Part shown: piece by piece, positions 1-64,000 of the stretch
Layout of the letters: every line of letters begins with the position of its first letter
How positions within the stretch are numbered: position 1 is the first letter of the stretch
NCBI GenBank assembly: GCA_043809315.1
Contig: JAZDDX010000015.1
Span: 21,481-85,480, forward strand
Length of the DNA stretch: 64,000 nucleotides
Direction of reading: 5' to 3'
Source: Pseudomonadota bacterium
GTDB taxonomy: Bacteria; Bdellovibrionota_G; JALEGL01; DATDPG01
Made by a program: the position numbers and the translations under genes
Notes under the pieces: model-generated
What the model saw: the letters and a program-made list of their open reading frames with translations, nothing else
The model's database searches: none
What the model was told of the DNA's origin: nothing

Positions 1-515
1 GCACTTTGCATTAGAATTGGCGACCGCATAAAATTGCCGGGCGCGCAGGCAAAGCCGGCCTGCCCGGAAAAAGAGACGGAGCGAAGGCTGGTGCTCAAAC
101 TGGACTGAATAATTTTAAAGGTGGCACCACCGTCCGTAGACCGCGCGATCCCCTGGCCGATGCCAACCACCGTCTGATTGTCAACAAAACTGAAACTCGT
201 AATTAAAGGTCCGCAGATGCCGCAATCGATACTGCACGAGGAACAGCTCTCACCGAACTCGCAGACCGCGTTGCCACACTGTCCGTTAGGAGGTGAAGTG
301 GGTGTGGGCGTAGGTGTTACGGTGGGTCTGTTTGGCGTTGGGGTGGGAGTGGGTGTCGGTGTCCTTTTACCCCCTTTTGCATCGTAAATTGAAGATGGCT
401 CACTTGAACGGAGGTCATTTGTGGAAGACGAATCCAAATCAATATTGCTTCCACATCCAGTGACCACGAATGAGAACAAAAGAAAGTTTGCGAATCCTAA
501 GGTTAGCCTTTTCAT
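1..515 (-). CDS. Lipoprotein with Pro/Thr linker, Cys-rich repeat and BNR/Asp-box motif (3' end runs off the window; not in the ORF track)
   Basis: Manual translation from ATG 515 (GGAGG RBS at 521-525): MKRLTLGFANFLLFSFVVTG-C lipobox, then TPTPTPTPTPNRPTVTPTPTPTSPP, CGNAVCEFGESCSSCSIDCGIC, and ARSTDGGATF. No stop before base 1. Confidence 0.85.
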   Translation of the reverse strand, partial: MKRLTLGFANFLLFSFVVTGCGSNIDLDSSSTNDLRSSEPSSIYDAKGGKRTPTPTPTPTPNRPTVTPTPTPTSPPNGQCGNAVCEFGESCSSCSIDCGICGPLITSFSFVDNQTVVGIGQGIARSTDGGATFKIIQSSLSTSLRSVSFSGQAGFACAPGNFMRSPILMQS

Positions 516-543
516 TTTTGCCTCCGTAAGAAGCCTTCTCACT

Positions 544-558
544 GCAAATCCAACGCCA
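544..558 (-). promoter_or_regulatory. Putative sigma54 (-24/-12) promoter for the lipoprotein gene
   Basis: Minus strand reads TGGC-GTTGGAT-TTGC (GG-N10-GC), placing the start site just upstream of the RBS. Confidence 0.6.
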
Positions 559-699
559 AAGGGTCGGAAGGATCTAGGATGTTGAAATGACAAATGTTTT
601 TGCTTCTTGAGGCGGAGAGGGGAACCCATTTGAGCTATGCAAAAAAATGCATATTCTCCCTTCTCCATGAAAAGTTTGCGGACCGACGCTAAGGTGTAA

Positions 700-999
700 T
701 TAGGCGGCTCTCGAGAAACGCACCTTCGTGCGGTAACCGAGCGATCCCAGAATCCGCAGGAGCAGGTCGGTCGAAACCTGGTACGTGTTGCGGTTGAGAA
801 TGGCCGTAATGCGGGTCCGGGAGGTCCCGGAGATCTTGGCGACTTGGGCATGGGTCAAATGGCGAGCTCTCACCGCCTCAATGATCTTGTCGTTGAGGTC
901 GCAATGGACCTCGATTTCGACCCCATCAGCCGGAGAAAGTCCGAGAGCCGCAGCCAGTTCCGCCGCAGTCCGCGTCACGATCGGTTTAATCTTCTTCAC
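700..999 (-). CDS. XRE-family HTH antitoxin (HigA-like)
   Basis: 99 aa with HTH LTHAQVAKISGTSRTRITAILN; RBS GAGGGAG; lies directly after a RelE-like gene. Confidence 0.8.
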   Translation of the reverse strand: MKKIKPIVTRTAAELAAALGLSPADGVEIEVHCDLNDKIIEAVRARHLTHAQVAKISGTSRTRITAILNRNTYQVSTDLLLRILGSLGYRTKVRFSRAA

Positions 1000-1246
1000 G
1001 TGTCATCTCCCTCAATCTTCTTTGAGCAAGCTCCAATTCGCGATCGGGCGTTTTCTCCTGTTTCTTTGAGAAAACATGAAGCACGAGAATTCCGTAGCGC
1101 CATCCACTCAAAATGAAGGCCCGGAAACTGCCATCCCGACCTCGAATCCGTAACTCTTCAACGCCTGGCCCGACGATCGGCATCGTGCGGGAAAGAGGCA
1201 TTCCAAGCCTGCTTCCTCGCTGGAGATTCCGAATTGCTTTTCCCAT
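986..1246 (-). pseudogene. RelE/HigB (Gp49-like) toxin, N-terminally truncated
   Basis: GKAIRNLQRG..MPLSRTMPIVGPGVEELRIRGRDGSFR..ILVLHVFSKKQEKTP matches the family core; about 20 N-terminal residues appear absent and promoter DNA abuts the coding core. Confidence 0.65.
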
Positions 1247-1271
1247 GTCCCGAATCCGGGACAAGTGTCAA
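1246..1271 (-). promoter_or_regulatory. -35 box plus palindromic operator of the toxin-antitoxin pair
   Basis: TTGACA (minus, 1266-1271) followed by perfect inverted repeat TGTCCCG-N4-CGGGACA (1246-1263). Confidence 0.55.
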
Positions 1272-1390
1272 GGGGGATTGTTTTTTCAAACATCGTTCCA
1301 GGAAGAATCGCAAGACGGATGCCGACGATGGAAAACAGAAACCGATTCTCGGTCCTCGGGGTCCGATTTCTAGCTAACATGATGAAACCC

Positions 1391-1419
1391 TTGACACAAA
1401 GTGGCCAAACTCCTACGAA
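1391..1419 (+). promoter_or_regulatory. Putative sigma70 promoter of the BMC operon
   Basis: TTGACA (1391-1396), 17-nt spacer, TACGAA (1414-1419); predicted start site coincides with GTG 1426. Confidence 0.5.
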
Positions 1420-1425
1420 GGCTTG

Positions 1426-2043
1426 GTGATCTCCCTGCGGACGTTCGTTTTCATCGACTCCCTGCAACCCCAGCTCGCCGCGTATATCGGATCGACTGCC
1501 AAAGGTTTTTTGCCCCTTGCCGAGATGGCGGCGCTCTATATCGAAATCGCACCGGGAATCGCGATCAACCGGATCACCGACATCGCCCTCAAAGCGACCA
1601 AGGTCAAACCGGCCGTTCAGGTGGTCGAGCGGGCCTTCGGCCTTCTCGAGGTCCACGAGGCCGACAAGGGAGAGGTCCGTTCCGCCGGCGCCGCGATCCT
1701 TCGTCATCTGGAGCTGACCGAAGAGGACCGGATGGCCCCGAAGATCGTCTCGAACCAAATCATCCGGGGGGTCGACCCGCACCAGTCGCAGCTGGTCAAC
1801 CGGAGCCGCTCCGGATCGATGTTGCTGCCCGGACAATCTTTGTTCATTCTGGAGACGGAGCCGGCCGGATACATCTCATTCGCTGCGAACGAAGCGGAGA
1901 AAGCGGCGAACGTCAACCTGATCGACGTTCGTCCGTACGGCGCGTTCGGTCGTTTGTATTTGGGGGGTACCGAATCGGAGATCGACTCGGCGGCGCAGGC
2001 CGCCGTCAACGCTTTGGGAACTTTGCGGGGAAAGACCGCGTAA
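1426..2043 (+). CDS. BMC shell protein, permuted tandem-domain trimer (BMC-T; CcmP/CsoS1D-like)
   Basis: [67 protein letters not shown] motifs; start TTG 1423 or GTG 1426. Confidence 0.93.
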
Positions 2044-2062
2044 CGAAAGGGGAGGCAAGAAG

Positions 2063-2377
2063 ATGTCAGATGCATTGGGATTGATCGAAACCCGCGGATT
2101 CGTGGGGATGGTGGAAGCAGCGGACGCGATGGTGAAAGCGGCCCGGGTGGAGTTGGTCGGGTACGAGAAGATCGGCGGCGGGTACGTGACCTGCATCGTC
2201 CGCGGCGATGTCGCGGCGGTGAAGGCCGCCACGGAAGCCGGCGCGAAGAGTGCCGAGCGCGTGGGAGAGCTGGTCTCCGTGCACGTGATTCCGAGACCGC
2301 ATCCGAACGTCGACACCGCGCTCCCTCTCGGACGGACGACCGCGGCTGCGCAGGCGAAAGCCGCCGGCGCGAAGTAG
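2063..2377 (+). CDS. BMC shell hexamer protein (BMC-H; EutM/PduA/CcmK family)
   Basis: [55 protein letters not shown]. Confidence 0.97.
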
Positions 2378-2386
2378 CGAGGAGCC

Positions 2387-2674
2387 ATGGTCCTCGGACA
2401 GGTGGTGGGGACGGTCGTCTCCACCCGGAAGGACGAGAAGCTTCAAGGGCTCCGCTTCCTGGTGGTCAAGAATCTCGATCTGGACGGGAAACCGGCCGGT
2501 GCGTATGTCGTCGCGGTCGACTCGATCGGAGCCGACCGCGGGGAGGTCGTTCTGTATGCGACCGGAAGCTCCGCGCGGCAGACCGCGGTGTCCAAAGACC
2601 GCCCGGTCGACGCCGTGATCATGGCGATCGTAGATACCGTCGAGGTCATGGGGCAGACGAGGTACCAGAAGTAA
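2387..2674 (+). CDS. BMC vertex pentamer protein (BMC-P; EutN/CcmL family) copy 1
   Basis: [49 protein letters not shown]. Confidence 0.95.
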
Positions 2675-2677
2675 CCC

Positions 2678-4084
2678 ATGCGGGTTTCGGACACGCATCT
2701 CGAATCGATCGTTCGGCAGGTGGTCGACCGCCTCTCGCGCGAGCGTGACGAGCGTCCCGCGGGAGGGAAGGCCCATCCCCAGGTCGGCGTGTTCGACGAC
2801 ATGAATGCGGCGGCTGCCGCCGCCGAACCGGCCCAGCGTGCGCTTTTGTCTCTCTCCCTGGCTCACCGGAAACGGATGATCGCAGCGATCCGCGCGCTTC
2901 TGCACCGGTTCGTGAACGAACTGGCGGAGTCTGCGGTAACGGAGACCGGCCTCGGCCGGGTCGACGACAAGATCCTCAAAAACCGGCTCGTGATCGACAA
3001 GACTCCGGGCCCCGAGATCCTGGAACCGTGGACCTTCACGGGAGATGACGGCCTGACGCTTCACGAGCGGAGCCCGATCGGAGTTTTGGCCGCAATCACC
3101 CCCTGCACCAACCCTTCGGAAACCGTGATCTGCAATGCAATCGGGATGGTTTCGGCCGGGAACGCCGTCATCTTCAACCCCCACCCGCTCGCCAAGCGGG
3201 TTTCAGCGCGGACCGTCGAACTCTTGAACGAGGCGATCATCTCGACCGGCGGCCCGGCGAATCTGGTTTGCTGCCTGCGCGAGCCGACGATCGAGAGCGC
3301 CCAGGCGTTGATGCGTCACCCGAAGGTTCGGATGGTAGTCGTCACAGGAGGCCCGGCGGTTGTGGCCGAGGCGATGAAGAGCGGGAAGAAGTGCATCGCG
3401 GCCGGCCCCGGGAATCCGCCGGTCGTGGTCGACGAGAGCGCCGACCTCGACGTCGCCGGCAAGGGAATCGTTCTGGGATCGTCGCTCGACAACAACATCG
3501 TCTGCATCGCGGAGAAAGAGATCATCGCGGTCGACTCGATCGCCGACGACCTGAAGAAATCGATCACACGACATGGCGGGTTCGAGTTGACGGAGCACAA
3601 CCGTTCGAAGCTCGAGAGGCTCGTCCTGGACGGTGATCATCCGCACAAAGATTGGATCGGAAAAAACGCGACGAAAATGTTGGCGGCTCTCGGAATTTCA
3701 GCCGATCCGAGCGTTCGTGTCCTTTTCTGCGAGACGCCCCGCGAGCACCCGTTTGTCCAACTCGAGATGCTGATGCCGGTGATCCCTATGGTCCGGGTCA
3801 AGACGGTCCACGAGGGGATCGTCTTCGCGAAGGATGTGGAGCACGGGTTCCGCCATACGGCGGTCATGTACTCCCGCAACATCGACAACCTTCACGAGAT
3901 GGCGAAGATGTCGGACGTCTCGATCTTCGTGAAGAACGCCCCGAGCTATGCGGGCTTAGGCATGGGAGGGGAAGGGTACACGTCGTTCACGATCGCAGGG
4001 CCCACGGGAGAGGGGCTGACCACGGCGATCAACTTTTCGCGCGAGCGGCGATGCACCCTCGCCGGGCGATTCCGGATCGTCTGA
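2678..4084 (+). CDS. CoA-acylating aldehyde dehydrogenase (EutE/PduP family) with N-terminal encapsulation peptide
   Basis: TPCTNP, VTGGPAVV, AGPGNPPVVVDE, DNNIVCIAEKE (catalytic Cys), HGFRHTA, FTIAGPTGEGLT; N-terminus LESIVRQVVDRLS. Confidence 0.95.
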   Translation: MRVSDTHLESIVRQVVDRLSRERDERPAGGKAHPQVGVFDDMNAAAAAAEPAQRALLSLSLAHRKRMIAAIRALLHRFVNELAESAVTETGLGRVDDKILKNRLVIDKTPGPEILEPWTFTGDDGLTLHERSPIGVLAAITPCTNPSETVICNAIGMVSAGNAVIFNPHPLAKRVSARTVELLNEAIISTGGPANLVCCLREPTIESAQALMRHPKVRMVVVTGGPAVVAEAMKSGKKCIAAGPGNPPVVVDESADLDVAGKGIVLGSSLDNNIVCIAEKEIIAVDSIADDLKKSITRHGGFELTEHNRSKLERLVLDGDHPHKDWIGKNATKMLAALGISADPSVRVLFCETPREHPFVQLEMLMPVIPMVRVKTVHEGIVFAKDVEHGFRHTAVMYSRNIDNLHEMAKMSDVSIFVKNAPSYAGLGMGGEGYTSFTIAGPTGEGLTTAINFSRERRCTLAGRFRIV

Positions 4085-4350
4085 TGGAGCTCGCCCGAGT
4101 CATCGGAACCGTCACTGCCACGATGAAGGCGGAGGAGCTTCGGGGTGTGAAGCTTCTGCTCCTCCAGCCGATCGATCACACGGAAAAAGAAAAAGGGAAG
4201 CCGATTGTCGCGGTCGACAAAGGCCAGGCGGGGATCGGGGACAAGGTCTATTACGTGCTCGGACGGGAGGCGGCTCTGACGCTCGACAAGACGTTTGTCG
4301 CGGTCGATGCCGGAGTGGTCGGGATCGTCGACGAGGTGGATGTCCCGTGA
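4084..4350 (+). CDS. BMC-P (EutN/CcmL family) copy 2
   Basis: ATG overlaps the AldDH stop (TGATG); MELARVIGTVTATMK..VAVDKGQAGIGD..VDAGVVGIVD. Confidence 0.92.
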   Translation: MELARVIGTVTATMKAEELRGVKLLLLQPIDHTEKEKGKPIVAVDKGQAGIGDKVYYVLGREAALTLDKTFVAVDAGVVGIVDEVDVP

Positions 4351-4619
4351 TCATCGCCCGAGTCATCGGGACCGCTGTGGCCACCGTCAAACACCCCTCC
4401 TACAACGGACGGAAAGTGATGATCGTTCAGCCGCTGGCCCCGGAAGGGGAGGATCAGGGACAGTCCTTTCTCGCGGTTGATGCGGTTCAGTCGGGTCCCG
4501 GGGATCGCGTCCTCGTGGCGCGCGAGGGGAACGCCGCCCGCCAGATCCTCGAAGCGGGGGAAGCCCCGATCCACGCCGTCATTCTGGGCATCATCGACGA
4601 AGTGAATCTGCCAAACTGA
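4347..4619 (+). CDS. BMC-P (EutN/CcmL family) copy 3
   Basis: GTGA overlap; IARVIGTAVATVKH..LAVDAVQSGPGD..EGNAARQ..IHAVILGIID. Confidence 0.92.
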   Translation: MIIARVIGTAVATVKHPSYNGRKVMIVQPLAPEGEDQGQSFLAVDAVQSGPGDRVLVAREGNAARQILEAGEAPIHAVILGIIDEVNLPN

Positions 4620-4626
4620 GATCAAT

Positions 4627-5379
4627 ATGGCCTCCCCCGAACGAATCCGGTTTACGCTAGGTGGTTCGCTCACGCCGGTGGTGCGCGTTCTTCTCTGGGT
4701 CAACGGCCTGGTCTGGCTGTTTCTGATGCTCGTCAAAGGCCGGGTTTACGCACCGGTCGGGGAGAGTTACGCCGACATTCTGACCGAGCTTCTGGGGCTT
4801 TCCCCGAAAGCGGTATTCCACGACTGGGCGCTCTGGCAACCGATCACCTACCTCTTCGTCCATCGGGAATTTTGGCATCTGGTCCTCAACATGCTCGGCC
4901 TCTGGTGGTTCGGCGTAGACCTCGAGGCGACTTGGGGGCCGAAAACCTTCCTGAGGTACTACTTTTTCACCGGCATCGGTGCCGGGATCGTCTCCGCCCT
5001 GTTCGGGATCCCGACGATCGGGGCTTCGGGCGCAATCTACGGGGTTCTCCTCGGGTACGGGATGCTCTTCCCGAACCGCGTCCTCTACCTCTATTTCGTC
5101 GTTCCGGTGAAGGCGAAGTACTGTGTCCTCTTGTTCGGTGTCGTCGAGCTCCTGGCCGTCGTGCAGGGCGGGAGCGGTGGAGTGAACAACCTGGCGCATG
5201 TGAGCGGCCTCGTTTTTGGATTGATCTGGTTCATCTTTGCCCGCCGCCAGCTCCACCTGGGAGAGTTATGGCGCCAGCTGCGGAAACGGCGGATGCGCCG
5301 TCGTCTCCAGTTGATCCGGAAGGATCAAGGGGAGGACGCCGAATCCCCCGAACCGTACGACCATCCCACCATTCATTGA
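4627..5379 (+). CDS. Rhomboid family intramembrane serine protease
   Basis: WQPITYLFVH..HLVLNM, IGASGAIYG (catalytic Ser), AHVSG (catalytic His); several TM segments. Confidence 0.92.
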   Translation: MASPERIRFTLGGSLTPVVRVLLWVNGLVWLFLMLVKGRVYAPVGESYADILTELLGLSPKAVFHDWALWQPITYLFVHREFWHLVLNMLGLWWFGVDLEATWGPKTFLRYYFFTGIGAGIVSALFGIPTIGASGAIYGVLLGYGMLFPNRVLYLYFVVPVKAKYCVLLFGVVELLAVVQGGSGGVNNLAHVSGLVFGLIWFIFARRQLHLGELWRQLRKRRMRRRLQLIRKDQGEDAESPEPYDHPTIH

Positions 5380-5416
5380 TTGAATCGCAGCGGGGGCTTG
5401 CGTAGATTCCCCCCGG

Positions 5417-8041
5417 ATGGAGCCGGACCGGGTCGATACGCCGCTGATGCGGCAGTACTGGGAAATCAAGAAGGAGCATCGCGATGCGATCCTTCTCTTC
5501 CGCCTCGGGGACTTCTACGAAATGTTTTTCGACGACGCCGAGGTCGCCTCCCGGATTCTCGACATCGCCCTCACGTCCCGTGACAAGAACTCCGAGAATC
5601 CGGTCCCCCTCTGCGGCGTCCCCCATCACGCCGTCTCCGGTTACATCTCGAAACTTCTCGAGAGCGGTCACAAGGTGGCGATCTGCGATCAGATGGAGGA
5701 TCCGAAGTTCGCCAAAGGGATCGTCAAGCGGGAAGTGGTCCGGGTCATCACGCCGGGGTTGCGGACCGATCTCGAGGGGCTGTCGGCCACCGAACGGAAT
5801 GCGTTGGTTTCATTGTATGCCACGGCCACAGGAGTTGCGCTCGGCTGGGTCGATGTCGCGAGCGGTGACTTCCGGGTCACGACCTTTCCGGACGTCTTCT
5901 CGGCCGAAAACGAGATCGATCGTCTCAACCCCTCCGAGATCCTTCTTCCGGAAGGGGATGGAGGAAAGCCTTTCGAAAGTTGGGTCTCCATCTTTTCCAT
6001 TTCGTATCCGTCGGTTCATTTCGAGCGCATCCCGAATTGGGTCTATGACCGAGCGGAGAAAAAGCTCAGCGAGCGGTTCGCGGTGGCGACGCTGGACGGG
6101 TTCGGAATCGAAGACATCCCGCTGACGGCGCCCCCTCTCGCCGCCCTTCTTCATTACGTCGAAGAGAGGAACCACACGCCGCTCCCGCATTTGACCCCGC
6201 CCAAGCCGTACTCGGTCGACCGGTTCGTCCACCTCGACCCATCCACGCGGGATCACCTCGAGATCTTCCGCTCCCTCGGACGCCCCGGCGACGAGCGGAC
6301 GTTGTTCGGGATCTTGAACGAGACGCGGACGTCGATGGGGACGCGGAAACTCAAAGACTGGCTCCATTTTCCGCTGCGGGATGTCCCGGCGATCCGGAAA
6401 CGGCTGGAGGTGGTGGCGGAACTTTCAGAAAACGCGCAGGAACGGGAAGCGATCCGGACGCAGCTTTCCGGTGTCTACGACCTGGAGCGTTTGATCGGCA
6501 GAATCGCGAGCGCCCGGGCGAACCCGAGGGACCTGGTTTCTTTGGTCGGGACACTCCGGGCGGTCGAGATGATCCGGCCGCTCGTTTCCCAGAGCCAAAC
6601 CGAAAACCTTCACCTGCTCCTCCCCGTTCTCGATCCTCATTCCGATCTGGTCTCCTGGCTTGAGAAAGGGTTGAGCGATCAGCCGCCGATCACGCTTTCG
6701 GAAGGGGGGTCGATCCGGGACGGTTTCGACCCCCGCCTCGACGACCTTCGGTACATCAAGAGGAAAGGGAAACAGTGGATCGCGGAACTCGAAGCGAAGG
6801 AACGGCAGAGGACCGGCATCGGCTCGCTTCGGGTCGGATACAACCGTGTCTTCGGGTATTACATCGAGGCCACCAACGCGAACCTTGCCAAGGTTCCGGC
6901 CGACTATCAGCGGAAACAGACGCTGACGAACGGGGAGCGGTTCGTCACGCCGGAGCTCAAAGAGGAAGAGGCGAAGATCCTCGGAGCCGAGGAGAAGATC
7001 GCGGCGCTCGAGCAGGAGATCTTCGAGGGACTCCGACAGAAGGTGGTCGAGTCGATGCGTTCGATCCAACGGTTGGCCGACGCTTTGGCCGAAATCGACG
7101 TCTACGCCTCCTTATCCCGCGCCGCCGTCCGGAATCGATATGTCCGGCCGGAGGTCGACGAGAGCGACCGGATCGAGATCCGAGCCGGGCGCCATCCGGT
7201 GGTGGAGCGTTTCATTGGGGAGCCCCCGTTCGTTCCGAACGACACCCTTCTCGATTGCGACGACCGCCAGCTGATCATCCTGACCGGGCCGAACATGGCG
7301 GGGAAATCGACGATCATGCGGCAGGTGGCGTTAATCGTTTTACTGGCGCAGATCGGGTCGTTCGTCCCGGCCGAAGAGGCCCGGATCGGCGTGGTCGATC
7401 GGATCTTCACCCGGGTTGGCGCTTCCGACGATCTCTCCCGCGGGCGTTCGACCTTCATGGTGGAGATGAGCGAGACGGCGAACATCCTCCGGAACGCGAC
7501 GAAGCGATCGCTCATCCTTCTGGATGAGATCGGCCGGGGGACGAGCACGTTCGACGGCCTGTCGATCGCCTGGGCTGTGGCAGAGGAAATCCACGACCGG
7601 ATCGGGGCGAAGACGATCTTTGCCACGCATTATCACGAGCTGACCGACCTTGCTCGGACGAAGGCGCGGGTTCGGAACATGAACGTCACGGTGCGCGAGT
7701 GGGGGGAGCAGATCCTCTTCCTGCGCACGCTTGCGGAAGGGGCGGTAAACCGGAGCTACGGGATCGCCGTGGCGAAGCTGGCCGGGGTGTTCCCCTCCGT
7801 GACGGATCGCGCGCGGGAGATCCTGGCGAACCTGGAACGGAGCGAGCTCGACGCGACCGGTTCCCCCGTTCTGGCCCGACGCGAATCGGCCGTGCCGGCA
7901 CAAACGGCTCAACTCGAACTGTTCCGGCGAATGGCGGACGATCTGTGGGAGGAACTCAAGCGGATCGATCCCGACAAGATGACACCGAAAGAGGCGCACG
8001 ACCTCCTTTTCGCGTGGCGGCAGCGCTATCACAAGGCCTGA
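5417..8041 (+). CDS. mutS: DNA mismatch repair protein MutS
   Basis: TPLMRQY, FRLGDFYEMF, TGPNMAGKST, STFMVEM, DEIGRGTST, FATHYHEL. Confidence 0.98.
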   Translation: MEPDRVDTPLMRQYWEIKKEHRDAILLFRLGDFYEMFFDDAEVASRILDIALTSRDKNSENPVPLCGVPHHAVSGYISKLLESGHKVAICDQMEDPKFAKGIVKREVVRVITPGLRTDLEGLSATERNALVSLYATATGVALGWVDVASGDFRVTTFPDVFSAENEIDRLNPSEILLPEGDGGKPFESWVSIFSISYPSVHFERIPNWVYDRAEKKLSERFAVATLDGFGIEDIPLTAPPLAALLHYVEERNHTPLPHLTPPKPYSVDRFVHLDPSTRDHLEIFRSLGRPGDERTLFGILNETRTSMGTRKLKDWLHFPLRDVPAIRKRLEVVAELSENAQEREAIRTQLSGVYDLERLIGRIASARANPRDLVSLVGTLRAVEMIRPLVSQSQTENLHLLLPVLDPHSDLVSWLEKGLSDQPPITLSEGGSIRDGFDPRLDDLRYIKRKGKQWIAELEAKERQRTGIGSLRVGYNRVFGYYIEATNANLAKVPADYQRKQTLTNGERFVTPELKEEEAKILGAEEKIAALEQEIFEGLRQKVVESMRSIQRLADALAEIDVYASLSRAAVRNRYVRPEVDESDRIEIRAGRHPVVERFIGEPPFVPNDTLLDCDDRQLIILTGPNMAGKSTIMRQVALIVLLAQIGSFVPAEEARIGVVDRIFTRVGASDDLSRGRSTFMVEMSETANILRNATKRSLILLDEIGRGTSTFDGLSIAWAVAEEIHDRIGAKTIFATHYHELTDLARTKARVRNMNVTVREWGEQILFLRTLAEGAVNRSYGIAVAKLAGVFPSVTDRAREILANLERSELDATGSPVLARRESAVPAQTAQLELFRRMADDLWEELKRIDPDKMTPKEAHDLLFAWRQRYHKA

Positions 8042-8066
8042 ACCGATGCTATCATGAGCCGTTCCG

Positions 8067-9773
8067 ATGACGAGAAGGGCGTGGATTGCGATTCCGTTGC
8101 TGCTCGGGATCTCGGTTCCGTTTGCAGAGGCCGCGAACTCCTCGGCTCTCTTTGACCGGGGGAGAGCCCGGTATCTCTCCGCCAAGACGATTCAGTCTCC
8201 GAGAATGAAGCGGACGGCCTACCTCCGCGCCGCCGGTGAGTTGAAGGAGTTCCTCGACCGTTATCCGAACAACCCTTCCGCGGCTACAGCCCTGTTCGAT
8301 CTCGGTTCGATCTACCGGGACCTTGCCGTGGCGTGGATGGACCGGGATGACGCGGGGCGGGCGCTCCATTACTACCGCAACCTGGTGCGGAAATCGCCGG
8401 GCGACCCGCGGGCCGACGATGCCGTCTACGAGGAGGGCTTGATCTGCGAAAAGGTCTTCCAAGACCTGAAGTGCCGGGACGAAGCGTTCGATCGGATCCG
8501 GGCTTTGTACCCGGCCGGGGACGTCGTGCGGCGCCTGCCGGCAAAAACCGTCGCCGGTTCCTCCGCCGCGCCGGCTTCCCGCGTGATTCCGTCCGCACCT
8601 TCCCCCACCGTTCGTTCGAGAGCGGAGATCGATTCGGTCACCTTCGTCGCCGAGGAGCCCAGCTACCTGCTGACGGTCACCCTCGACAGCTCTCCAACAA
8701 TCTCTTCCGGGTTCATTCCGGCCATTCCCGAACAGAACCTCCCGACCCGGTATTACATCGATATCGAGAATGCACATCTCCCGACAACGCTTAAGCCTCC
8801 GGGGATTCCGGAGAATGCCCCCGTAACGTCGGTTCGCCTGGGACAGAACACGATGGAGACGGTTCGGGTCGTTCTCGACCTTTCGGCCTCTTTAACCCCG
8901 GGGGATGTCACGGCGGAAACCGAAGGGAGTTCGGTGAAACTTACGTTCCGGCCCGCCGCTCTTGTGCAGGGGACGATGATGCCGACGATCGCTCCCACGC
9001 CGGTTCCGGCTCCCGAGAAGGTCGTCGCCCCGATCGTCCCGCGCCGGATGAAGATCGTGGTCGATCCGGGGCATGGCGGGGAGGATACCGGCGCCCGAGG
9101 GCGAAGAGGGACGCTCGAGAAGGATGTCGCGCTGGCGATCGGCAAGAAGCTCGACGCGCTGCTTTCGAAGTCACCGCATTACGAAGTTTTCATGACCCGG
9201 ACGGAGGATCGGGCGCTGGCCCTCGGGGACCGGACGAACTTCGCGAACCGGGTCGCCGGGGATCTGTTCGTGTCGATTCACGCGAACGCGGCGCCGCGCC
9301 GTGCCGCCCGAGGGGTTTCGACCTACCTGTTGGACAATGCGGATGATGAAGAATCGCTCCGCGTCGCCCGGCAGGAGAACGGCGAGCTGGCCGTGCCGCA
9401 AACCGGAACTTCGGGGAAGTCGGAGGAGTACTACCTCGAGGTGATGAAAGCCTCGATGATTAAGAACTTCCACACCACGCAGTCGGTCGATCTCGCGCGG
9501 AACGTTCAGAGCGAACTGGTCTCCTCGCTCAAGAAGGGACGTTGGGAGACGGAAGATCTCGGGGTTCGGAGAGCCGGGTTCTACGTGTTAACCGGGGCCA
9601 AGATGCCGGCGGTTTTGGTCGAGACCTCGTTTATTTCAAATCCCACGGAGGAACAGCATCTTCGAGATCCGCGCTACCAGGAGAGGGTTGCCCAGGCGAT
9701 TTTCCGGGGGATCGAGCGGTTCTTTACCGCCCTCGCCCGCGAACTGAGCCACGCCCGCTTGTATCGACCGTAG
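8067..9773 (+). CDS. N-acetylmuramoyl-L-alanine amidase (Amidase_3) with TPR-like and AMIN regions
   Basis: Signal peptide; IVVDPGHGGED, EKDVAL, FVSIHANA, PAVLVETSFISN. Confidence 0.92.
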   Translation: MTRRAWIAIPLLLGISVPFAEAANSSALFDRGRARYLSAKTIQSPRMKRTAYLRAAGELKEFLDRYPNNPSAATALFDLGSIYRDLAVAWMDRDDAGRALHYYRNLVRKSPGDPRADDAVYEEGLICEKVFQDLKCRDEAFDRIRALYPAGDVVRRLPAKTVAGSSAAPASRVIPSAPSPTVRSRAEIDSVTFVAEEPSYLLTVTLDSSPTISSGFIPAIPEQNLPTRYYIDIENAHLPTTLKPPGIPENAPVTSVRLGQNTMETVRVVLDLSASLTPGDVTAETEGSSVKLTFRPAALVQGTMMPTIAPTPVPAPEKVVAPIVPRRMKIVVDPGHGGEDTGARGRRGTLEKDVALAIGKKLDALLSKSPHYEVFMTRTEDRALALGDRTNFANRVAGDLFVSIHANAAPRRAARGVSTYLLDNADDEESLRVARQENGELAVPQTGTSGKSEEYYLEVMKASMIKNFHTTQSVDLARNVQSELVSSLKKGRWETEDLGVRRAGFYVLTGAKMPAVLVETSFISNPTEEQHLRDPRYQERVAQAIFRGIERFFTALARELSHARLYRP

Positions 9774-9779
9774 ACGGTC

Positions 9780-10610
9780 TTAGCCGCAATCGCCCGAGCT
9801 GAACAACCCCGGGGCGCCGCAGTCCCCTTCCCAGGGGGCGACTTGCGTCAACCCGTTCTGGTCGACCGCGCCGCTGATCTTGACGTGGTAGCGGGCCAAC
9901 GGATCGAACAGATCCGGATCGTCACACCCGATCGTAACACCCACATAATCGAACTCCGTGGTGAAGAAGAACCAGGGTTCGCCAAAGAATCTGCCGTTGG
10001 TAAGCCAGTCGATCCCGAGCGTGGTCTCGGTGACGTTCACCTTCGGTAAACCCCCGATCTCGTCCAGATCTTCGGAATACTCGATGACGAACGTGAGACA
10101 GCCGTCCGAGGTATCGATCCAAACCGATCTCACGGCGGGAGCCACGCCGGGAGTTACCCGGGACCCGACTCCATCGGTCGAGAAAAGGAGAGTGAAGCTC
10201 TGAACCATCGTTTTTCCGCTGACCGAACGGACGCTCGACCCGAGAGTCAATCGGTAACTCGCGCCGACGGAAAGAAGGTTGTGCGGTATGAAGTCGACTT
10301 CCAGGTTCGCGTTGGTCATCGTGACGTCGAAATCCGTGGTCACGTCGGTGGCCGCGCCCCCCACGATCCGGGTGATTTTGTATGCGTTCGCGAGGCTGGC
10401 CGGGTCGACCGGTTCCGTGAACCCAACCCGGATCATCGTATTCGTTTCCACACCGTAGTCCCCATTCCGTGGTTCTGAATCGGGAACCCCGAATCCACCC
10501 AGCGTATTGTAGAAGTCGCCGAGGGCTCGGGAGTTGGTTTTACTGCACCCGGCCGCCAGAACGATCAACGCCGCGAGGGTTGTTACGGTACGGAATCTTT
10601 TAGTCCACAT
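9780..10610 (-). CDS. Lipoprotein with SbsA/Big_5-type Ig-like domain
   Basis: LAAG-C lipobox; P.NG..GV..N..IRVGFTEPVDPASL...F.P...L..GASYRLTL..F.F.T pattern; RBS GAGGAG 6 nt before ATG 10610. Confidence 0.75.
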   Translation of the reverse strand: MWTKRFRTVTTLAALIVLAAGCSKTNSRALGDFYNTLGGFGVPDSEPRNGDYGVETNTMIRVGFTEPVDPASLANAYKITRIVGGAATDVTTDFDVTMTNANLEVDFIPHNLLSVGASYRLTLGSSVRSVSGKTMVQSFTLLFSTDGVGSRVTPGVAPAVRSVWIDTSDGCLTFVIEYSEDLDEIGGLPKVNVTETTLGIDWLTNGRFFGEPWFFFTTEFDYVGVTIGCDDPDLFDPLARYHVKISGAVDQNGLTQVAPWEGDCGAPGLFSSGDCG

Positions 10611-10640
10611 AGTCATCTCCTCTTTCACACCCAGATATCC

Positions 10641-10655
10641 GCAAGGCATGTGCCA
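10641..10655 (-). promoter_or_regulatory. sigma54 promoter (exact consensus)
   Basis: Minus strand TGGCAC-ATGCC-TTGC = TGGCAC-N5-TTGC. Confidence 0.75.
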
Positions 10656-10670
10656 AAGTGCCGTTTTGAT

Positions 10671-10699
10671 AACATACTATTATTATTGCATAGTATGTT
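10671..10699. repeat. Perfect 10-bp AT-rich inverted repeat upstream of the sigma54 promoter
   Basis: AACATACTAT-N9-ATAGTATGTT. Confidence 0.75.
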
Positions 10700-10771
10700 T
10701 ACGCCACGCGCAATATTGGGTGCCGAAACTGAGGCAGTGCCGCCGGCCTGCCCCATCTGTTTCTCACCGTT

Positions 10772-11788
10772 CTAGATCGACCCGAGGTAGGGAAGGCCGG
10801 TTTCCCGGACCACCTCTTCCGGAGATTGGAAATAGCGCAGGCGCCAACTGGAGAACTTCTTCCGGCGGAATCCGGCAAACAGGAGCGCCCCGAGTGGGAC
10901 CGACCAGGGGAGATGGTCGGGGGTCCGGAGGGGACGGATCGGTCGAGCGGTCGGGAGAGCCGCCAACTGAATGCCGTCGGGGTCTGCGATGATCGAAGCG
11001 TTTTTTTCGGCCGCCAGAAGCGTGTTCCAAGACGTGACCTGCGTGCGCGCCAGATCGATCCGGCCGCGCAGTTCGGGAAGGATCTCTTCGAGCTTCATCT
11101 TCCGGTCGAGCGGGACGGATGCCGTCACGATCTCCCGGTCGATTCCGTCGAGGCGCGCCGAAAGTGTTCGCATGATTCCGACGACCTCTTGCCGCTTTTT
11201 CTCGAAACGCACCTTCGTTTCGTCGGCGACCCGGTTCGGGATTGCCTCTTCCAGAATCTCAAGCTGTCTCTTCCGGTTCTCGAGGTCCGATTCGACGATT
11301 GCTCGCTCCCCTCTCAATTTGTCGATCCGGCGTTGCGCGGGGACCGTCTGGAGCTCGAGTTCCTTTATCTCCCGATCGTATCCGGCGAATTCGTCGTTCC
11401 AGGCCGTCAGTTTCGCCCGCGTCTCCCGCAGACGGTTCTTGAGCACGGCAATGTCGATCCATCCGATCCGGCCCGGGATGGTGCTGGAGAGAATCCTCGA
11501 GAGGGCCAGCGCATCGGTGCGACGGTGCACCGTGGCCGAGCACTCGACTTGGAGCGCGGTCGGGGTTTCCGAACAGTGCACCGGGTCGGGCACGTTGATC
11601 GGAAGGTCCTCCTTTTGAAGCTCGGTCCGGATGGCGGAGGTGACGTATTGAGGAAGATCGCCGGCTCCGGAACTCCTGGAAAGTTTGTACAGCTGCCGAA
11701 CCCGGTGAGCGGCGGGGATCGAGTGCATCAGGGCGGCCGACAGAAAACAGCAGAACAAGAATTCGACGGCGGAGCGTTTACCCCCCAT
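10772..11788 (-). CDS. Membrane-anchored coiled-coil protein, Wzz/GumC-like architecture
   Basis: N- and C-terminal hydrophobic segments, long coiled coil, C-terminus FQSPEEVVRETGLPYLGSI; overlaps the lnt stop. Confidence 0.6.
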   Translation of the reverse strand: MGGKRSAVEFLFCCFLSAALMHSIPAAHRVRQLYKLSRSSGAGDLPQYVTSAIRTELQKEDLPINVPDPVHCSETPTALQVECSATVHRRTDALALSRILSSTIPGRIGWIDIAVLKNRLRETRAKLTAWNDEFAGYDREIKELELQTVPAQRRIDKLRGERAIVESDLENRKRQLEILEEAIPNRVADETKVRFEKKRQEVVGIMRTLSARLDGIDREIVTASVPLDRKMKLEEILPELRGRIDLARTQVTSWNTLLAAEKNASIIADPDGIQLAALPTARPIRPLRTPDHLPWSVPLGALLFAGFRRKKFSSWRLRYFQSPEEVVRETGLPYLGSI

Positions 11789-13319
11789 GTCGCCGTTCCT
11801 TCCGCAGCACCACGAAGAGCAGAAGAACGAGCATGAGGAGGGGGATCAGGTACGGGTGCCGGACGTAAAATGTCCGTTCCGTCGATGGAGCGATATCGGC
11901 GGTCACGAACCCCCTTGTAAAGAACCGGGTGGGGGTGTGGATCCGTCCGACCGGGTCGAACCAGGTCGTGATGCCGGTGTTGGCTGAGCGGACCACCGGT
12001 CGGCGGGTTTCGACCGCCCGAAGCAGACCGAACCGGACATGCTGGTACGGACCCGAGGTTTGATCGAACCAGGCGTCGTTCGTGATGTTGACGAGAAAGG
12101 TCGCGCCCCGGTCGACGAAATCGAGCGACAGATCCGGGAAGATGATCTCGTAACAGATCAGGATCCCGAAAGGATGCCCGTTCACCTCGGCGAGGATCGG
12201 TTTCGACCCGGCCCGGAAATTCCCCGCGACGGGCGGGACGATGTATCGCATCGGGAGAAGATCGGAGAACGGAACGTACTCCCCGAACGGCACGAGATGC
12301 TGCTTGTCGTACCGGAAGCGGACCCCTCCGTCCGGCCCGATCACCAGCGCCGAGTTCCAGAACGCGATCTCGTTTTCCTGCCCGGAAGCGGTGGCGACTC
12401 CGGTGAGCAGTTGGGAGCGGCCAATCCATTTTCCGATGGCCGGGAGGGTGCGGATATCGCGGGGGAGGGTGAAGGGGAGGGCGGCTTCCGGCCAGACGAT
12501 GAGGTCCGGGGCCACCCGTAACGCTTCCCCGGTCAGCGTCCGGTAGTTCTCGAGAATCTCCCGTTCCTGTTCCGGATCGAGCTTCAGGTTTTCGGCGACG
12601 TTCCCCTGGAGGAGGGCCACGCGAACTCGATCCGTCGGCTCCGGTTGGGCACGGCGAGTCCGGATTTCGAGGATCCCGTAGGTCAACAGAACCAGAAAGA
12701 GCACTGCAGCCGAACCGGGCAAGAGGCGAGGAAGAGGCCGTCGCTCACGACGGGCGATCACCAGCTCCGCCAACGCGAAGTTTGTGAAGAAGATGACGAG
12801 ATTCAATCCGGTGACACCGATCCGATCGGCCGCCTGCACCAGATAGAGGCTCCCGGCCAATGCGTTCGCGGGGGCGGCCCAGGGGAACCCCCCGAAAGGA
12901 ACGTAGACCCGGACCCACTCCATGAGGGTGAAGAAAAGCGTCCCGGTGAGCCAGGCCGGGGCCCGGTTCCGGAAGACGGCGGTGGCGAATGCAGCCAAGG
13001 CCGAGTACGTCGCGAGAGCCAGAATCATGAGAGCCATGATTCCCCCGGACAGTAAGATCGAAAGTCCGCCGTATTTCTTCATCGCGATGATGATCCAGAA
13101 GAGGATCGCCCCATTCGCGATCACTCCGAACCCGAACGTTTTCCGAAAGCTTTCCGCGGGGGGGAGCCCGCGCAACAGGACGAACAACGGGACGAACGCG
13201 AACCAGATCACCGTTGCGGAGACCCAGTCCGGGATCAGGTTGGCGGAGTGAAAGGCGAAGGGGTAGGACAGAAAATAGAGAAACGCGCTCAAGAGGAGTG
13301 CATCCAGTTTAGAGAACAC
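11778..13319 (-). CDS. lnt: Apolipoprotein N-acyltransferase
   Basis: GGFPW, QGN, VWPEAA, YDKQHLVPFGEY, ICYE, TNDAWF, RSANTG. Confidence 0.96.
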   Translation of the reverse strand: MFSKLDALLLSAFLYFLSYPFAFHSANLIPDWVSATVIWFAFVPLFVLLRGLPPAESFRKTFGFGVIANGAILFWIIIAMKKYGGLSILLSGGIMALMILALATYSALAAFATAVFRNRAPAWLTGTLFFTLMEWVRVYVPFGGFPWAAPANALAGSLYLVQAADRIGVTGLNLVIFFTNFALAELVIARRERRPLPRLLPGSAAVLFLVLLTYGILEIRTRRAQPEPTDRVRVALLQGNVAENLKLDPEQEREILENYRTLTGEALRVAPDLIVWPEAALPFTLPRDIRTLPAIGKWIGRSQLLTGVATASGQENEIAFWNSALVIGPDGGVRFRYDKQHLVPFGEYVPFSDLLPMRYIVPPVAGNFRAGSKPILAEVNGHPFGILICYEIIFPDLSLDFVDRGATFLVNITNDAWFDQTSGPYQHVRFGLLRAVETRRPVVRSANTGITTWFDPVGRIHTPTRFFTRGFVTADIAPSTERTFYVRHPYLIPLLMLVLLLFVVLRKERRHGG

Positions 13320-13749
13320 GGGACACCTTCGGGAAAAGGCGGGCTTGAAGGCGGGTCATCCGGGCGGCCTCTCTGGGACCCGCGTGATCGTACCCCAGCA
13401 GATGAAGGAGCCCGTGAACGGCGAGCAACCCGCACTCGTCACGGAGGGGAACTCCTTCCCGACGGGCCTGGCGCCGGGCGGTCGGAACGGAGATCGCGAT
13501 GTCACCCAAAAGAAGACGCCCCCTCTTGCGATGGGCCTGACCCTGGGGGAAGGAGAGGACATCGGTCGGCCGGCGGATCTTCCGGTACGTTCCGTTCCAT
13601 GCGGCGATCGCGCGATCCGAGGTGAGGAGGAGGGAGACGTCCGCATCCCGGATCTTCAAGAGACGCAACGATCTCAGGAGAGTGTTCCGGAGCGCGCGGA
13701 CCAGCGCCGCGGCGTTTCCGATTTCATCTGCCACCCAAACCCGGTTCAA
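13309..13749 (-). CDS. ybeY: rRNA maturation RNase YbeY
   Basis: PTDVLSFP, LGDIAIS, HGLLHLLGYDH. Confidence 0.95.
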   Translation of the reverse strand: MNRVWVADEIGNAAALVRALRNTLLRSLRLLKIRDADVSLLLTSDRAIAAWNGTYRKIRRPTDVLSFPQGQAHRKRGRLLLGDIAISVPTARRQARREGVPLRDECGLLAVHGLLHLLGYDHAGPREAARMTRLQARLFPKVSRVL

Positions 13750-13752
13750 CGG

Positions 13753-14712
13753 TCAACCCTGCGGGTTCTCCGCCGCGTCGTAGGCGCGGACGATCCGTTG
13801 CACGAGCGGATGGCGTACGACGTCCGCATCGGTGAAACGAACGAACGCGATCCCTTCGATCGATTTCAGGAGGTCGAGCGCTTCGACGAGGCCGGAGGAT
13901 CTCCCCCCCGGCAAGTCGATCTGCGTGATGTCTCCCGTGATGACCGCCTTCGAATCGAAACCGAGACGGGTCAAGAACATCTTCATCTGCTCCGACGTCG
14001 TGTTTTGCGCCTCGTCGAGGATCACGAACGCGTTGTTCAGCGTGCGGCCGCGCATGAAGGCCAGCGGTGCGACCTCGATCACCCCCCGCTCGACCAGCTT
14101 CTGCGCTTTTTCGAATTCCATCATGTCATGGAGGGCGTCGTAGAGCGGGCGAAGATACGGGTTCACCTTCTCCGCGAGATCCCCCGGCAGGAACCCGAGT
14201 TTCTCCCCTGCCTCGACGGCGGGGCGGGTCAGGATGATCCGGTCGATCTGTTTCGCCAGCAGGGCCGACACCGCCATCGCCATCGCGAGATAGGTCTTGC
14301 CGGTGCCGGCGGGACCCCAGCTGAAGACGATGTCGTGCGTCCGGATCGCATCGGCATAGATCTTCTGCGTCCGGGTCTTCGGTGTGACGTGCTGGTGACG
14401 TGCCGAAACGCCGATCTGATCCAGGAAGATGTCGGATAAGCACTGCGACGGGTCGTGCTCCAGCAGACGGATCGAGATCTCCACATCGGCCGGTTTGAGC
14501 GGATACCCGCGTTTCACGACATCGTAGAGTTCGCGCACGATCCGAAGCGCGAGCTGGCACTTCTCCGGTGTCCCCCGGAACGTGAGTTGGCTCCCCCGAA
14601 CGAGGATCTGGATCGCCAGGGCGCGCTCGATCTGGTCGATGTGGCGGTCCTTCTCGCCGAAGACGACGCGCGCGAGGTTCGTGTCTTCGAGCTGCAACGT
14701 AGGTTCAGTCAT
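13753..14712 (-). CDS. phoH: PhoH family ATPase (YbeZ-like)
   Basis: [40 protein letters not shown]. Confidence 0.96.
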
Positions 14713-15835
14713 GCACTTCGTCCCAAAAGATCATCGTGTAACGTTCTCCTTTGCTCGTATATTTCCACCCCGCGGACTCTTCCGGCGGTTCGAGTGCCCC
14801 CAGCGACGCGGGGTATTCCCCGTTTTCCAGTCGATAGAGTTCGAGACGTGTCTGGATTCGCCTCTTCTGTTCCTCGGCACGTAGCCGGCCGATCGAATAG
14901 ACGTCCCGATAGATCTGTCCCGCCCCCGCGCGGAACTCCCCGAATCGACTATTCCAGTGGGAGCTGACGCCGAACGCACCGATCGGTACGAGAAGCGATA
15001 AACCGAAGACGAGAAGGAGGAACCGGTACGCCCCGGCGAACCAGACCGTCAGGTTCTCCGGTTGGGAGTGGGAGAGCTTCGTGTCGATCCGTGTTTGGGA
15101 AAGGGACTCGAGTTTGGCGACCAGGCCGCGTTCGAGCAGTCCGGCCACGGCCCGACAAGCATCAAAGGTTCCCAGGCGGCTCAGGTAGATGACTTCCTGG
15201 AGGGAGCGGTGTCCGTCGAGAAGGCGGAGAACCCGGACCTCCTCGGGCGAAAAGGAGGCTTCCTTTTCCGGTTCCTGCGTTTCCTCGAGGTCGGCGGGAT
15301 CGACCAGCGAACGGAAGACGTTCTCGGTAGCACCGATCTTCCGGACGACCCCCGGCCACTCGTCGAGCATCCGAAAGCAGTCCATCAGGGCCCCTTCGGC
15401 CGCTTGCGTTTTGATGATCGTTTTGTTGTACCGGATCTGTTCCGGCGTGAATTTGTACAGGCCGTCCTTCCATTGGAAGAGGCGGAACAGCACCTCTTTG
15501 AGCTGGAGGGCGACGAACTCCCCGAGTGTCGCGGGGCTGATCGATCCCATGCCGATCAGGATGTCCCCGAGACTTCGTAGCGAGGTCTTCTGATCCTCGA
15601 CGGCTGCGTCGAGTTGGTCGGAAGTGATCGCTCCGGCGCGCAAGAGCATGGTTCCCAGAAGGAATTCCTGGTCGCTCTTCCGGAACGTTCCCAGAACGAG
15701 CCGCCCGGCATCGAAAACGACGTGAGCCTCCCGATCCTTCGTGCGCACGGCGAGCGACCCCGACTTCTGCTGCTGGCCGATCAGCTGGACGATGTCGGCG
15801 ATCGCGAAATCTTTCAAGGTTCCTTGGAGTGCCAT
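14705..15835 (-). CDS. DUF4388 domain membrane protein
   Basis: [45 protein letters not shown]; one TM then [15 protein letters not shown]. Confidence 0.85.
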
Positions 15836-15837
15836 CG

Positions 15838-17634
15838 TCAGCTGCGGATCGCTTGGATCGCCTCCGTCAGGTAAACCAGGCCGAAGACCAGGAAGGCGAA
15901 TTCGGTGCCCGGGAAGGAGGGGAGGCCCGCCATTGAATTCGGATCCCGGAGGAGAAGGCTCGTGAACCCTCCGCGGATCAGGAGCCAGAGCGACAGCGAG
16001 AGCCCAAACACGCCGCGGAGATAATTTTCACGGAAGAAGTGTTGGAGACCGGGGAGGAGAAGCGTGCACCATCTCCCTCCGAAAGCTTCCCAGTAGGCGT
16101 GGATGGGGCTGTATTCACGTTTGAACGCACGGGACATCTTCGGATCGAAGACGTCGACCGACGCCGACTGCGGGCGGACGGCGGCCGCGCCGAACGCCTC
16201 ACGGACGTTTCCGGCGGGCCATTTCAGACCCACCCCGAAGCTCAAGACGAGAACCACGGAGAGAAGAGCCCAGAACCGTGTGAGCGAGATGCCGGGAAAA
16301 TAATCGTCGAACAGGCCGTTCCGGATCGTCGTCAGGTCGTCGGAGAACCCCCAGATCCGGGATCGGATCTCTTCGGGGGAGATCGACTCGTCCATCAGGA
16401 ACCCGGTGGGATCGGAGGCGTTGCTTAAGCGGTCGAGGTCGGCGAATCGTTGCGCGTCAAGATCCCTGGCCCGTGTGAGCGATATCCGGGCTTCGTCCAA
16501 ACGACGCTGGTCGAGATAGATCTTGCCCAGATTGAAGTTCGCGACCACGGAGCGAGGATTCATCGAAAGAGCTTTCTGCAGAGATGCTACCGCCTCTTCG
16601 GGAGCCTTTTCGATGTGAGAAATGGTGGAGAGGTTGACGATCGGCTTGTACCATCCGGGTCGGAGCGCGGCGGCTTTCTGATAGTCACGCTTCGCCTCGT
16701 CCAGGCACCCGGTCTCTTTCTCGATCCGGCCGAGCGTGAAGAACGCTTCCGCATCGTCCGGGTGATCCGCGACCCAACGCCCCAGCCGGAGCGCCCGCTC
16801 CTCGAAAAGGTCCCCCTCGAACGGCTGCTCGAGAATCGGAACGATCGAGTGGTGGTATCGGATCGTTAGAGAGGGGCCGTACAGGGCGAGCGGGAAAAGT
16901 CCGACCGCGAGCCAGAACAGGAAGAGGACGCCGCGCTCTCCGCGAGACGTGTACCTCCAGAGAAGGGCGAACAGGATCAACGCCGGTCCGAGCCACCCGA
17001 CGAGAGACCACGAAAGGAGCGAGAGCAGAAAAAAGAGAACGCCGATTCCGGAGGGCGAGGCCCAGGGGATCGCTTGCGACAGGGCACGGCAGACGGGAAT
17101 CCAATACCGGCTCAAGAGGAAGAACAGGAACAGAATCCCGACGGACGCGATCGTCGCGAGGAACGTCACGAAGAGGTTCGTGATCACGCGAAGGCGGGAA
17201 TCGGTCCGTTCCCAACTCGCACGGGCTCCCTGGATACAACTCGGGAGGGCCGTGGTCGAGGTCACGAGATCCCAGATTCCACCGCACGAAAAATAGGAAA
17301 CCGCCGGGAATCTCGGAGCGAAACTCTCCGCGTAGGCGAGGAGCTCCGCTTTCTGGCTCCCTCCCCGTTCCCGGATCTCTTGAAGGAGCGCGAGCGAAAT
17401 ATTCGGCAGAGCGGTGATGCCGTATTTCCGGGAGATCTTCTGGATCTGATCGAGCTGCTTTCCCCCCAGGCGGTCCGTTCCGACGGCGACGACCTCCTTC
17501 CGAACCCGCCAGGCGTCCGCGATCTCCTGGCGCGGATGGTCCCATTCGCCGGGAATTTCCGCGAACAGGCTCCCCGACAGCAGAAGGAGGCCTGCCGCGA
17601 TCAGCGGATGGAACAGCTTAGACGAAAAAAGCAT
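15838..17634 (-). CDS. TPR-containing multi-pass membrane protein
   Basis: Signal peptide, TM cluster, TPR motifs (HPDDAEAFFTLGRI; NPRSVVANFNLGKIY). Confidence 0.8.
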   Translation of the reverse strand: MLFSSKLFHPLIAAGLLLLSGSLFAEIPGEWDHPRQEIADAWRVRKEVVAVGTDRLGGKQLDQIQKISRKYGITALPNISLALLQEIRERGGSQKAELLAYAESFAPRFPAVSYFSCGGIWDLVTSTTALPSCIQGARASWERTDSRLRVITNLFVTFLATIASVGILFLFFLLSRYWIPVCRALSQAIPWASPSGIGVLFFLLSLLSWSLVGWLGPALILFALLWRYTSRGERGVLFLFWLAVGLFPLALYGPSLTIRYHHSIVPILEQPFEGDLFEERALRLGRWVADHPDDAEAFFTLGRIEKETGCLDEAKRDYQKAAALRPGWYKPIVNLSTISHIEKAPEEAVASLQKALSMNPRSVVANFNLGKIYLDQRRLDEARISLTRARDLDAQRFADLDRLSNASDPTGFLMDESISPEEIRSRIWGFSDDLTTIRNGLFDDYFPGISLTRFWALLSVVLVLSFGVGLKWPAGNVREAFGAAAVRPQSASVDVFDPKMSRAFKREYSPIHAYWEAFGGRWCTLLLPGLQHFFRENYLRGVFGLSLSLWLLIRGGFTSLLLRDPNSMAGLPSFPGTEFAFLVFGLVYLTEAIQAIRS

Positions 17635-17735
17635 AGAATTCCGCCCACATCGTACACAACGCGCCTGTGCCTTGCCAACAAACCCGCCGGTCGGTTCTTG
17701 ACAACGAGTCGGTCGTCACGTTCTCTGCCGTTACT

Positions 17736-19457
17736 ATGCGTTTTTCCCAACTTCTCTGCCCGACGTTGCGCGAAGACCCGGCCGAAGCGGATGTGATCAG
17801 CCATCGTCTGATGTTGCGTGGCGGCATGATCCGACAGATGGCCGCCGGGATCTACAGCTACCTTCCGTTGGGACTTCGAGTGTTCCGCAAGGTGGAGAGA
17901 ATTGTCCGCGAGGAGATGAACCGGGCGGGGGCGCAGGAGGTTTATCTTCCGGTCGTTCTGCCGGCCGAACTCTGGCGCGAAACGGGGCGATGGGACTCGA
18001 TCGGCAAGGAGCTTCTCCGGATCAAGGATCGGAGCGAGCGTGAGTATTGTCTGGGGCCGACGCACGAGGAGGCGATCACCGACATCGTCCGCCGCGAGAT
18101 CCGCTCGTATCGGGACCTTCCGAAAAACCTGTACCAGATCCAGGTGAAGTTCCGGGACGAGGTTCGTCCGCGGTTCGGCGTGATGCGCTGTCGTGAATTC
18201 ATCATGAAAGACGCCTACTCCTTCGACGTCGACGACGCCGGGGCGGAGGCGAGCTACGCGAAGATGTTCGAGGCGTACACGCGGATCTTCACGCGCTGCG
18301 GGCTTACGTTCCGCGCAGTCGAGGCCGACAGCGGGTCGATCGGCGGGAGCATGTCTCAGGAGTTCATGGTTCTCGCAAAATCGGGGGAGGACGAGTTGGT
18401 GAGTTGTTCCTCCTGCTCGTACGCCGCCAACTCGGAAAAGGCGGAAGCGAAGATTCCCGAAGGGGCTTTGCCGAAGCCTTCCAAGAATTCCCCCGAGAAG
18501 AAGTCCACGCCGGGAAAGAAGACAGTCGAGGAAGTTTCCGCGTTTCTAAAGGTTCAGCCGTCCGATCTTTTGAAAACCCTCATTTACAAGACCGAAGACA
18601 AGTTCATCGCGGCCGTCGTTCCCGGAGATCGGGAAGTTAACGAATTACGCCTCCAACGCCATCTGGGATCGGAGCATATTGCTCTTGCGACGGCGGCGGA
18701 GGTCTTAAAGATTACCGGGGCGCCTTCGGGGTTCTCAGGGCCGATCGGCCTCAAGATCGACCGGTTGGTGGTCGATAAGTTTGTTCGGGAAGGGGCGCCG
18801 TATGTCGTCGGCGGGAACGAAGCCGATACGCATTATTTGAACGCCGTTCCGGGAAGGGATTTTGCCGTTTCGGATCGTGCCGACATCACGAGGGTGAAAG
18901 ATGGGGATCTCTGCCCGAGGTGCGGCGGGAAACTAAGGACCGATCGCGGGATCGAGGTGGGGCACGTTTTCAAACTCGGGACGAAATACAGCGACGCGAT
19001 GAAGGCGCACTTCACCGATGCGGCGGGGAAATTGAAGCCGGCGGTGATGGGGTGTTACGGGATCGGGATCGCGCGGACGGCGGCTGCGGCGATCGAGCAG
19101 AATCACGACGATGCGGGGATGATCTTTCCTCCGCCGATCGCGCCGTTCGATGTGACGATCGTCGTGGTCGATTTTACGAAAGAGACGCTCAAGAATCCCG
19201 CGGTTGCTCTCTATGAGAAGTTGATGGATGCGGGGCTCGATGTGTTGCTCGACGATCGGATCCTGTCACCGGGGGCGAAGTTCAAGGATGCCGATCTGAT
19301 CGGGATTCCGGTTCGGATCACGGTGGGGGATAAAGGGATCTCGCAGAATAAGCTCGAGGTGAAAGCGCGCTGGGAAAAAGGGGGAACGTTTATTGAGCCT
19401 TCTCAAGTGATCGAGTGGGTGCGAGCTAAGCTCGCGGAGAAGATCCCGCGGATTTGA
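17736..19457 (+). CDS. proS: Proline--tRNA ligase (with editing domain)
   Basis: MRFSQ..PTLRE, LGPTHEE, FRDEVRPRFG, GIEVGHVFKLGTKYS, MGCYGIG. Confidence 0.98.
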   Translation: MRFSQLLCPTLREDPAEADVISHRLMLRGGMIRQMAAGIYSYLPLGLRVFRKVERIVREEMNRAGAQEVYLPVVLPAELWRETGRWDSIGKELLRIKDRSEREYCLGPTHEEAITDIVRREIRSYRDLPKNLYQIQVKFRDEVRPRFGVMRCREFIMKDAYSFDVDDAGAEASYAKMFEAYTRIFTRCGLTFRAVEADSGSIGGSMSQEFMVLAKSGEDELVSCSSCSYAANSEKAEAKIPEGALPKPSKNSPEKKSTPGKKTVEEVSAFLKVQPSDLLKTLIYKTEDKFIAAVVPGDREVNELRLQRHLGSEHIALATAAEVLKITGAPSGFSGPIGLKIDRLVVDKFVREGAPYVVGGNEADTHYLNAVPGRDFAVSDRADITRVKDGDLCPRCGGKLRTDRGIEVGHVFKLGTKYSDAMKAHFTDAAGKLKPAVMGCYGIGIARTAAAAIEQNHDDAGMIFPPPIAPFDVTIVVVDFTKETLKNPAVALYEKLMDAGLDVLLDDRILSPGAKFKDADLIGIPVRITVGDKGISQNKLEVKARWEKGGTFIEPSQVIEWVRAKLAEKIPRI

Positions 19458-21573
19458 GTTCCACGAATTTTCGATCCCATCGCGATCGATCGAGATCGCG
19501 CCCACCGAACCGTTCGTCGTAATACATCTCCGTCAGATCGCGGAGCGGAGGGAGCGGCCCTGCCTTTTTCTCTACCGCCAGCGTGAACTCCTTCACCGTC
19601 TGAGACGCCTTCTTTTCGTGCCCCTTTGATTTTAGCAAACGCAAAACCGGCGTGAAGCGGGTTGCCGGGGACCTTTTCCGCGGCCGGAACCGGAGAAGCG
19701 CGCGAATCAGCGCGGTCAGAACGATCAGCCCGACGATCGTAAAGAAGACCCGGCGCGTGGCGATCTTCCCGACCCGTTTGAAATCGCGGAACGCCTCCAT
19801 GGTCGATTGCGGTTTGTCGCTCTCCGGTAGGCCGATCCGGGCGATCCGCCGCCCGATCTTTTCGAAGAACGACGTCTGCGCCCGGAGGTCGTACTCGATA
19901 ATGTACTTGTTCCATCGGAGACCGAGATAGTCGACCATCTGGGCCAGCGGCTCGAACATCGTTCCCGCGATCCGAAAACTGCGGTCGAGCGGGGAGGGAT
20001 CGAACCGGATCCAACCGTACGTCGGGAAAAACACTTCGACCCAGGAATGAGCGTCCCGCTGCCGGACCGCGATGTACCGTCCGTACGGGTTCAACTCCCC
20101 GCCACGGAACCCCATCACCTCGCGCGCCGGGATCCCGTGCAGGCGAAAGGCGATAGCCAGGGCCGTCGAGAAATACTCGCAGTGCCCCTTCTTGCTTTCG
20201 ATCAGAAAGAATCGGAGCGGGTCGGTCGTTCCGTTGTCCTGAACATCCAGCGTGTAGGCGTAATTCTTCTCCAGATACCGCTCGATCGCGATCGCCCGGT
20301 CGTACGTGGAAACTCCCGGCGTCGGAATTCCGGTCAGGAGTTTTCGAACCTCCGGATCGAGTTCCGGTAGCTGGAGGTACGACTCTCGGATCTCTTCCGG
20401 GATCGCTCCCTCATCCCCCCGGAGCATCTCCTCGTTCGGCTCTCCGATCGTGGAGGTCACGCGATAAGTCAGATCCGCGGCATACCCTCCTTGCGCGTTT
20501 TGAAAATGCCAGCTCTGGTATGGGGCGTTCTCCTCGATCAGAAACGAGCCCCGGAAGATCCGCTCGATGATGTTCTTATCCCACGCCACCTCGGTCATCC
20601 GGTCGGCACCGAACAGAAGGGGGGTCGAGAGCGCTTCGGAGAAAATCGTGTACGTAAAACTCCGACCGCCGGGATAGGGAACTTGCGGAAAGCGGAGCAC
20701 TGGCCGATCGAAATCGATCCGGGCACGGCGCCGTTCCGCCATCGACTGTCTCCAGGTCCGTCCGTCGAACGAATCGGCCGCAGTGCCCCGCCAATAGAGG
20801 TGTTCGATGTCGAGGCCGGCGGTTTCGGGAATCTCGACACGCAGGGCGATGGCGTTGTTCGTCTTGATCGACCCGATCGTTCCAAGTTCCACGTGGTCGG
20901 AGAAGCCGGCGATCGCCTGTGTGCGCGTCACCCGCTGCAAGAAACGCCCCATCGACAGGCGCGGGAAGGTGAAGAAGATCACCATCGTGATGACGATCAG
21001 GGCGACTGAGAGGAGCGACGTGGTTGCGAGGAATCGCGACGTGATGACGTCGCGTGAGCGGAAGAGGTTCAGGAGAAGAACCGAGCGCACGGCGGGGCGA
21101 GCGGCCTCCTGTTGCACGAGCTTCAGGTTGAAAAGGACGAGGACCCAGGCGGCGATCACGATGTAGAGCAGGAACGGGAGGGCGAACGAGACGTCGCTCG
21201 CGACGACGGTGGAGGCCAGGAGATGCAAAAAACTTAAGCCATAGATCTGAATCCAATCCCTGTCGGTTTTCGGGGAAAGGAGGCGGACCGCCTGCAGGTA
21301 AACGACGAAGGTGACCGCGTTTCCCACGAGGTCGAACGAGCCGAAGAACGAATCGTAGACGAAGTAGGCGAGGAGAAGGAGCGCGGTGACGTTCCAGATC
21401 GTGCGGGGGACCGGAAGCCAGGTCGTCAGACGTTCGCCGGCGGCAGCGTAGAGCAGCGTGATCCCGATCCCGATCGTGACGGGGATCAAGTAGGTCTGGG
21501 TGATCAGGATCGCGCTGAACCCGGTCAGGATCAGGAGGATGGAGAAGAGACGGAGATAACGTTCGAACGTCAT
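19426..21573 (-). CDS. DUF3488 + transglutaminase-like membrane protein (TgpA family)
   Basis: N-terminal TMs, LYWRG, GHCEYFST (Cys), AHSWVEV (His), RFDPSP (Asp). Confidence 0.9.
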   Translation of the reverse strand: MTFERYLRLFSILLILTGFSAILITQTYLIPVTIGIGITLLYAAAGERLTTWLPVPRTIWNVTALLLLAYFVYDSFFGSFDLVGNAVTFVVYLQAVRLLSPKTDRDWIQIYGLSFLHLLASTVVASDVSFALPFLLYIVIAAWVLVLFNLKLVQQEAARPAVRSVLLLNLFRSRDVITSRFLATTSLLSVALIVITMVIFFTFPRLSMGRFLQRVTRTQAIAGFSDHVELGTIGSIKTNNAIALRVEIPETAGLDIEHLYWRGTAADSFDGRTWRQSMAERRRARIDFDRPVLRFPQVPYPGGRSFTYTIFSEALSTPLLFGADRMTEVAWDKNIIERIFRGSFLIEENAPYQSWHFQNAQGGYAADLTYRVTSTIGEPNEEMLRGDEGAIPEEIRESYLQLPELDPEVRKLLTGIPTPGVSTYDRAIAIERYLEKNYAYTLDVQDNGTTDPLRFFLIESKKGHCEYFSTALAIAFRLHGIPAREVMGFRGGELNPYGRYIAVRQRDAHSWVEVFFPTYGWIRFDPSPLDRSFRIAGTMFEPLAQMVDYLGLRWNKYIIEYDLRAQTSFFEKIGRRIARIGLPESDKPQSTMEAFRDFKRVGKIATRRVFFTIVGLIVLTALIRALLRFRPRKRSPATRFTPVLRLLKSKGHEKKASQTVKEFTLAVEKKAGPLPPLRDLTEMYYDERFGGRDLDRSRWDRKFVELKSAGSSPRA

Positions 21574-22562
21574 GCCGTTGCCGGGAGGTCGCTCACGACG
21601 ATCGTCGTCTCCCGTTCCTCCGTCGGGATGGTGAACCTTTCCGATCGAGTTGGGGGCTCAGCGAGCGCCAGCGCCGTCAAATAGGCATCGACATAACTTC
21701 GCCCCTCCCCCTCGACGGTCTCCCCGTTCAGGCGCAACCCGATCTCGAAGCCGCGCGATGGGAGCTCCGTGATGAGCGAGGCGGCGGTGGAGATCGCTTT
21801 CTCGCGCGTCGTCTTTTCCGAAACGGACGCGTCCGCTAGGCGGACGTCGATCGTCACCTTCATCCGTTTCTCCCGTTCGAACTCCTTCACCTTCCAGGAG
21901 CCGCTCTTGGCGGTACTCTTCCAATGGATGATCCGGGCCGGGTCGCCGTAGACGAAGTCACGGATCCCGTACGGGTTCGCCGACTCCCCCTTTTGTCCCG
22001 ACAATCGCTCCCCCGGGAGTCGGTGATCCCCCGAAAGCCAGTCGCCGATCGGGATGAGTTCCGGATAAACGATCGTCTCCCCCTCGCACGGGACGGTCAG
22101 GAACTTCTTGATCAACCCGAACGGATACGACGTCTCGAGGCGGTACGGGGGGAATCGGGTCCAGCCGCGGTTGGGGAATCGGACGTGGTGCACGGCCGAA
22201 ACGGTTCCTTTCGGTGGGATCTTCAAGATGAACGCCCGGTCGCACGCCTTCACCCGATCCCCTTGGGGGTACAGGGAAAGGGAAAACGAAGGGAAGCGGC
22301 GCTTCCGGTTCGCAAGCTCCATCCGGACCGCCACCGCCTCGTTCGCGAAGATCCGGGAGGGGAAACGGGGAACCAGGAAGAGCGAAGAGAGCGTGTTGTT
22401 CGAGAGGATTCCGGAGAGGATCAGGAAGGAGAGCATCATTCCGAAGACCAGATAGAGAAGGTTGTTGCCGGTGTTGAGGCTCGCGATCCCGATTCCGAGA
22501 CAGAGGAGGATGAAGAGCCAGCCGGTGCGTGTGATCTCGATCCGGAATCCCCGGCGAATCAC
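21570..22562 (-). CDS. DUF58 family protein
   Basis: NTGNNLLYL, YPFGL, IRDFVYGDPARIIHWKSTAK, VKEFE. Confidence 0.9.
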   Translation of the reverse strand: MIRRGFRIEITRTGWLFILLCLGIGIASLNTGNNLLYLVFGMMLSFLILSGILSNNTLSSLFLVPRFPSRIFANEAVAVRMELANRKRRFPSFSLSLYPQGDRVKACDRAFILKIPPKGTVSAVHHVRFPNRGWTRFPPYRLETSYPFGLIKKFLTVPCEGETIVYPELIPIGDWLSGDHRLPGERLSGQKGESANPYGIRDFVYGDPARIIHWKSTAKSGSWKVKEFEREKRMKVTIDVRLADASVSEKTTREKAISTAASLITELPSRGFEIGLRLNGETVEGEGRSYVDAYLTALALAEPPTRSERFTIPTEERETTIVVSDLPATA

Positions 22563-23503
22563 ACCGGGACCTCGACCGCCGCGAGAACCTCGGCGAGGAT
22601 CTCCTCCGCCGCGGAGCGGGCATCGCCCGAAGTCCGGTTCGCGGCGCGTCTCCCCGCCACGATCAGGCGGTGAGCCAGCACGGGAACGACCAATTTCTTC
22701 ACATCGTCCGGAGAAACGTAGTCCCGCCCCTCAACAAACGCTCTTGCTTGAGCCGCCCGGTAGAGGGAGAGGCTTCCACGGGGGCTCACCCCCAATTCGA
22801 GCTCTTGCGTCTTGCGGGTCTTATCCGCGATCCGGAGAATGTAGGCCGACACCGATTCATCCACACGGCAGGCGGCCGCCGCGCGCTGCATTTCGAGCAC
22901 CTTCTCTCCGGTCAATACCGAGCGCAGCTCCGGTTCCGAGCGGCGGCTCCCTTTCGTCTGGAGGATCCGGAACTCCCCGTCCGACGTCGGGTATCCCATC
23001 GTGATCCGCATCAGGAAGCGGTCGAGTTGTGACTCCGGAAGAGGGTACGTTCCGTGGAATTCGGTCGGGTTCTGCGTGGCGATCACCATGAACGGGTGGG
23101 GAAGGGGATGGGTGGTTCGCTCCACGGTAACGTGACCGTCCTGCATCGCCTCGAGGAGGGCGCTTTGCGTTTTCGGCGTCGTGCGGTTGATCTCGTCCGC
23201 CAGAACGATGTTGGCGAAGAGAGGGCCCGGCTTGAACTCGAAATTCCGGCTCTCCGCGTTGTAAACCGGGACACCGATGACGTCGGAGGGGAGGAGGTCG
23301 CTGGTGAATTGGATCCGCTGGAACGATCCGTCGATCGATCGGGCCAAGGCCAGGGCGAGAGTCGTCTTTCCGACACCGGGGACATCCTCGATCAGGAGAT
23401 GCCCCCTCCCGATCAGGCAGATGAGGAGAAGATCGATCACGTCGTCTTTTCCCAGGACGAGCGTTCGGATTGAGGTGCGGAGAAGGGCGATGTCGTTTGG
23501 CAT
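22559..23503 (-). CDS. MoxR family AAA+ ATPase
   Basis: HLLIEDVPGVGKT, RIQFTSDLLPSD, LADEINR, ATQNP, LPESQLDRF. Confidence 0.96.
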   Translation of the reverse strand: MPNDIALLRTSIRTLVLGKDDVIDLLLICLIGRGHLLIEDVPGVGKTTLALALARSIDGSFQRIQFTSDLLPSDVIGVPVYNAESRNFEFKPGPLFANIVLADEINRTTPKTQSALLEAMQDGHVTVERTTHPLPHPFMVIATQNPTEFHGTYPLPESQLDRFLMRITMGYPTSDGEFRILQTKGSRRSEPELRSVLTGEKVLEMQRAAAACRVDESVSAYILRIADKTRKTQELELGVSPRGSLSLYRAAQARAFVEGRDYVSPDDVKKLVVPVLAHRLIVAGRRAANRTSGDARSAAEEILAEVLAAVEVPV

Positions 23504-23581
23504 GGAGGTCAAGGTGGCGCGGATTCTAGCCGAGACGGAAAACTCTTGAAAGCCCGCCCCTCTTTGTTAGTGTCCCGCGCT

Positions 23582-24271
23582 ATGAAGGCCAAATCTCTTT
23601 TTCTGTCAGTTCTGCTCGCCGGATGTGCCGGCGGCACCAGTGCGGATCTCGAGCAGATCCAGTTCATGCTCGACCACGGGCAGTTCGCCGCGGCGGTCAC
23701 CCAAGCCCAGGCGGTCGTGAACGCGTCGCCGACCAATCTGGAGGCGCAGTTTCTTCTCGCGTCGGCCCAGATCGGAGACTCGATGCTGGGAACCCACTCC
23801 AGGTGCAAGGCGACCGACACCGGGTATATCGGGCTTCTCGCCTGTTTGCAGGACCCCAAGACCGCCACCGATCCAGGCGACTTCGGTACGTTCCTGCGGA
23901 TCGCGCCGGACACGACCGCCAAGCTCTCCATACTTCAGGACGCGACGAATGGGCTCATTGCGCTGACGGGGACACAGAAAGATCCCGGCCGTCTCCGTGA
24001 CGTTTATCTCCAGCTCTGGATGGCCCGCCTCTTCGAAATCGGCAGTGTAACGACGCAGCTTGGCGCATGCACCGCGAGTTTCGACCCGAATGCCCTGTCG
24101 GCGGATGAGCTCCAACGGTTCAAGGACAATTTGGCGAACGTCAATTCGGACGGCGCGAATGCGGGACTTCCTTCGAGCTTGGGGTTGAACGACCGGATCA
24201 CTTCGATTTCGAACGATCTGAACGAAACGACGGCCCCGCTGTTCTTCCAGGCAACCTTCGGCGGCTGCTAA
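23582..24271 (+). CDS. Hypothetical lipoprotein (TPR-like N-terminus)
   Basis: MKAKSLFLSVLLAG-C lipobox; helical repeat-like segment. Confidence 0.7.
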   Translation: MKAKSLFLSVLLAGCAGGTSADLEQIQFMLDHGQFAAAVTQAQAVVNASPTNLEAQFLLASAQIGDSMLGTHSRCKATDTGYIGLLACLQDPKTATDPGDFGTFLRIAPDTTAKLSILQDATNGLIALTGTQKDPGRLRDVYLQLWMARLFEIGSVTTQLGACTASFDPNALSADELQRFKDNLANVNSDGANAGLPSSLGLNDRITSISNDLNETTAPLFFQATFGGC

Positions 24272-24277
24272 GAGAGG

Positions 24278-25438
24278 ATGACGACCATGAAACGAAACCT
24301 GATTCTAACCTCCCTGGCCCTCCTCTTCGTCGGAACGGCGACGGCGCAGACGACCCTCTCCCAGGAAGAGCCGACGCTCAACCGGAAGATCCGGAACCTC
24401 GGGATGGGGAACATCGGCGTGGCGATCGAGGGGACCGCTGATTCGTCCCCGTTCTACAACCCCGCAGGGTTGAACGATCTCGAAAAAGGAAGGTTCCAGT
24501 TCCTCACGAACACCGCCGACGTTTCGACCGGGGCGTTCAGTTTGGCGACCGACCTTAAGGACCTGAATAAGGGGATCAAGAATGCCACTACGGATGCGGA
24601 CAAGACGCGGAAGTTCAACGAATTCATTCAGAAAAACACCGGGAAGTTCCAGCATTTCCGGTATACGCTCGACATCTTCAACTACGCGAGGAAGAACTTC
24701 GCCGTCGGTCTCTTGATCGACGAGAGGCTCGATCTCTCGTTCCGGGACCAGTCGTATCCCCACTTCGACGTGCGGAACCTCGGGGACGCAACCGTCTATG
24801 TTTCAGGCGCACACGCGTTCTGGGACAAGCTCCTGCAGGCCGGGTTCACGCTTCGCCCCACCGTTCGATTTGCGGTGAACGAGGCGGACCAGCAGGTCAC
24901 GCTGTCCGATGTTTTGGGGAAGAACGCCGCGGGAAACTCGCTCCTTTCGGAACAGTTCAAGAAGATCAAAGACCGCCGGTTCGGTCTGGGCGTCGACTTC
25001 GGTCTCAAGTCGAACCTCGCATTCGAGGGGTTCAAACAGATGAAGATTTACGAGACGCTGAAGCCGGAAGCGGGGTTCACCTGGCAGGATCTCGGGAATA
25101 CGAAGTTCGGCCGGGCTCCGACAAACGAGCAATCGATCAGCTTCGGAACGGCGGTGCATCCAGCGATCTGGAAACTCAAGAACACCGTCGGGCTCGATTT
25201 CCGCGGGATGAACCAGGATCGGCCGTTTCTCGCGAAGACCCATTTTGGAATCGAGTCGAAGTTTCCGTGGATCGTGAGCCTTCGCGCCGGATTATCGCAG
25301 GGGTACTTCTCGGGAGGGGCGACGTTCGATCTCTGGCTGGCGAAGCTCGATGCCGCGGTCTATTACGAAGAGGTCGGGGTTGAGACCCGTCAGTCAGGGG
25401 ATCTTCGGATCGCCGCCATGCTGTCCTTTAACATCTGA
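24278..25438 (+). CDS. Outer-membrane beta-barrel protein (TraF/PorV-like superfamily)
   Basis: Signal peptide, RNLGMGN..A...S.FYNPAGL motif, amphipathic strands, LRAGLSQGY, C-terminal SFNI. Confidence 0.7.
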   Translation: MTTMKRNLILTSLALLFVGTATAQTTLSQEEPTLNRKIRNLGMGNIGVAIEGTADSSPFYNPAGLNDLEKGRFQFLTNTADVSTGAFSLATDLKDLNKGIKNATTDADKTRKFNEFIQKNTGKFQHFRYTLDIFNYARKNFAVGLLIDERLDLSFRDQSYPHFDVRNLGDATVYVSGAHAFWDKLLQAGFTLRPTVRFAVNEADQQVTLSDVLGKNAAGNSLLSEQFKKIKDRRFGLGVDFGLKSNLAFEGFKQMKIYETLKPEAGFTWQDLGNTKFGRAPTNEQSISFGTAVHPAIWKLKNTVGLDFRGMNQDRPFLAKTHFGIESKFPWIVSLRAGLSQGYFSGGATFDLWLAKLDAAVYYEEVGVETRQSGDLRIAAMLSFNI

Positions 25439-25444
25439 TGCTCG

Positions 25445-26878
25445 GTGTCTTCACGCGATCAGGCTGATATTCTCGTCCAGCGGTACGCCAGCCCCGAAAT
25501 GGTGGAGCTGTTCTCTCGGGAGCGGCGGATCCTTCTCTGGCGTGATCTGTGGATCGCTCTGGCCGAGGCGGAACGGGAGCTCGGGGTCCCGATCACCAAA
25601 CTTCAGATCGACGAACTCAAGAAAAAAAGGGAAAGGATCGACTGGGTCGCTGCGGAACGGCGCGAGCGCGAGGTTCGCCACGACGTCATGGCGCACGTCT
25701 ATGCATACGGACTCGAATGTCCGAAAGCGGCCGGGATCATCCACTTGGGGGCGACCAGCGCCTATGTCACCGACAACGCCGACTTGGTCCTGATCCGGGA
25801 GGGCTTACGGATCATCGCCGGGAAGCTGGCGGCTGCGATCGATCGCCTGGCCGCCTTTGCAGCGAAAGAGCGGGATCTCGTCACCGTAGCCTTCACACAC
25901 TTCCAGGCCGCCCAACCGACCACCGTCGGACGGCGCGCGTGCATTTGGCTGCAGAACCTTGCGATGGATCTGGATCTTCTCGAGTTCGAAATGGCGGAGC
26001 TCTGTTTCCACGGCGTGAAGGGGGCCACGGGAACGCAAGACAGTTTTTTGAAGCTCTTCGACGGTGACAAGAAGAAGGTGCTGGAGCTCGACCGCAAGGT
26101 GACGGCGAAAATGGGGTTCACCCGGTCGTTCTCGGTCACGGGGCAGATCTACCCCCGCAAGACCGACACGAGGATCGTATCGGCTCTGGCGATGATCTGC
26201 GAGTCGGCGTCCAAGTTCGCGTCGGACCTCCGCTTGTTGCAGGGGTTGCATGAGATCGAGGAGCCACGGGAAGAAGGACAGATCGGGTCGTCGGCGATGC
26301 CGTACAAGCAGAACCCGATGCGCTGCGAACGGATTTCATCTCTTGCCCGTTACGTCATGAACCTCGTCGGAAACTGCTATGCGACCGGCGCGAACCAGTG
26401 GTTGGAACGTTCGCTCGACGATTCGGCGAACCGGCGGCTCGTTCTTCCGCACGCCTTCCTCGTGACCGACGCGGTGCTCGACCTCCTGATCAACGTTGCA
26501 ACCGGAATGCGCGTGCACGATGGTGTCATCCGCAAGCACATGGAGGAGGAGCTGCCGTTCTTTCAGACCGAGGAGATCTTGATGGCGGCGGTCCGGGCCG
26601 GCGGGGACCGTCAGATCATCCACGAGCGGATTCAGGCCCATGCGAAGCAGGCGATCAAACAGATCCGGGAAAAAGGGGCCCCCAACGATCTTTTGGCGAG
26701 GCTTCGAAGGGATCCGGCGTTCCGGAAGGTTCCGCCGAAGCTCCTCGTGCGTGCCGATTCGGCGCGCCTGGTGGGGACTTCGCAGGAACAGGTGGACGCG
26801 TTTCTGGAAGAGAAGGTCGAGCCGATCCGCCGGCGGTATCGGACCGCCGTGCGCCACCGCCCGACGATCCGGGTCTGA
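25445..26878 (+). CDS. purB: Adenylosuccinate lyase
   Basis: RHDVMAH, IHLGATS, FTHFQAAQPTTVG, SSAMPYKQNP signature. Confidence 0.96.
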   Translation: MSSRDQADILVQRYASPEMVELFSRERRILLWRDLWIALAEAERELGVPITKLQIDELKKKRERIDWVAAERREREVRHDVMAHVYAYGLECPKAAGIIHLGATSAYVTDNADLVLIREGLRIIAGKLAAAIDRLAAFAAKERDLVTVAFTHFQAAQPTTVGRRACIWLQNLAMDLDLLEFEMAELCFHGVKGATGTQDSFLKLFDGDKKKVLELDRKVTAKMGFTRSFSVTGQIYPRKTDTRIVSALAMICESASKFASDLRLLQGLHEIEEPREEGQIGSSAMPYKQNPMRCERISSLARYVMNLVGNCYATGANQWLERSLDDSANRRLVLPHAFLVTDAVLDLLINVATGMRVHDGVIRKHMEEELPFFQTEEILMAAVRAGGDRQIIHERIQAHAKQAIKQIREKGAPNDLLARLRRDPAFRKVPPKLLVRADSARLVGTSQEQVDAFLEEKVEPIRRRYRTAVRHRPTIRV

Positions 26879-27019
26879 CGTAACCCAACAAAGGACGTGA
26901 GACGGTCGACGTGTTGCGTTATTCGTCCGGTATGAACCGACGAACGATTCCGCTGATTCTGTCTGTCAACTGCCCCCTTTATTAGACAGAAGTTATTCAA
27001 AGTTCGAGGCCGCGCGACG

Positions 27020-27736
27020 GTGACGAACCGATCAAGCGAAATCGTAAAGATCGCCGCGCCGCACTCTCTGACGGGTGGTCTCCGGGTGGCGGTGCGTGAT
27101 GACGCCGGAAAGGATCTTCCTTGGCACGGCCCGATCGTGGATGGCGAGGAGGAACAGATCCAACTCGCTCCCGGGCAAAGCGCCGAGTCGGATCAGTTGG
27201 CACTGGAATATGATCATGGAAACGATGTTTCCTGCGGCAACATGGAATTCCTGGTCGGAACGTACGATGCACAGGTCTACCTGAGTGGAATCGATTCAAA
27301 CACCGTTCGCTTCTCGGTCATCCCGGTCCCAGCTTCCGAGAAGAAAGCGTACGAAGCGCTTCACACACATCACCAGTCCAAGTTAACGCGGGTGGAGTTG
27401 GAGGCGGAGATCGCCGATTACGAGAAGAGCATCTTTCTGCCCAATCTAATGTTGGAGTACTGGTCTCGTCTCCATGTTCTCGGCACGACCGAGGGAGAAC
27501 GGCAGACTCTTCAGCTCTCATCGCGCTGGTATCTGACGACGTTCCCGGATCATCCGTTCTGCGAAACCGCGTTTCACTATTACACGGACGCAGTCGAGGA
27601 AAAGTTGAACCCGGATCGGAAGACCAGGATTACAAAAGCGCTGATCGCCCCGTACTTCGAGAGGATGTCGCGGGAAGTCCCGGGGCATTTCGCCGCCAAG
27701 CTGGCCGAGAAGGAACTCCTCAAGTACCCGGACTGA
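27020..27736 (+). CDS. Hypothetical protein, 5' end probably disrupted
   Basis: 238-aa ORF with plausible composition; an upstream ATG (26932, MNRRTIPLILS) is out of frame and stops at 26985. Confidence 0.5.
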   Translation: MTNRSSEIVKIAAPHSLTGGLRVAVRDDAGKDLPWHGPIVDGEEEQIQLAPGQSAESDQLALEYDHGNDVSCGNMEFLVGTYDAQVYLSGIDSNTVRFSVIPVPASEKKAYEALHTHHQSKLTRVELEAEIADYEKSIFLPNLMLEYWSRLHVLGTTEGERQTLQLSSRWYLTTFPDHPFCETAFHYYTDAVEEKLNPDRKTRITKALIAPYFERMSREVPGHFAAKLAEKELLKYPD

Positions 27737-27790
27737 TCCGGGTTAGAAATAGTCGTCATTCCAGGGGGTTGTGGCGTTAGCCGGATTCTC

Positions 27791-27814
27791 GGAAGTTAAC
27801 GTACGTTAACCTCC
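27791..27814. repeat. Near-perfect 24-bp palindrome (candidate operator)
   Basis: GGAa-GTTAACGTACGTTAAC-cTCC; the 16-bp core 27795-27810 is perfect. Confidence 0.7.
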
Positions 27815-27916
27815 CAGGGCAGAGTTAACGATTCCCAATCTAAGAGGAGAAAGGGTCTTGTCGATTGCAACGCAATGCGGTATGAGCGTTCTCGTTCAAA
27901 GGAATCGGAGGAACTG

Positions 27917-28516
27917 ATGTCAATGGTGAAAAGAATCGCACCCCTCGCAGTTTGGTTGGTCCCGATCGGAGCCAGTCTTGCCGACGGCGGTTCCGTAACG
28001 ATCAAGCCATATGTGTCGGCCGCCACGAGGGGCGCAAATATGCAAGGCGTCCACACGTGCCAACGCGTGGAGGTCTGCAGTCCGGCCGAGCTCGGCGCGG
28101 ACGAGAAGAATGTCTATGTGATCTACTTCGGCTCGCCGGAGTCTCAATTCACGGATGGAATCGTGCTGAGGGAAAAAAAGAACGGAAAGCTTGAGGCCAC
28201 AAACCTCGCTCGAGGGAAGGACAATGTTTTTGAAGGTGTGTTTACGTGTGTTTGCAAGAACAGACCTAAGGTGAACGAGATCATCGGGGGGCAACAGATC
28301 GTCTCAGAGTGCGTTACAGAGAACTGCGATGGTTGGAGGATTAAGACCGTGATCGAAGTAAGAGAAGGGCTTATCACCGCCGTTCAAAATGAGGTGAAAT
28401 CGTTTTCTAAGTATGACAAAGCCATTTGCTACACGAAAGAGCCCGAGCCCATGGTCCGCCCCAGCTGGGGGATGACCTCATGCCCCGCGTATCGGCTTGA
28501 GGACTACCTGGACTGA
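27917..28516 (+). CDS. Hypothetical secreted Cys-containing protein
   Basis: RBS GGAGG, signal-peptide-like N-terminus (KRIAPLAVWLVPIGASLA), eight Cys; lower GC than flanks by eye. Confidence 0.6.
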   Translation: MSMVKRIAPLAVWLVPIGASLADGGSVTIKPYVSAATRGANMQGVHTCQRVEVCSPAELGADEKNVYVIYFGSPESQFTDGIVLREKKNGKLEATNLARGKDNVFEGVFTCVCKNRPKVNEIIGGQQIVSECVTENCDGWRIKTVIEVREGLITAVQNEVKSFSKYDKAICYTKEPEPMVRPSWGMTSCPAYRLEDYLD

Positions 28517-28527
28517 CCGGAGTCTGA

Positions 28528-30463
<1,936 letters not shown>

Positions 30464-30507
30464 CCCGGCCCCGGGACGTCTAGCGAAGAAGGACGGGGAA
30501 CGGTCGC

Positions 30508-31368
30508 TTAGGGAGTTGCTTTCCGGACTTTGCGGACCCGATCGAGTTCCTGGTGTCTCCGGGTCAATTCCTCGGTGGAAAGCACCAAACCGCCTTCGGC
30601 GACGGTAAGCGTTTTCCAAGCCGGGGCAAAAAATTCACCGACCCACAGATCGGGATCGATGCCATCCTGATGTGTGTCATAAACCTCGGCGAAAAGCTGG
30701 AGCCTCACATCAAAACTCTTCGGAAGATTCCGGACCGCTCCGGGGGTTTGTTCCGTCGGGAACTGAAGATCGTCAAGGAAGACGTTGATCTGTCCTTGGA
30801 GAGTGAGGAGAACAGAGGTGTCACAGTTGTCTGCATCATCGGACGACTGATCGGAGCTCCAATTCTGATCGGCATTGACCTTCCGACACACCGTAACCGC
30901 CGAGACCGTCGGAATTTCCCGGAACGGGGGCAGGGCGCGGTTGACGACCGCCGCGGTCTGCTGATTCGGATCGGAGAATAAGCTCACCGCTTCCGGTTCC
31001 GGGCGGTTCATGATCACGTAATCTCGCTTCGGTCTTGCTACAAGCTGGTTTCCCCCGCGCACGTGAATCATGATCTGATCGGATCCATCGACTTGAATAA
31101 GCTGTCGATCGACCTGGAAAGCTCTTGCCCCCAGATAGTTGATCAGGAACCGGTCGAGGTTGTCGCGCATCTCGTAATGCAACTTCACTTCGAACAGCGC
31201 GAGCCGGCCCGTTTCCAGATCTTCACGAGGGCGTGAGATCTTCGTCGCTTCGAGCTTGTAAATGTGGGTCCAGCTGGGGACGGGTGGAGTTCTTCCCTGT
31301 CCGTTTCCCGTGGCCGGCAGAGATAGGACGACAATTGTCGCTGCAATCCAAGAGGCAAAGATCTTCAC
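30508..31368 (-). CDS. Hypothetical exported protein
   Basis: RBS AAGGGAG then GTG; signal peptide MKIFASWIAATIVVLSLPA; the ORF-track extension overlaps the SDR gene. Confidence 0.65.
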   Translation of the reverse strand: MKIFASWIAATIVVLSLPATGNGQGRTPPVPSWTHIYKLEATKISRPREDLETGRLALFEVKLHYEMRDNLDRFLINYLGARAFQVDRQLIQVDGSDQIMIHVRGGNQLVARPKRDYVIMNRPEPEAVSLFSDPNQQTAAVVNRALPPFREIPTVSAVTVCRKVNADQNWSSDQSSDDADNCDTSVLLTLQGQINVFLDDLQFPTEQTPGAVRNLPKSFDVRLQLFAEVYDTHQDGIDPDLWVGEFFAPAWKTLTVAEGGLVLSTEELTRRHQELDRVRKVRKATP

Positions 31369-31473
31369 AAAGACTCCCTTCGCATGTGGGGCGTCGTATA
31401 ACGCAAACAATGACGCGTTGCAAGGGGTTAGATTCGGTTTGCACCGGAGGGGAGGGGACGTAAGATTCCGCCG

Positions 31474-32256
31474 ATGAAATCTCTGAAAGGCAGGATAGCG
31501 ATCGTGACCGGGGCTTCGAGCGGCTTTGGGGAGGCGATTGCGAAGCTTTTCGCGAAAGAGGGTGCGAATCTGGCGATCGGGGCGCGGCGGCGGGATCGCG
31601 TCGAACGGCTCGCGAAGGAGCTCGAAGCGGAGCACGGGACGAAGGTGTTCTTCTCGGACCTGGACGTTCGCGATCGGGCCAGCGTCAACTACTTCGTCGG
31701 CGGGACGCTCAAGGCGTTCGACAAAAGGATCGACATTCTCGTCAACAACGCCGGCCTGGCGGCCGGCAGACACCCTGTTGCGGAAGCCCTGGAGGCGGAT
31801 TGGGTCGAGATGATGGAGACCAACTTCCTCGGGATGTTTCACATGACCCAGGCGGTGCTGCCGACGATGACGTCACAGAAGAGCGGCCACATCGTGAACA
31901 TAGGGTCGATCGCCGGGCAGCTCGCGTACGACGGGGGGGCGGGGTATTGCGGCAGCAAATTCGCCGTCACGGCCTTTTCCCGTTCGCTCCGGCTCGAGAC
32001 GATCGAGGCGGGGATCAAGGTGAGCCTGATCGAACCGGGGCTGGCGGAGACGGAATTCAGCCTCGTCCGGTTCAAAGGGGACGAGGCCGCCGCGAAGAAG
32101 GTGTACGAAGGGATGACGCCGCTCACCGCGGAGGACGTGGCGGATGCCGTCCTTTATGTGGTCACGCGCCCCGCTCACGTGGTGATCGAGGAGCTTCTTC
32201 TTACCCCCCAAGCGCAAGGGGGCGTTCATAAGGTCCACCGCCGGTCGGAACGTTGA
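31474..32256 (+). CDS. Short-chain dehydrogenase/reductase (YdfG-like)
   Basis: TGASSGFG, NNAG, YCGSK, ETEFSLVRF. Confidence 0.93.
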   Translation: MKSLKGRIAIVTGASSGFGEAIAKLFAKEGANLAIGARRRDRVERLAKELEAEHGTKVFFSDLDVRDRASVNYFVGGTLKAFDKRIDILVNNAGLAAGRHPVAEALEADWVEMMETNFLGMFHMTQAVLPTMTSQKSGHIVNIGSIAGQLAYDGGAGYCGSKFAVTAFSRSLRLETIEAGIKVSLIEPGLAETEFSLVRFKGDEAAAKKVYEGMTPLTAEDVADAVLYVVTRPAHVVIEELLLTPQAQGGVHKVHRRSER

Positions 32257-33902
32257 TCGACCGGATTCGAAAACCGTATTGGACACTGGCCGCGTTTCTT
32301 TTCGGCGCGTTCCTTCTCTACGGCAACACGCTTCGGAACCCTTTTCTGAATCACGATGACTGGTGGATCGTTCACGCCGGGAAGATGCGGGAATGGCTCA
32401 CCCCGCACGGTCTTCTCCGGCTCGTGTTCGACCTCTCCTGGACCGCGAGGATGGAACATGGCGCGGAGTATCTGCCGCTTCGGGATCTCGTCACGGCGAT
32501 CGAAAACCTCCTCTTCGGGAACTCGCCGGTCGGGTATCACGTCGTTCAAATCCTCTTGTTCGGTCTCTCCTGCTGGCTTCTCTTCCGTCTGATCGAAACG
32601 TTGGGGGGCGGGATCCGAACGGCTTGGATCGCGGCGTTGCTGTTTCTGGCTCACCCGATCCATGTGGAGTCGGTCGCCTGGCTCTCGGGGCAGAAAGATC
32701 TCTTAAGTCTCCTGTTTCTCCTGGCCCTGTTCTTGGCCTACGCACGGGGACGAATCTGGCTTTCTTTGATCTTCTTTTGCCTCGCGCTGACATCCAAGTA
32801 TCAGGTCCTGGTTGCTCCTCTCTTGCTTCCCTTCATCGACCTTTCTCTCTCGCGGCAGGTCAGTGGGAAACGACTTGCTCCGTTCGTTGGGTTGGCTCTC
32901 GGCTCGTTCGTCGTCGCGAGTCTCGTCGGAGAGACGGTCAACTACGGGCATATCCGACTCGGCTCGAGTGCCTGGGCGGTCGTTCGGAATCTGCCGGTGG
33001 TTTTCGAAATTTCAATCCGGCGCCTGCTCGTTCCGACCGGTCTCCAGATCTATTATCCGTACGAACCGGCCGGCGGCTGGTTCGATTTTCGTGCGTGGGG
33101 TGGGATTCTCTTCTTTGCCCTTGGTACATCTCTTCTGATCCGGTTCCGGCGGAGCGCGCTCTCTGCCTTCGCCGCAACTCTGATCCTGGCTGGGTTGGCT
33201 CCCATGTTTCGTGCGCCGGAGATGCATTTCCTGGCAGATCGGTATCTTCTGATCCCGTCGATCGGAACGGCGATTCTCCTTGGAACCTGGCTCAGCAAAA
33301 TATCACGGCGGAATTGGTTGTGGGGAGGGTCGGGGGCACTCCTTTTGACGTATTCGGTGCTTACGGTTTTGCAGAATCAGGTCTGGCGGGATAGCCGCAC
33401 GCTCTGGGAACATGCCGCGTACGGGGAGAGGCCGGTTCACAAGATGGTCTGGCGGAACGTGGCGGTCGTGGCGCGGGACGACGGGGATTGGCAACGCTCG
33501 GCGGAGGGGTACCGGAACCTGCTCTCGATCTTGCCGCCACGCGATCCGTCGCGGGCGGATGCGCTCACCAATCTCGGGTTCGTGGAAATTCAAAGAGGGA
33601 ATCCAAGAGAGGCGGAAGGACCCCTTCGAAATGCCACGGAGCTGGATCCCAGATACACAAAAGGTTGGATGAACCTCGGTGTGGCACTGGCGATGCAGCG
33701 AAGGCTTGACGATGCACGATCCGTTTTCGAGGTGGCGCATCAACTCGACCCCGCGAATCCGGAAATTCTTTTCAACCTGGGGAGGCTCGCCGCGGATCAG
33801 AAGCGGCGAAGGGACGTCGAAGATGTCGTTGCGAAACTCCGAAAGCTGGGGGTGGGCGATCCGCGGCTACGGATGCTCGATGGTTGGCTAGGGTCTAACT
33901 AG
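32253..33902 (+). CDS. TMTC-like GT-C membrane glycosyltransferase with C-terminal TPRs
   Basis: F..DD motif after TM1, YLPL, HPIHVESVAWLSGQKDLL, ADRYLLIPS, WRDSRTLW, TPRs. Confidence 0.8.
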   Translation: MIDRIRKPYWTLAAFLFGAFLLYGNTLRNPFLNHDDWWIVHAGKMREWLTPHGLLRLVFDLSWTARMEHGAEYLPLRDLVTAIENLLFGNSPVGYHVVQILLFGLSCWLLFRLIETLGGGIRTAWIAALLFLAHPIHVESVAWLSGQKDLLSLLFLLALFLAYARGRIWLSLIFFCLALTSKYQVLVAPLLLPFIDLSLSRQVSGKRLAPFVGLALGSFVVASLVGETVNYGHIRLGSSAWAVVRNLPVVFEISIRRLLVPTGLQIYYPYEPAGGWFDFRAWGGILFFALGTSLLIRFRRSALSAFAATLILAGLAPMFRAPEMHFLADRYLLIPSIGTAILLGTWLSKISRRNWLWGGSGALLLTYSVLTVLQNQVWRDSRTLWEHAAYGERPVHKMVWRNVAVVARDDGDWQRSAEGYRNLLSILPPRDPSRADALTNLGFVEIQRGNPREAEGPLRNATELDPRYTKGWMNLGVALAMQRRLDDARSVFEVAHQLDPANPEILFNLGRLAADQKRRRDVEDVVAKLRKLGVGDPRLRMLDGWLGSN

Positions 33903-33926
33903 CTGTATTTACGCTTTAGTATCAAG

Positions 33927-33959
33927 TATAAATATATCACAAAACATGATATGTTTATA
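33927..33959. promoter_or_regulatory. 13-bp inverted repeat overlapping an extended -10 box (candidate autorepression operator)
   Basis: TATAAATATATCA-N7-TGATATGTTTATA (one mismatch); TGaTATGTT lies 6 nt before GTG 33962. Confidence 0.65.
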
Positions 33960-33961
33960 TT

Positions 33962-34735
33962 GTGTTCGAGACCCTGTTAACGGCGTCCCAGCGGCGACTG
34001 TTACCTCTTCTGATGAGGTCGGACCGGTCGTTTTCTGTATTTGATCTCGCGAAGCTCGCGGGAATGCCGTACTCGAGCACTCATTCGACTCTTCGTTCTC
34101 TCCGAAAGGCCGGCCTGGTTGTTGCGCAAGCGCACAGCAAACGACAACTTCACCGACTGAATCGATCGGAAGTCGAAGTTCAGGCCGTCCTGGGATTCCT
34201 TGAGGATGAGCTTCGCGCTCACGAGAAGCTTCCTAGGCCGGAGGTGGAAAATGTCACGACAGAGGAGGTCCGTTGGAATCTCGCCGGCCTGGGGGCGCCC
34301 CTTTTTGTCTCAGAGGAATCTAAGAGAGAACTCTCCGTCGAACAAACGGTTGCTTTGGCTTTGAGCTTGGCTCGAAAGGATCCGACCGTCGCACGAACCT
34401 TACCGCTAGCTTTTGCCAAATCATTTTCACGAATGGACTATCCAGTTCTTCGATATCTGGCGAAAGAGGCGGGGGAGCTGCAAACGCTAGGTTTTTTCTT
34501 GGATCTGACCGGCACGCTGGCCGGGAGAAAAAGTCTCAAGAAGGCCGCGCAAGAACTCATCGATCGACGCGTGAAATATTCAGAACCGTTCTTTCGAAAC
34601 GGATCTCCCAACAAATACGTGGCCGCGTTGGCCGATCGGCGGACACCTCCGCTGGCTCGTAAGTGGCATTTCACCATGAACATGGATATGGACGATTTTA
34701 GAACGTTCTTCCGGAAATTCGATCGTGACCATTAA
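33962..34735 (+). CDS. Winged-HTH protein with helical C-terminal domain (AbiEi antitoxin-like)
   Basis: SVFDLAKLAGMPYSSTHSTLRSLRKAGLV wHTH; C-terminal LGFFLD and ARKWHFTMN resemble AbiEi C-termini (inference). Confidence 0.6.
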   Translation: MFETLLTASQRRLLPLLMRSDRSFSVFDLAKLAGMPYSSTHSTLRSLRKAGLVVAQAHSKRQLHRLNRSEVEVQAVLGFLEDELRAHEKLPRPEVENVTTEEVRWNLAGLGAPLFVSEESKRELSVEQTVALALSLARKDPTVARTLPLAFAKSFSRMDYPVLRYLAKEAGELQTLGFFLDLTGTLAGRKSLKKAAQELIDRRVKYSEPFFRNGSPNKYVAALADRRTPPLARKWHFTMNMDMDDFRTFFRKFDRDH

Positions 34736-35732
34736 GCGATACAATCGTGGTGACACATCCGAAATGGGGCCATGGAAACGGTTGGGCGCGGTGCGGTGGG
34801 AGGGGTGGTTTCGGCCACTTCTCGCATACCGGGGTGAGAACCCGGATCGTTGGCCTGTTTGGGGTACGGAATTTCCTTCTGGGACGTATCTGGGGCATTG
34901 GTGCGCCCATCAACGACGTCAGGAGGCCCGGGGCATTCTTTATTTGGATCGGAAACGTCGACTTCTCAAAATTGGTTTTCCTTTGGAGCAACCAAGGCTC
35001 GATTGGGAAGAATTGTGCCGACGGTTACGCACCCTTTTTCAAAAGAACCACAAATCTTCGCAAAAGCGAACGCCCCACAATGCTGAGGAATTGGCGCTTG
35101 CCATGTGGTGGTTAAGAGCTCAAAAGAGGGGTGCATCGTTCAAGAACGGGCGACCGTCCGACCGGCAGAAGCAATACGGGAGGCTCCTTCGTGACATCCC
35201 TCAGAGCTATCGCCACCAGAGATGGCTGATACGGTTCATTGAGCTCTGTGAATATCGAGTGCGACATTATCATTCCTGGCCGAGTCAAAAAAAAGAACGC
35301 GGCCTGAATCGCGGCTTGGCAATCTGGTGTATGAACCAAAGGTACCGGTATTCGCCCGGCAAAATGAGTGTCGAGCGGACCACCCTGCTGAATGAATTGG
35401 GCTTTCCGTGGAGAATAACGGAAACGATGGATCAGAGGCAGGTGAAGCATCTCAAGCGGTTTCGTGCATTACACCCGAAACAGTGGCCATCCGAAGAAAC
35501 GTTCTTCCCGACCCGAAATCCCTTGGGACGTTGGTGCAAGAATCAATGCAGGAATCTCGAGCGGGGGACCATCGCTCCGGACGTAAAATCGCAACTCGAC
35601 GAGATTGTTTTCCCCTGGCGTGTAACGAAAACGCGGAAACGGCTGTTGCGGGGAAAATCCTACGTCCAGCGTGCTTACGAAGTACTGGCAATCAATGAAA
35701 CGGTCGGGCGGCCCGCTCCCAAGTTTCCCTAG
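34725..35732 (+). CDS. Stand-alone helicase-associated (HA) repeat protein
   Basis: Three clear and one degenerate repeat: LGHWCAHQR..LLKIGFP, LAIWCMNQR..LNELGFPW, LGRWCKNQC..LDEIVFPW; no helicase motifs. Confidence 0.75.
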   Translation: MTIKRYNRGDTSEMGPWKRLGAVRWEGWFRPLLAYRGENPDRWPVWGTEFPSGTYLGHWCAHQRRQEARGILYLDRKRRLLKIGFPLEQPRLDWEELCRRLRTLFQKNHKSSQKRTPHNAEELALAMWWLRAQKRGASFKNGRPSDRQKQYGRLLRDIPQSYRHQRWLIRFIELCEYRVRHYHSWPSQKKERGLNRGLAIWCMNQRYRYSPGKMSVERTTLLNELGFPWRITETMDQRQVKHLKRFRALHPKQWPSEETFFPTRNPLGRWCKNQCRNLERGTIAPDVKSQLDEIVFPWRVTKTRKRLLRGKSYVQRAYEVLAINETVGRPAPKFP

Positions 35733-35795
35733 CCATCTTTCGGAGGTTCCGGACAAATTGACACTTAGGGACCCGTGTTTCATGTTGGAGATCGA

Positions 35796-37535
35796 ATGAA
35801 GCGCGCGTCCAATCTAATTGCAGCGGTCGGCCTGGCGGTTGGTCTCGCGATTCTAGCAGCGGGGTGCCAGAGACGGGGAGGGGAAGAAGCCAATCCGACG
35901 AAAACGTTAAATGCCGCATTGAACGCGGAGATCAAAGGGTTTGATCCCGCCCTGGCGAACGACATTTATACCTCGATTGCTCTCGAGCAGGTTTACGAGA
36001 CGTTGCTCGATTACGATTATTTGAAACGGCCCTTCGAACTGGAACCCCTCCTCGCATCAAAGATGCCGGAGATTTCGAAAGATGGTCTTACGTACACAGT
36101 CCACTTGCGCGATGACGTATTCTTTCACGACGATCCGGTCTTTGGAGGAAGACCGCGGCGCCTGCTTGCTTCAGATGTTATATTCAGCTTGAAGCGGGTC
36201 GCCGATCCTCACCTTCAATCGCCCAACTGGTGGATGCTGGAGGGGCGAGTCCAGGGGCTGGATGCATTTCGAAAAGCGATTGAAAACACTCAAGGCGTCG
36301 GGGACTACGCGACCTTCCCGATTTCCGGGATGACTGCGCCAGACGATCGAACGGTTGTGTTCCGTCTCACCAAGCCGTATCGCCAGTTTCTCTATGTTCT
36401 TGCTACGTCGACGACTATGGTCGTGGCGCCGGAGGTCGTTCGTGGGTACGGAATAGAGTTTCTCAATCATCCGGTGGGAACCGGACCCTTTGTCTTGAGG
36501 GATTGGGTTCGAGGTCAACGGATCCGCTTCGAGCGGAACGATCGGTACTGGGACAAACCCTATCCATTGCTGGATGGGGTTGTTTTGTGGACGTACATCG
36601 AGACGCAACCTCGTTGGCTGAATTTCCTGAAGGGGAATCTTGACTTCGTTGAAATCCCCAAAGAGGGGTTCGACCAGGTTTTCGACTCCAATTTCGGGCT
36701 CCGAGCAGAGATGAAGAGCAAACAGATAACGGTGGATCGTTCGGAGGAACCAATTCTTCTCTACGGCTTTTTTAACATGTCGGATCCGGTGATCGGGAAG
36801 AACCGATGGCTTCGAAAAGCGATTAGCGCGGCAGTTGATCGCGAAACGAAGATACGTCTTTTCTATAATGGGCGCGCCCTCGTTGCGAACGACCCGATCC
36901 CGCCGTCCATCTTCGGCCATAACACGTCCGAACCGGATCCGAACGGCTTCAGCGTTGCCAAGGCCCGGGAATGGGCAATCAAAGCCAAGGAAGAGTATTC
37001 GAAAGCTCACGGCGGCAAGGAATTACCACCACTGAGTTTCGATGTGATCAATAACACAAGTTACAAGCAACAGGCGGATCTCCTTGCACAGAATCTGGCT
37101 GCCGTTGGTCTAAGAATGAATATTCAAACCTACACGTTCGCCCAGATTAAACAGCGGATGAACAAGCTGGAAACTCAGTTTGCGATTCTGTCGTGGACGG
37201 CGGATTACCCGGACGCGGAAAACTTCTTGCAGCTCCTTTATGGACAAAACTGTTCCCCTGGAGCGAATCACGCCAATTTCAAGAACCCCAAGTACGACAA
37301 ACTTTACGAGAAGATGAAGGATCTACCGAACAGGGTAGAGCGCCAACGAATCATCAACGAAATGGTGAAGATCATCCATGAGGAGGTCCCGTGGGTGCTG
37401 ATTCTTTATGAGGTCAATACCCCTGCTCAACATGCCTGGTTGAAGAACTACAAACGTCACCCCCTGAGGGAAGGGGCGTTTAAGTTCCTGGATATCGACC
37501 TTGCCGAGAAGGACGAGGTTCATTCGAAGCTTTGA
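35796..37535 (+). CDS. ABC transporter substrate-binding lipoprotein, family 5 (Opp/Dpp-like)
   Basis: LAAG-C lipobox, FDP, YETLL.Y, YTVHLR.DV.FHD, PVGTGPF, WTADYPDAENFL. Confidence 0.9.
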   Translation: MKRASNLIAAVGLAVGLAILAAGCQRRGGEEANPTKTLNAALNAEIKGFDPALANDIYTSIALEQVYETLLDYDYLKRPFELEPLLASKMPEISKDGLTYTVHLRDDVFFHDDPVFGGRPRRLLASDVIFSLKRVADPHLQSPNWWMLEGRVQGLDAFRKAIENTQGVGDYATFPISGMTAPDDRTVVFRLTKPYRQFLYVLATSTTMVVAPEVVRGYGIEFLNHPVGTGPFVLRDWVRGQRIRFERNDRYWDKPYPLLDGVVLWTYIETQPRWLNFLKGNLDFVEIPKEGFDQVFDSNFGLRAEMKSKQITVDRSEEPILLYGFFNMSDPVIGKNRWLRKAISAAVDRETKIRLFYNGRALVANDPIPPSIFGHNTSEPDPNGFSVAKAREWAIKAKEEYSKAHGGKELPPLSFDVINNTSYKQQADLLAQNLAAVGLRMNIQTYTFAQIKQRMNKLETQFAILSWTADYPDAENFLQLLYGQNCSPGANHANFKNPKYDKLYEKMKDLPNRVERQRIINEMVKIIHEEVPWVLILYEVNTPAQHAWLKNYKRHPLREGAFKFLDIDLAEKDEVHSKL

Positions 37536-37601
37536 CGGGGGCCGGCCTGACCCGTCTGGAAAAATAGACATTTTCTACCCCCTGTTCCATCTTCACGGAC
37601 G

Positions 37602-40600
37602 ATGGAGCGCAAACGCCTATTCGTGGTGGGCGTGGACGGGGAGCCGGAGCAGGAGGGGATCCCGAGAGACGTTTTCTGGGTTCCGGCTGGGTCCAAGGGG
37701 GGCGTGTTCGTCTTTGGGGCCAAAGAGAGGTCCGAAGACGATGCCGAGCGGGCACTTCACTTCACCCTCCAGTTCTGCGACTCGCCGCATCGCACGATTG
37801 TCAAATACGTTCCCGTGGAGATTTCAGGGGAAAGGGTCTCGATCGGCTGGGAGAACGAGATCGTCCCGGAACTCAAGCGTATTGCTCGAGGTGAAGTTTC
37901 CGTCTCCTCCGAGTTGGCACAGATCTTTGAGCGACTTTTCATCTTCGAGCGGGTTGACGAAGAGAAAGCTGAGCTGTTCCTTCTTCGCGGCGATCGCCGG
38001 AGACCGACCCGGACACGAGGTCTATCATCGAAATACAGTCGCCTGATCGGAAGAAAGACAGAGTTGGAACGACTTGCGGAACTCGTTCAACAGATTCAGG
38101 AAGATCAAGGCCAGGTTGTCGCACTGGTTGGCGCTCCCGGAATCGGGAAGACGCGCCTCAAGGTCGAGTTCAAAGAGCTGATGCAGCAGAAGAAGGTCGA
38201 GTTCTTCGAGGGGGTCCATCAATTCCGGATACCGGAGCCGTACCAGGGATTTCGGCAAATCATCACGGCCCTTCTCGATGCGCACGGGACGCGGCTGGAT
38301 GGTTTGGGTCTTTCAATCGCGGAGTTTGACTACATCGAGTACCTGACGAAACCCGAGCGGCTTCCCCCCGGCTTAACAGGACTCACGGAGGAAGATCTTC
38401 GGAAAGGTCTCTTTTTCGCGGTTCGGAAGCTTCTGCATGCAGTCGGAAAGAAACCGCTTGTTCTCTTGTTTGAGGATCTACATTGGGCCGATCCGGCGAC
38501 GTGCGATCTTCTAGAATATCTGATGGAGGGTGTCGAACAGACCAAACTATTGCTGGTCTTAATTCATCGACCGGAAGTGAAGAGGGAGTGGACCAAGAGG
38601 CTCAACTACACGGAGATCGAGATTCTTCCGTTTGTCGCGAAGGAGCTGGAGGCGTTTGTCAAAGAGGCCGCTAGTGTCGATCTGGTTCCGGGGACGTTGA
38701 TTTCGATGCTTCAGTCGGTATCGCTTGGAAATCCGCTGTTTGTGGAAGAAGTGTTGCGGCATTTGATGGAGTCGAAACGACTGGAGGTCGAAACGCTTTC
38801 AAGTCGGGAAAAGCTTTTGGCTGAGCGCGGATTGGATTTGTCCCGGGTTCCCAGCACGATTCATTCTTTGATCGCCTCCCGATTTGACAGGCTTCCGACC
38901 AATTTGAGAGAGGCTCTTCGTTGGGCGGCCGTCTTGGGGGTCATGTTTGACTACGAGGAGTACGTCGGAATCTTAACGGCAGAGCTCGGCGCTGACGCCG
39001 CCAAGGAGATATCGAAGCTGGTGGAACTTCGATACATGGATGAGAAAGCCGCGTTTCCGTCGCACCAGTACCAATTTACGCACGACCTGATTCACAATGT
39101 CGTTCTGGAAAATATCCCCGAGCAGGAGGCGAAGATCCTCCACCGAAAGATTGGCGAATTCTTGCGCCAAATGCACCAGGCCCCTGGATTCGAAATCCTT
39201 TTGCGGATTGCCGAACATTGTTTGCGTGGTGAGGATTCGAAGTTGGCTGTGGAGACCGCAGTTCGCGCAGGAGAGGCGGCCCTTGCCCTCTATCGTTTTC
39301 CTCAGGCCGAGCATCTTCTTTCCGAAGCGCTCAAGAGATGGAAAGAAACGAACCTTCCCGAAGTCTCTGTTCATTCGATCTATCTCCCGTTAGTTCAGGT
39401 GCTCCTCGAGACAGCCGACTTCGAAACGACAGAGAAGCTGTTGGAGGAGTGGAATACCCACAACGCGAGTGCCAGTTTGGAGGTGACGGCGGAGTATTGG
39501 ACTTGTGTGATGCGATTGCACGTGGCCCAATTGAAGCATGAGGAGGCCGTCGCGGCATCGGAGAAAGCCTTGGAAGTGTTGGATCAGTTGGGGGAGCGGG
39601 GTGAGAGGCGATATCGAATCGTCGAGAATCGATTGGGAGAACTGTACTCAGTCGCAAGAACTCGAGAAGCCGTTGAGGAGGGCAAGAAGGCGCTCGTGGA
39701 AATGGGCGACAGATGTTCCGGCGTTCGTCTGGGCATCGTAGGTCGGCTGGCAACATTTGCGGCTCGCGAAGGAAACGCATCTGTGGCTTTGGGACATTTG
39801 AAGGGAGCTGAAGATCTCTTGTCCCCCTCCATGTCTCCAATGGTTCGAAGTCAGTATAAGGTTCGGGCAAGTGCGGTCTATGAATATCTCGGGATGAGCG
39901 GTGAGGAGCGGCGCGTGCTCGACGACGCCGTTGAGATTTCCAAGGAAGCAGGACTTCGCGGCCTCTACGTTCAGGCACTTTCGCATCGAGGATCTGCGGC
40001 AAATGGCTGGGGGGACTATGTCGTCTCTTTTCGAGACCTTGAGGAAGCGTTGGTCGAAGCCCGGCGGATGAAGAGCCGTGGCATAGCGGAGTACTCGCTG
40101 TTCTGTATCGTGGACAACCTCCTTGATGTTGGGGCGCTCGAGCTTGCCCAAATAAGGTGGAAAGAATTCAAGGCAGAGTATCCCGATCCGACGGAACTTC
40201 GGCAAAAGGGACGAAGATTTGCGCTCGAAGCATCGCTCGCTGAGGCATTAGGACAGCACGAAGAAGCCTGCAGATGGAGAGAACAAGCGGGAAAGATCTT
40301 CGGAGAGATGGGGGACGCGGCATTTGAATTGCGATGTCGATTCCAGATTCTCTTATATCAAACGTTGGGTCACTTGCGTCCCATCGATGCAATCGTGGCT
40401 GACTTCAATCTTCTCGCCAAATCCGCAGCCGAAGTGAAGACACCGACCACACATTTTGCTCGGAGACATGCGGCGTACTGGCTGGCAGCGCACGGCGGAC
40501 ACCCGGATCCTCGACCTGAAGAAGATTTCGATACGCTATCGTGCCCAGTCGCTTATTATCTTCAGTATATAACGGTAGCTAAGATTTCTTGGCTGAATTC

Positions 40601-40745
40601 AATTGGGAACACAAAGGCAGCCGATGATCTTCTTGCACGGTATCGCGTCGTGCGCGAAAAGATGAAAGAGAAGATCCCAGAGAGATTCCACAAGGAGTTT
40701 GACGCTCATGCTTTGTTTCGAATTCCACCCAGAGATTCTCGATAG
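37602..40745 (+). CDS. STAND-like AAA ATPase with TPR region and degenerate N-terminal cyclase-like domain
   Basis: LIGRKTEL, Walker A GAPGIGKTRL, Walker B FEDLHWAD, GNPLFVEE, RFDRL, YQFTHDL, helical repeats. Confidence 0.85.
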   Translation: MERKRLFVVGVDGEPEQEGIPRDVFWVPAGSKGGVFVFGAKERSEDDAERALHFTLQFCDSPHRTIVKYVPVEISGERVSIGWENEIVPELKRIARGEVSVSSELAQIFERLFIFERVDEEKAELFLLRGDRRRPTRTRGLSSKYSRLIGRKTELERLAELVQQIQEDQGQVVALVGAPGIGKTRLKVEFKELMQQKKVEFFEGVHQFRIPEPYQGFRQIITALLDAHGTRLDGLGLSIAEFDYIEYLTKPERLPPGLTGLTEEDLRKGLFFAVRKLLHAVGKKPLVLLFEDLHWADPATCDLLEYLMEGVEQTKLLLVLIHRPEVKREWTKRLNYTEIEILPFVAKELEAFVKEAASVDLVPGTLISMLQSVSLGNPLFVEEVLRHLMESKRLEVETLSSREKLLAERGLDLSRVPSTIHSLIASRFDRLPTNLREALRWAAVLGVMFDYEEYVGILTAELGADAAKEISKLVELRYMDEKAAFPSHQYQFTHDLIHNVVLENIPEQEAKILHRKIGEFLRQMHQAPGFEILLRIAEHCLRGEDSKLAVETAVRAGEAALALYRFPQAEHLLSEALKRWKETNLPEVSVHSIYLPLVQVLLETADFETTEKLLEEWNTHNASASLEVTAEYWTCVMRLHVAQLKHEEAVAASEKALEVLDQLGERGERRYRIVENRLGELYSVARTREAVEEGKKALVEMGDRCSGVRLGIVGRLATFAAREGNASVALGHLKGAEDLLSPSMSPMVRSQYKVRASAVYEYLGMSGEERRVLDDAVEISKEAGLRGLYVQALSHRGSAANGWGDYVVSFRDLEEALVEARRMKSRGIAEYSLFCIVDNLLDVGALELAQIRWKEFKAEYPDPTELRQKGRRFALEASLAEALGQHEEACRWREQAGKIFGEMGDAAFELRCRFQILLYQTLGHLRPIDAIVADFNLLAKSAAEVKTPTTHFARRHAAYWLAAHGGHPDPRPEEDFDTLSCPVAYYLQYITVAKISWLNSIGNTKAADDLLARYRVVREKMKEKIPERFHKEFDAHALFRIPPRDSR

Positions 40746-40750
40746 AAACA

Positions 40751-40779
40751 AGAAAGGCTCGCGAATCGCGAGCCTTTCT
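40751..40779. terminator. Bidirectional intrinsic terminator between convergent genes
   Basis: AGAAAGGCTCGCG-AAT-CGCGAGCCTTTCT, perfect 13-bp stem. Confidence 0.85.
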
Positions 40780-40806
40780 CTAGCTGGGGGCTAGGTCTCT
40801 TTCTTA

Positions 40807-41226
40807 TTAGAAAGAGAGAGGCGTTAAGTTAATGTTGCTGACATTGGCGGTCTCGAAAGCGTATGAGAAGGCGCCTTTGTCATCGACGGAAACTGTAACT
40901 GCTTTGTCGCCGGCTTCGACTAAGACTGACCCGCAATCTGTGCAGGTTCCGGAGATCTGGACAGAGTACGAATCGCATTGCGGGACATTGCTCAATCGGT
41001 AGCTTCGTCCCCTTCCGCCACCGTCGATGGCAAGAGAGTTCAGGTATTGTTTTCCCCTTCCACCACCGTCAATGGCATTGGTCGCCAACGAATCGTTGGC
41101 GCTCGCACAGCTCGCCGTAATCGAGGTGGCGCTATCATCTAATTGGGCTAGGTTCGATACGTTCTGAGCGCACGCACCAACCAACCCAGTCAGAATCAGT
41201 GCCGCTAAGATCGCTGTGTTTTTCAT
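40807..41226 (-). CDS. Small lipoprotein with duplicated AIDGGGRG motif
   Basis: MKNTAILAALILTGLVGA-C lipobox; motif repeated at 45-nt spacing. Confidence 0.75.
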   Translation of the reverse strand: MKNTAILAALILTGLVGACAQNVSNLAQLDDSATSITASCASANDSLATNAIDGGGRGKQYLNSLAIDGGGRGRSYRLSNVPQCDSYSVQISGTCTDCGSVLVEAGDKAVTVSVDDKGAFSYAFETANVSNINLTPLSF

Positions 41227-41240
41227 GCCTCTGGGTATTT

Positions 41241-41255
41241 GCAAGACCTTTGCCA
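41241..41255 (-). promoter_or_regulatory. Putative sigma54 promoter
   Basis: Minus strand TGGCA-AAGGTC-TTGC (GG-N10-GC). Confidence 0.65.
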
Positions 41256-41453
41256 GATTTTGGTAGGCCCGCGCCCTACGTATGTGTTTGTTTTTACAAC
41301 GAAAACTAACATGGTCTTCCTGGATCCATTGGCGAACGCCAGGCTCGGGAACTTGAGTTCCCTAACGTTAGTTCCGGTGACCGTTTTTGCAGGTTTCGAG
41401 ACCTGGTTTCGGTTCACGTTTAGGTCTGTTGTTGGGGAAACTTTAGGGCAGGA

Positions 41454-42290
41454 CTACATTGGCCCACTGAGGGCGGAAGTAAGTTTCCGAAGTTGTTCCA
41501 ACGATAATGTTTCCGCCCGTGAGGCGGGATCGATCCTTGCTTCGGTAAGGGCCTTTGCCACCTGTTCCTTCGAGAACTGAGAGTCGAGAAGGGAGTTCCG
41601 GAGCGACTTCCGGCGATGTTGAAAGATCTTGGCGGTGATCTGCCGGAGCGCTTCTTGCTCTTCCACGGGGACGAGAGGGGTTTTTAGTGGAGTAAGCCGC
41701 ACCAGCCTCGATTCGACGTCCGGAGCCGGGAAAAAGCTTCCCGCTGAAATCGTCGGCCCTTTCTCCACCTCACAAAGTGCCTGCACCCAGATCGAGAGAC
41801 GACCGTAATCCTTCGTTCCGACGGTTCCCCCGAGACGATCGACCAGCTCGCTCTGGAAGAGGAGGCAGAAATCTCGGAAGAGAGGGAGGTGATCGAGGAG
41901 TTTTTCGAGGATCGGCGTGGAAATCGAATACGGGAGGTTCGAGACAACTCGGATTCCCGACGAGCTTGGGCTCGTGATGATTTTACTGACGTCGTATTCC
42001 AGGACATCAGCATGAATCACCACGAGCCCAAGTTCGTTGGCAAAGCGTTCCTTTAGGATTTCAACCAACCGGGCATCTTTTTCGACCGCCCAGACTTTGC
42101 ACCCGGCTCGGAGAAGCTCCTCGGTCATTGCCCCCAAACCGGGGCCAATCTCGAGGACACAGTCCCCGTTTTCGACCCCGGCCCAACGGACGATCTTCTG
42201 CGCGGTGCTCGAATGAATGAGAAAATTCTGCCCCAGCTTTCGCGAGGGGCGGATCTGTTTTTCTCTCAGATGCTCGATCCAGGAACTCAT
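41454..42290 (-). CDS. rsmA: 16S rRNA dimethyladenosine transferase
   Basis: KLGQNFL, VLEIGPGLG, SNLPYSIST, YGRLS, F.P.P.VES. Confidence 0.96.
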   Translation of the reverse strand: MSSWIEHLREKQIRPSRKLGQNFLIHSSTAQKIVRWAGVENGDCVLEIGPGLGAMTEELLRAGCKVWAVEKDARLVEILKERFANELGLVVIHADVLEYDVSKIITSPSSSGIRVVSNLPYSISTPILEKLLDHLPLFRDFCLLFQSELVDRLGGTVGTKDYGRLSIWVQALCEVEKGPTISAGSFFPAPDVESRLVRLTPLKTPLVPVEEQEALRQITAKIFQHRRKSLRNSLLDSQFSKEQVAKALTEARIDPASRAETLSLEQLRKLTSALSGPM

Positions 42291-43285
42291 GGCGGGATCG
42301 GCATCGTCGCCTGCGCGTTGAGCGTCAGGTCGTCCCGGTCCCCGCGTTTGAGTCGGGCGGTTCCGGCCGCCGCGATCATCGCCGCATTGTCGGTGCAGAA
42401 CTCGAACGGTGTCAAATGGAGTCTCGCATTCCACTTCGTCGCCTCCTGTTCCAGGCGCTCTCGAATCCTCCGGTTCCGGGCGACGCCGCCGGCGACGACG
42501 AGGTTCCGGATCCCGTGCATGTCGGCCGCCTCGAAGAGACGGGAGACCAGGACATCGACCACCGCCTCCTGGAAACTGGCGGTAAGATCGGCCATCCCTT
42601 TCCCTTCCGGCAAACCATGTTCGCGGACCCATTGCGCCACGGAAGTCTTGACCCCGCTGAAGCTGAAATCGAAGCCCGGCAGGGATGCGCGTGGAAACCG
42701 GACGGCGTCCCGACGCCCCTTCCCCGCCGCCCGCTCGATCGCCGGTCCCCCGGGAAACCCGAGCCCGAGGAGCTTTCCGACCTTATCAAACGCTTCCCCG
42801 GCCGCGTCGTCCCTCGATTGACCGATCAACTGAAAGATCCCGGCCACCGGAAGTTTGTAGAGATTGGTATGCCCGCCCGAAACGACGAGACCGATCATCG
42901 GATACTCCGGGGTCGCCTCCCCCAGGAGCGCCGCCGCCATATGCCCTTCGATGTGATGAACCCCCACGAACGGGATGTTCCGGGCGAATGCGATCGCTTT
43001 GGCGGTGGAGAGGCCCACGAGCAGCGAACCGATCAATCCCGGGCCGCGCGTGACGGCGATCCCGTCGATCCGGCCCAGATCGACGCCGGCGTCGTGCAAC
43101 GCTTTTTCGATAACGGGGATGACCGCCGCAACGTGATTTCGGGAGGCGATCTCCGGGACCACCCCGCCGTACAGCGCGTGAATCTGCTCCTGGCTCGCGA
43201 CGACGGAGGAGAGGAGCCGACGGCTGTCCTCGAGGACGGCGGCGGCGGTCTCGTCGCACGAGCTCTCGATTCCCAGAACCAGCAT
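42287..43285 (-). CDS. tsaD: tRNA N6-adenosine threonylcarbamoyltransferase
   Basis: LGIESSCDETA, GGVVPEIASRNH, HHIEGH, SGGHT, DDAAGEAFDK, CTDNAAMIA. Confidence 0.97.
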   Translation of the reverse strand: MLVLGIESSCDETAAAVLEDSRRLLSSVVASQEQIHALYGGVVPEIASRNHVAAVIPVIEKALHDAGVDLGRIDGIAVTRGPGLIGSLLVGLSTAKAIAFARNIPFVGVHHIEGHMAAALLGEATPEYPMIGLVVSGGHTNLYKLPVAGIFQLIGQSRDDAAGEAFDKVGKLLGLGFPGGPAIERAAGKGRRDAVRFPRASLPGFDFSFSGVKTSVAQWVREHGLPEGKGMADLTASFQEAVVDVLVSRLFEAADMHGIRNLVVAGGVARNRRIRERLEQEATKWNARLHLTPFEFCTDNAAMIAAAGTARLKRGDRDDLTLNAQATMPIPP

Positions 43286-43298
43286 GTCGGTAAGGTCC

Positions 43299-44147
43299 TT
43301 ACTTCTTTGGTCCGGACGCGGCAAGCTTCTCGAGGCGCTCGGCCGCTTTGGCGGCGGTAGCGGTTTTCGGGCACCGATCTCCGACCTCACCCAGGAAAAG
43401 CTTCGCTTTTCCCGCCTCCTTGAGTTCCATGAACGCCATCCCTTGCTTGAGGAGCGCGTCGCACACCTTGTCGTCCTTCGGATATTTCTCGACGACCGTC
43501 TGATACTCCGAAATCGACCGGGCGTAATCCCCCTTTGCATAATACGCCTCGCCGATCCAGTACTGCGCACCCGCAGCGAGGGGGCTCTTGGGGTGATCCA
43601 GGATGAATTCATGGAACTGTTCGGCGGCGTCGTCGTACTTCTTTTTCTTGATGAGAAGCATCCGGATCGTCTCGTACCGGGCTTTTTCGTCTTCCGGCCC
43701 AGCCTTACCGCGCGACCGGCTCTTCACCGGCGGGGTGTCGATACGGAGCACCTGCTGCTGCAACTCCGACACCTTCTGGTCGAGTTCCGTGATCCGCGTG
43801 TCGAAATCCTCCCGGACCTTCTGGTCGGTCTGGTTCGCCTGATCGGTCTGATGCGCAAGGACGTTCACCGATCCGTTCAAGGCCTTGACCTCGGTCCGAA
43901 GATCCTCGACCGAGACGGAGAGGTCGGCGCGTCCCTGACGGTTGTTCTTCTCACTCTCCTCGATCGCACGGTGCTGGAGTTCGACCGCCTTCTCCAGCTT
44001 GCCCATCCGGACGTTCAGATAGTCGACCTTCGAGCTCAAATCCGAGAGCTCGGATTCCACCGTCGCCTTTGGGGTGGAAGGCTGGCACGCGGCGACTCCC
44101 GCTGCGAGAACCGCCGCGATCCAGACCAAGGTTCGTTTATCGTTCAA
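43299..44147 (-). CDS. cpoB: Tol-Pal system protein YbgF/CpoB
   Basis: Lipobox-like signal, coiled coil, TPRs (AQYWIGEAYY, DALLKQG); directly downstream of pal. Confidence 0.88.
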   Translation of the reverse strand: MNDKRTLVWIAAVLAAGVAACQPSTPKATVESELSDLSSKVDYLNVRMGKLEKAVELQHRAIEESEKNNRQGRADLSVSVEDLRTEVKALNGSVNVLAHQTDQANQTDQKVREDFDTRITELDQKVSELQQQVLRIDTPPVKSRSRGKAGPEDEKARYETIRMLLIKKKKYDDAAEQFHEFILDHPKSPLAAGAQYWIGEAYYAKGDYARSISEYQTVVEKYPKDDKVCDALLKQGMAFMELKEAGKAKLFLGEVGDRCPKTATAAKAAERLEKLAASGPKK

Positions 44148-44649
44148 CCGTCAACTCAGCCCGGCGGTTCTTGGCCCAAGCCGCTTCGGAGTGACCGGAA
44201 TCAAACGGACGTTCTTTGCCGTAGCTCACCGTCGTCAGCCGTTTTCCATCCACACCCAGAGTCCGGAGGTAGCTCTTCACCGCTTGCGCCCGTCGTTCGC
44301 CCAGGGCCAGGTTGTACTCGCTGCTCCCCCGTTCATCGCAGTGTCCCTCGATCGACACCGAGTTCGTGCCGTTCTTGAGCCCCTCGGCCGCTCGCTTGAG
44401 CGGATCCTTGGCGTCCGAGCGGACCACGGCCTGATCGTAGTCGAAGTAGACGATCGGGAGTCCGGCGGACGATCCGGCGCCCGTCGTTCCGATTCCGGTG
44501 CCGGTCTCGCCCAGAGGAGCGGGTGCGCCGGGATCTGTTCCGGCCGTTCCGGCAGCAGCCCCCTCCGGCCCCTTCTTGCTGGCACAGGCCCCGGCAGAGA
44601 GCGCGAGCGTGAGAGCGATCAACGAAACCCACAATCTATTGCGAACCAT
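44137..44649 (-). CDS. pal: Peptidoglycan-associated lipoprotein
   Basis: Lipobox, VYFDYD, IEGHCDERGSSEYNLALGERRA, SYGKERP, NRRAE. Confidence 0.96.
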   Translation of the reverse strand: MVRNRLWVSLIALTLALSAGACASKKGPEGAAAGTAGTDPGAPAPLGETGTGIGTTGAGSSAGLPIVYFDYDQAVVRSDAKDPLKRAAEGLKNGTNSVSIEGHCDERGSSEYNLALGERRAQAVKSYLRTLGVDGKRLTTVSYGKERPFDSGHSEAAWAKNRRAELTVER

Positions 44650-44721
44650 GGTTTCCTCCTAAGCAGTTAAATTCGTTGTGGAAACTAAGAAATGCGGGAC
44701 GACTTGTCAACCACTTTTCCC

Positions 44722-44750
44722 TTGCGTCCCCGTCTGCGCGCCTCTATATT
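44722..44750 (+). promoter_or_regulatory. sigma70 promoter of the nusA operon
   Basis: TTGCGT, 17-nt spacer, TATATT. Confidence 0.6.
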
Positions 44751-44759
44751 CCGACGCCG

Positions 44760-44789
44760 AAGTGGGCCCGCAAGCCCGCTTTTTTTATT
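44760..44789 (+). promoter_or_regulatory. rimP-leader-type attenuator hairpin
   Basis: AAGTGGGC-CCGCAA-GCCCGCTT followed by a U tract, in the 5' leader of nusA-infB. Confidence 0.65.
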
Positions 44790-44822
44790 CTTTAGTTTTT
44801 TTACAAAGAGGGAAGTCGCGAG

Positions 44823-46157
44823 ATGGGAATGTTTAAAGGACTCAACCGGGAGATCGAGCAGCTCGCCCGGGATAAAGGGATCAAGAAGGAACTGATCATC
44901 GATGCAGTTCAGAGCGCTTTCTTGTCCGCGGCCCGGAAGCGGTTCGGTCTCGAGAAGGAGATCGAGGCGCAGTACAACGAAAAAGACGAGGAGATCGAGC
45001 TTTTCGAATTTTTGAGCGTGGTCGAGAAGACGTCCGACCCGCTCAAGGAGATCTCGTTTGATGAGGCCCGGAAACACGATCCGGATTGCCAGCTCGGCGA
45101 CGTGATCGGTCTCAAAATGAACTCGGAGGAACTGGGACGAATCGCCGCGCAGACCGCGAAGCAGGTGATCATCCAGAAGATTCGCGACGCCGAAACCGAG
45201 ATCATCTTCGGCGAGTACAAAGACCGGAAGGGGACGTTGATCGCGGGGATCGTCCGGCGATTCGAAAAAGGGAACCTTGTGATCGATCTCGGTCGGACCG
45301 AGGCGATTCTCCCGATGTCGGAGCAGGTGCCGCGCGAGCATTTCCGCGCCGGCGACAGGATCCAGACCTACGTCGTCGACATCGTCAAAACCCCACGCGG
45401 CGCCGAGATCATCGTCTCCCGCGCGCACACCGGGTTGTTGGTCAAGTTGTTCGAGAACGAAGTCCCCGAGATCTACGAAGGGATCGTCCGGATCGAGTCG
45501 GCGGCCCGGGAGCCGGGAGGGCGCGCGAAGATCGCCGTCGCTTCGAAAGACTCCGACGTCGACCCGGTCGGCGCCTGCGTCGGCATGAAGGGATCCCGCG
45601 TGCAGGCGGTGGTCCAGGAACTGCGCGGCGAGAAGATCGACATCGTGGCCTGGAGCCTCGATGCGGCCCGGTACGTCTGCAATGCGATCGCGCCGGCCGA
45701 AGTTTCACGCGTGCTTCTCGACGAGAAGAACAAGGCGATGGAGTTGATCGTCGCGGACGACCAGCTGTCGCTCGCGATCGGCAAAAAAGGGCAGAACGTT
45801 CGTCTGGCCGCCCGTTTGACCGGCTGGAGGATCGACATCCACAGTGAGACGAAGATCAAGCAGATGGGGGATGAGGCGAAAGCGCGCCTTTCCCGCATCG
45901 AGGGGGTCAGCGAGAATCTCGCGGAACTCCTTTACGCCCAGGGGGTGACGAGCGCCGAGGAGTTGCTGGTGAACGCGACGGATCAGATCGCTCAGATCAC
46001 CGGATTGGGCGCTCCCAAGATCGAGGAATTGAAACAGGCCGCCACCCGCTGGATGGAAACGGCAAAGGAAGAGGCGGCCGCGCAAGCGGCGGCGAAAGTG
46101 CAGGCGGAAGCCAGCGCGACCCCCGAGGGCGTGGTGTCGATCGAGGCTGCGAAGTAA
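44823..46157 (+). CDS. nusA: Transcription termination/antitermination factor NusA
   Basis: [50 protein letters not shown]. Confidence 0.98.
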
Positions 46158-46166
46158 GGGAGGAAC

Positions 46167-48527
46167 GTGGATAAGGTGGAGAACAAACCGGGCGAGGCGG
46201 CAGCGCCGCACACCCTGATGACGGAGGAACGGGTGACCAAGAAGGTCATCCGCCGCAGAACTGCGTCCCCTCCGCCTCCTCCACAGCCGGAAGCCACTCC
46301 TCCGCCTGCGTCGGTGGAGGTCGCGCCGCCACCCGCATCCGAAGTTGTCGAACCCCAGGCTCCCGTCGTAGAGCCGACTCCCGAGTCGGCCTCGGCGGAA
46401 GAGACCGCCGTCTCCCCGGCCGCGGATACGGAGGAAACCGTTTCGGTGGACGGGGCAGCCCCGCAAGCTCCAGCGGAGGAAAGTCCGTACCTTCCTAAAT
46501 ATCGGCGGATCAAGGTGATGTCGGCCGCGAGCCAACCCGAACCGGCAGGGCCCCGCCTGGTCCAGGCGGCGCCTCCGAAGCCGGAAACTCCGCGCGCCGT
46601 CGAAGCCCTTCTGGCCAACCCCGGGGCGATCGGTCTCGGTCGGAAAGAGATCATCGAGATCCGGGATTACAACCGCCTGAAAGGTGCGGGGGCCCGCAAG
46701 AAGCGGATGACGACGGGCAAGAAGGGGAAGAAGACGGAGATCACCGTTCCGCGCGCGGCCAAGAGGATCATCCGGATCAGCGACGCCGTCACCGTTTCCG
46801 ATCTCGCCCGGAAAATGAGCGTCAAGGCGGGGGAGGTGATTCAGAAGCTGATGGGGATGGGGACGATGGTCACCATCAACCAGGCGATCGACGTCGATAC
46901 CGCCACACTTGTCTCCGCCGAATTCGGATTCGAGATCGAAAACGTGGCAATGGCGCCGGACGATATCCTTCTCGAGCAGGAAAAAGAGGAAGTCGGGAAA
47001 CCCGAGGATGTGAAGATCCGGCCGCCGATCGTGACGATCATGGGTCACGTCGACCACGGGAAAACGAGCCTTCTGGACGCCATCCGCAAGACGGATGTCG
47101 TGGCCGGGGAGGCGGGAGGAATCACGCAGCATATCGGTGCCTACACGGTCAAGACCGAGGCCGGTCGGCCCGTGACGTTCATTGACACTCCGGGGCACGA
47201 GGCGTTCACCGCCATGCGGGCCCGCGGCGCGAAGGTGACCGATCTCGTGGTGCTGGTGGTCGCCGCCGACGACGGGGTGATGCCGCAGACGAAGGAAGCG
47301 GTGAACCACGCGCAGAACGCGAACGTGCCGATCCTGGTGGCGATCAACAAGATGGACAAGCCGGGAGCGAACCCGGAGAAGATCAAGAAGGCGCTCACCG
47401 AGTTCAAGATGGTTCCGGAAGAGTGGGGGGGGGAGACGATCTTCGTAAACGTCTCCGCGAAGACCGGATCCGGAATCCCCGAGCTTCTCGACTACATTCT
47501 GCTCCGGGCCGATGTCCTGGAACTGCGGGCGAATCCGAAACGTCTTGCCAAGGGTGTTGTTATCGAAGCCGAACTCGACAAACGCCGGGGGCCGGTGATG
47601 ACCGCCCTCGTGCAGGACGGAACCCTGAAAGAAGGGGATGTCTTTGTCGTCGGATCTGAGGTTGGCCGCGTTCGGGCGATGCGGGACGACAAAGGGGCCA
47701 AGGTCCGGGAGGCCGGACCGGCGATGGCGGTCGAGGTGATGGGGCTTCCGGCGATGGTTTCGGCGGGAGACAGTTTTGCGGTCGTTGCGGACGAGAAAAA
47801 GGCGAAGCAGATCTCCGCGCTCCGGAAAAACATCCAAAAAGAGCAGGATACGGCGAAGAGTGCCAAGGTTTCCCTCTCGGACCTCTATCAGAAAATCGAG
47901 CTGGGAGATGTGAAGGAGCTAAGGGTCGTTGTCAAAGCCGACACCTCCGGTTCGGTCGAAGCGTTGACCGAGGCGCTCCAGAAGCTCTCGACGCCGAAGG
48001 TCTCCGTGAAAGTGATCCACGGCCTGGTGGGTGGGATTTCCGAGAACGACATCATGCTGGCCAAGGCGGCCGTGGCTGTCATCGTCGGATTCCACATCCG
48101 CCCCGACAGCGCAATGACGGCGATGGCGGAGCAGCAGCGGGTCGAGATCCGCACGTACGACATCATCTACGAACTGACGGAGGATCTGACCAAGGCGATG
48201 GCCGGGCTCCTCGCGCCGAAGAAGGTCGAATCGGTCCAGGGGCATGCTCAGGTCCGTCAGATCTTCACGATCCCGAAGATCGGGAACGTCGCGGGGTGCG
48301 GGGTGACCGACGGGAAGATCCTTAGGTCCTCCCACGTTCGCCTGATCCGGGACAGCGTCCCGATCTACACCGGGACAATCAAGTCGCTCCGGCGGTTCAA
48401 AGACGACGTGCGTGAAGTGACGAACGGCCAGGAGTGCGGCATCGGGATCGAGAACTTCAACGACATTAAGGTCGACGATGTGATCGAGGCGTTTGGCATC
48501 GAAGAGGTGAGCGCTACCCTTACCTAA
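46167..48527 (+). CDS. infB: Translation initiation factor IF-2
   Basis: RPPIVTIMGHVDHGKT, GGITQHIGAY, DTPGHEAF, NKMD. Confidence 0.98.
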   Translation: MDKVENKPGEAAAPHTLMTEERVTKKVIRRRTASPPPPPQPEATPPPASVEVAPPPASEVVEPQAPVVEPTPESASAEETAVSPAADTEETVSVDGAAPQAPAEESPYLPKYRRIKVMSAASQPEPAGPRLVQAAPPKPETPRAVEALLANPGAIGLGRKEIIEIRDYNRLKGAGARKKRMTTGKKGKKTEITVPRAAKRIIRISDAVTVSDLARKMSVKAGEVIQKLMGMGTMVTINQAIDVDTATLVSAEFGFEIENVAMAPDDILLEQEKEEVGKPEDVKIRPPIVTIMGHVDHGKTSLLDAIRKTDVVAGEAGGITQHIGAYTVKTEAGRPVTFIDTPGHEAFTAMRARGAKVTDLVVLVVAADDGVMPQTKEAVNHAQNANVPILVAINKMDKPGANPEKIKKALTEFKMVPEEWGGETIFVNVSAKTGSGIPELLDYILLRADVLELRANPKRLAKGVVIEAELDKRRGPVMTALVQDGTLKEGDVFVVGSEVGRVRAMRDDKGAKVREAGPAMAVEVMGLPAMVSAGDSFAVVADEKKAKQISALRKNIQKEQDTAKSAKVSLSDLYQKIELGDVKELRVVVKADTSGSVEALTEALQKLSTPKVSVKVIHGLVGGISENDIMLAKAAVAVIVGFHIRPDSAMTAMAEQQRVEIRTYDIIYELTEDLTKAMAGLLAPKKVESVQGHAQVRQIFTIPKIGNVAGCGVTDGKILRSSHVRLIRDSVPIYTGTIKSLRRFKDDVREVTNGQECGIGIENFNDIKVDDVIEAFGIEEVSATLT

Positions 48528-48551
48528 CCAGTTGGGATCGCGGGAAATTCT

Positions 48552-48914
48552 GTGCCGGGACGGCGCCCCTATAATCGAATGGATCGGGTGTCCGACGTTC
48601 TCCGTCGGATCGTCTCAGAGACGATCTCTTCCCGCGTCCATCATCGCGGGCTGGAAGGGGTCACGGTGACCGACGTCACGGTGACCGCCGATATCCGGCA
48701 CGCCAAGGTCTATTACCGGGTCCTGGATCCCTCAACTCGCGTAGAAGTGGCGCGGGCGCTGAAGAAATCGGCCTATCTCTTCCAAAGGCAGTTGAATCAA
48801 GAGCTTCAGACGAGGTATATTCCGCACCTGACGTTTGAGTACGACGAGACGCTGGAACGCGGGATGCACATCGAGAGCCTGCTGAAGTCGGTCCGAAAAA
48901 ACGAGGAGGAGTAA
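48552..48914 (+). CDS. rbfA: Ribosome-binding factor A
   Basis: RMDRV, VTVTDV.VT.D..HAKVY, RYIPHLTFEYD; position after infB. Confidence 0.92.
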   Translation: MPGRRPYNRMDRVSDVLRRIVSETISSRVHHRGLEGVTVTDVTVTADIRHAKVYYRVLDPSTRVEVARALKKSAYLFQRQLNQELQTRYIPHLTFEYDETLERGMHIESLLKSVRKNEEE

Positions 48915-48919
48915 GCCGT

Positions 48920-49822
48920 ATGAACGGTGTTCTTCTGATCGACAAGGAGCGGGGCATCACCTCTCACGATGTGGTCGACCGGTTGCGGGATGTGACTGGT
49001 ACGGACCGGATCGGTCATGCCGGGACGCTCGACCCCGACGCTACCGGTCTCCTGGTGATGTGTCTCGGCCCCGCCACCAAAATCAGCTCCCTCCTGATGG
49101 ACGGCGACAAGAGTTACGAAGTGAGCTTTCAGCTCGGGGTCGAAACCGACAGCTTCGATTCGACCGGAACCGTCGTTTCCGAACGCCCAGTCCAGATCAC
49201 CGAAAACCAGCTACGAGAGGTCTTGCGCGATTTTGTCGGGGTCCAGCTGCAAAAGCCCCCGAAGTTTTCCGCGGTCAAGGTCAAGGGGAAGAAGCTGTAC
49301 GAATACGCCCGGAAGGGGATTGAGACGGAAGTGGCCCCCAGGGAGATCACGATCTACTCGATCGAACTCAAGCAGTTCAAAGCTCCGTACGGGACCCTTA
49401 CGATCGATTGCTCGAAGGGGACGTACGTTCGCGCGCTGGTTCACGATTTGGGGCAGTGCCTCGGGTCGTGCGCCATCACGACGTCGATCCGGCGGACCCG
49501 GAGCGGGTATCTGGATGTGACCGAGGCGAAGACGCTCCGGGAGATCGAGGCTTCCCAAGATCCGGCCGAAGCGGTCCGATCGAGCCTGATGCCGATCTCA
49601 AAAGCTTTGAGTGGTCTCCCGACCTTGCGGGTCTGCGATTGTGTGGCCCCCCGGGTCCTTCAAGGGGCCGGAATCCGCCCCTCCGACATGTCGGTATGCA
49701 AGTGGATCACCCCGGCGTCCGGGCGGCTGGAGTCGGTTTTAATGGTCGCGGATACCGGTGAGGCGCTGGCGCTCGGGTCGTACGACGGAGTCTCCTCCGT
49801 TCGTGTCAAACGTGTGTTCTGA
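48920..49822 (+). CDS. truB: tRNA pseudouridine(55) synthase
   Basis: IDKERGITSHDVV, GHAGTLDPDATG, CSKGTYVRAL. Confidence 0.96.
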   Translation: MNGVLLIDKERGITSHDVVDRLRDVTGTDRIGHAGTLDPDATGLLVMCLGPATKISSLLMDGDKSYEVSFQLGVETDSFDSTGTVVSERPVQITENQLREVLRDFVGVQLQKPPKFSAVKVKGKKLYEYARKGIETEVAPREITIYSIELKQFKAPYGTLTIDCSKGTYVRALVHDLGQCLGSCAITTSIRRTRSGYLDVTEAKTLREIEASQDPAEAVRSSLMPISKALSGLPTLRVCDCVAPRVLQGAGIRPSDMSVCKWITPASGRLESVLMVADTGEALALGSYDGVSSVRVKRVF

Positions 49823-49831
49823 TTATCGGAT

Positions 49832-49860
49832 TTGCAATCGCGAAACGGGTGTGCCATATT
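49832..49860 (+). promoter_or_regulatory. sigma70 promoter of rpsO-pnp
   Basis: TTGCAA, 17-nt spacer, TGc-CATATT. Confidence 0.5.
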
Positions 49861-49927
49861 CCGCGCCGCCAAAAAGGACAAAGAGGAAAAAAGGCAAATA
49901 ACTATTCGGAATTCGTAAGGAATTTTT

Positions 49928-50185
49928 GTGGAAGGTAAGACCAAATTGATCTCGCAGTATCGTCAACACGACCGGGACACCGGTTCACCGGAGGTCCAAG
50001 TCGCGTTGCTGACGAATCGGATCAATCATCTGACGGGTCATTGCAAGGTACACGCGAAGGATTTTCATTCCCGGCGTGGGCTCCTCAAGATGGTCAGCAA
50101 CCGCCGTCGCCTGCTGGATTATTTGCGACGGGTGGATGTCGGCCGCTATCAGAAGGTCGTCTCGGATTTGGGACTGCGGAAGTAA
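49928..50185 (+). CDS. rpsO: 30S ribosomal protein S15
   Basis: [31 protein letters not shown]. Confidence 0.97.
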
Positions 50186-50239
50186 GATCCTTTCGCTCGA
50201 TCCCCTGCGTTTCCGTTCATACTCAAAAAAGGAAAACTC

Positions 50240-52642
50240 ATGAAAGCAGTGTCTATTCAATTTCACGGCAGGACTCTATCTGTCGAAGTCGGACGTGTTG
50301 CCAAACAGGCGAACGGCTCCGCCTACATCAAGTACGGTGACACCGTCATTCTCGTGACGGCGGTCGCGAACCGCACCGAAAAAGAGGGGCAGGACTTCCT
50401 CCCCTTGACCGTCGATTATTTCGAGCGATATCCCGCGGCGGGAAGAATCCCGGGTGGATTCTTCAAGCGCGAGGGACGGCAGACCGAGCGCGAGACGCTC
50501 ACGTCGCGTTTGACCGATCGGCCGATCCGGCCGCTCTTCCCGGACAACTACCAGAGGGAAACGCAGGTGATCGCCACGGTCCTCTCCTTCGACAAGGAGA
50601 ACGATCCGGACATTCTGGCGCTTCTGGGTGCTTCGACCGCGCTTCAGATCTCGGAGATCCCGTTCCACGGCCCGGTGGCCGCGGTTCGAGTCGGCCGGAT
50701 CGAGGGGCAGCTTGTCTGCAACCCGCTCATCTCCCAGCTCGCGACGAGCGACCTGGATCTCGTGATCGCCGCCTCGCGCGACGCGATCGTGATGGTCGAA
50801 GGGCAGGCGAACGAAGTTCCGGAAGCGGAAGTTCTCGCAGCGATGAAATTCGGGTTCGAATCGGTCCAACCGCTGCTCGATCTCCAAGATGAGCTTCAAA
50901 AAGCGGTCGGAAAGCCGAAGTGGGTCTTAAAGGAAGTCCAGGGGACAAAACCGCTGGAAGACAAGATCCGTTCGATTGTCGGTGGAAAGCTGGCGGAGGC
51001 TCTCAAGATCAAAGAGAAGCTTCCCCGTTACACGTTCCTGGCCGACACCAAGCAGGAGCTTCTGGCGAAGTTGACGGCGGAGGATCCCTCCTACGCTGAT
51101 CAGGCAAAGAGCATCTCGGAGACCTTCTCCGAGATCGTCTCGTCGGAAATCCGGAAACGGATCGTCTCGACCGGGACACGCGTCGACCAACGGGATACGA
51201 AGACGGTCCGCCCGATTACGATCGAGGTGGGACTCCTTCCCCGGACGCACGGTTCCGCACTCTTCACGAGAGGTGAGACCCAGGCGATCGTCACGACGAC
51301 GCTGGGCACCTCGGACGATGAGCAACGGATCGACTCGCTCTCGGGCGAATGGCGGCAGAAGTTCATGCTGCACTACAACTTTCCCCCCTTCTCCGTCGGC
51401 GAATGCAAGCCGATGCGCGGCCCCGCGCGGCGTGAGATCGGGCACGGCGTGCTCGCACACCGGGCGATCGGGAAGATCCTCCCGAAGGAGAATTTTCCGT
51501 ACACGATCCGGGTTGTCTCCGACATTTTGGAATCGCACGGCTCGTCGTCGATGGCGACGGTCTGCGGCGCCACCCTCTCGCTCATGGACGCCGGCGTGCC
51601 GATCAAGGCACCGGTGGCCGGGATCGCGATGGGGCTCATCAAGGAAGGGGATAAGTTCTTCGTCCTGTCGGACATCTCCGGGGACGAGGATCATATCGGC
51701 GACATGGACTTCAAGGTGGCCGGCACCTCGGCCGGCGTCACCGCCGTTCAGATGGACATCAAGGTCCGCGGGATCGACTGGAAGGTGCTGGAAAACGCAC
51801 TCCACCAGGCGAAAGAAGGACGGCTGCACATCCTGGCGAAGATGAACGAGGCGATCTCGGCCCCGCGTCCGGAGATGTCTCCGTATGCGCCGAGGATCGA
51901 GACGATGCAGATCAACGTCGACAAGATCCGCGAAGTGATCGGGCCGGGCGGGAAGATGATCCGCTCGATCTGCGAACAGAGCGGTGCCAAGGTCGACATC
52001 GAGGACAGCGGGATCATCACGATCGCGTCTGCCGATGCAACGGCACTCGCGAAGGCCAGGGAGCTGATCACGCTTATCGTAGCCGAGCCGGAAATCGGGC
52101 GGATTTACAAGGGGAAGGTCGCCCGGATCATGGAATACGGCGCCTTCGTCGAGATCATGCCGGGAACGGACGGGCTGGTTCACATCAGCCAGATCCACAG
52201 CGAGAACGGCCGTGTCGAAAACGTCACCGACGTCTTAAAGGAAGGGGACGAGATCGAAGTGAAGGTAATCTCGGTCGACCGGATGGGGAAGATCAAGCTT
52301 TCGCACAAGGAAGCGATCGTCCCCGGTTCAGGGAACATCGGCGCGGAAGAGGAACCGAGACGGCGTCCTCCGATGGAAGGCCGGGGTCGAGGGGGCTTCG
52401 GCGGCGGTGGCGGAGGTCGTGATCGTGGCCGAGGCGGGCCGGGTCGCGGGGAACGCGACCGTGGACCGCGTCGCGACGGACCGAGTCAGGGCGGACCGCG
52501 CCGGGATGGACCGAGTCAGGCTGGACCGAGTCAAGCTGGACCGAACCACGACGCACCTCGGGAAGCCGGAGGGGACAGCGAAGGGAGCGAGTTCAACGCC
52601 GACGGGGACGTGAAGTTCCGCGGCCCCCGCCCCACCCGTTAG
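50240..52642 (+). CDS. pnp: Polyribonucleotide nucleotidyltransferase with long low-complexity C-terminal tail
   Basis: IPGGFFKREG, HGSALFTRGETQ, RREIGHG, GDMDFKVAG, KH and S1 domains. Confidence 0.98.
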   Translation: MKAVSIQFHGRTLSVEVGRVAKQANGSAYIKYGDTVILVTAVANRTEKEGQDFLPLTVDYFERYPAAGRIPGGFFKREGRQTERETLTSRLTDRPIRPLFPDNYQRETQVIATVLSFDKENDPDILALLGASTALQISEIPFHGPVAAVRVGRIEGQLVCNPLISQLATSDLDLVIAASRDAIVMVEGQANEVPEAEVLAAMKFGFESVQPLLDLQDELQKAVGKPKWVLKEVQGTKPLEDKIRSIVGGKLAEALKIKEKLPRYTFLADTKQELLAKLTAEDPSYADQAKSISETFSEIVSSEIRKRIVSTGTRVDQRDTKTVRPITIEVGLLPRTHGSALFTRGETQAIVTTTLGTSDDEQRIDSLSGEWRQKFMLHYNFPPFSVGECKPMRGPARREIGHGVLAHRAIGKILPKENFPYTIRVVSDILESHGSSSMATVCGATLSLMDAGVPIKAPVAGIAMGLIKEGDKFFVLSDISGDEDHIGDMDFKVAGTSAGVTAVQMDIKVRGIDWKVLENALHQAKEGRLHILAKMNEAISAPRPEMSPYAPRIETMQINVDKIREVIGPGGKMIRSICEQSGAKVDIEDSGIITIASADATALAKARELITLIVAEPEIGRIYKGKVARIMEYGAFVEIMPGTDGLVHISQIHSENGRVENVTDVLKEGDEIEVKVISVDRMGKIKLSHKEAIVPGSGNIGAEEEPRRRPPMEGRGRGGFGGGGGGRDRGRGGPGRGERDRGPRRDGPSQGGPRRDGPSQAGPSQAGPNHDAPREAGGDSEGSEFNADGDVKFRGPRPTR
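52463..52552 (+). repeat. Six 15-nt tandem units inside the pnp tail
   Basis: GGACCG recurs at 52463, 52478, 52493, 52508, 52523, 52538 (GPRRD-GPSQG-GPRRD-GPSQA-GPSQA-GPNHD). Confidence 0.85.
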
Positions 52643-52671
52643 TTTCGGAGGACACATTACGCAATTGGCCT

Positions 52672-52696
52672 GGGACACCATGCTTCATGGTGTCCC
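52672..52696. terminator. Hairpin between convergent genes (probable terminator)
   Basis: GGGACACCATG-CTT-CATGGTGTCCC, perfect 11-bp stem; U tract weak. Confidence 0.65.
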
Positions 52697-52705
52697 CGTG
52701 TCGTT

Positions 52706-53596
52706 TTAGAACGAGAAATCGAGGCCGATCGTGAACGCTTTGACGTTCGCGGTGTTCCGGCCGGCGACCGACTGCTGGTAAAGACCAAAGATCCCCAGGA
52801 GATCCGTTGCGCGATAGGTGAGGCCGCCGCCGATCCGGTGGGTGTTCTCTTTGTTCCCCGGATAATAGTTCGCGGTTGAGTAGTAATCGAAATCGGTCCC
52901 ACCGTTTTGCGCGGTAAATTGGTACATGAAGCGCGCGTTGAGCTTGTCGGTGAGGTTCACCCCCGGCTCGATCATCAGGTCGATCTGGTTCGCTGGCGCT
53001 CCTGTTCGCAGCACGAACGATAGACTTCCGCGGAAATAGGTCCGGATCGAAGGGATGTAGGTGCCGGCCAGAAGCGAAAGGCCGAGGTCAGTCTGCCCAT
53101 CTCCTGGGGCGTTGGCGAGCTCTCCGGTCGCATAAGTCCCAGGAAGCTTCACGTACGGCCGAACGCCGATCGATGCCCCCCGATCCCAGAAGATGTACTT
53201 GGCACCCAAGGTGACATCGCCGAGCCCCTTGTTCGTGTCGACATCGCGGACCTCACCATCCGGCCCAAGAGAGGCGCCGATGATCTGACCGTTCAAGTCC
53301 GTCTCGAGAAAGACGAACTTTCGCTGGGTAAAAACAATCGGGAAGGTGATGTCGAACGACAGGTTCTCGATCGGGACATACTCCGCGTACGTCGTGAATT
53401 CGTACTGATCCACCTCACCGGGGAGCGCGACGGACGTGCCATCCCCCTGGAGGTACTGGTCCCAGATCGCTTGCGTGTAGGCAAACGAGGCGTGGAACGT
53501 CCCCTGCGGCGGAACCCAGACGGGGTCAGCGGAGGCGGTCGAAACCGGACCTCCGGCGGCCAACGCCAGGCAGGCGAGTAGGGCGAGCTTCCTCAC
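52706..53596 (-). CDS. Outer-membrane beta-barrel protein (putative transporter)
   Basis: Signal peptide, GLGDVTLGAKY, KLPG, GDGQTD, C-terminal IGLDFSF. Confidence 0.7.
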   Translation of the reverse strand: MRKLALLACLALAAGGPVSTASADPVWVPPQGTFHASFAYTQAIWDQYLQGDGTSVALPGEVDQYEFTTYAEYVPIENLSFDITFPIVFTQRKFVFLETDLNGQIIGASLGPDGEVRDVDTNKGLGDVTLGAKYIFWDRGASIGVRPYVKLPGTYATGELANAPGDGQTDLGLSLLAGTYIPSIRTYFRGSLSFVLRTGAPANQIDLMIEPGVNLTDKLNARFMYQFTAQNGGTDFDYYSTANYYPGNKENTHRIGGGLTYRATDLLGIFGLYQQSVAGRNTANVKAFTIGLDFSF

Positions 53597-53611
53597 AACG
53601 ATAGGATCTGT

Positions 53612-53626
53612 GCAAGTTCAGGACCA
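53612..53626 (-). promoter_or_regulatory. Possible sigma54 promoter
   Basis: Minus strand TGGT-CCTGAAC-TTGC (GG-N10-GC; one departure from TGGC). Confidence 0.4.
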
Positions 53627-53658
53627 ACCCGCCAGGAAAGGACCAAGAAAAATCTCAG

Positions 53659-54066
53659 TTATTTAAGTAACTTATATTCGGACAGCTTGTATTTATAGAT
53701 CATATACTGCACCAGGCCCTCCATAGCGGGGTCTTCAAGGGGCAGCGGCGTCCCACCCATCCGTTGGGTGATTTCGTCGTTGATCTTGGCTTTCAGGTTC
53801 TTGAAATTCGCTGCGAGCGACGACGGTTTGAGCGGGGTTTTCTGGTCGTGACAGGCGGAACAGGGCTGGTTCCCGAGGAAGTTGTGAATTTCGAGGCGGT
53901 CCACGACCAGCGTATTCCGCTCGAACAGCTCCTTGCCGGTCGCCACCAGTTTCTCCGACAGCGTCAGCGGAAGCTTCGGCGGAGGGGGAGGGTTGTACGA
54001 CTGGGAGGCGTAGGCGACGCCAGCGGTGATGGCGGCCGCAACGAGGGTCAGCGGGGTGGATCTCAC
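53659..54066 (-). CDS. Monoheme c-type cytochrome
   Basis: Signal peptide, GKELF, CSACH heme motif, candidate distal Met; start approximate. Confidence 0.75.
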   Translation of the reverse strand: MRSTPLTLVAAAITAGVAYASQSYNPPPPPKLPLTLSEKLVATGKELFERNTLVVDRLEIHNFLGNQPCSACHDQKTPLKPSSLAANFKNLKAKINDEITQRMGGTPLPLEDPAMEGLVQYMIYKYKLSEYKLLK

Positions 54067-54114
54067 GATTCTTTCATGGTCGCCTACCACCGGATCGAAA
54101 TCAAGAGGTCAGAG

Positions 54115-55269
54115 TTACACTGGATAAAGCTTCGGGAACCACCGTTCGACGACATCAATCGGGAATCCAAGACGGACTGGCCCTTTCGATGTTTCGGATA
54201 CCAGCAACTCCTCGCGAATCAGCCGATGGAGAACCGTCCGGCCTTGTCGTTCCTTGTACCCGGTCACCGCCGCAACCTTCCCGCGCGGCATCTCTCCGAA
54301 CAAGAGCACGTGAACCAGCACTGCATCCGACCCTTTGGGTAAACGGCCCTCAGCGATCCCCTCACGGGCGAAGAGTTCGATCCGGTTCTTGAGCGCCATC
54401 GGATCGAGCAGGGCGCTCATGAAATCGATCTGATCCGCGCAGATGCGGAAAAAGAACTCGCAAAAGTCACGAAGGCCTCGTTCGCTTAAATTCCCGCGAC
54501 CATCCAGGTCGTTGAGTCGCGGATGATCGGCATCCATCAGCCTGGACTTATACTCCTCCACATTCCTCGCGAGGCCGCGGGAGATCGACCAGAGACCGTT
54601 GCAGCCAAGGCCGATCTGTTTGAGATACGCATGGGAAAAGAGGCGCGCGACACGCCCGTTCCCGTCCAGAAACGGGTGGATCCAAAGCAGTCGGTGGTGC
54701 GATGCCGCGGCCGCTGCGATCTGCCGGGACCGCGAAAGGCGATGGTGTGCGTAGACCTCGGCGAATCGCTCCAAGAGCGGCGCGATGTCGTCGGCGACGG
54801 GGGGGATGTGCCGCCCGACCTGAACATGGCGCTTTCGAAACTCCCCGGGGACCACTCGAACCCTTTCCCTGGTATCGGGATTCTCAACCCACAGCATCTC
54901 CTCGGGGAGGCGCGCGCAGAACTGTTCGTGGATCCATGCAATGAACCCGGCGGAGACCATCGGAGCGGTAAACTCTCCTCGGTCGATTATCCGCTGTACT
55001 TCGATATGCGCCTTGGCTTCGAGCTGCAAAACCCTCTTCTTCGGTTGATCGGAATACTGTTCCCGGAGAGCGCGCTCGATCTCCCGGGGGTGCGTGTCGT
55101 GCCCCTCGATCAGGTTGCTGTAGTAGCAGTTCATCGAGCGGACAAGTTCGGCGACCTCAGTAGCGACAATCGGATGGATCCGTGCGGATAGGGTCCCCCC
55201 TTTTTCGAGCACAAAGACCGCCAGGTCATTAAGGCTGGCGTCATTTTCGTTCGGGAGAGTCGGCTCCAT
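54115..55269 (-). CDS. Fic family protein (class II, N-terminal inhibitory motif)
   Basis: HPFLDGNGRVAR catalytic motif; SNLIEG inhibitory motif; C-terminal HTH-like segment. Confidence 0.93.
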   Translation of the reverse strand: MEPTLPNENDASLNDLAVFVLEKGGTLSARIHPIVATEVAELVRSMNCYYSNLIEGHDTHPREIERALREQYSDQPKKRVLQLEAKAHIEVQRIIDRGEFTAPMVSAGFIAWIHEQFCARLPEEMLWVENPDTRERVRVVPGEFRKRHVQVGRHIPPVADDIAPLLERFAEVYAHHRLSRSRQIAAAAASHHRLLWIHPFLDGNGRVARLFSHAYLKQIGLGCNGLWSISRGLARNVEEYKSRLMDADHPRLNDLDGRGNLSERGLRDFCEFFFRICADQIDFMSALLDPMALKNRIELFAREGIAEGRLPKGSDAVLVHVLLFGEMPRGKVAAVTGYKERQGRTVLHRLIREELLVSETSKGPVRLGFPIDVVERWFPKLYPV

Positions 55270-55357
55270 GATTGCCGATCTTTATATCACACAATATAGC
55301 GTAATATCAATTATATATACGCAACGTGGCAACATTATTGCCGATTATTTTGCCGGT

Positions 55358-57574
55358 CTAGCCGACTGAAAAATTGAGACGGAACTCCGGGATTGAGGCC
55401 TCCTCGACCCGCACCGTGACTCGATCGCCGAGGCGGACCGTTTTCCCATGCCTCCGTCCCCGGAGCAGCTTCTCCCGTTCGAAGAGGTCGAACTGATCGT
55501 TCCCTAAGTTTTTGACGTGAAGGAACCCCTCGACGGCATGCTCGTCGAGTGCGACGAACATCCCCTGCGAGACGATTCCGACGATCGTCCCTTTGAACGT
55601 CTCCTTTTTCCGGCCGGACAGGAACCGGATCCCCTTCAAGAGTCTCACCTCGCGCTCCGCGGTCTGCGCGAGACGTTCCTGGGACGAGATATAGGCCGAG
55701 ATGTTTTCGAGGGTTCCGTAATTTTTCGGGAAGGAAGGCTCCGTCGTCCCCTTTTTTTGAAGAAAGGCGCGAACCATCCGGTGGACGACCAAGTCGGCGT
55801 ACCGGCGGATCGGGGAGGTGAAATGAAGGTAATCCCGGAAACCGAGACCGTAATGTCCCAAGTTCTGTGGAGAGTAGCATGCCTGTCGCATCGAACGGAG
55901 AGCCAGGAAGGAAAAGACTTCCCCGCGTGGATCTTTGTCGAACCGATGGAGCAGTCGGTCGAGTTCGATCGGGTCGGCTTTCGAACAGTCGAAACTGACG
56001 GTGTATCCGTACGCCCGCAGGAGGTAGATGAAATCGGCCAGTTTCCGTGCGTCAGGTTTTTCGTGAACGCGGAAGATGACGGGGAACCCTTTGTGGTCCA
56101 ACGTGTGTGCGACCCCCTTGTTCGCCGCGAGCATGAACTCCTCGACGATCTGCTGAGCCGGGGTTCGTTCCCGCCGCGCCATTGCGGTGACGGAACCATG
56201 GTCGTCCAGAACCACCTTTGTCTCCGACAGGTCGAAGTCGATCCCCCCCTCACTCATCCGCTTCTTAAACATCGTCTGAGATAGCTCCCGCATCCGAGAA
56301 AGCATCGGGAGTAGATCGTCCGGGATATCGCTTCCGCTGCGCTCCGACTTCGGGGGAAGTGTCCCCCCCGGCCTTCGGCTGGTTCCCCCCCTCAGTCGCT
56401 CCGCGGAATCGATATCCCGCCCGCTCAGCTCACGATCGACCCCTTCGTAGGTGAGGCGCGCTCGAGAACGGATCACGACCTCGAAGAGTTCGGTCTTGGT
56501 GAGGGCGCCGTCGGGGGAGATCCGGAGTTTCGCGGCGAGTGCCAGCCGATCCTCGTTGGGACGAAGGGAGCAGAGGTTGTTCGAAAGTCGCTCCGGAAGC
56601 ATCGGGACGACGCGGTCGGGGAAATAGAAACTGTTCCCGCGACTCGCTGCCTCGCGGTCGAGCGGCCGGTCGGGGTAGACGTAGTGGGCGACGTCGGCGA
56701 TCGCGACCCAGAGGTTCCCCTCGCGGTCGAGAGTGACGGCGTCGTCGTGATCTCGCGCATCCGCACCATCGATCGTGACGAACGGAAGATTTCGGAGATC
56801 GGTTCGCCCCGCGAGATCGGAGTCCGAGATCGTCTCCGGAATCCGGTTCGCCTCCTCGACCGCGTCATTTGGGAACTTTTTCGGGATATTGTTCCGGAAG
56901 ATCACCATCAACGAATCGATCTTCGGGTCATCCAAAGGCCCGAGAACGGCCGCAAGATTCCCGCGAAGCTCTTTCCCGGTGGACCCTTTCCAATCGATCG
57001 TGACGGCGACGACCGGATCCTCGTCCGGGTTGAAGTCTGAGGGGAGGGGAGTTGCTACCGTGATCGTGTAGGGGATCTCCTGGCCGAACGGCGTTAAATA
57101 TGCGGTCCGATCCTCGCGAAAACGGATCTGCCCCACGAGAGTCCGGATTCCCCGGGTCAAAACCTCCCGGACGCGCCCCTCCTGCCGGCCGCGTCCCTGG
57201 GTCTTTTCCTCCACTTCGACGGAAACGCGATCCCCGTGCAACGCGCCCCCGATCCCTTCGCCCGGGACGAAGATGTCTTCGGATCCGTCGTCCGGAACGA
57301 CGAAGCCGAAACCCCGCCGGTTGTACTGGAGTTTCCCCTCCACCGTTTTCGCGGGGCGGGCCGGAACGAATCGCTGGTTGCGGAGTTTGACCGCTTCCCC
57401 CGAACGCATCAGTTCGTGAAGAAAGCGCTGAACCTTCTTCTTGTCCCCTCCGCGTGCCCGAAGCGCGGAGCAGAGCTCCGACAGCGTCGATGGGCGATAC
57501 TTGGGGTCCGTCAGGAGTTTTCGAAGGTCATCGCTTGTCAGGTTTTCGATGACGGACTCCTTTTGAGAGAACAA
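55358..57574 (-). CDS. rnr: Ribonuclease R
   Basis: GFGFV CSD, TIDGADARDHDDA, VAIADV, PMLPERLSN, HFTSPIRRYADL, S1; start uncertain. Confidence 0.96.
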   Translation of the reverse strand: MFSQKESVIENLTSDDLRKLLTDPKYRPSTLSELCSALRARGGDKKKVQRFLHELMRSGEAVKLRNQRFVPARPAKTVEGKLQYNRRGFGFVVPDDGSEDIFVPGEGIGGALHGDRVSVEVEEKTQGRGRQEGRVREVLTRGIRTLVGQIRFREDRTAYLTPFGQEIPYTITVATPLPSDFNPDEDPVVAVTIDWKGSTGKELRGNLAAVLGPLDDPKIDSLMVIFRNNIPKKFPNDAVEEANRIPETISDSDLAGRTDLRNLPFVTIDGADARDHDDAVTLDREGNLWVAIADVAHYVYPDRPLDREAASRGNSFYFPDRVVPMLPERLSNNLCSLRPNEDRLALAAKLRISPDGALTKTELFEVVIRSRARLTYEGVDRELSGRDIDSAERLRGGTSRRPGGTLPPKSERSGSDIPDDLLPMLSRMRELSQTMFKKRMSEGGIDFDLSETKVVLDDHGSVTAMARRERTPAQQIVEEFMLAANKGVAHTLDHKGFPVIFRVHEKPDARKLADFIYLLRAYGYTVSFDCSKADPIELDRLLHRFDKDPRGEVFSFLALRSMRQACYSPQNLGHYGLGFRDYLHFTSPIRRYADLVVHRMVRAFLQKKGTTEPSFPKNYGTLENISAYISSQERLAQTAEREVRLLKGIRFLSGRKKETFKGTIVGIVSQGMFVALDEHAVEGFLHVKNLGNDQFDLFEREKLLRGRRHGKTVRLGDRVTVRVEEASIPEFRLNFSVG
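56321..56419. repeat. 99-nt nested palindromic element in frame within rnr
   Basis: Terminal IR CGGGATATCGcTTCCGC / GCGGAAtCGATATCCCG (16 of 17 pair); inner CGACT/AGTCG, GGGGGAA/TTCCCCC and CCGGCC-TTC-GGCTGG stems. Confidence 0.8.
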
Positions 57575-58019
57575 GCGCCTTCTTGAGATTCCGGATGTCC
57601 TCCAAGTCCTGCGGTCGCCCGGCGGCCTTCTTCAGGCGGATGAGGTCGTGAATCCCGATGATCGGAAGGCGCTCGTCGTCGTATCTTGATGTGACTCGTC
57701 GTTTCCAGGCATCTTCAAAGGAGATCCTGCCGGGCTGTACCAAGAGGTCAATCCGGTTCGGAGCGATGCCGATCTGGTAAATGATCGTTGGATCCTGAAG
57801 GTCTTCCTTGGTCAGTTCGGAGAGAGGGGCACCGAAAAGTCCGAGAGCTTTCCAGATTCGGTCGGTATTGCGCCGGTCCGAAGCGATCCAGAGATCGAAA
57901 TCTTTCGTGTAACGTGGCTCGGCGTAGTAAGCGACCGCATAAGCGCCGATGAGGAGGTACTTAGCCCCTTCGGCGTTCAAGGCGTGCAACAGATCTTTGA
58001 AGTCGCGATTGGTCAGCAT
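57528..58019 (-). CDS. Minimal nucleotidyltransferase (DUF6036-like)
   Basis: YLLIGAYAV..Y..PRYTKDFDLWI, RIDLL, LIRLKKAAGRPQDLEDI. Confidence 0.8.
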   Translation of the reverse strand: MLTNRDFKDLLHALNAEGAKYLLIGAYAVAYYAEPRYTKDFDLWIASDRRNTDRIWKALGLFGAPLSELTKEDLQDPTIIYQIGIAPNRIDLLVQPGRISFEDAWKRRVTSRYDDERLPIIGIHDLIRLKKAAGRPQDLEDIRNLKKALVLSKGVRHRKPDKR

Positions 58020-58173
58020 TCTCTCCTCGGATTTTTTTGGTCTCCCGAGTCATCGTCCACATTGCTTCGAAGACTCCCTTCGGTCCGACCTTCCTCCAGA
58101 ACTCCAGGTCGAAGTAACTCTCCTGGCCCAACCTAGCAATTCGAGCCATTCGGACCGTCTTCTTACGGGTCAT
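57961..58173 (-). CDS. Small basic protein, probable partner of the nucleotidyltransferase
   Basis: FDLEFW....P....EAMW..SRLQRSVARL pattern; own extended -10 (TGgTAGAAT) 6 nt before the ATG. Confidence 0.6.
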   Translation of the reverse strand: MTRKKTVRMARIARLGQESYFDLEFWRKVGPKGVFEAMWTMTRETKKIRGENADQSRLQRSVARLERRRG

Positions 58174-58190
58174 AAAGTGATTCTACCATA

Positions 58191-58958
58191 TCAAGCATCG
58201 TTCGCTCGTCGTTGAAACCGCAAAAACCACCAGAGCCCCGCCGCAAGAACCATCGGGATGCTCAGGAACTGCGCGGTTGTCAGCCCCGCCAGGTGGCCGG
58301 GGCTCTCGCGGAACGTCTCGAGGTACGAACGGACGGCGCCATACACGATCAGAAATACCAGAAACAGTTCCCCCGCGAACCGCTGTCTTCTCCGAAAAAG
58401 GAGAAGCAGGAATAAGAGGAGGAAGTTCGCGAGCGATTCGTAGAGCTGTGTCGGGTGAACCGGCACCCCCAGGAGATCGGAGTGGGTTTCCGGGTCGGTG
58501 AACGTCACCGCCCAGGGAAGATCGCACGCACGACCGGCGCAGCAGCCGGCCAGGAAACAGCCGATTTTCGCGATCGCGAGACCGAGCGCGATCGTGGGAG
58601 TGTAGATGTCGGCCACCTTCCAGAACGGGAGACGGTGATGTCGGCAGTAGAGGATCGAAAGCCCGATCGCCGCGAAGAGACCTCCGAAAAACGACAACCC
58701 CCCTTCCCGGAAGGCGAAGAACTGCCAGGGGTTTCGGAAATAGACGTCCGCATGCTCGACGAACGTGTAGAGGAAACGGGCTCCCAAAATCGCGGAGACG
58801 ATGATCCACCAGGATAGTTTCTCGATCCGTTTCGGGGGAAGACCTTCTTTCCGGGCGCCCCGCTCCGCGAGGTTCATTCCGACGAAAAAGGCGACCGCCA
58901 GCATCAGGCCGTAGAACGAGATCTTGAACGAACCGAGCTGGATCAGGATCGGGTGCAT
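58191..58958 (-). CDS. lgt: Prolipoprotein diacylglyceryl transferase
   Basis: MHPIL, YGLM, LGAR, GGLSFFGG, IGCFLAGCC, HPTQLYES, R..LE.FR. Confidence 0.9.
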   Translation of the reverse strand: MHPILIQLGSFKISFYGLMLAVAFFVGMNLAERGARKEGLPPKRIEKLSWWIIVSAILGARFLYTFVEHADVYFRNPWQFFAFREGGLSFFGGLFAAIGLSILYCRHHRLPFWKVADIYTPTIALGLAIAKIGCFLAGCCAGRACDLPWAVTFTDPETHSDLLGVPVHPTQLYESLANFLLLFLLLLFRRRQRFAGELFLVFLIVYGAVRSYLETFRESPGHLAGLTTAQFLSIPMVLAAGLWWFLRFQRRANDA

Positions 58959-59917
58959 TGCTTATGCCAATCGATCGCGGTCCGGATGATGTTCCGGAGA
59001 TCGGAATGTTGAGGCTTCCAGGGGAGCTCTTCCATCGCTTTTCGAGGGTCGGCAATAAGGACCATCGGGTCCCCCTCCCGTCGGGGTAGAAGCCTGCGCT
59101 CGACCGGATGTCCGAGTTGTGCGTCGACCTCGTCCAGCACCTCCTTCACCGTGAATCCATGAGACGTCCCCAGGTTGAAAATTCGAGCGCCGCCGGTTGA
59201 AAGGAGGGTCCGGAGGAGGAGTTCGTGCGCCACAGCGAGGTCCCAGACATGGATGAAATCCCGTTCACACGTTCCGTCGCGCGTCTTGTAGTCGGTTCCG
59301 AACAGTTCGAACGCCGGAATCAACCCGAGCCCTGCCCGGATCGCATTCGGAATCAAGTGGGTCTCCGGATCATGGACTTCGCCGAGCTCGTTCTCCGGAT
59401 CGGCTCCGGCCGCGTTGAAGTATCGGAAGATTCCAACGGCCAGTCCTTTCCGTTGCAAGAGGTCGTTTTCGAACTCGAACTTGGAGGCGCCGTACGGGTT
59501 GATCGGCTTCTTCGGGTGATCCTCCCGGATCGGCGTGTGGATCGGTTCGCCGTAGACCGCGGCGGTGGAGGAGAAGAGAAACGCTTTGACTCCGCATTTT
59601 TGAAGCGCGTCCGCCAGCTTCTTTCCGCGGACGACGTTGTTGTCGTGGTACCCCTCCGGGTCGGTCATCGACTCCCCGACCAACGCCCTCGCCGCGCAAT
59701 GGACGACCGATGTCACGTTTTCCTTCGTGCAGAATTCCCTAACCCGCTCCTCTTCCGAGATGTCGGCATGGAGGTTGGCGGAGAGATATTTCGTCACGCG
59801 AGCAGGGGGAAGGACACGATCGAGGCCGAGGACGCGCCAACCACACTTCACAAAATACTTGGCGAAATGCGAGCCGATGTACCCGGACGACCCCGTGATC
59901 AGGACCGATTCGGACAT
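58943..59917 (-). CDS. galE: UDP-glucose 4-epimerase
   Basis: TGSSGYIGSH, FSSTAAVYG, PYGASK, RYFNAAGA, DGTCERDFIHV. Confidence 0.95.
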   Translation of the reverse strand: MSESVLITGSSGYIGSHFAKYFVKCGWRVLGLDRVLPPARVTKYLSANLHADISEEERVREFCTKENVTSVVHCAARALVGESMTDPEGYHDNNVVRGKKLADALQKCGVKAFLFSSTAAVYGEPIHTPIREDHPKKPINPYGASKFEFENDLLQRKGLAVGIFRYFNAAGADPENELGEVHDPETHLIPNAIRAGLGLIPAFELFGTDYKTRDGTCERDFIHVWDLAVAHELLLRTLLSTGGARIFNLGTSHGFTVKEVLDEVDAQLGHPVERRLLPRREGDPMVLIADPRKAMEELPWKPQHSDLRNIIRTAIDWHKQCTRS

Positions 59918-60012
59918 GGGGGGATGATACGCGAGCGGAAACTTTTCGCCTACTCAGAACGCGTTGAACGGTGTACCTTCTGTGCCGCTCGACCGGATTC
60001 AAGGAGGATTCG

Positions 60013-61335
60013 ATGAAGATCGCGGTAATCGGAACTGGGTATGTGGGGCTTGTCACCGGAGCCTGTTTCGCGGAGACCGGCAACGACGTCACCTGCGTCG
60101 ACGCGGATGAGTCGAAAGTCTCGAAGCTCAAGAAGGGGGAGGTCCCGTTTTACGAGCCGGGGCTGAACGAGATCGTCAAACGGAACGTCACCGAGGGGAG
60201 ACTCAAGTTTTTGTCGGACACCGCCCGGGCTGCCAAGGAGGCGGAAGTCTCTTTCATCTGTGTCGGGACCCCCTCCGCGAAGGACGGATCGGTCGATCTC
60301 TCGCAGGTGTTCGAAGCATCCAGAGCGGTCGCGGCCGCATCCGAGGGAAAGACGATTCTGACGATCAAGAGCACCGTCCCGCCGGGAACGGCCGATCGCG
60401 TGGCCTCCGAGATCGGGGAGAAGCTGAAGCTCAAACTCCGAGTCGTTTCGAACCCCGAGTTCCTGCGCGAGGGGAGCGCGGTTCAGGACTGCCTCATCCC
60501 GGACCGGGTGGTGGTCGGCACGGAAGACGAAGATCTGGCGGCTCTCTTGAAAGGGCTCTATCACCCGTTCGTCCGGACCGGGAACCCGATCTTCATCCTC
60601 GACCGGAAGTCAGCCGAGATGACGAAGTACGCGTCGAACGCCCTTCTGGCCGCCCGGATCTCGTTCATCAACGAGATTTCGATGCTTTGCGAGCGGGTCG
60701 GGGCCGATGTCACCCGGGTTCGGGCTGCGGTCGGCGCGGACCACCGAATCGGCATGCAGTACCTGTTTCCTAGCTTAGGGTTCGGCGGTTCTTGTTTTCC
60801 GAAAGATGTCCGCGGGCTGGCGGCGTTGGCGCGGGAGAAGGGGATGAATCCAGGGATGCTCCAGGCGACGCTCGACGCGAACGAGGCGCAGAAAAAGAAC
60901 TTCGTCGATAAAGTGCTGGGCCATTTCGCGAAAAAAGGGGGGGCCGCCGGGAAACGGGTCGCCATCTGGGGGCTCGCGTTCAAGGCGAAGACCGACGACA
61001 TCCGCGAGTCGGCGGCGCTGACCGTCGTGGACCATCTCCTCAAGGCGAAGATGCGGCTCACGGTTTTCGATCCGGAGGCGATCACGAACGTAAAGTCGGT
61101 CTACGAGGACCGTCTGGAGTACGCCCACTCCGCATATGCCGCCCTCGAGGGGGCCGATGCGCTCTGTGTTCTGACCGAATGGAATCAGTTCCGCCATCCC
61201 GATTTCGGACAGCTGAAGAAACTGCTCCGCTCGCCGGTGATCTTCGACGGGAGAAACCTCTATCACCCCGAGACGCTCGCAGGGATGGGGTTCACGTACT
61301 ATTCGGTCGGTCGCCCGCCGGAAATTCAGGTCTGA
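60013..61335 (+). CDS. ugd: UDP-glucose/GDP-mannose dehydrogenase family protein (UDP-glucose 6-dehydrogenase)
   Basis: IGTGYVGLV, SNPEFLREG, FGGSCFPKD, GLAFK..TDDIRES, DGRN. Confidence 0.93.
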   Translation: MKIAVIGTGYVGLVTGACFAETGNDVTCVDADESKVSKLKKGEVPFYEPGLNEIVKRNVTEGRLKFLSDTARAAKEAEVSFICVGTPSAKDGSVDLSQVFEASRAVAAASEGKTILTIKSTVPPGTADRVASEIGEKLKLKLRVVSNPEFLREGSAVQDCLIPDRVVVGTEDEDLAALLKGLYHPFVRTGNPIFILDRKSAEMTKYASNALLAARISFINEISMLCERVGADVTRVRAAVGADHRIGMQYLFPSLGFGGSCFPKDVRGLAALAREKGMNPGMLQATLDANEAQKKNFVDKVLGHFAKKGGAAGKRVAIWGLAFKAKTDDIRESAALTVVDHLLKAKMRLTVFDPEAITNVKSVYEDRLEYAHSAYAALEGADALCVLTEWNQFRHPDFGQLKKLLRSPVIFDGRNLYHPETLAGMGFTYYSVGRPPEIQV

Positions 61336-61344
61336 AAATACGAT

Positions 61345-62462
61345 TCAGCGCAGGTAGAACTCCCGGATGACGCCGACCACCTGCTCCTGTTGAGCGGGGG
61401 TCAACTCCGGATAGATCGGGACCGCCATCGAGTCGTTCGCCGCTTTCTCGGACTCGGGAAAGTCCCCGGTCTTGTGTCCCAAGTCCCGGAAGCACTCCTG
61501 GAGGTGGAGTGGAAGCGGGTAGTAGATCTCCGTTCCGACCCCTTTCTCCGTCAGGTGCTTCTTGAGTTCATCCCGCTTCGGCCCCCGGATGACGTACTGG
61601 TTGAAGATGTGCCGATCCCCCTTGCGCCGCCACGGGAGAGTGACGAACTTCTCGAGGCCGGCGTCCTTAAACAAGCGATCGTATCGGTCGGCGTTCTCCT
61701 GCCGCTTCTTCGTCCAGCTGTCGAGATGCTTGAACTTGACCCGCAGGATCGCTGCCTGAAGGGCATCGAGACGGAAATTCCCGCCGACATACTTATGATA
61801 GTACTTCGGTTTCGAGCCGTGCCCCCGGTAGATGCGGAGTTTCTCGGCCAGATCCGGATCGTTCGTCGTCACCATCCCGCCGTCCCCCATCGCTCCCAAG
61901 TTCTTGGACGGGAAGAAGCTGAAGCAGCAGGTGGTTCCGAACGTTCCGACCCGTTTCCCCTGATACTCGGTTCCGATCGCCTGCGCGGCGTCCTCGATGA
62001 TCGGGACATTCCGTTTTTTACAGAGATCGACGATCGGAGCCATGTCGGCCGCCTGGCCGAAGAGGTGAACCGGAATCAACGCCTTGGTCCGAGACGTAAA
62101 AGCCTTCTCCAGTTTCTTCGGGTCCATGTTGAAGCTGGTCGGTTCGACGTCGACGAAAACTGGTTTCGCGCCGAGGCGGGAAATCGCCCCGACCGTCGCG
62201 AAAAAGGTGTGGGGAACTGTGATTACTTCGTCCCCGGGTCCTACGCCGAGGACCATGAGGGAGACTAGAAGAGCGTCGCTCCCCGATGTGACGCCGATCC
62301 CGTGCTGGCAACCAACGTACGGGGCGATCTCCTTCTCCAGTGCCTCGACTTCGGGGCCGAGGATGAAATGTTGGCTGGCGAAGACTTTCTCGAGCGCGGC
62401 TCGGAGTTCGCTCTCAATCGAACGATACTGCGCGTGAAGATCTAGGAGAGGGACTTTGCCGG

Positions 62463-62466
<4 letters not shown>
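61345..62466 (-). CDS. DegT/DnrJ/EryC1/StrS aminotransferase (WbpE-like)
   Basis: [41 protein letters not shown]. Confidence 0.93.
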
Positions 62467-63027
<561 letters not shown>

Positions 63028-63035
<8 letters not shown>

Positions 63036-64000
63036 GATAGTCCATCACTTGTACGGGTTGACCGTTCATCTGTAATGATCTCTGACAGCTTTGGAGGACC
63101 TTGAGAACCTTGAGCCCCTCCTCGCCGTCCGTCCGGGGCTTCTCGCGAGTTTCCATGCAGTGCAGGAAATGATCGCACTCCGCGCGCAGCGGCTCCGTCT
63201 CCTCGTCGAAGGAGACCGGTACCCCCGTGGGTTTTTCCGCCACCAAAGCTCCGTTGACGTCCGAAATCTTCTTTTCGTACATCAAGAGCTTTTCTCCTTT
63301 CGGCGCGCTGTCGACGAACGTGGCCATCCGTTTGGATCCCACCACGACGAGCCGTTGCCCCTTGAACGGGTGGAGCCAGCTCACGAAGACATGGCCGCGG
63401 ACGCCGTTGTCGAAGGAAAGCATGGAGACCGTCGTGTCGAAGACATTCGGCGTGAGATAGCTTCCCCCGACCGCGTTCACCTGAATCGGCATCGAGCCGG
63501 TGAGCCAAAGCATGGTCGAAATGTCGTGCGGAGCGAACGACCAGAGGATGTTCTCCTCGCGTCGGATCTTCCCGAGATTCAGACGATTCGAGTAGATGTA
63601 TTCGAGCGTTCCGAGTTCGCCGGAGGTGATCAGCTCTTTGAGCTTCAATAACCCCGGATGGTACTGGAGAATGTGCCCGACCATCAGGATTCGGCTGCGT
63701 GATTTTGCGAGAGCCACCAGCTCCTGAGCCTCGGAATAGTGGAGCGCCAAAGGTTTTTCGACCATCACGTCTTTTCCGGCGGTCAGCGCCTGTCGCGCGA
63801 CATCGAAGTGAGTGGCGGCTGGGGTGGCGATTACTACGCCAGCGATATCGTTCCGGCTGAGTACCTTCACCGGATCACCGTCGATGGCGACCCCCGGGAA
63901 CTTTTCGGCGACTTTCTTTCGTGAGTCCGGAGAGGTGTCACACACCACGGAAAGTTGTCCGAGTGCGTGGAAGTTTCGAACCAGGTTAATGCCCCAATAG
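63028..64000 (-). CDS. Gfo/Idh/MocA oxidoreductase (WbpB-like), 5' end outside the window
   Basis: [10 protein letters not shown] at the window edge, [28 protein letters not shown]. Confidence 0.9.

Follow-up and report, generated by a model that had tools for sequence, protein, structure and literature searches.

A Haliangium-type microcompartment cassette in an uncultured bacterial lineage, with candidate aldolase cargo encoded elsewhere in the genome

Gene content of the cassette and its relation to the Haliangium type

The window, that is, the whole stretch of 64,000 nucleotides that was analysed, belongs to contig C15 of a 2.4 Mb genome from an uncultured lineage (assembly completeness, 96 %). 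Open reading frames and Pfam matches identify six genes of a bacterial microcompartment (BMC) between positions 1423 and 4619, in this order:

1423..2043, plus strand: BMC-T(dp), 206 aa (PF00936 on the second domain, E 6e-7)
2063..2377, plus strand: BMC-H, hexamer tile (PF00936, E 8e-32)
2387..2674, plus strand: BMC-P1, pentamer (vertex), first of a triplet (PF03319, E 1.4e-30)
2678..4084, plus strand: CoA-acylating aldehyde dehydrogenase (AldDH) of the EutE/PduP subfamily, 468 aa (PF00171, E 1e-35)
4084..4350, plus strand: BMC-P2, second vertex paralogue (PF03319, E 2.9e-25)
4347..4619, plus strand: BMC-P3, third vertex paralogue (PF03319, E 3.5e-27)

The start codon of the BMC-T gene is either TTG 1423 or GTG 1426. 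The intergenic gaps are, 5′ to 3′, of 19, 9 and 3 nt, none exceeding 19 nt, and the last three genes overlap, with the stop of the AldDH gene within the start of BMC-P2 (TGATG) and the stop of BMC-P2 within the start of BMC-P3 (GTGA). The cassette is flanked by a toxin-antitoxin-like pair, rhomboid, mutS and amiC, and AldDH is the sole enzyme of the main locus. This is a six-gene operon for a shell-plus-AldDH organelle, encoding five shell proteins and one enzyme. A first-pass annotation of this DNA had described the same tightly coupled series of genes, and all six were recovered on the plus strand with Pfam matches beyond chance; its three vertex genes in one operon are also the only PF03319 genes of the genome. 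The end that it gave, 4619, is exact, whereas the start, 1391, was placed 32 nt ahead of the earliest codon at which translation could begin.

BMC-T(dp), like CcmP, CsoS1D and HO-5816, is a double-stacking trimer tile with two BMC domains in tandem; its best PDB match is HO-5816 (E 3.2e-84, residues 1–203), followed by CcmP (4e-70) and CsoS1D (7e-57); it reached 290 bits with the NCBIfam CcmP model, under the cut-off of 340. The best natural PDB match of BMC-H was HO-5815 (E 1.5e-46). The order T(dp)-H-P1-AldDH was collinear in 51 of 80 AldDH-related loci, including records labelled Haliangium, Haliangiales and Kofleriaceae, with P2 and P3 downstream in 11 of these 51; loci labelled Bdellovibrionota also have the T-H-P-AldDH order. 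Identity of BMC-H to its orthologue was 76–87 % in the 51 collinear loci, except for L026 (69 %), and 62–73 % in the remaining loci having an orthologue. In related loci, the three BMC-P paralogues are represented by separate orthologues: that of BMC-P1 is situated directly upstream of AldDH (mostly 51–65 % identity, 47–48 % in L065 and L079), and those of BMC-P2 (38–60 %), always ahead of P3, and BMC-P3 (38–61 %) occur in related loci and in satellites.

In loci L013, L015 and L018, a tandem-BMC gene of 183–208 aa, BMC-T(s), lies between AldDH and P2; the single-layer BMC-T(s) of the Haliangium type is Hoch_5812-like. A tblastn search with the single-layer T(s) of L013 and L015 returned, weakly, only the BMC-H gene and a EutL-type gene, and a PF00936 search of the 96 %-complete assembly found nothing beyond the cassette and this EutL-type gene, hence no BMC-T(s) match. 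The EutL-type BMC-T is the sixth shell gene of the genome, located on contig C33 ca. 200 bp from the contig end, and is coupled to panD, without EutABC. The shell had been annotated as full: T(dp), H and three P are indeed present, but BMC-T(s) is missing and the sixth shell gene is on another contig.

The HO (Haliangium) type was described by Sutter et al. (2021, Nat Commun 12:3809), who found it in 40 other genomes. In that paper (PMC8217296), the HO type has a BMC-P triplet and no signature enzyme, its AldDh is closest to those of SPU5 and SPU7, remote pfam01791 enzymes bear extensions resembling encapsulation peptides (EPs), and EUT-module satellites occur in some genomes; the extra BMC-P genes are within the main locus in 'type II', and a P2-P3-aldolase module is found in a satellite in type I and in the main locus in type II. 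With this description, the present cassette shares a sole-enzyme AldDH, a CcmP/CsoS1D-like BMC-T(dp), a single BMC-H, the BMC-P triplet and the order T(dp)-H-P-AldDH, as well as, like type II, the placing of both extra BMC-P genes within the main locus and, elsewhere in the genome, a remote pfam01791 enzyme whose N-terminus is EP-like, along with a BMC-T of EutL type in satellite position (PMC8217296). It differs in that BMC-T(s) is missing, AldDH and P2 overlap directly, the class II aldolase described below is unlinked from P2-P3 and of another clade, the EutL-type tile forms a coupled pair with panD, with no EutABC, and the host is a 2.4 Mb uncultured lineage and no myxobacterium. Judged by sequence, the cassette is a HO-type metabolosome as described by Sutter et al. 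and not a new kind of system. The likeness to Haliangium ochraceum proposed by the first-pass annotation was thus borne out by the matches to HO-5816 and HO-5815 and by a gene order common to Haliangiales and Kofleriaceae, whereas the novelty it implied was not, because the type, the BMC-P triplet, the missing signature enzyme and type II already appear in PMC8217296.

Terminal helices on AldDH and on two unlinked aldolases

AldDH scored 644.6 bits with NCBIfam NF011927 (cut-off 403), conserves the CIAEKE block and has its nearest relatives (58–66 % identity) in HO-like loci. Its first ca. 27 residues are extra, because the alignment with PDB entry 5jfl (E 1.6e-138) begins at residue 28. On reading the sequence, this portion contains an amphipathic helix at about residues 5–22 (nt 2690–2743) and then a linker, a layout predicted to be that of an EP. 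Two aldolases encoded on other contigs of the same genome (G000) also carry terminal helices:

G000:C30:2315-3226: deoxyribose-phosphate aldolase (DERA), TIGR00126 equivalog, the one DERA of the genome, unlinked to the shell locus
G000:C11:118944-119672: aldolase of class II (FucA-like, metal-dependent) bearing a helix at its C-terminus, the only PF00596 match of the genome

DERA is the first gene of a nucleoside-catabolism operon (deoC / udp-like / punA / cdd / upp-like / hpt). Its match to TIGR00126 (263.6 bits, cut-off 117.3) is confined to residues 86–294, and the N-terminal extension of 85 residues consists of a helix and a disordered, Cys-containing linker of ca. 50 residues ahead of the TIM-barrel core; in the AF2 model the helix spans residues 4–28, pLDDT is below 50 at 28–43 and 45–81, and the core is confident. 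Among 19 aligned homologues, L11, I15, V19 and L23 were invariant, and so, or nearly so, were D172, K205, K234 and the terminal Tyr of the core, which we take to be the catalytic residues. A 13-residue motif upstream of the DERA core was found in 23 of the 24 genomes with an HO-like locus, and in 6/6 genomes with a BMC-P triplet vs. 1/21 without BMC-P (background, 55 of 2165 long frames); since the motif was defined after the HO set was seen, only genomes G005–G040 form an independent comparison. A helical N-terminal extension is not exclusive to BMC genomes: 14 of the 21 relatives without BMC-P have 39–62 residues ahead of the DERA core, several of them visibly amphipathic, that failed the strict motif. 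Additionally, a profile built from the peptides of relatives only did not recover the AldDH of the window or the class II aldolase, and ranked DERA second (E 0.6). DERA adjoins shell genes in L026, G029 and G030, being beside BMC-P genes in the last two.

The class II aldolase keeps columns H97, H99, H160 and E78 invariant, presumably the metal ligands of the class II aldolase (FucA) site, and is under every NCBIfam equivalog cut-off (best, 129 bits vs. 250). Its AF2 model shows a low-confidence linker (residues 213–220) and a helix (223–241). This C-terminal tail is present in the BMC-positive genomes G000, G001 and G003 and absent from BMC-negative G002, while BMC-negative G004 has no class II aldolase match. 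The gene is flanked by a lysine-biosynthesis operon on one side and by a divergent fsa/talC-type gene on the other, with no fucose or rhamnose genes nearby. P2-P3-aldolase modules were found in 12 of the 30 aldolase loci fetched, these 12 being from other HO-locus genomes and nearly all having helical C-terminal tails; the aldolase studied here does not group with the P2-P3-linked aldolases of Myxococcota but belongs to another clade. The pair of unlinked aldolases with EP-like helices in one genome appears to be new here.

Distribution among relatives and search for further enzymes

The compact cassette is kept in two other genera of the family: G001 and G003 have T(dp)-H-P1-AldDH-P2-P3-rhomboid, and identity across the three genera is 70–87 % for the cassette vs. 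62–69 % for MutS. In the closed genome G004 the same site reads geneX-rhomboid-mutS-amiC with nothing in between, the cassette being cleanly absent. Altogether, shell genes were present in 3/5 genomes of the family and in 0/10 genomes of the other families of the order. The EutL-type gene was present in G000, G001 and G003 and was not found in G002 or G004, so that shell genes, EutL-type gene and aldolase tail occur together in the first three genomes and were not found in the other two.

Searches of the 96 %-complete assembly gave no match to EutB (PF06751; the E. coli control matched) or PduL (PF06130; controls worked), and Fe-ADH, Pta and acetate kinase were not found either. Glycyl-radical enzymes (PF02901) had no match in this genome or in five relatives, with matching controls, and the B12-dependent diol dehydratase (PF02286) of the PDU type had none, although no control genome matched in this case. 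An MtnA-like isomerase gene is present, unlinked, as it is in all six genomes with or without BMC. The single RpiB, whose gene has fabF and glyA as neighbours on C29, scores above the rpiB equivalog cut-off and has retained a Cys in the CGTG block, which, by motif reading rather than alignment, we assume to be equivalent to E. coli Cys66; it is of the housekeeping type. The first-pass statement that signature enzymes, alcohol dehydrogenase, PduL and acetate kinase are all absent from the window therefore holds, largely also for the assembly, with aldolases on other contigs. A genome search for further BMC genes and tagged enzymes, which it had proposed, recovered the EutL-type BMC-T and the two aldolases with EP-like helices, but not BMC-T(s).

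Possible function of the organelle

The widely engineered Haliangium shell serves as the principal model for structural and engineering work on BMCs, yet what it does in nature and which signals direct its cargo are still considered open questions (PMC8217296, PMC11924220), its native cargo being still called unknown in 2025 (PMC11924220). Two options had been left by the first-pass annotation, a stand-alone aldehyde sink or cargo encoded elsewhere; two aldehyde-releasing aldolases with targeting-peptide-like helices on other contigs support the latter and speak against the former. We infer that the enzymes generating the aldehyde are encoded elsewhere and would be recruited by EPs with a common hydrophobic spacing (positions 1, 4, 8 and 12). 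On balance, we favour the cassette being an SPU-like acetaldehyde-trapping organelle with dispersed cargo, DERA and the class II aldolase, and the data suggest that it burns acetaldehyde from deoxyribose sugars.

SPU (sugar-phosphate utilisation) organelles share with this genome the shell types T(dp) and P triplet, a long N-terminal extension of helix and linker on DERA, and an AldDH that would be expected to use acetaldehyde (PMC8217296; Commun Biol 2024, PMC11585597). Their BMC-associated DERAs have an N-terminal extension of ca. 70 residues, read as an EP, and accept deoxyribose-5-phosphate as substrate, and their RPIs adjoin DERA and have Asp in place of the catalytic Cys (PMC11585597). 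Unlike in SPU, DERA is here outside the shell locus, in the nucleoside operon of C30, with the shell on C15 and RpiB on C29, and the shell locus has no SPU-type RPI (pfam02502), the only RpiB being the housekeeping one. In the proposed pathway, deoxyribose-5-phosphate from scavenged (deoxy)nucleosides or DNA would enter the shell, perhaps via BMC-T(dp), which is gated, or the EutL-type BMC-T of the satellite, and DERA would cleave it, yielding glyceraldehyde-3-phosphate plus acetaldehyde; the class II aldolase could supply the same AldDH with another aldehyde of sugar-phosphate origin (lactaldehyde, glycolaldehyde or acetaldehyde). Since phosphotransacylase and alcohol dehydrogenase were not found in the genome, NAD+/NADH and CoA/acetyl-CoA would have to cross the shell, with no recycling inside. 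With all known cofactor-recycling enzymes apparently missing, NAD+ and CoA turnover in such shells becomes a more pressing question. Against this reading count that a DeoB-type phosphopentomutase, for the step from deoxyribose-1-phosphate to the DERA substrate, was not found in this genome or in five relatives, and that PduL, Pta, Fe-ADH and acetate kinase, as enzymes for cofactor turnover, were not found in this genome.

The genome offers an unusually clean natural experiment, with one cassette, one satellite tile, one DERA and one class II aldolase in a 2.4-Mb background, and with sister genomes lacking cassette, satellite tile and aldolase tail together; a few constructs would therefore suffice for a direct test of the deoxyribose/acetaldehyde hypothesis and of the three helices as candidate targeting peptides. 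More tentatively, and with rather more doubt than confidence, HO-type organelles in general, including the Haliangium shell, might be dual-aldolase acetaldehyde traps for deoxy-sugar phosphates of scavenged nucleic acid, with a helix code (hydrophobic 1, 4, 8, 12) shared by AldDH, DERA and class II aldolase and, lacking internal NAD+/CoA recycling, with whole cofactors passing through gated BMC-T(dp) pores; here, such an organelle would have shrunk to a 3.2-kb cassette, acquired or lost in one piece along with the tags of its unlinked cargo.

Alternatively, the organelle could be of the PVM kind, the fucose/rhamnose BMC of Planctomycetes and Verrucomicrobia, whose aldolase has a C-terminal EP and which also combines a class II (pfam00596) aldolase with an acylating AldDH. 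The C-terminally tagged aldolase would then be the true signature enzyme, splitting a ketose-1-phosphate (fuculose-, rhamnulose-, ribulose-, 5-deoxyribulose- or methylthioribulose-1-phosphate) into DHAP and lactaldehyde, glycolaldehyde or acetaldehyde for AldDH, and the DERA extension would serve another purpose. The modeled linker and terminal helix are consistent with this, as are the tail following the shell genes in the family (three genomes with it, one without and a fifth without aldolase match), the P2-P3-aldolase module as a conserved satellite of Myxococcota HO loci (the 12/30 loci above; cf. PMC8217296, for type I) and the MtnA-like isomerase. Nevertheless, DERA bears a helix of this kind too, its strict motif accompanies the BMC-P triplet and in L026, G029 and G030 the gene itself lies within a shell locus, while the MtnA-like gene occurs regardless of BMC and the aldolase lacks sugar-catabolic neighbours. 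Additionally, shell composition and AldDH relatives are HO-like, unlike in PVM, and the aldolase is under the FucA/RhaD equivalog cut-offs. We thus regard a PVM-kind organelle as unlikely, although it and the DERA reading are compatible and not exclusive.

A shell with AldDH as its only cargo, detoxifying aldehydes that diffuse in from the cytoplasm, would agree with the single enzyme of the operon, with related Bdellovibrionota-type loci that have no further enzyme gene beside the shell genes and with PduL, Fe-ADH and Pta not being found. It is improbable given two aldehyde-producing aldolases with terminal helices spaced like that of AldDH, and aldolase helices that co-vary with the shell genes; on general grounds, moreover, a diffusion barrier would bring no gain to a sink for a freely diffusing aldehyde. 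A decaying or shell-only remnant with no present metabolic role, as the patchy distribution and the missing BMC-T(s) of relatives might indicate, is very improbable in view of six intact, translationally coupled frames, of their identity across three genera, above that of MutS, and of unlinked tagged enzymes and a satellite tile kept along with the cassette. Among other known types, GRM differs in its glycyl-radical enzyme and EUT in EutBC, neither found here, where only the EutL-type tile is present. That this tile marks a 'EUT module' of an ethanolamine metabolosome, with EutABC just past the end of C33, is hardly credible: the gene is close to the contig end and some HO genomes have such satellites (PMC8217296), but EutB was not found in the assembly and, by eye, no EUT-like enzyme follows the orthologous panD/EutL-type pair in G003, where the downstream genes look like a TtcA-like PP-loop ATPase, judged by its first residues, and cytochrome-oxidase-like genes.

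A compact HO-type operon and its relatives

Six same-strand genes were borne out at 1423-4619 by ORF listing, translation and Pfam searches; of the operon described in the first-pass annotation, the end coordinate was exact and the start was right to within 32 nt. The genes of this shell and acylating aldehyde dehydrogenase (AldDH) operon, hereafter the cassette, are as follows.

Genes of the cassette and its surroundings in the window
700-999, - strand: HTH gene (HTH_37/HTH_3), partner of the Gp49/HigB-like gene
986-1264, - strand: Gp49/HigB-like gene (PF05973, E 3e-15), directly upstream of the cassette
1423-2043, + strand: BMC-T (PF00936)
2063-2377, + strand: BMC-H (PF00936, E 8e-32)
2387-2674, + strand: BMC-P1 (PF03319, E 1e-30)
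2678-4084, + strand: AldDH, 468 aa (PF00171)
4084-4350, + strand: BMC-P2 (PF03319, E 3e-25)
4347-4619, + strand: BMC-P3 (PF03319, E 4e-27)
4627-5379: rhomboid protease (Pfam), downstream of the cassette
5417-8041: mutS (Pfam), downstream of the cassette
8067-9773: AMIN-amidase gene (Pfam), downstream of the cassette

Intergenic spacing in the cassette is 19, 9 and 3 nt, with stop/start overlaps at AldDH/P2 (TGATG) and P2/P3 (GTGA). In a PDB search, the whole of BMC-T aligned with HO-5816, a double-stacking tile (E 3e-84), with CcmP and CsoS1D next, and the top natural match of BMC-H was HO-5815 (E 1.5e-46). The AldDH scored 644.6 bits on NF011927 (cut-off 403), which assigns it to the acylating EutE/PduP subfamily, and its alignment with PDB 5jfl (E 1.6e-138) begins at residue 28. 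We take 5jfl to be a PduP, its PDB table entry reading just "aldehyde dehydrogenase". The extra N-terminus of the AldDH reads as an amphipathic helix and then a Pro/Gly-rich linker.

The Haliangium-type (HO) metabolosome was named by Sutter et al. (2021), excerpts of which describe it from 40 other genomes, with a BMC-P triplet and a double-stacking BMC-T, T(dp), among the metabolosomes without an obvious signature enzyme (PMC8217296). The window operon is a member of this type, and represents a compact sub-variant lacking a single-layer BMC-T and having all candidate cargo except the AldDH unlinked. The publications on microcompartments in Bdellovibrionota returned by our search, as far as their listing goes, included no paper on this HO-type system.

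A scan with the AldDH retrieved 80 loci (50-66% identity), whose labels include Deltaproteobacteria GWA2_38_16, Bacteriovoracaceae, Bdellovibrionota, Oligoflexia, Myxococcota, Kofleriaceae, Haliangiales and Riflebacteria.

Arrangement of the 80 AldDH loci
T(dp)-H-P1-AldDH only: 40
T(dp)-H-P1-AldDH with downstream P2/P3: 11
AldDH with P2/P3, 5' end cut or without T(dp): 3
H-P1-AldDH ... RpiB, resembling the sugar-phosphate utilisation (SPU) type: 16
Other or truncated arrangement: 10

The three P2/P3-bearing loci that were read (L013, L015 and L018) contain a tandem-BMC gene of 183-208 aa between AldDH and P2, whereas the window cassette lacks it and tblastn found no orthologue in the source assembly. 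Two HO-type loci (L020 and L026) lie on contigs of MAGs recorded as "candidate division WWE3" and "Stenomitos sp."; neither name seems likely for a locus of this kind, and the contigs may have been mis-binned.

Presence and absence of the cassette in the family

BMC-P genes were present in eight of the 41 genomes sampled (40 relatives plus the source genome), including two of the four other family members and none of ten in the order's other families. Both cassette-bearing relatives, G001 and G003, have the same T(dp)-H-P1-AldDH-P2-P3-rhomboid arrangement, at 70-87% identity. In the closed genome of the BMC-negative relative G004, the gene that flanks BMC-T in G001 and G003 abuts the rhomboid gene (L188, G004:C1:1530000-1544000, around 8100-9600 of the locus). 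This adjacency indicates that the cassette is a discrete presence/absence unit, with the rhomboid gene and mutS as just context. The site is fixed, and the family is polymorphic there for the clean insertion or deletion of the 3.2-kb cassette. It is mainly this family-level pattern that gives the cassette its moderate interest, since it offers a clean way into what HO-type organelles do and by which code they take up cargo. The rhomboid protease was considered as a component of the system, being adjacent in all three cassette genomes, but it was rejected because the flanking gene, rhomboid and mutS occur together without the cassette in G004.

MutS is 62-69% identical within the family. Against the labelled genomes, of any phylum, its best full-length matches were 40-49% identical in every case, with higher values only over fragments, compared with 50-66% for AldDH and up to 87% for BMC-H. 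The MutS values are uninformative as to the phylum of the source lineage. Either very strong constraint on the shell genes or horizontal transfer of the cassette would explain the gap in identity between MutS and the cassette genes.

Upstream, the conserved flanking gene lies within ~100 bp of BMC-T in G001 and G003; in the source genome ~2 kb are inserted there, including the Gp49/HigB-like and HTH genes (700-1264, - strand), which resemble a toxin-antitoxin pair. A promoter/terminator consensus scan of 900-10000 gave counts at the level of shuffled sequence, with none 5' of the first gene.

Genome inventory and the EutL-type satellite

Across the source assembly (2.42 Mb in 44 contigs, estimated 96% complete; the window is C15:21481-85480), PF00936 and PF03319 matched the cassette genes and one additional gene only. 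The latter codes for a EutL-type BMC-T on contig C33 (L008:19036-19725; PDB EutL, E 4.5e-50; NCBIfam PRK15405, 222.5 bits, cut-off 198). Its start and the panD stop overlap (both genes, L008:18671-19725), and it ends ~200 bp before the contig does. Within the family, panD and the EutL-type tile are paired in all three cassette genomes, and searches of the two BMC-negative members, G002 and G004, gave no such tile. Aspartate decarboxylase, the panD product, catalyzes the first step towards the beta-alanine part of CoA, and the coupling could conceivably tie CoA supply to a CoA-consuming organelle, although this is only a thought.

Excerpts of the HO typing paper mention EUT-module satellites with EutL-type tiles (PMC8217296). 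An EUT module was rejected here, because no EutB was found in the source assembly and genes read as unrelated come after the satellite tile in G003. Searches of the source assembly with working controls found no EutB, PduL, Fe-ADH, Pta, glycyl-radical enzyme or acetate kinase, which leaves cofactor recycling with no assigned enzyme; a diol-dehydratase search, in which the control genomes were silent too, is uninformative. An SPU-type RPI was likewise dismissed as cargo, since the sole RpiB, between fabF and glyA, is of the housekeeping type.

Two tagged aldolases as candidate cargo

Searches for aldolases in the source genome gave two matches to PF01791 and one to PF00596. The second PF01791 match, on contig C39, resembles by eye a class I fructose-bisphosphate aldolase without an extension, and was set aside. 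The two candidates are:
C30:2315-3226 (= L010:1234-2145): deoxyribose-phosphate aldolase (DERA), 303 aa, whose above-cut-off match to the deoC equivalog is confined to residues 86-294
C11:118944-119672: class II aldolase, 242 aa, the sole PF00596 match

These two tagged enzymes, encoded away from the cassette, are the most likely source of the missing chemistry. With DERA and the aldolase as cargo, the organelle would be functionally SPU-like, handling acetaldehyde and fed by nucleoside or DNA breakdown. Of the earlier interpretation, the Haliangium-like character and the cargo encoded elsewhere are supported, and the stand-alone aldehyde sink, in view of the unlinked tagged aldolases, is not. 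According to excerpts of earlier work, some HO genomes have remote pfam01791 genes with N-termini resembling encapsulation peptides, for which nucleic-acid catabolism was suggested (PMC8217296), and all SPU-associated DERAs carry a ~70-residue N-terminal helix-plus-extension that non-BMC DERAs lack, activity on deoxyribose-5-phosphate having been shown in the same study (PMC11585597). According to the available text of a 2025 paper, it is not known what HO BMCs natively encapsulate or by which peptides (PMC11924220).

An amphipathic helix opens the DERA extension, which includes three cysteines. An AlphaFold2 model (19-sequence alignment) placed a helix at residues 4-28 and a confident TIM barrel, with pLDDT below 50 at 28-43 and 45-81. 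Matches to DERA start at residue 5-6 in G001 and G003, and only at 71-76 in G002 and G004, which have shorter helical N-termini; helical N-termini thus also occur in BMC-negative relatives. Measured from the first ATG to the core, the extension is at least 81 residues in all six genomes with a BMC-P triplet and at most 62 in the 21 without BMC-P, 14 of which still reach at least 39. A strict 13-residue motif lies upstream of the core in six of six triplet genomes vs one of 21 without BMC-P (background, 55 of 2165 long frames), and in frame in 23 of the 24 genomes with HO-like loci, all 24 with one DERA homologue; since the motif was defined after the HO set was seen, only the comparison among the wider relatives (G005-G040) is independent. 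The match in G030, which falls inside an extra domain, may be due to chance. In L026 the DERA gene is directly upstream of T(dp).

In the source genome, DERA is the first gene of a nucleoside run with a uridine-phosphorylase-like gene (below cut-off), purine-nucleoside phosphorylase (above cut-off), cytidine deaminase, upp-like and hpt genes. Despite this deoC/udp-like/punA/cdd operon, a search of six genomes (G000-G005) for a DeoB-type phosphopentomutase (TIGR01696) gave no match. The substrate of DERA must come from a different mutase or from a deoxyribokinase.

The class II aldolase, below all NCBIfam equivalog cut-offs, is ~30 residues longer than its relatives, and this addition closes with an amphipathic helix, modeled at 223-241 after a low-confidence linker (213-220). 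The aldolases of G001 and G003 have the tail, that of G002 lacks it, and G004 has no match. The putative His/His/His/Glu columns are invariant, and by the FucA site we take them to be the metal site. Class II aldolases occur in 24 of 24 HO-locus genomes, and P2-P3-aldolase modules in 12 loci, where most of the aldolases end in the same style of helix. In the excerpted typing paper, the type I HO satellite consists of two BMC-P and an aldolase, which type II has in the main locus (PMC8217296). A tree of 34 aldolases gave two well-supported clades, placing those of G000, G001, G002 and G003 apart from the Myxococcota P2-P3-linked clade. An MtnA-like gene, checked for a DHAP-shunt reading of the aldolase, was present in six of six genomes irrespective of BMC status.

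By direct reading of their sequences, the helices of AldDH, DERA and the aldolase have in common hydrophobic residues at positions 1, 4, 8 and 12. A predicted Haliangium targeting peptide was reportedly used by Lassila et al. in 2014. A seven-sequence helix profile, which is circular, gave no other match scoring over 11.4 bits in 21,413 frames, and a four-sequence profile from relatives only was too weak, with DERA second at E 0.6 and neither AldDH nor the aldolase recovered. The profiles give a weak hint that the source genome has no fourth tagged protein.

The linker cysteines (DERA residues ~40-55) follow C-x6-C-x5-C in the source family, and C-x2-C-x2-C with another Cys ahead in those of Kofleriaceae-labelled genomes (alignment A1). 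The DERAs of G029 and G030 have a further domain of ~250 residues at the linker. The conserved cysteines may have a metal or redox role.
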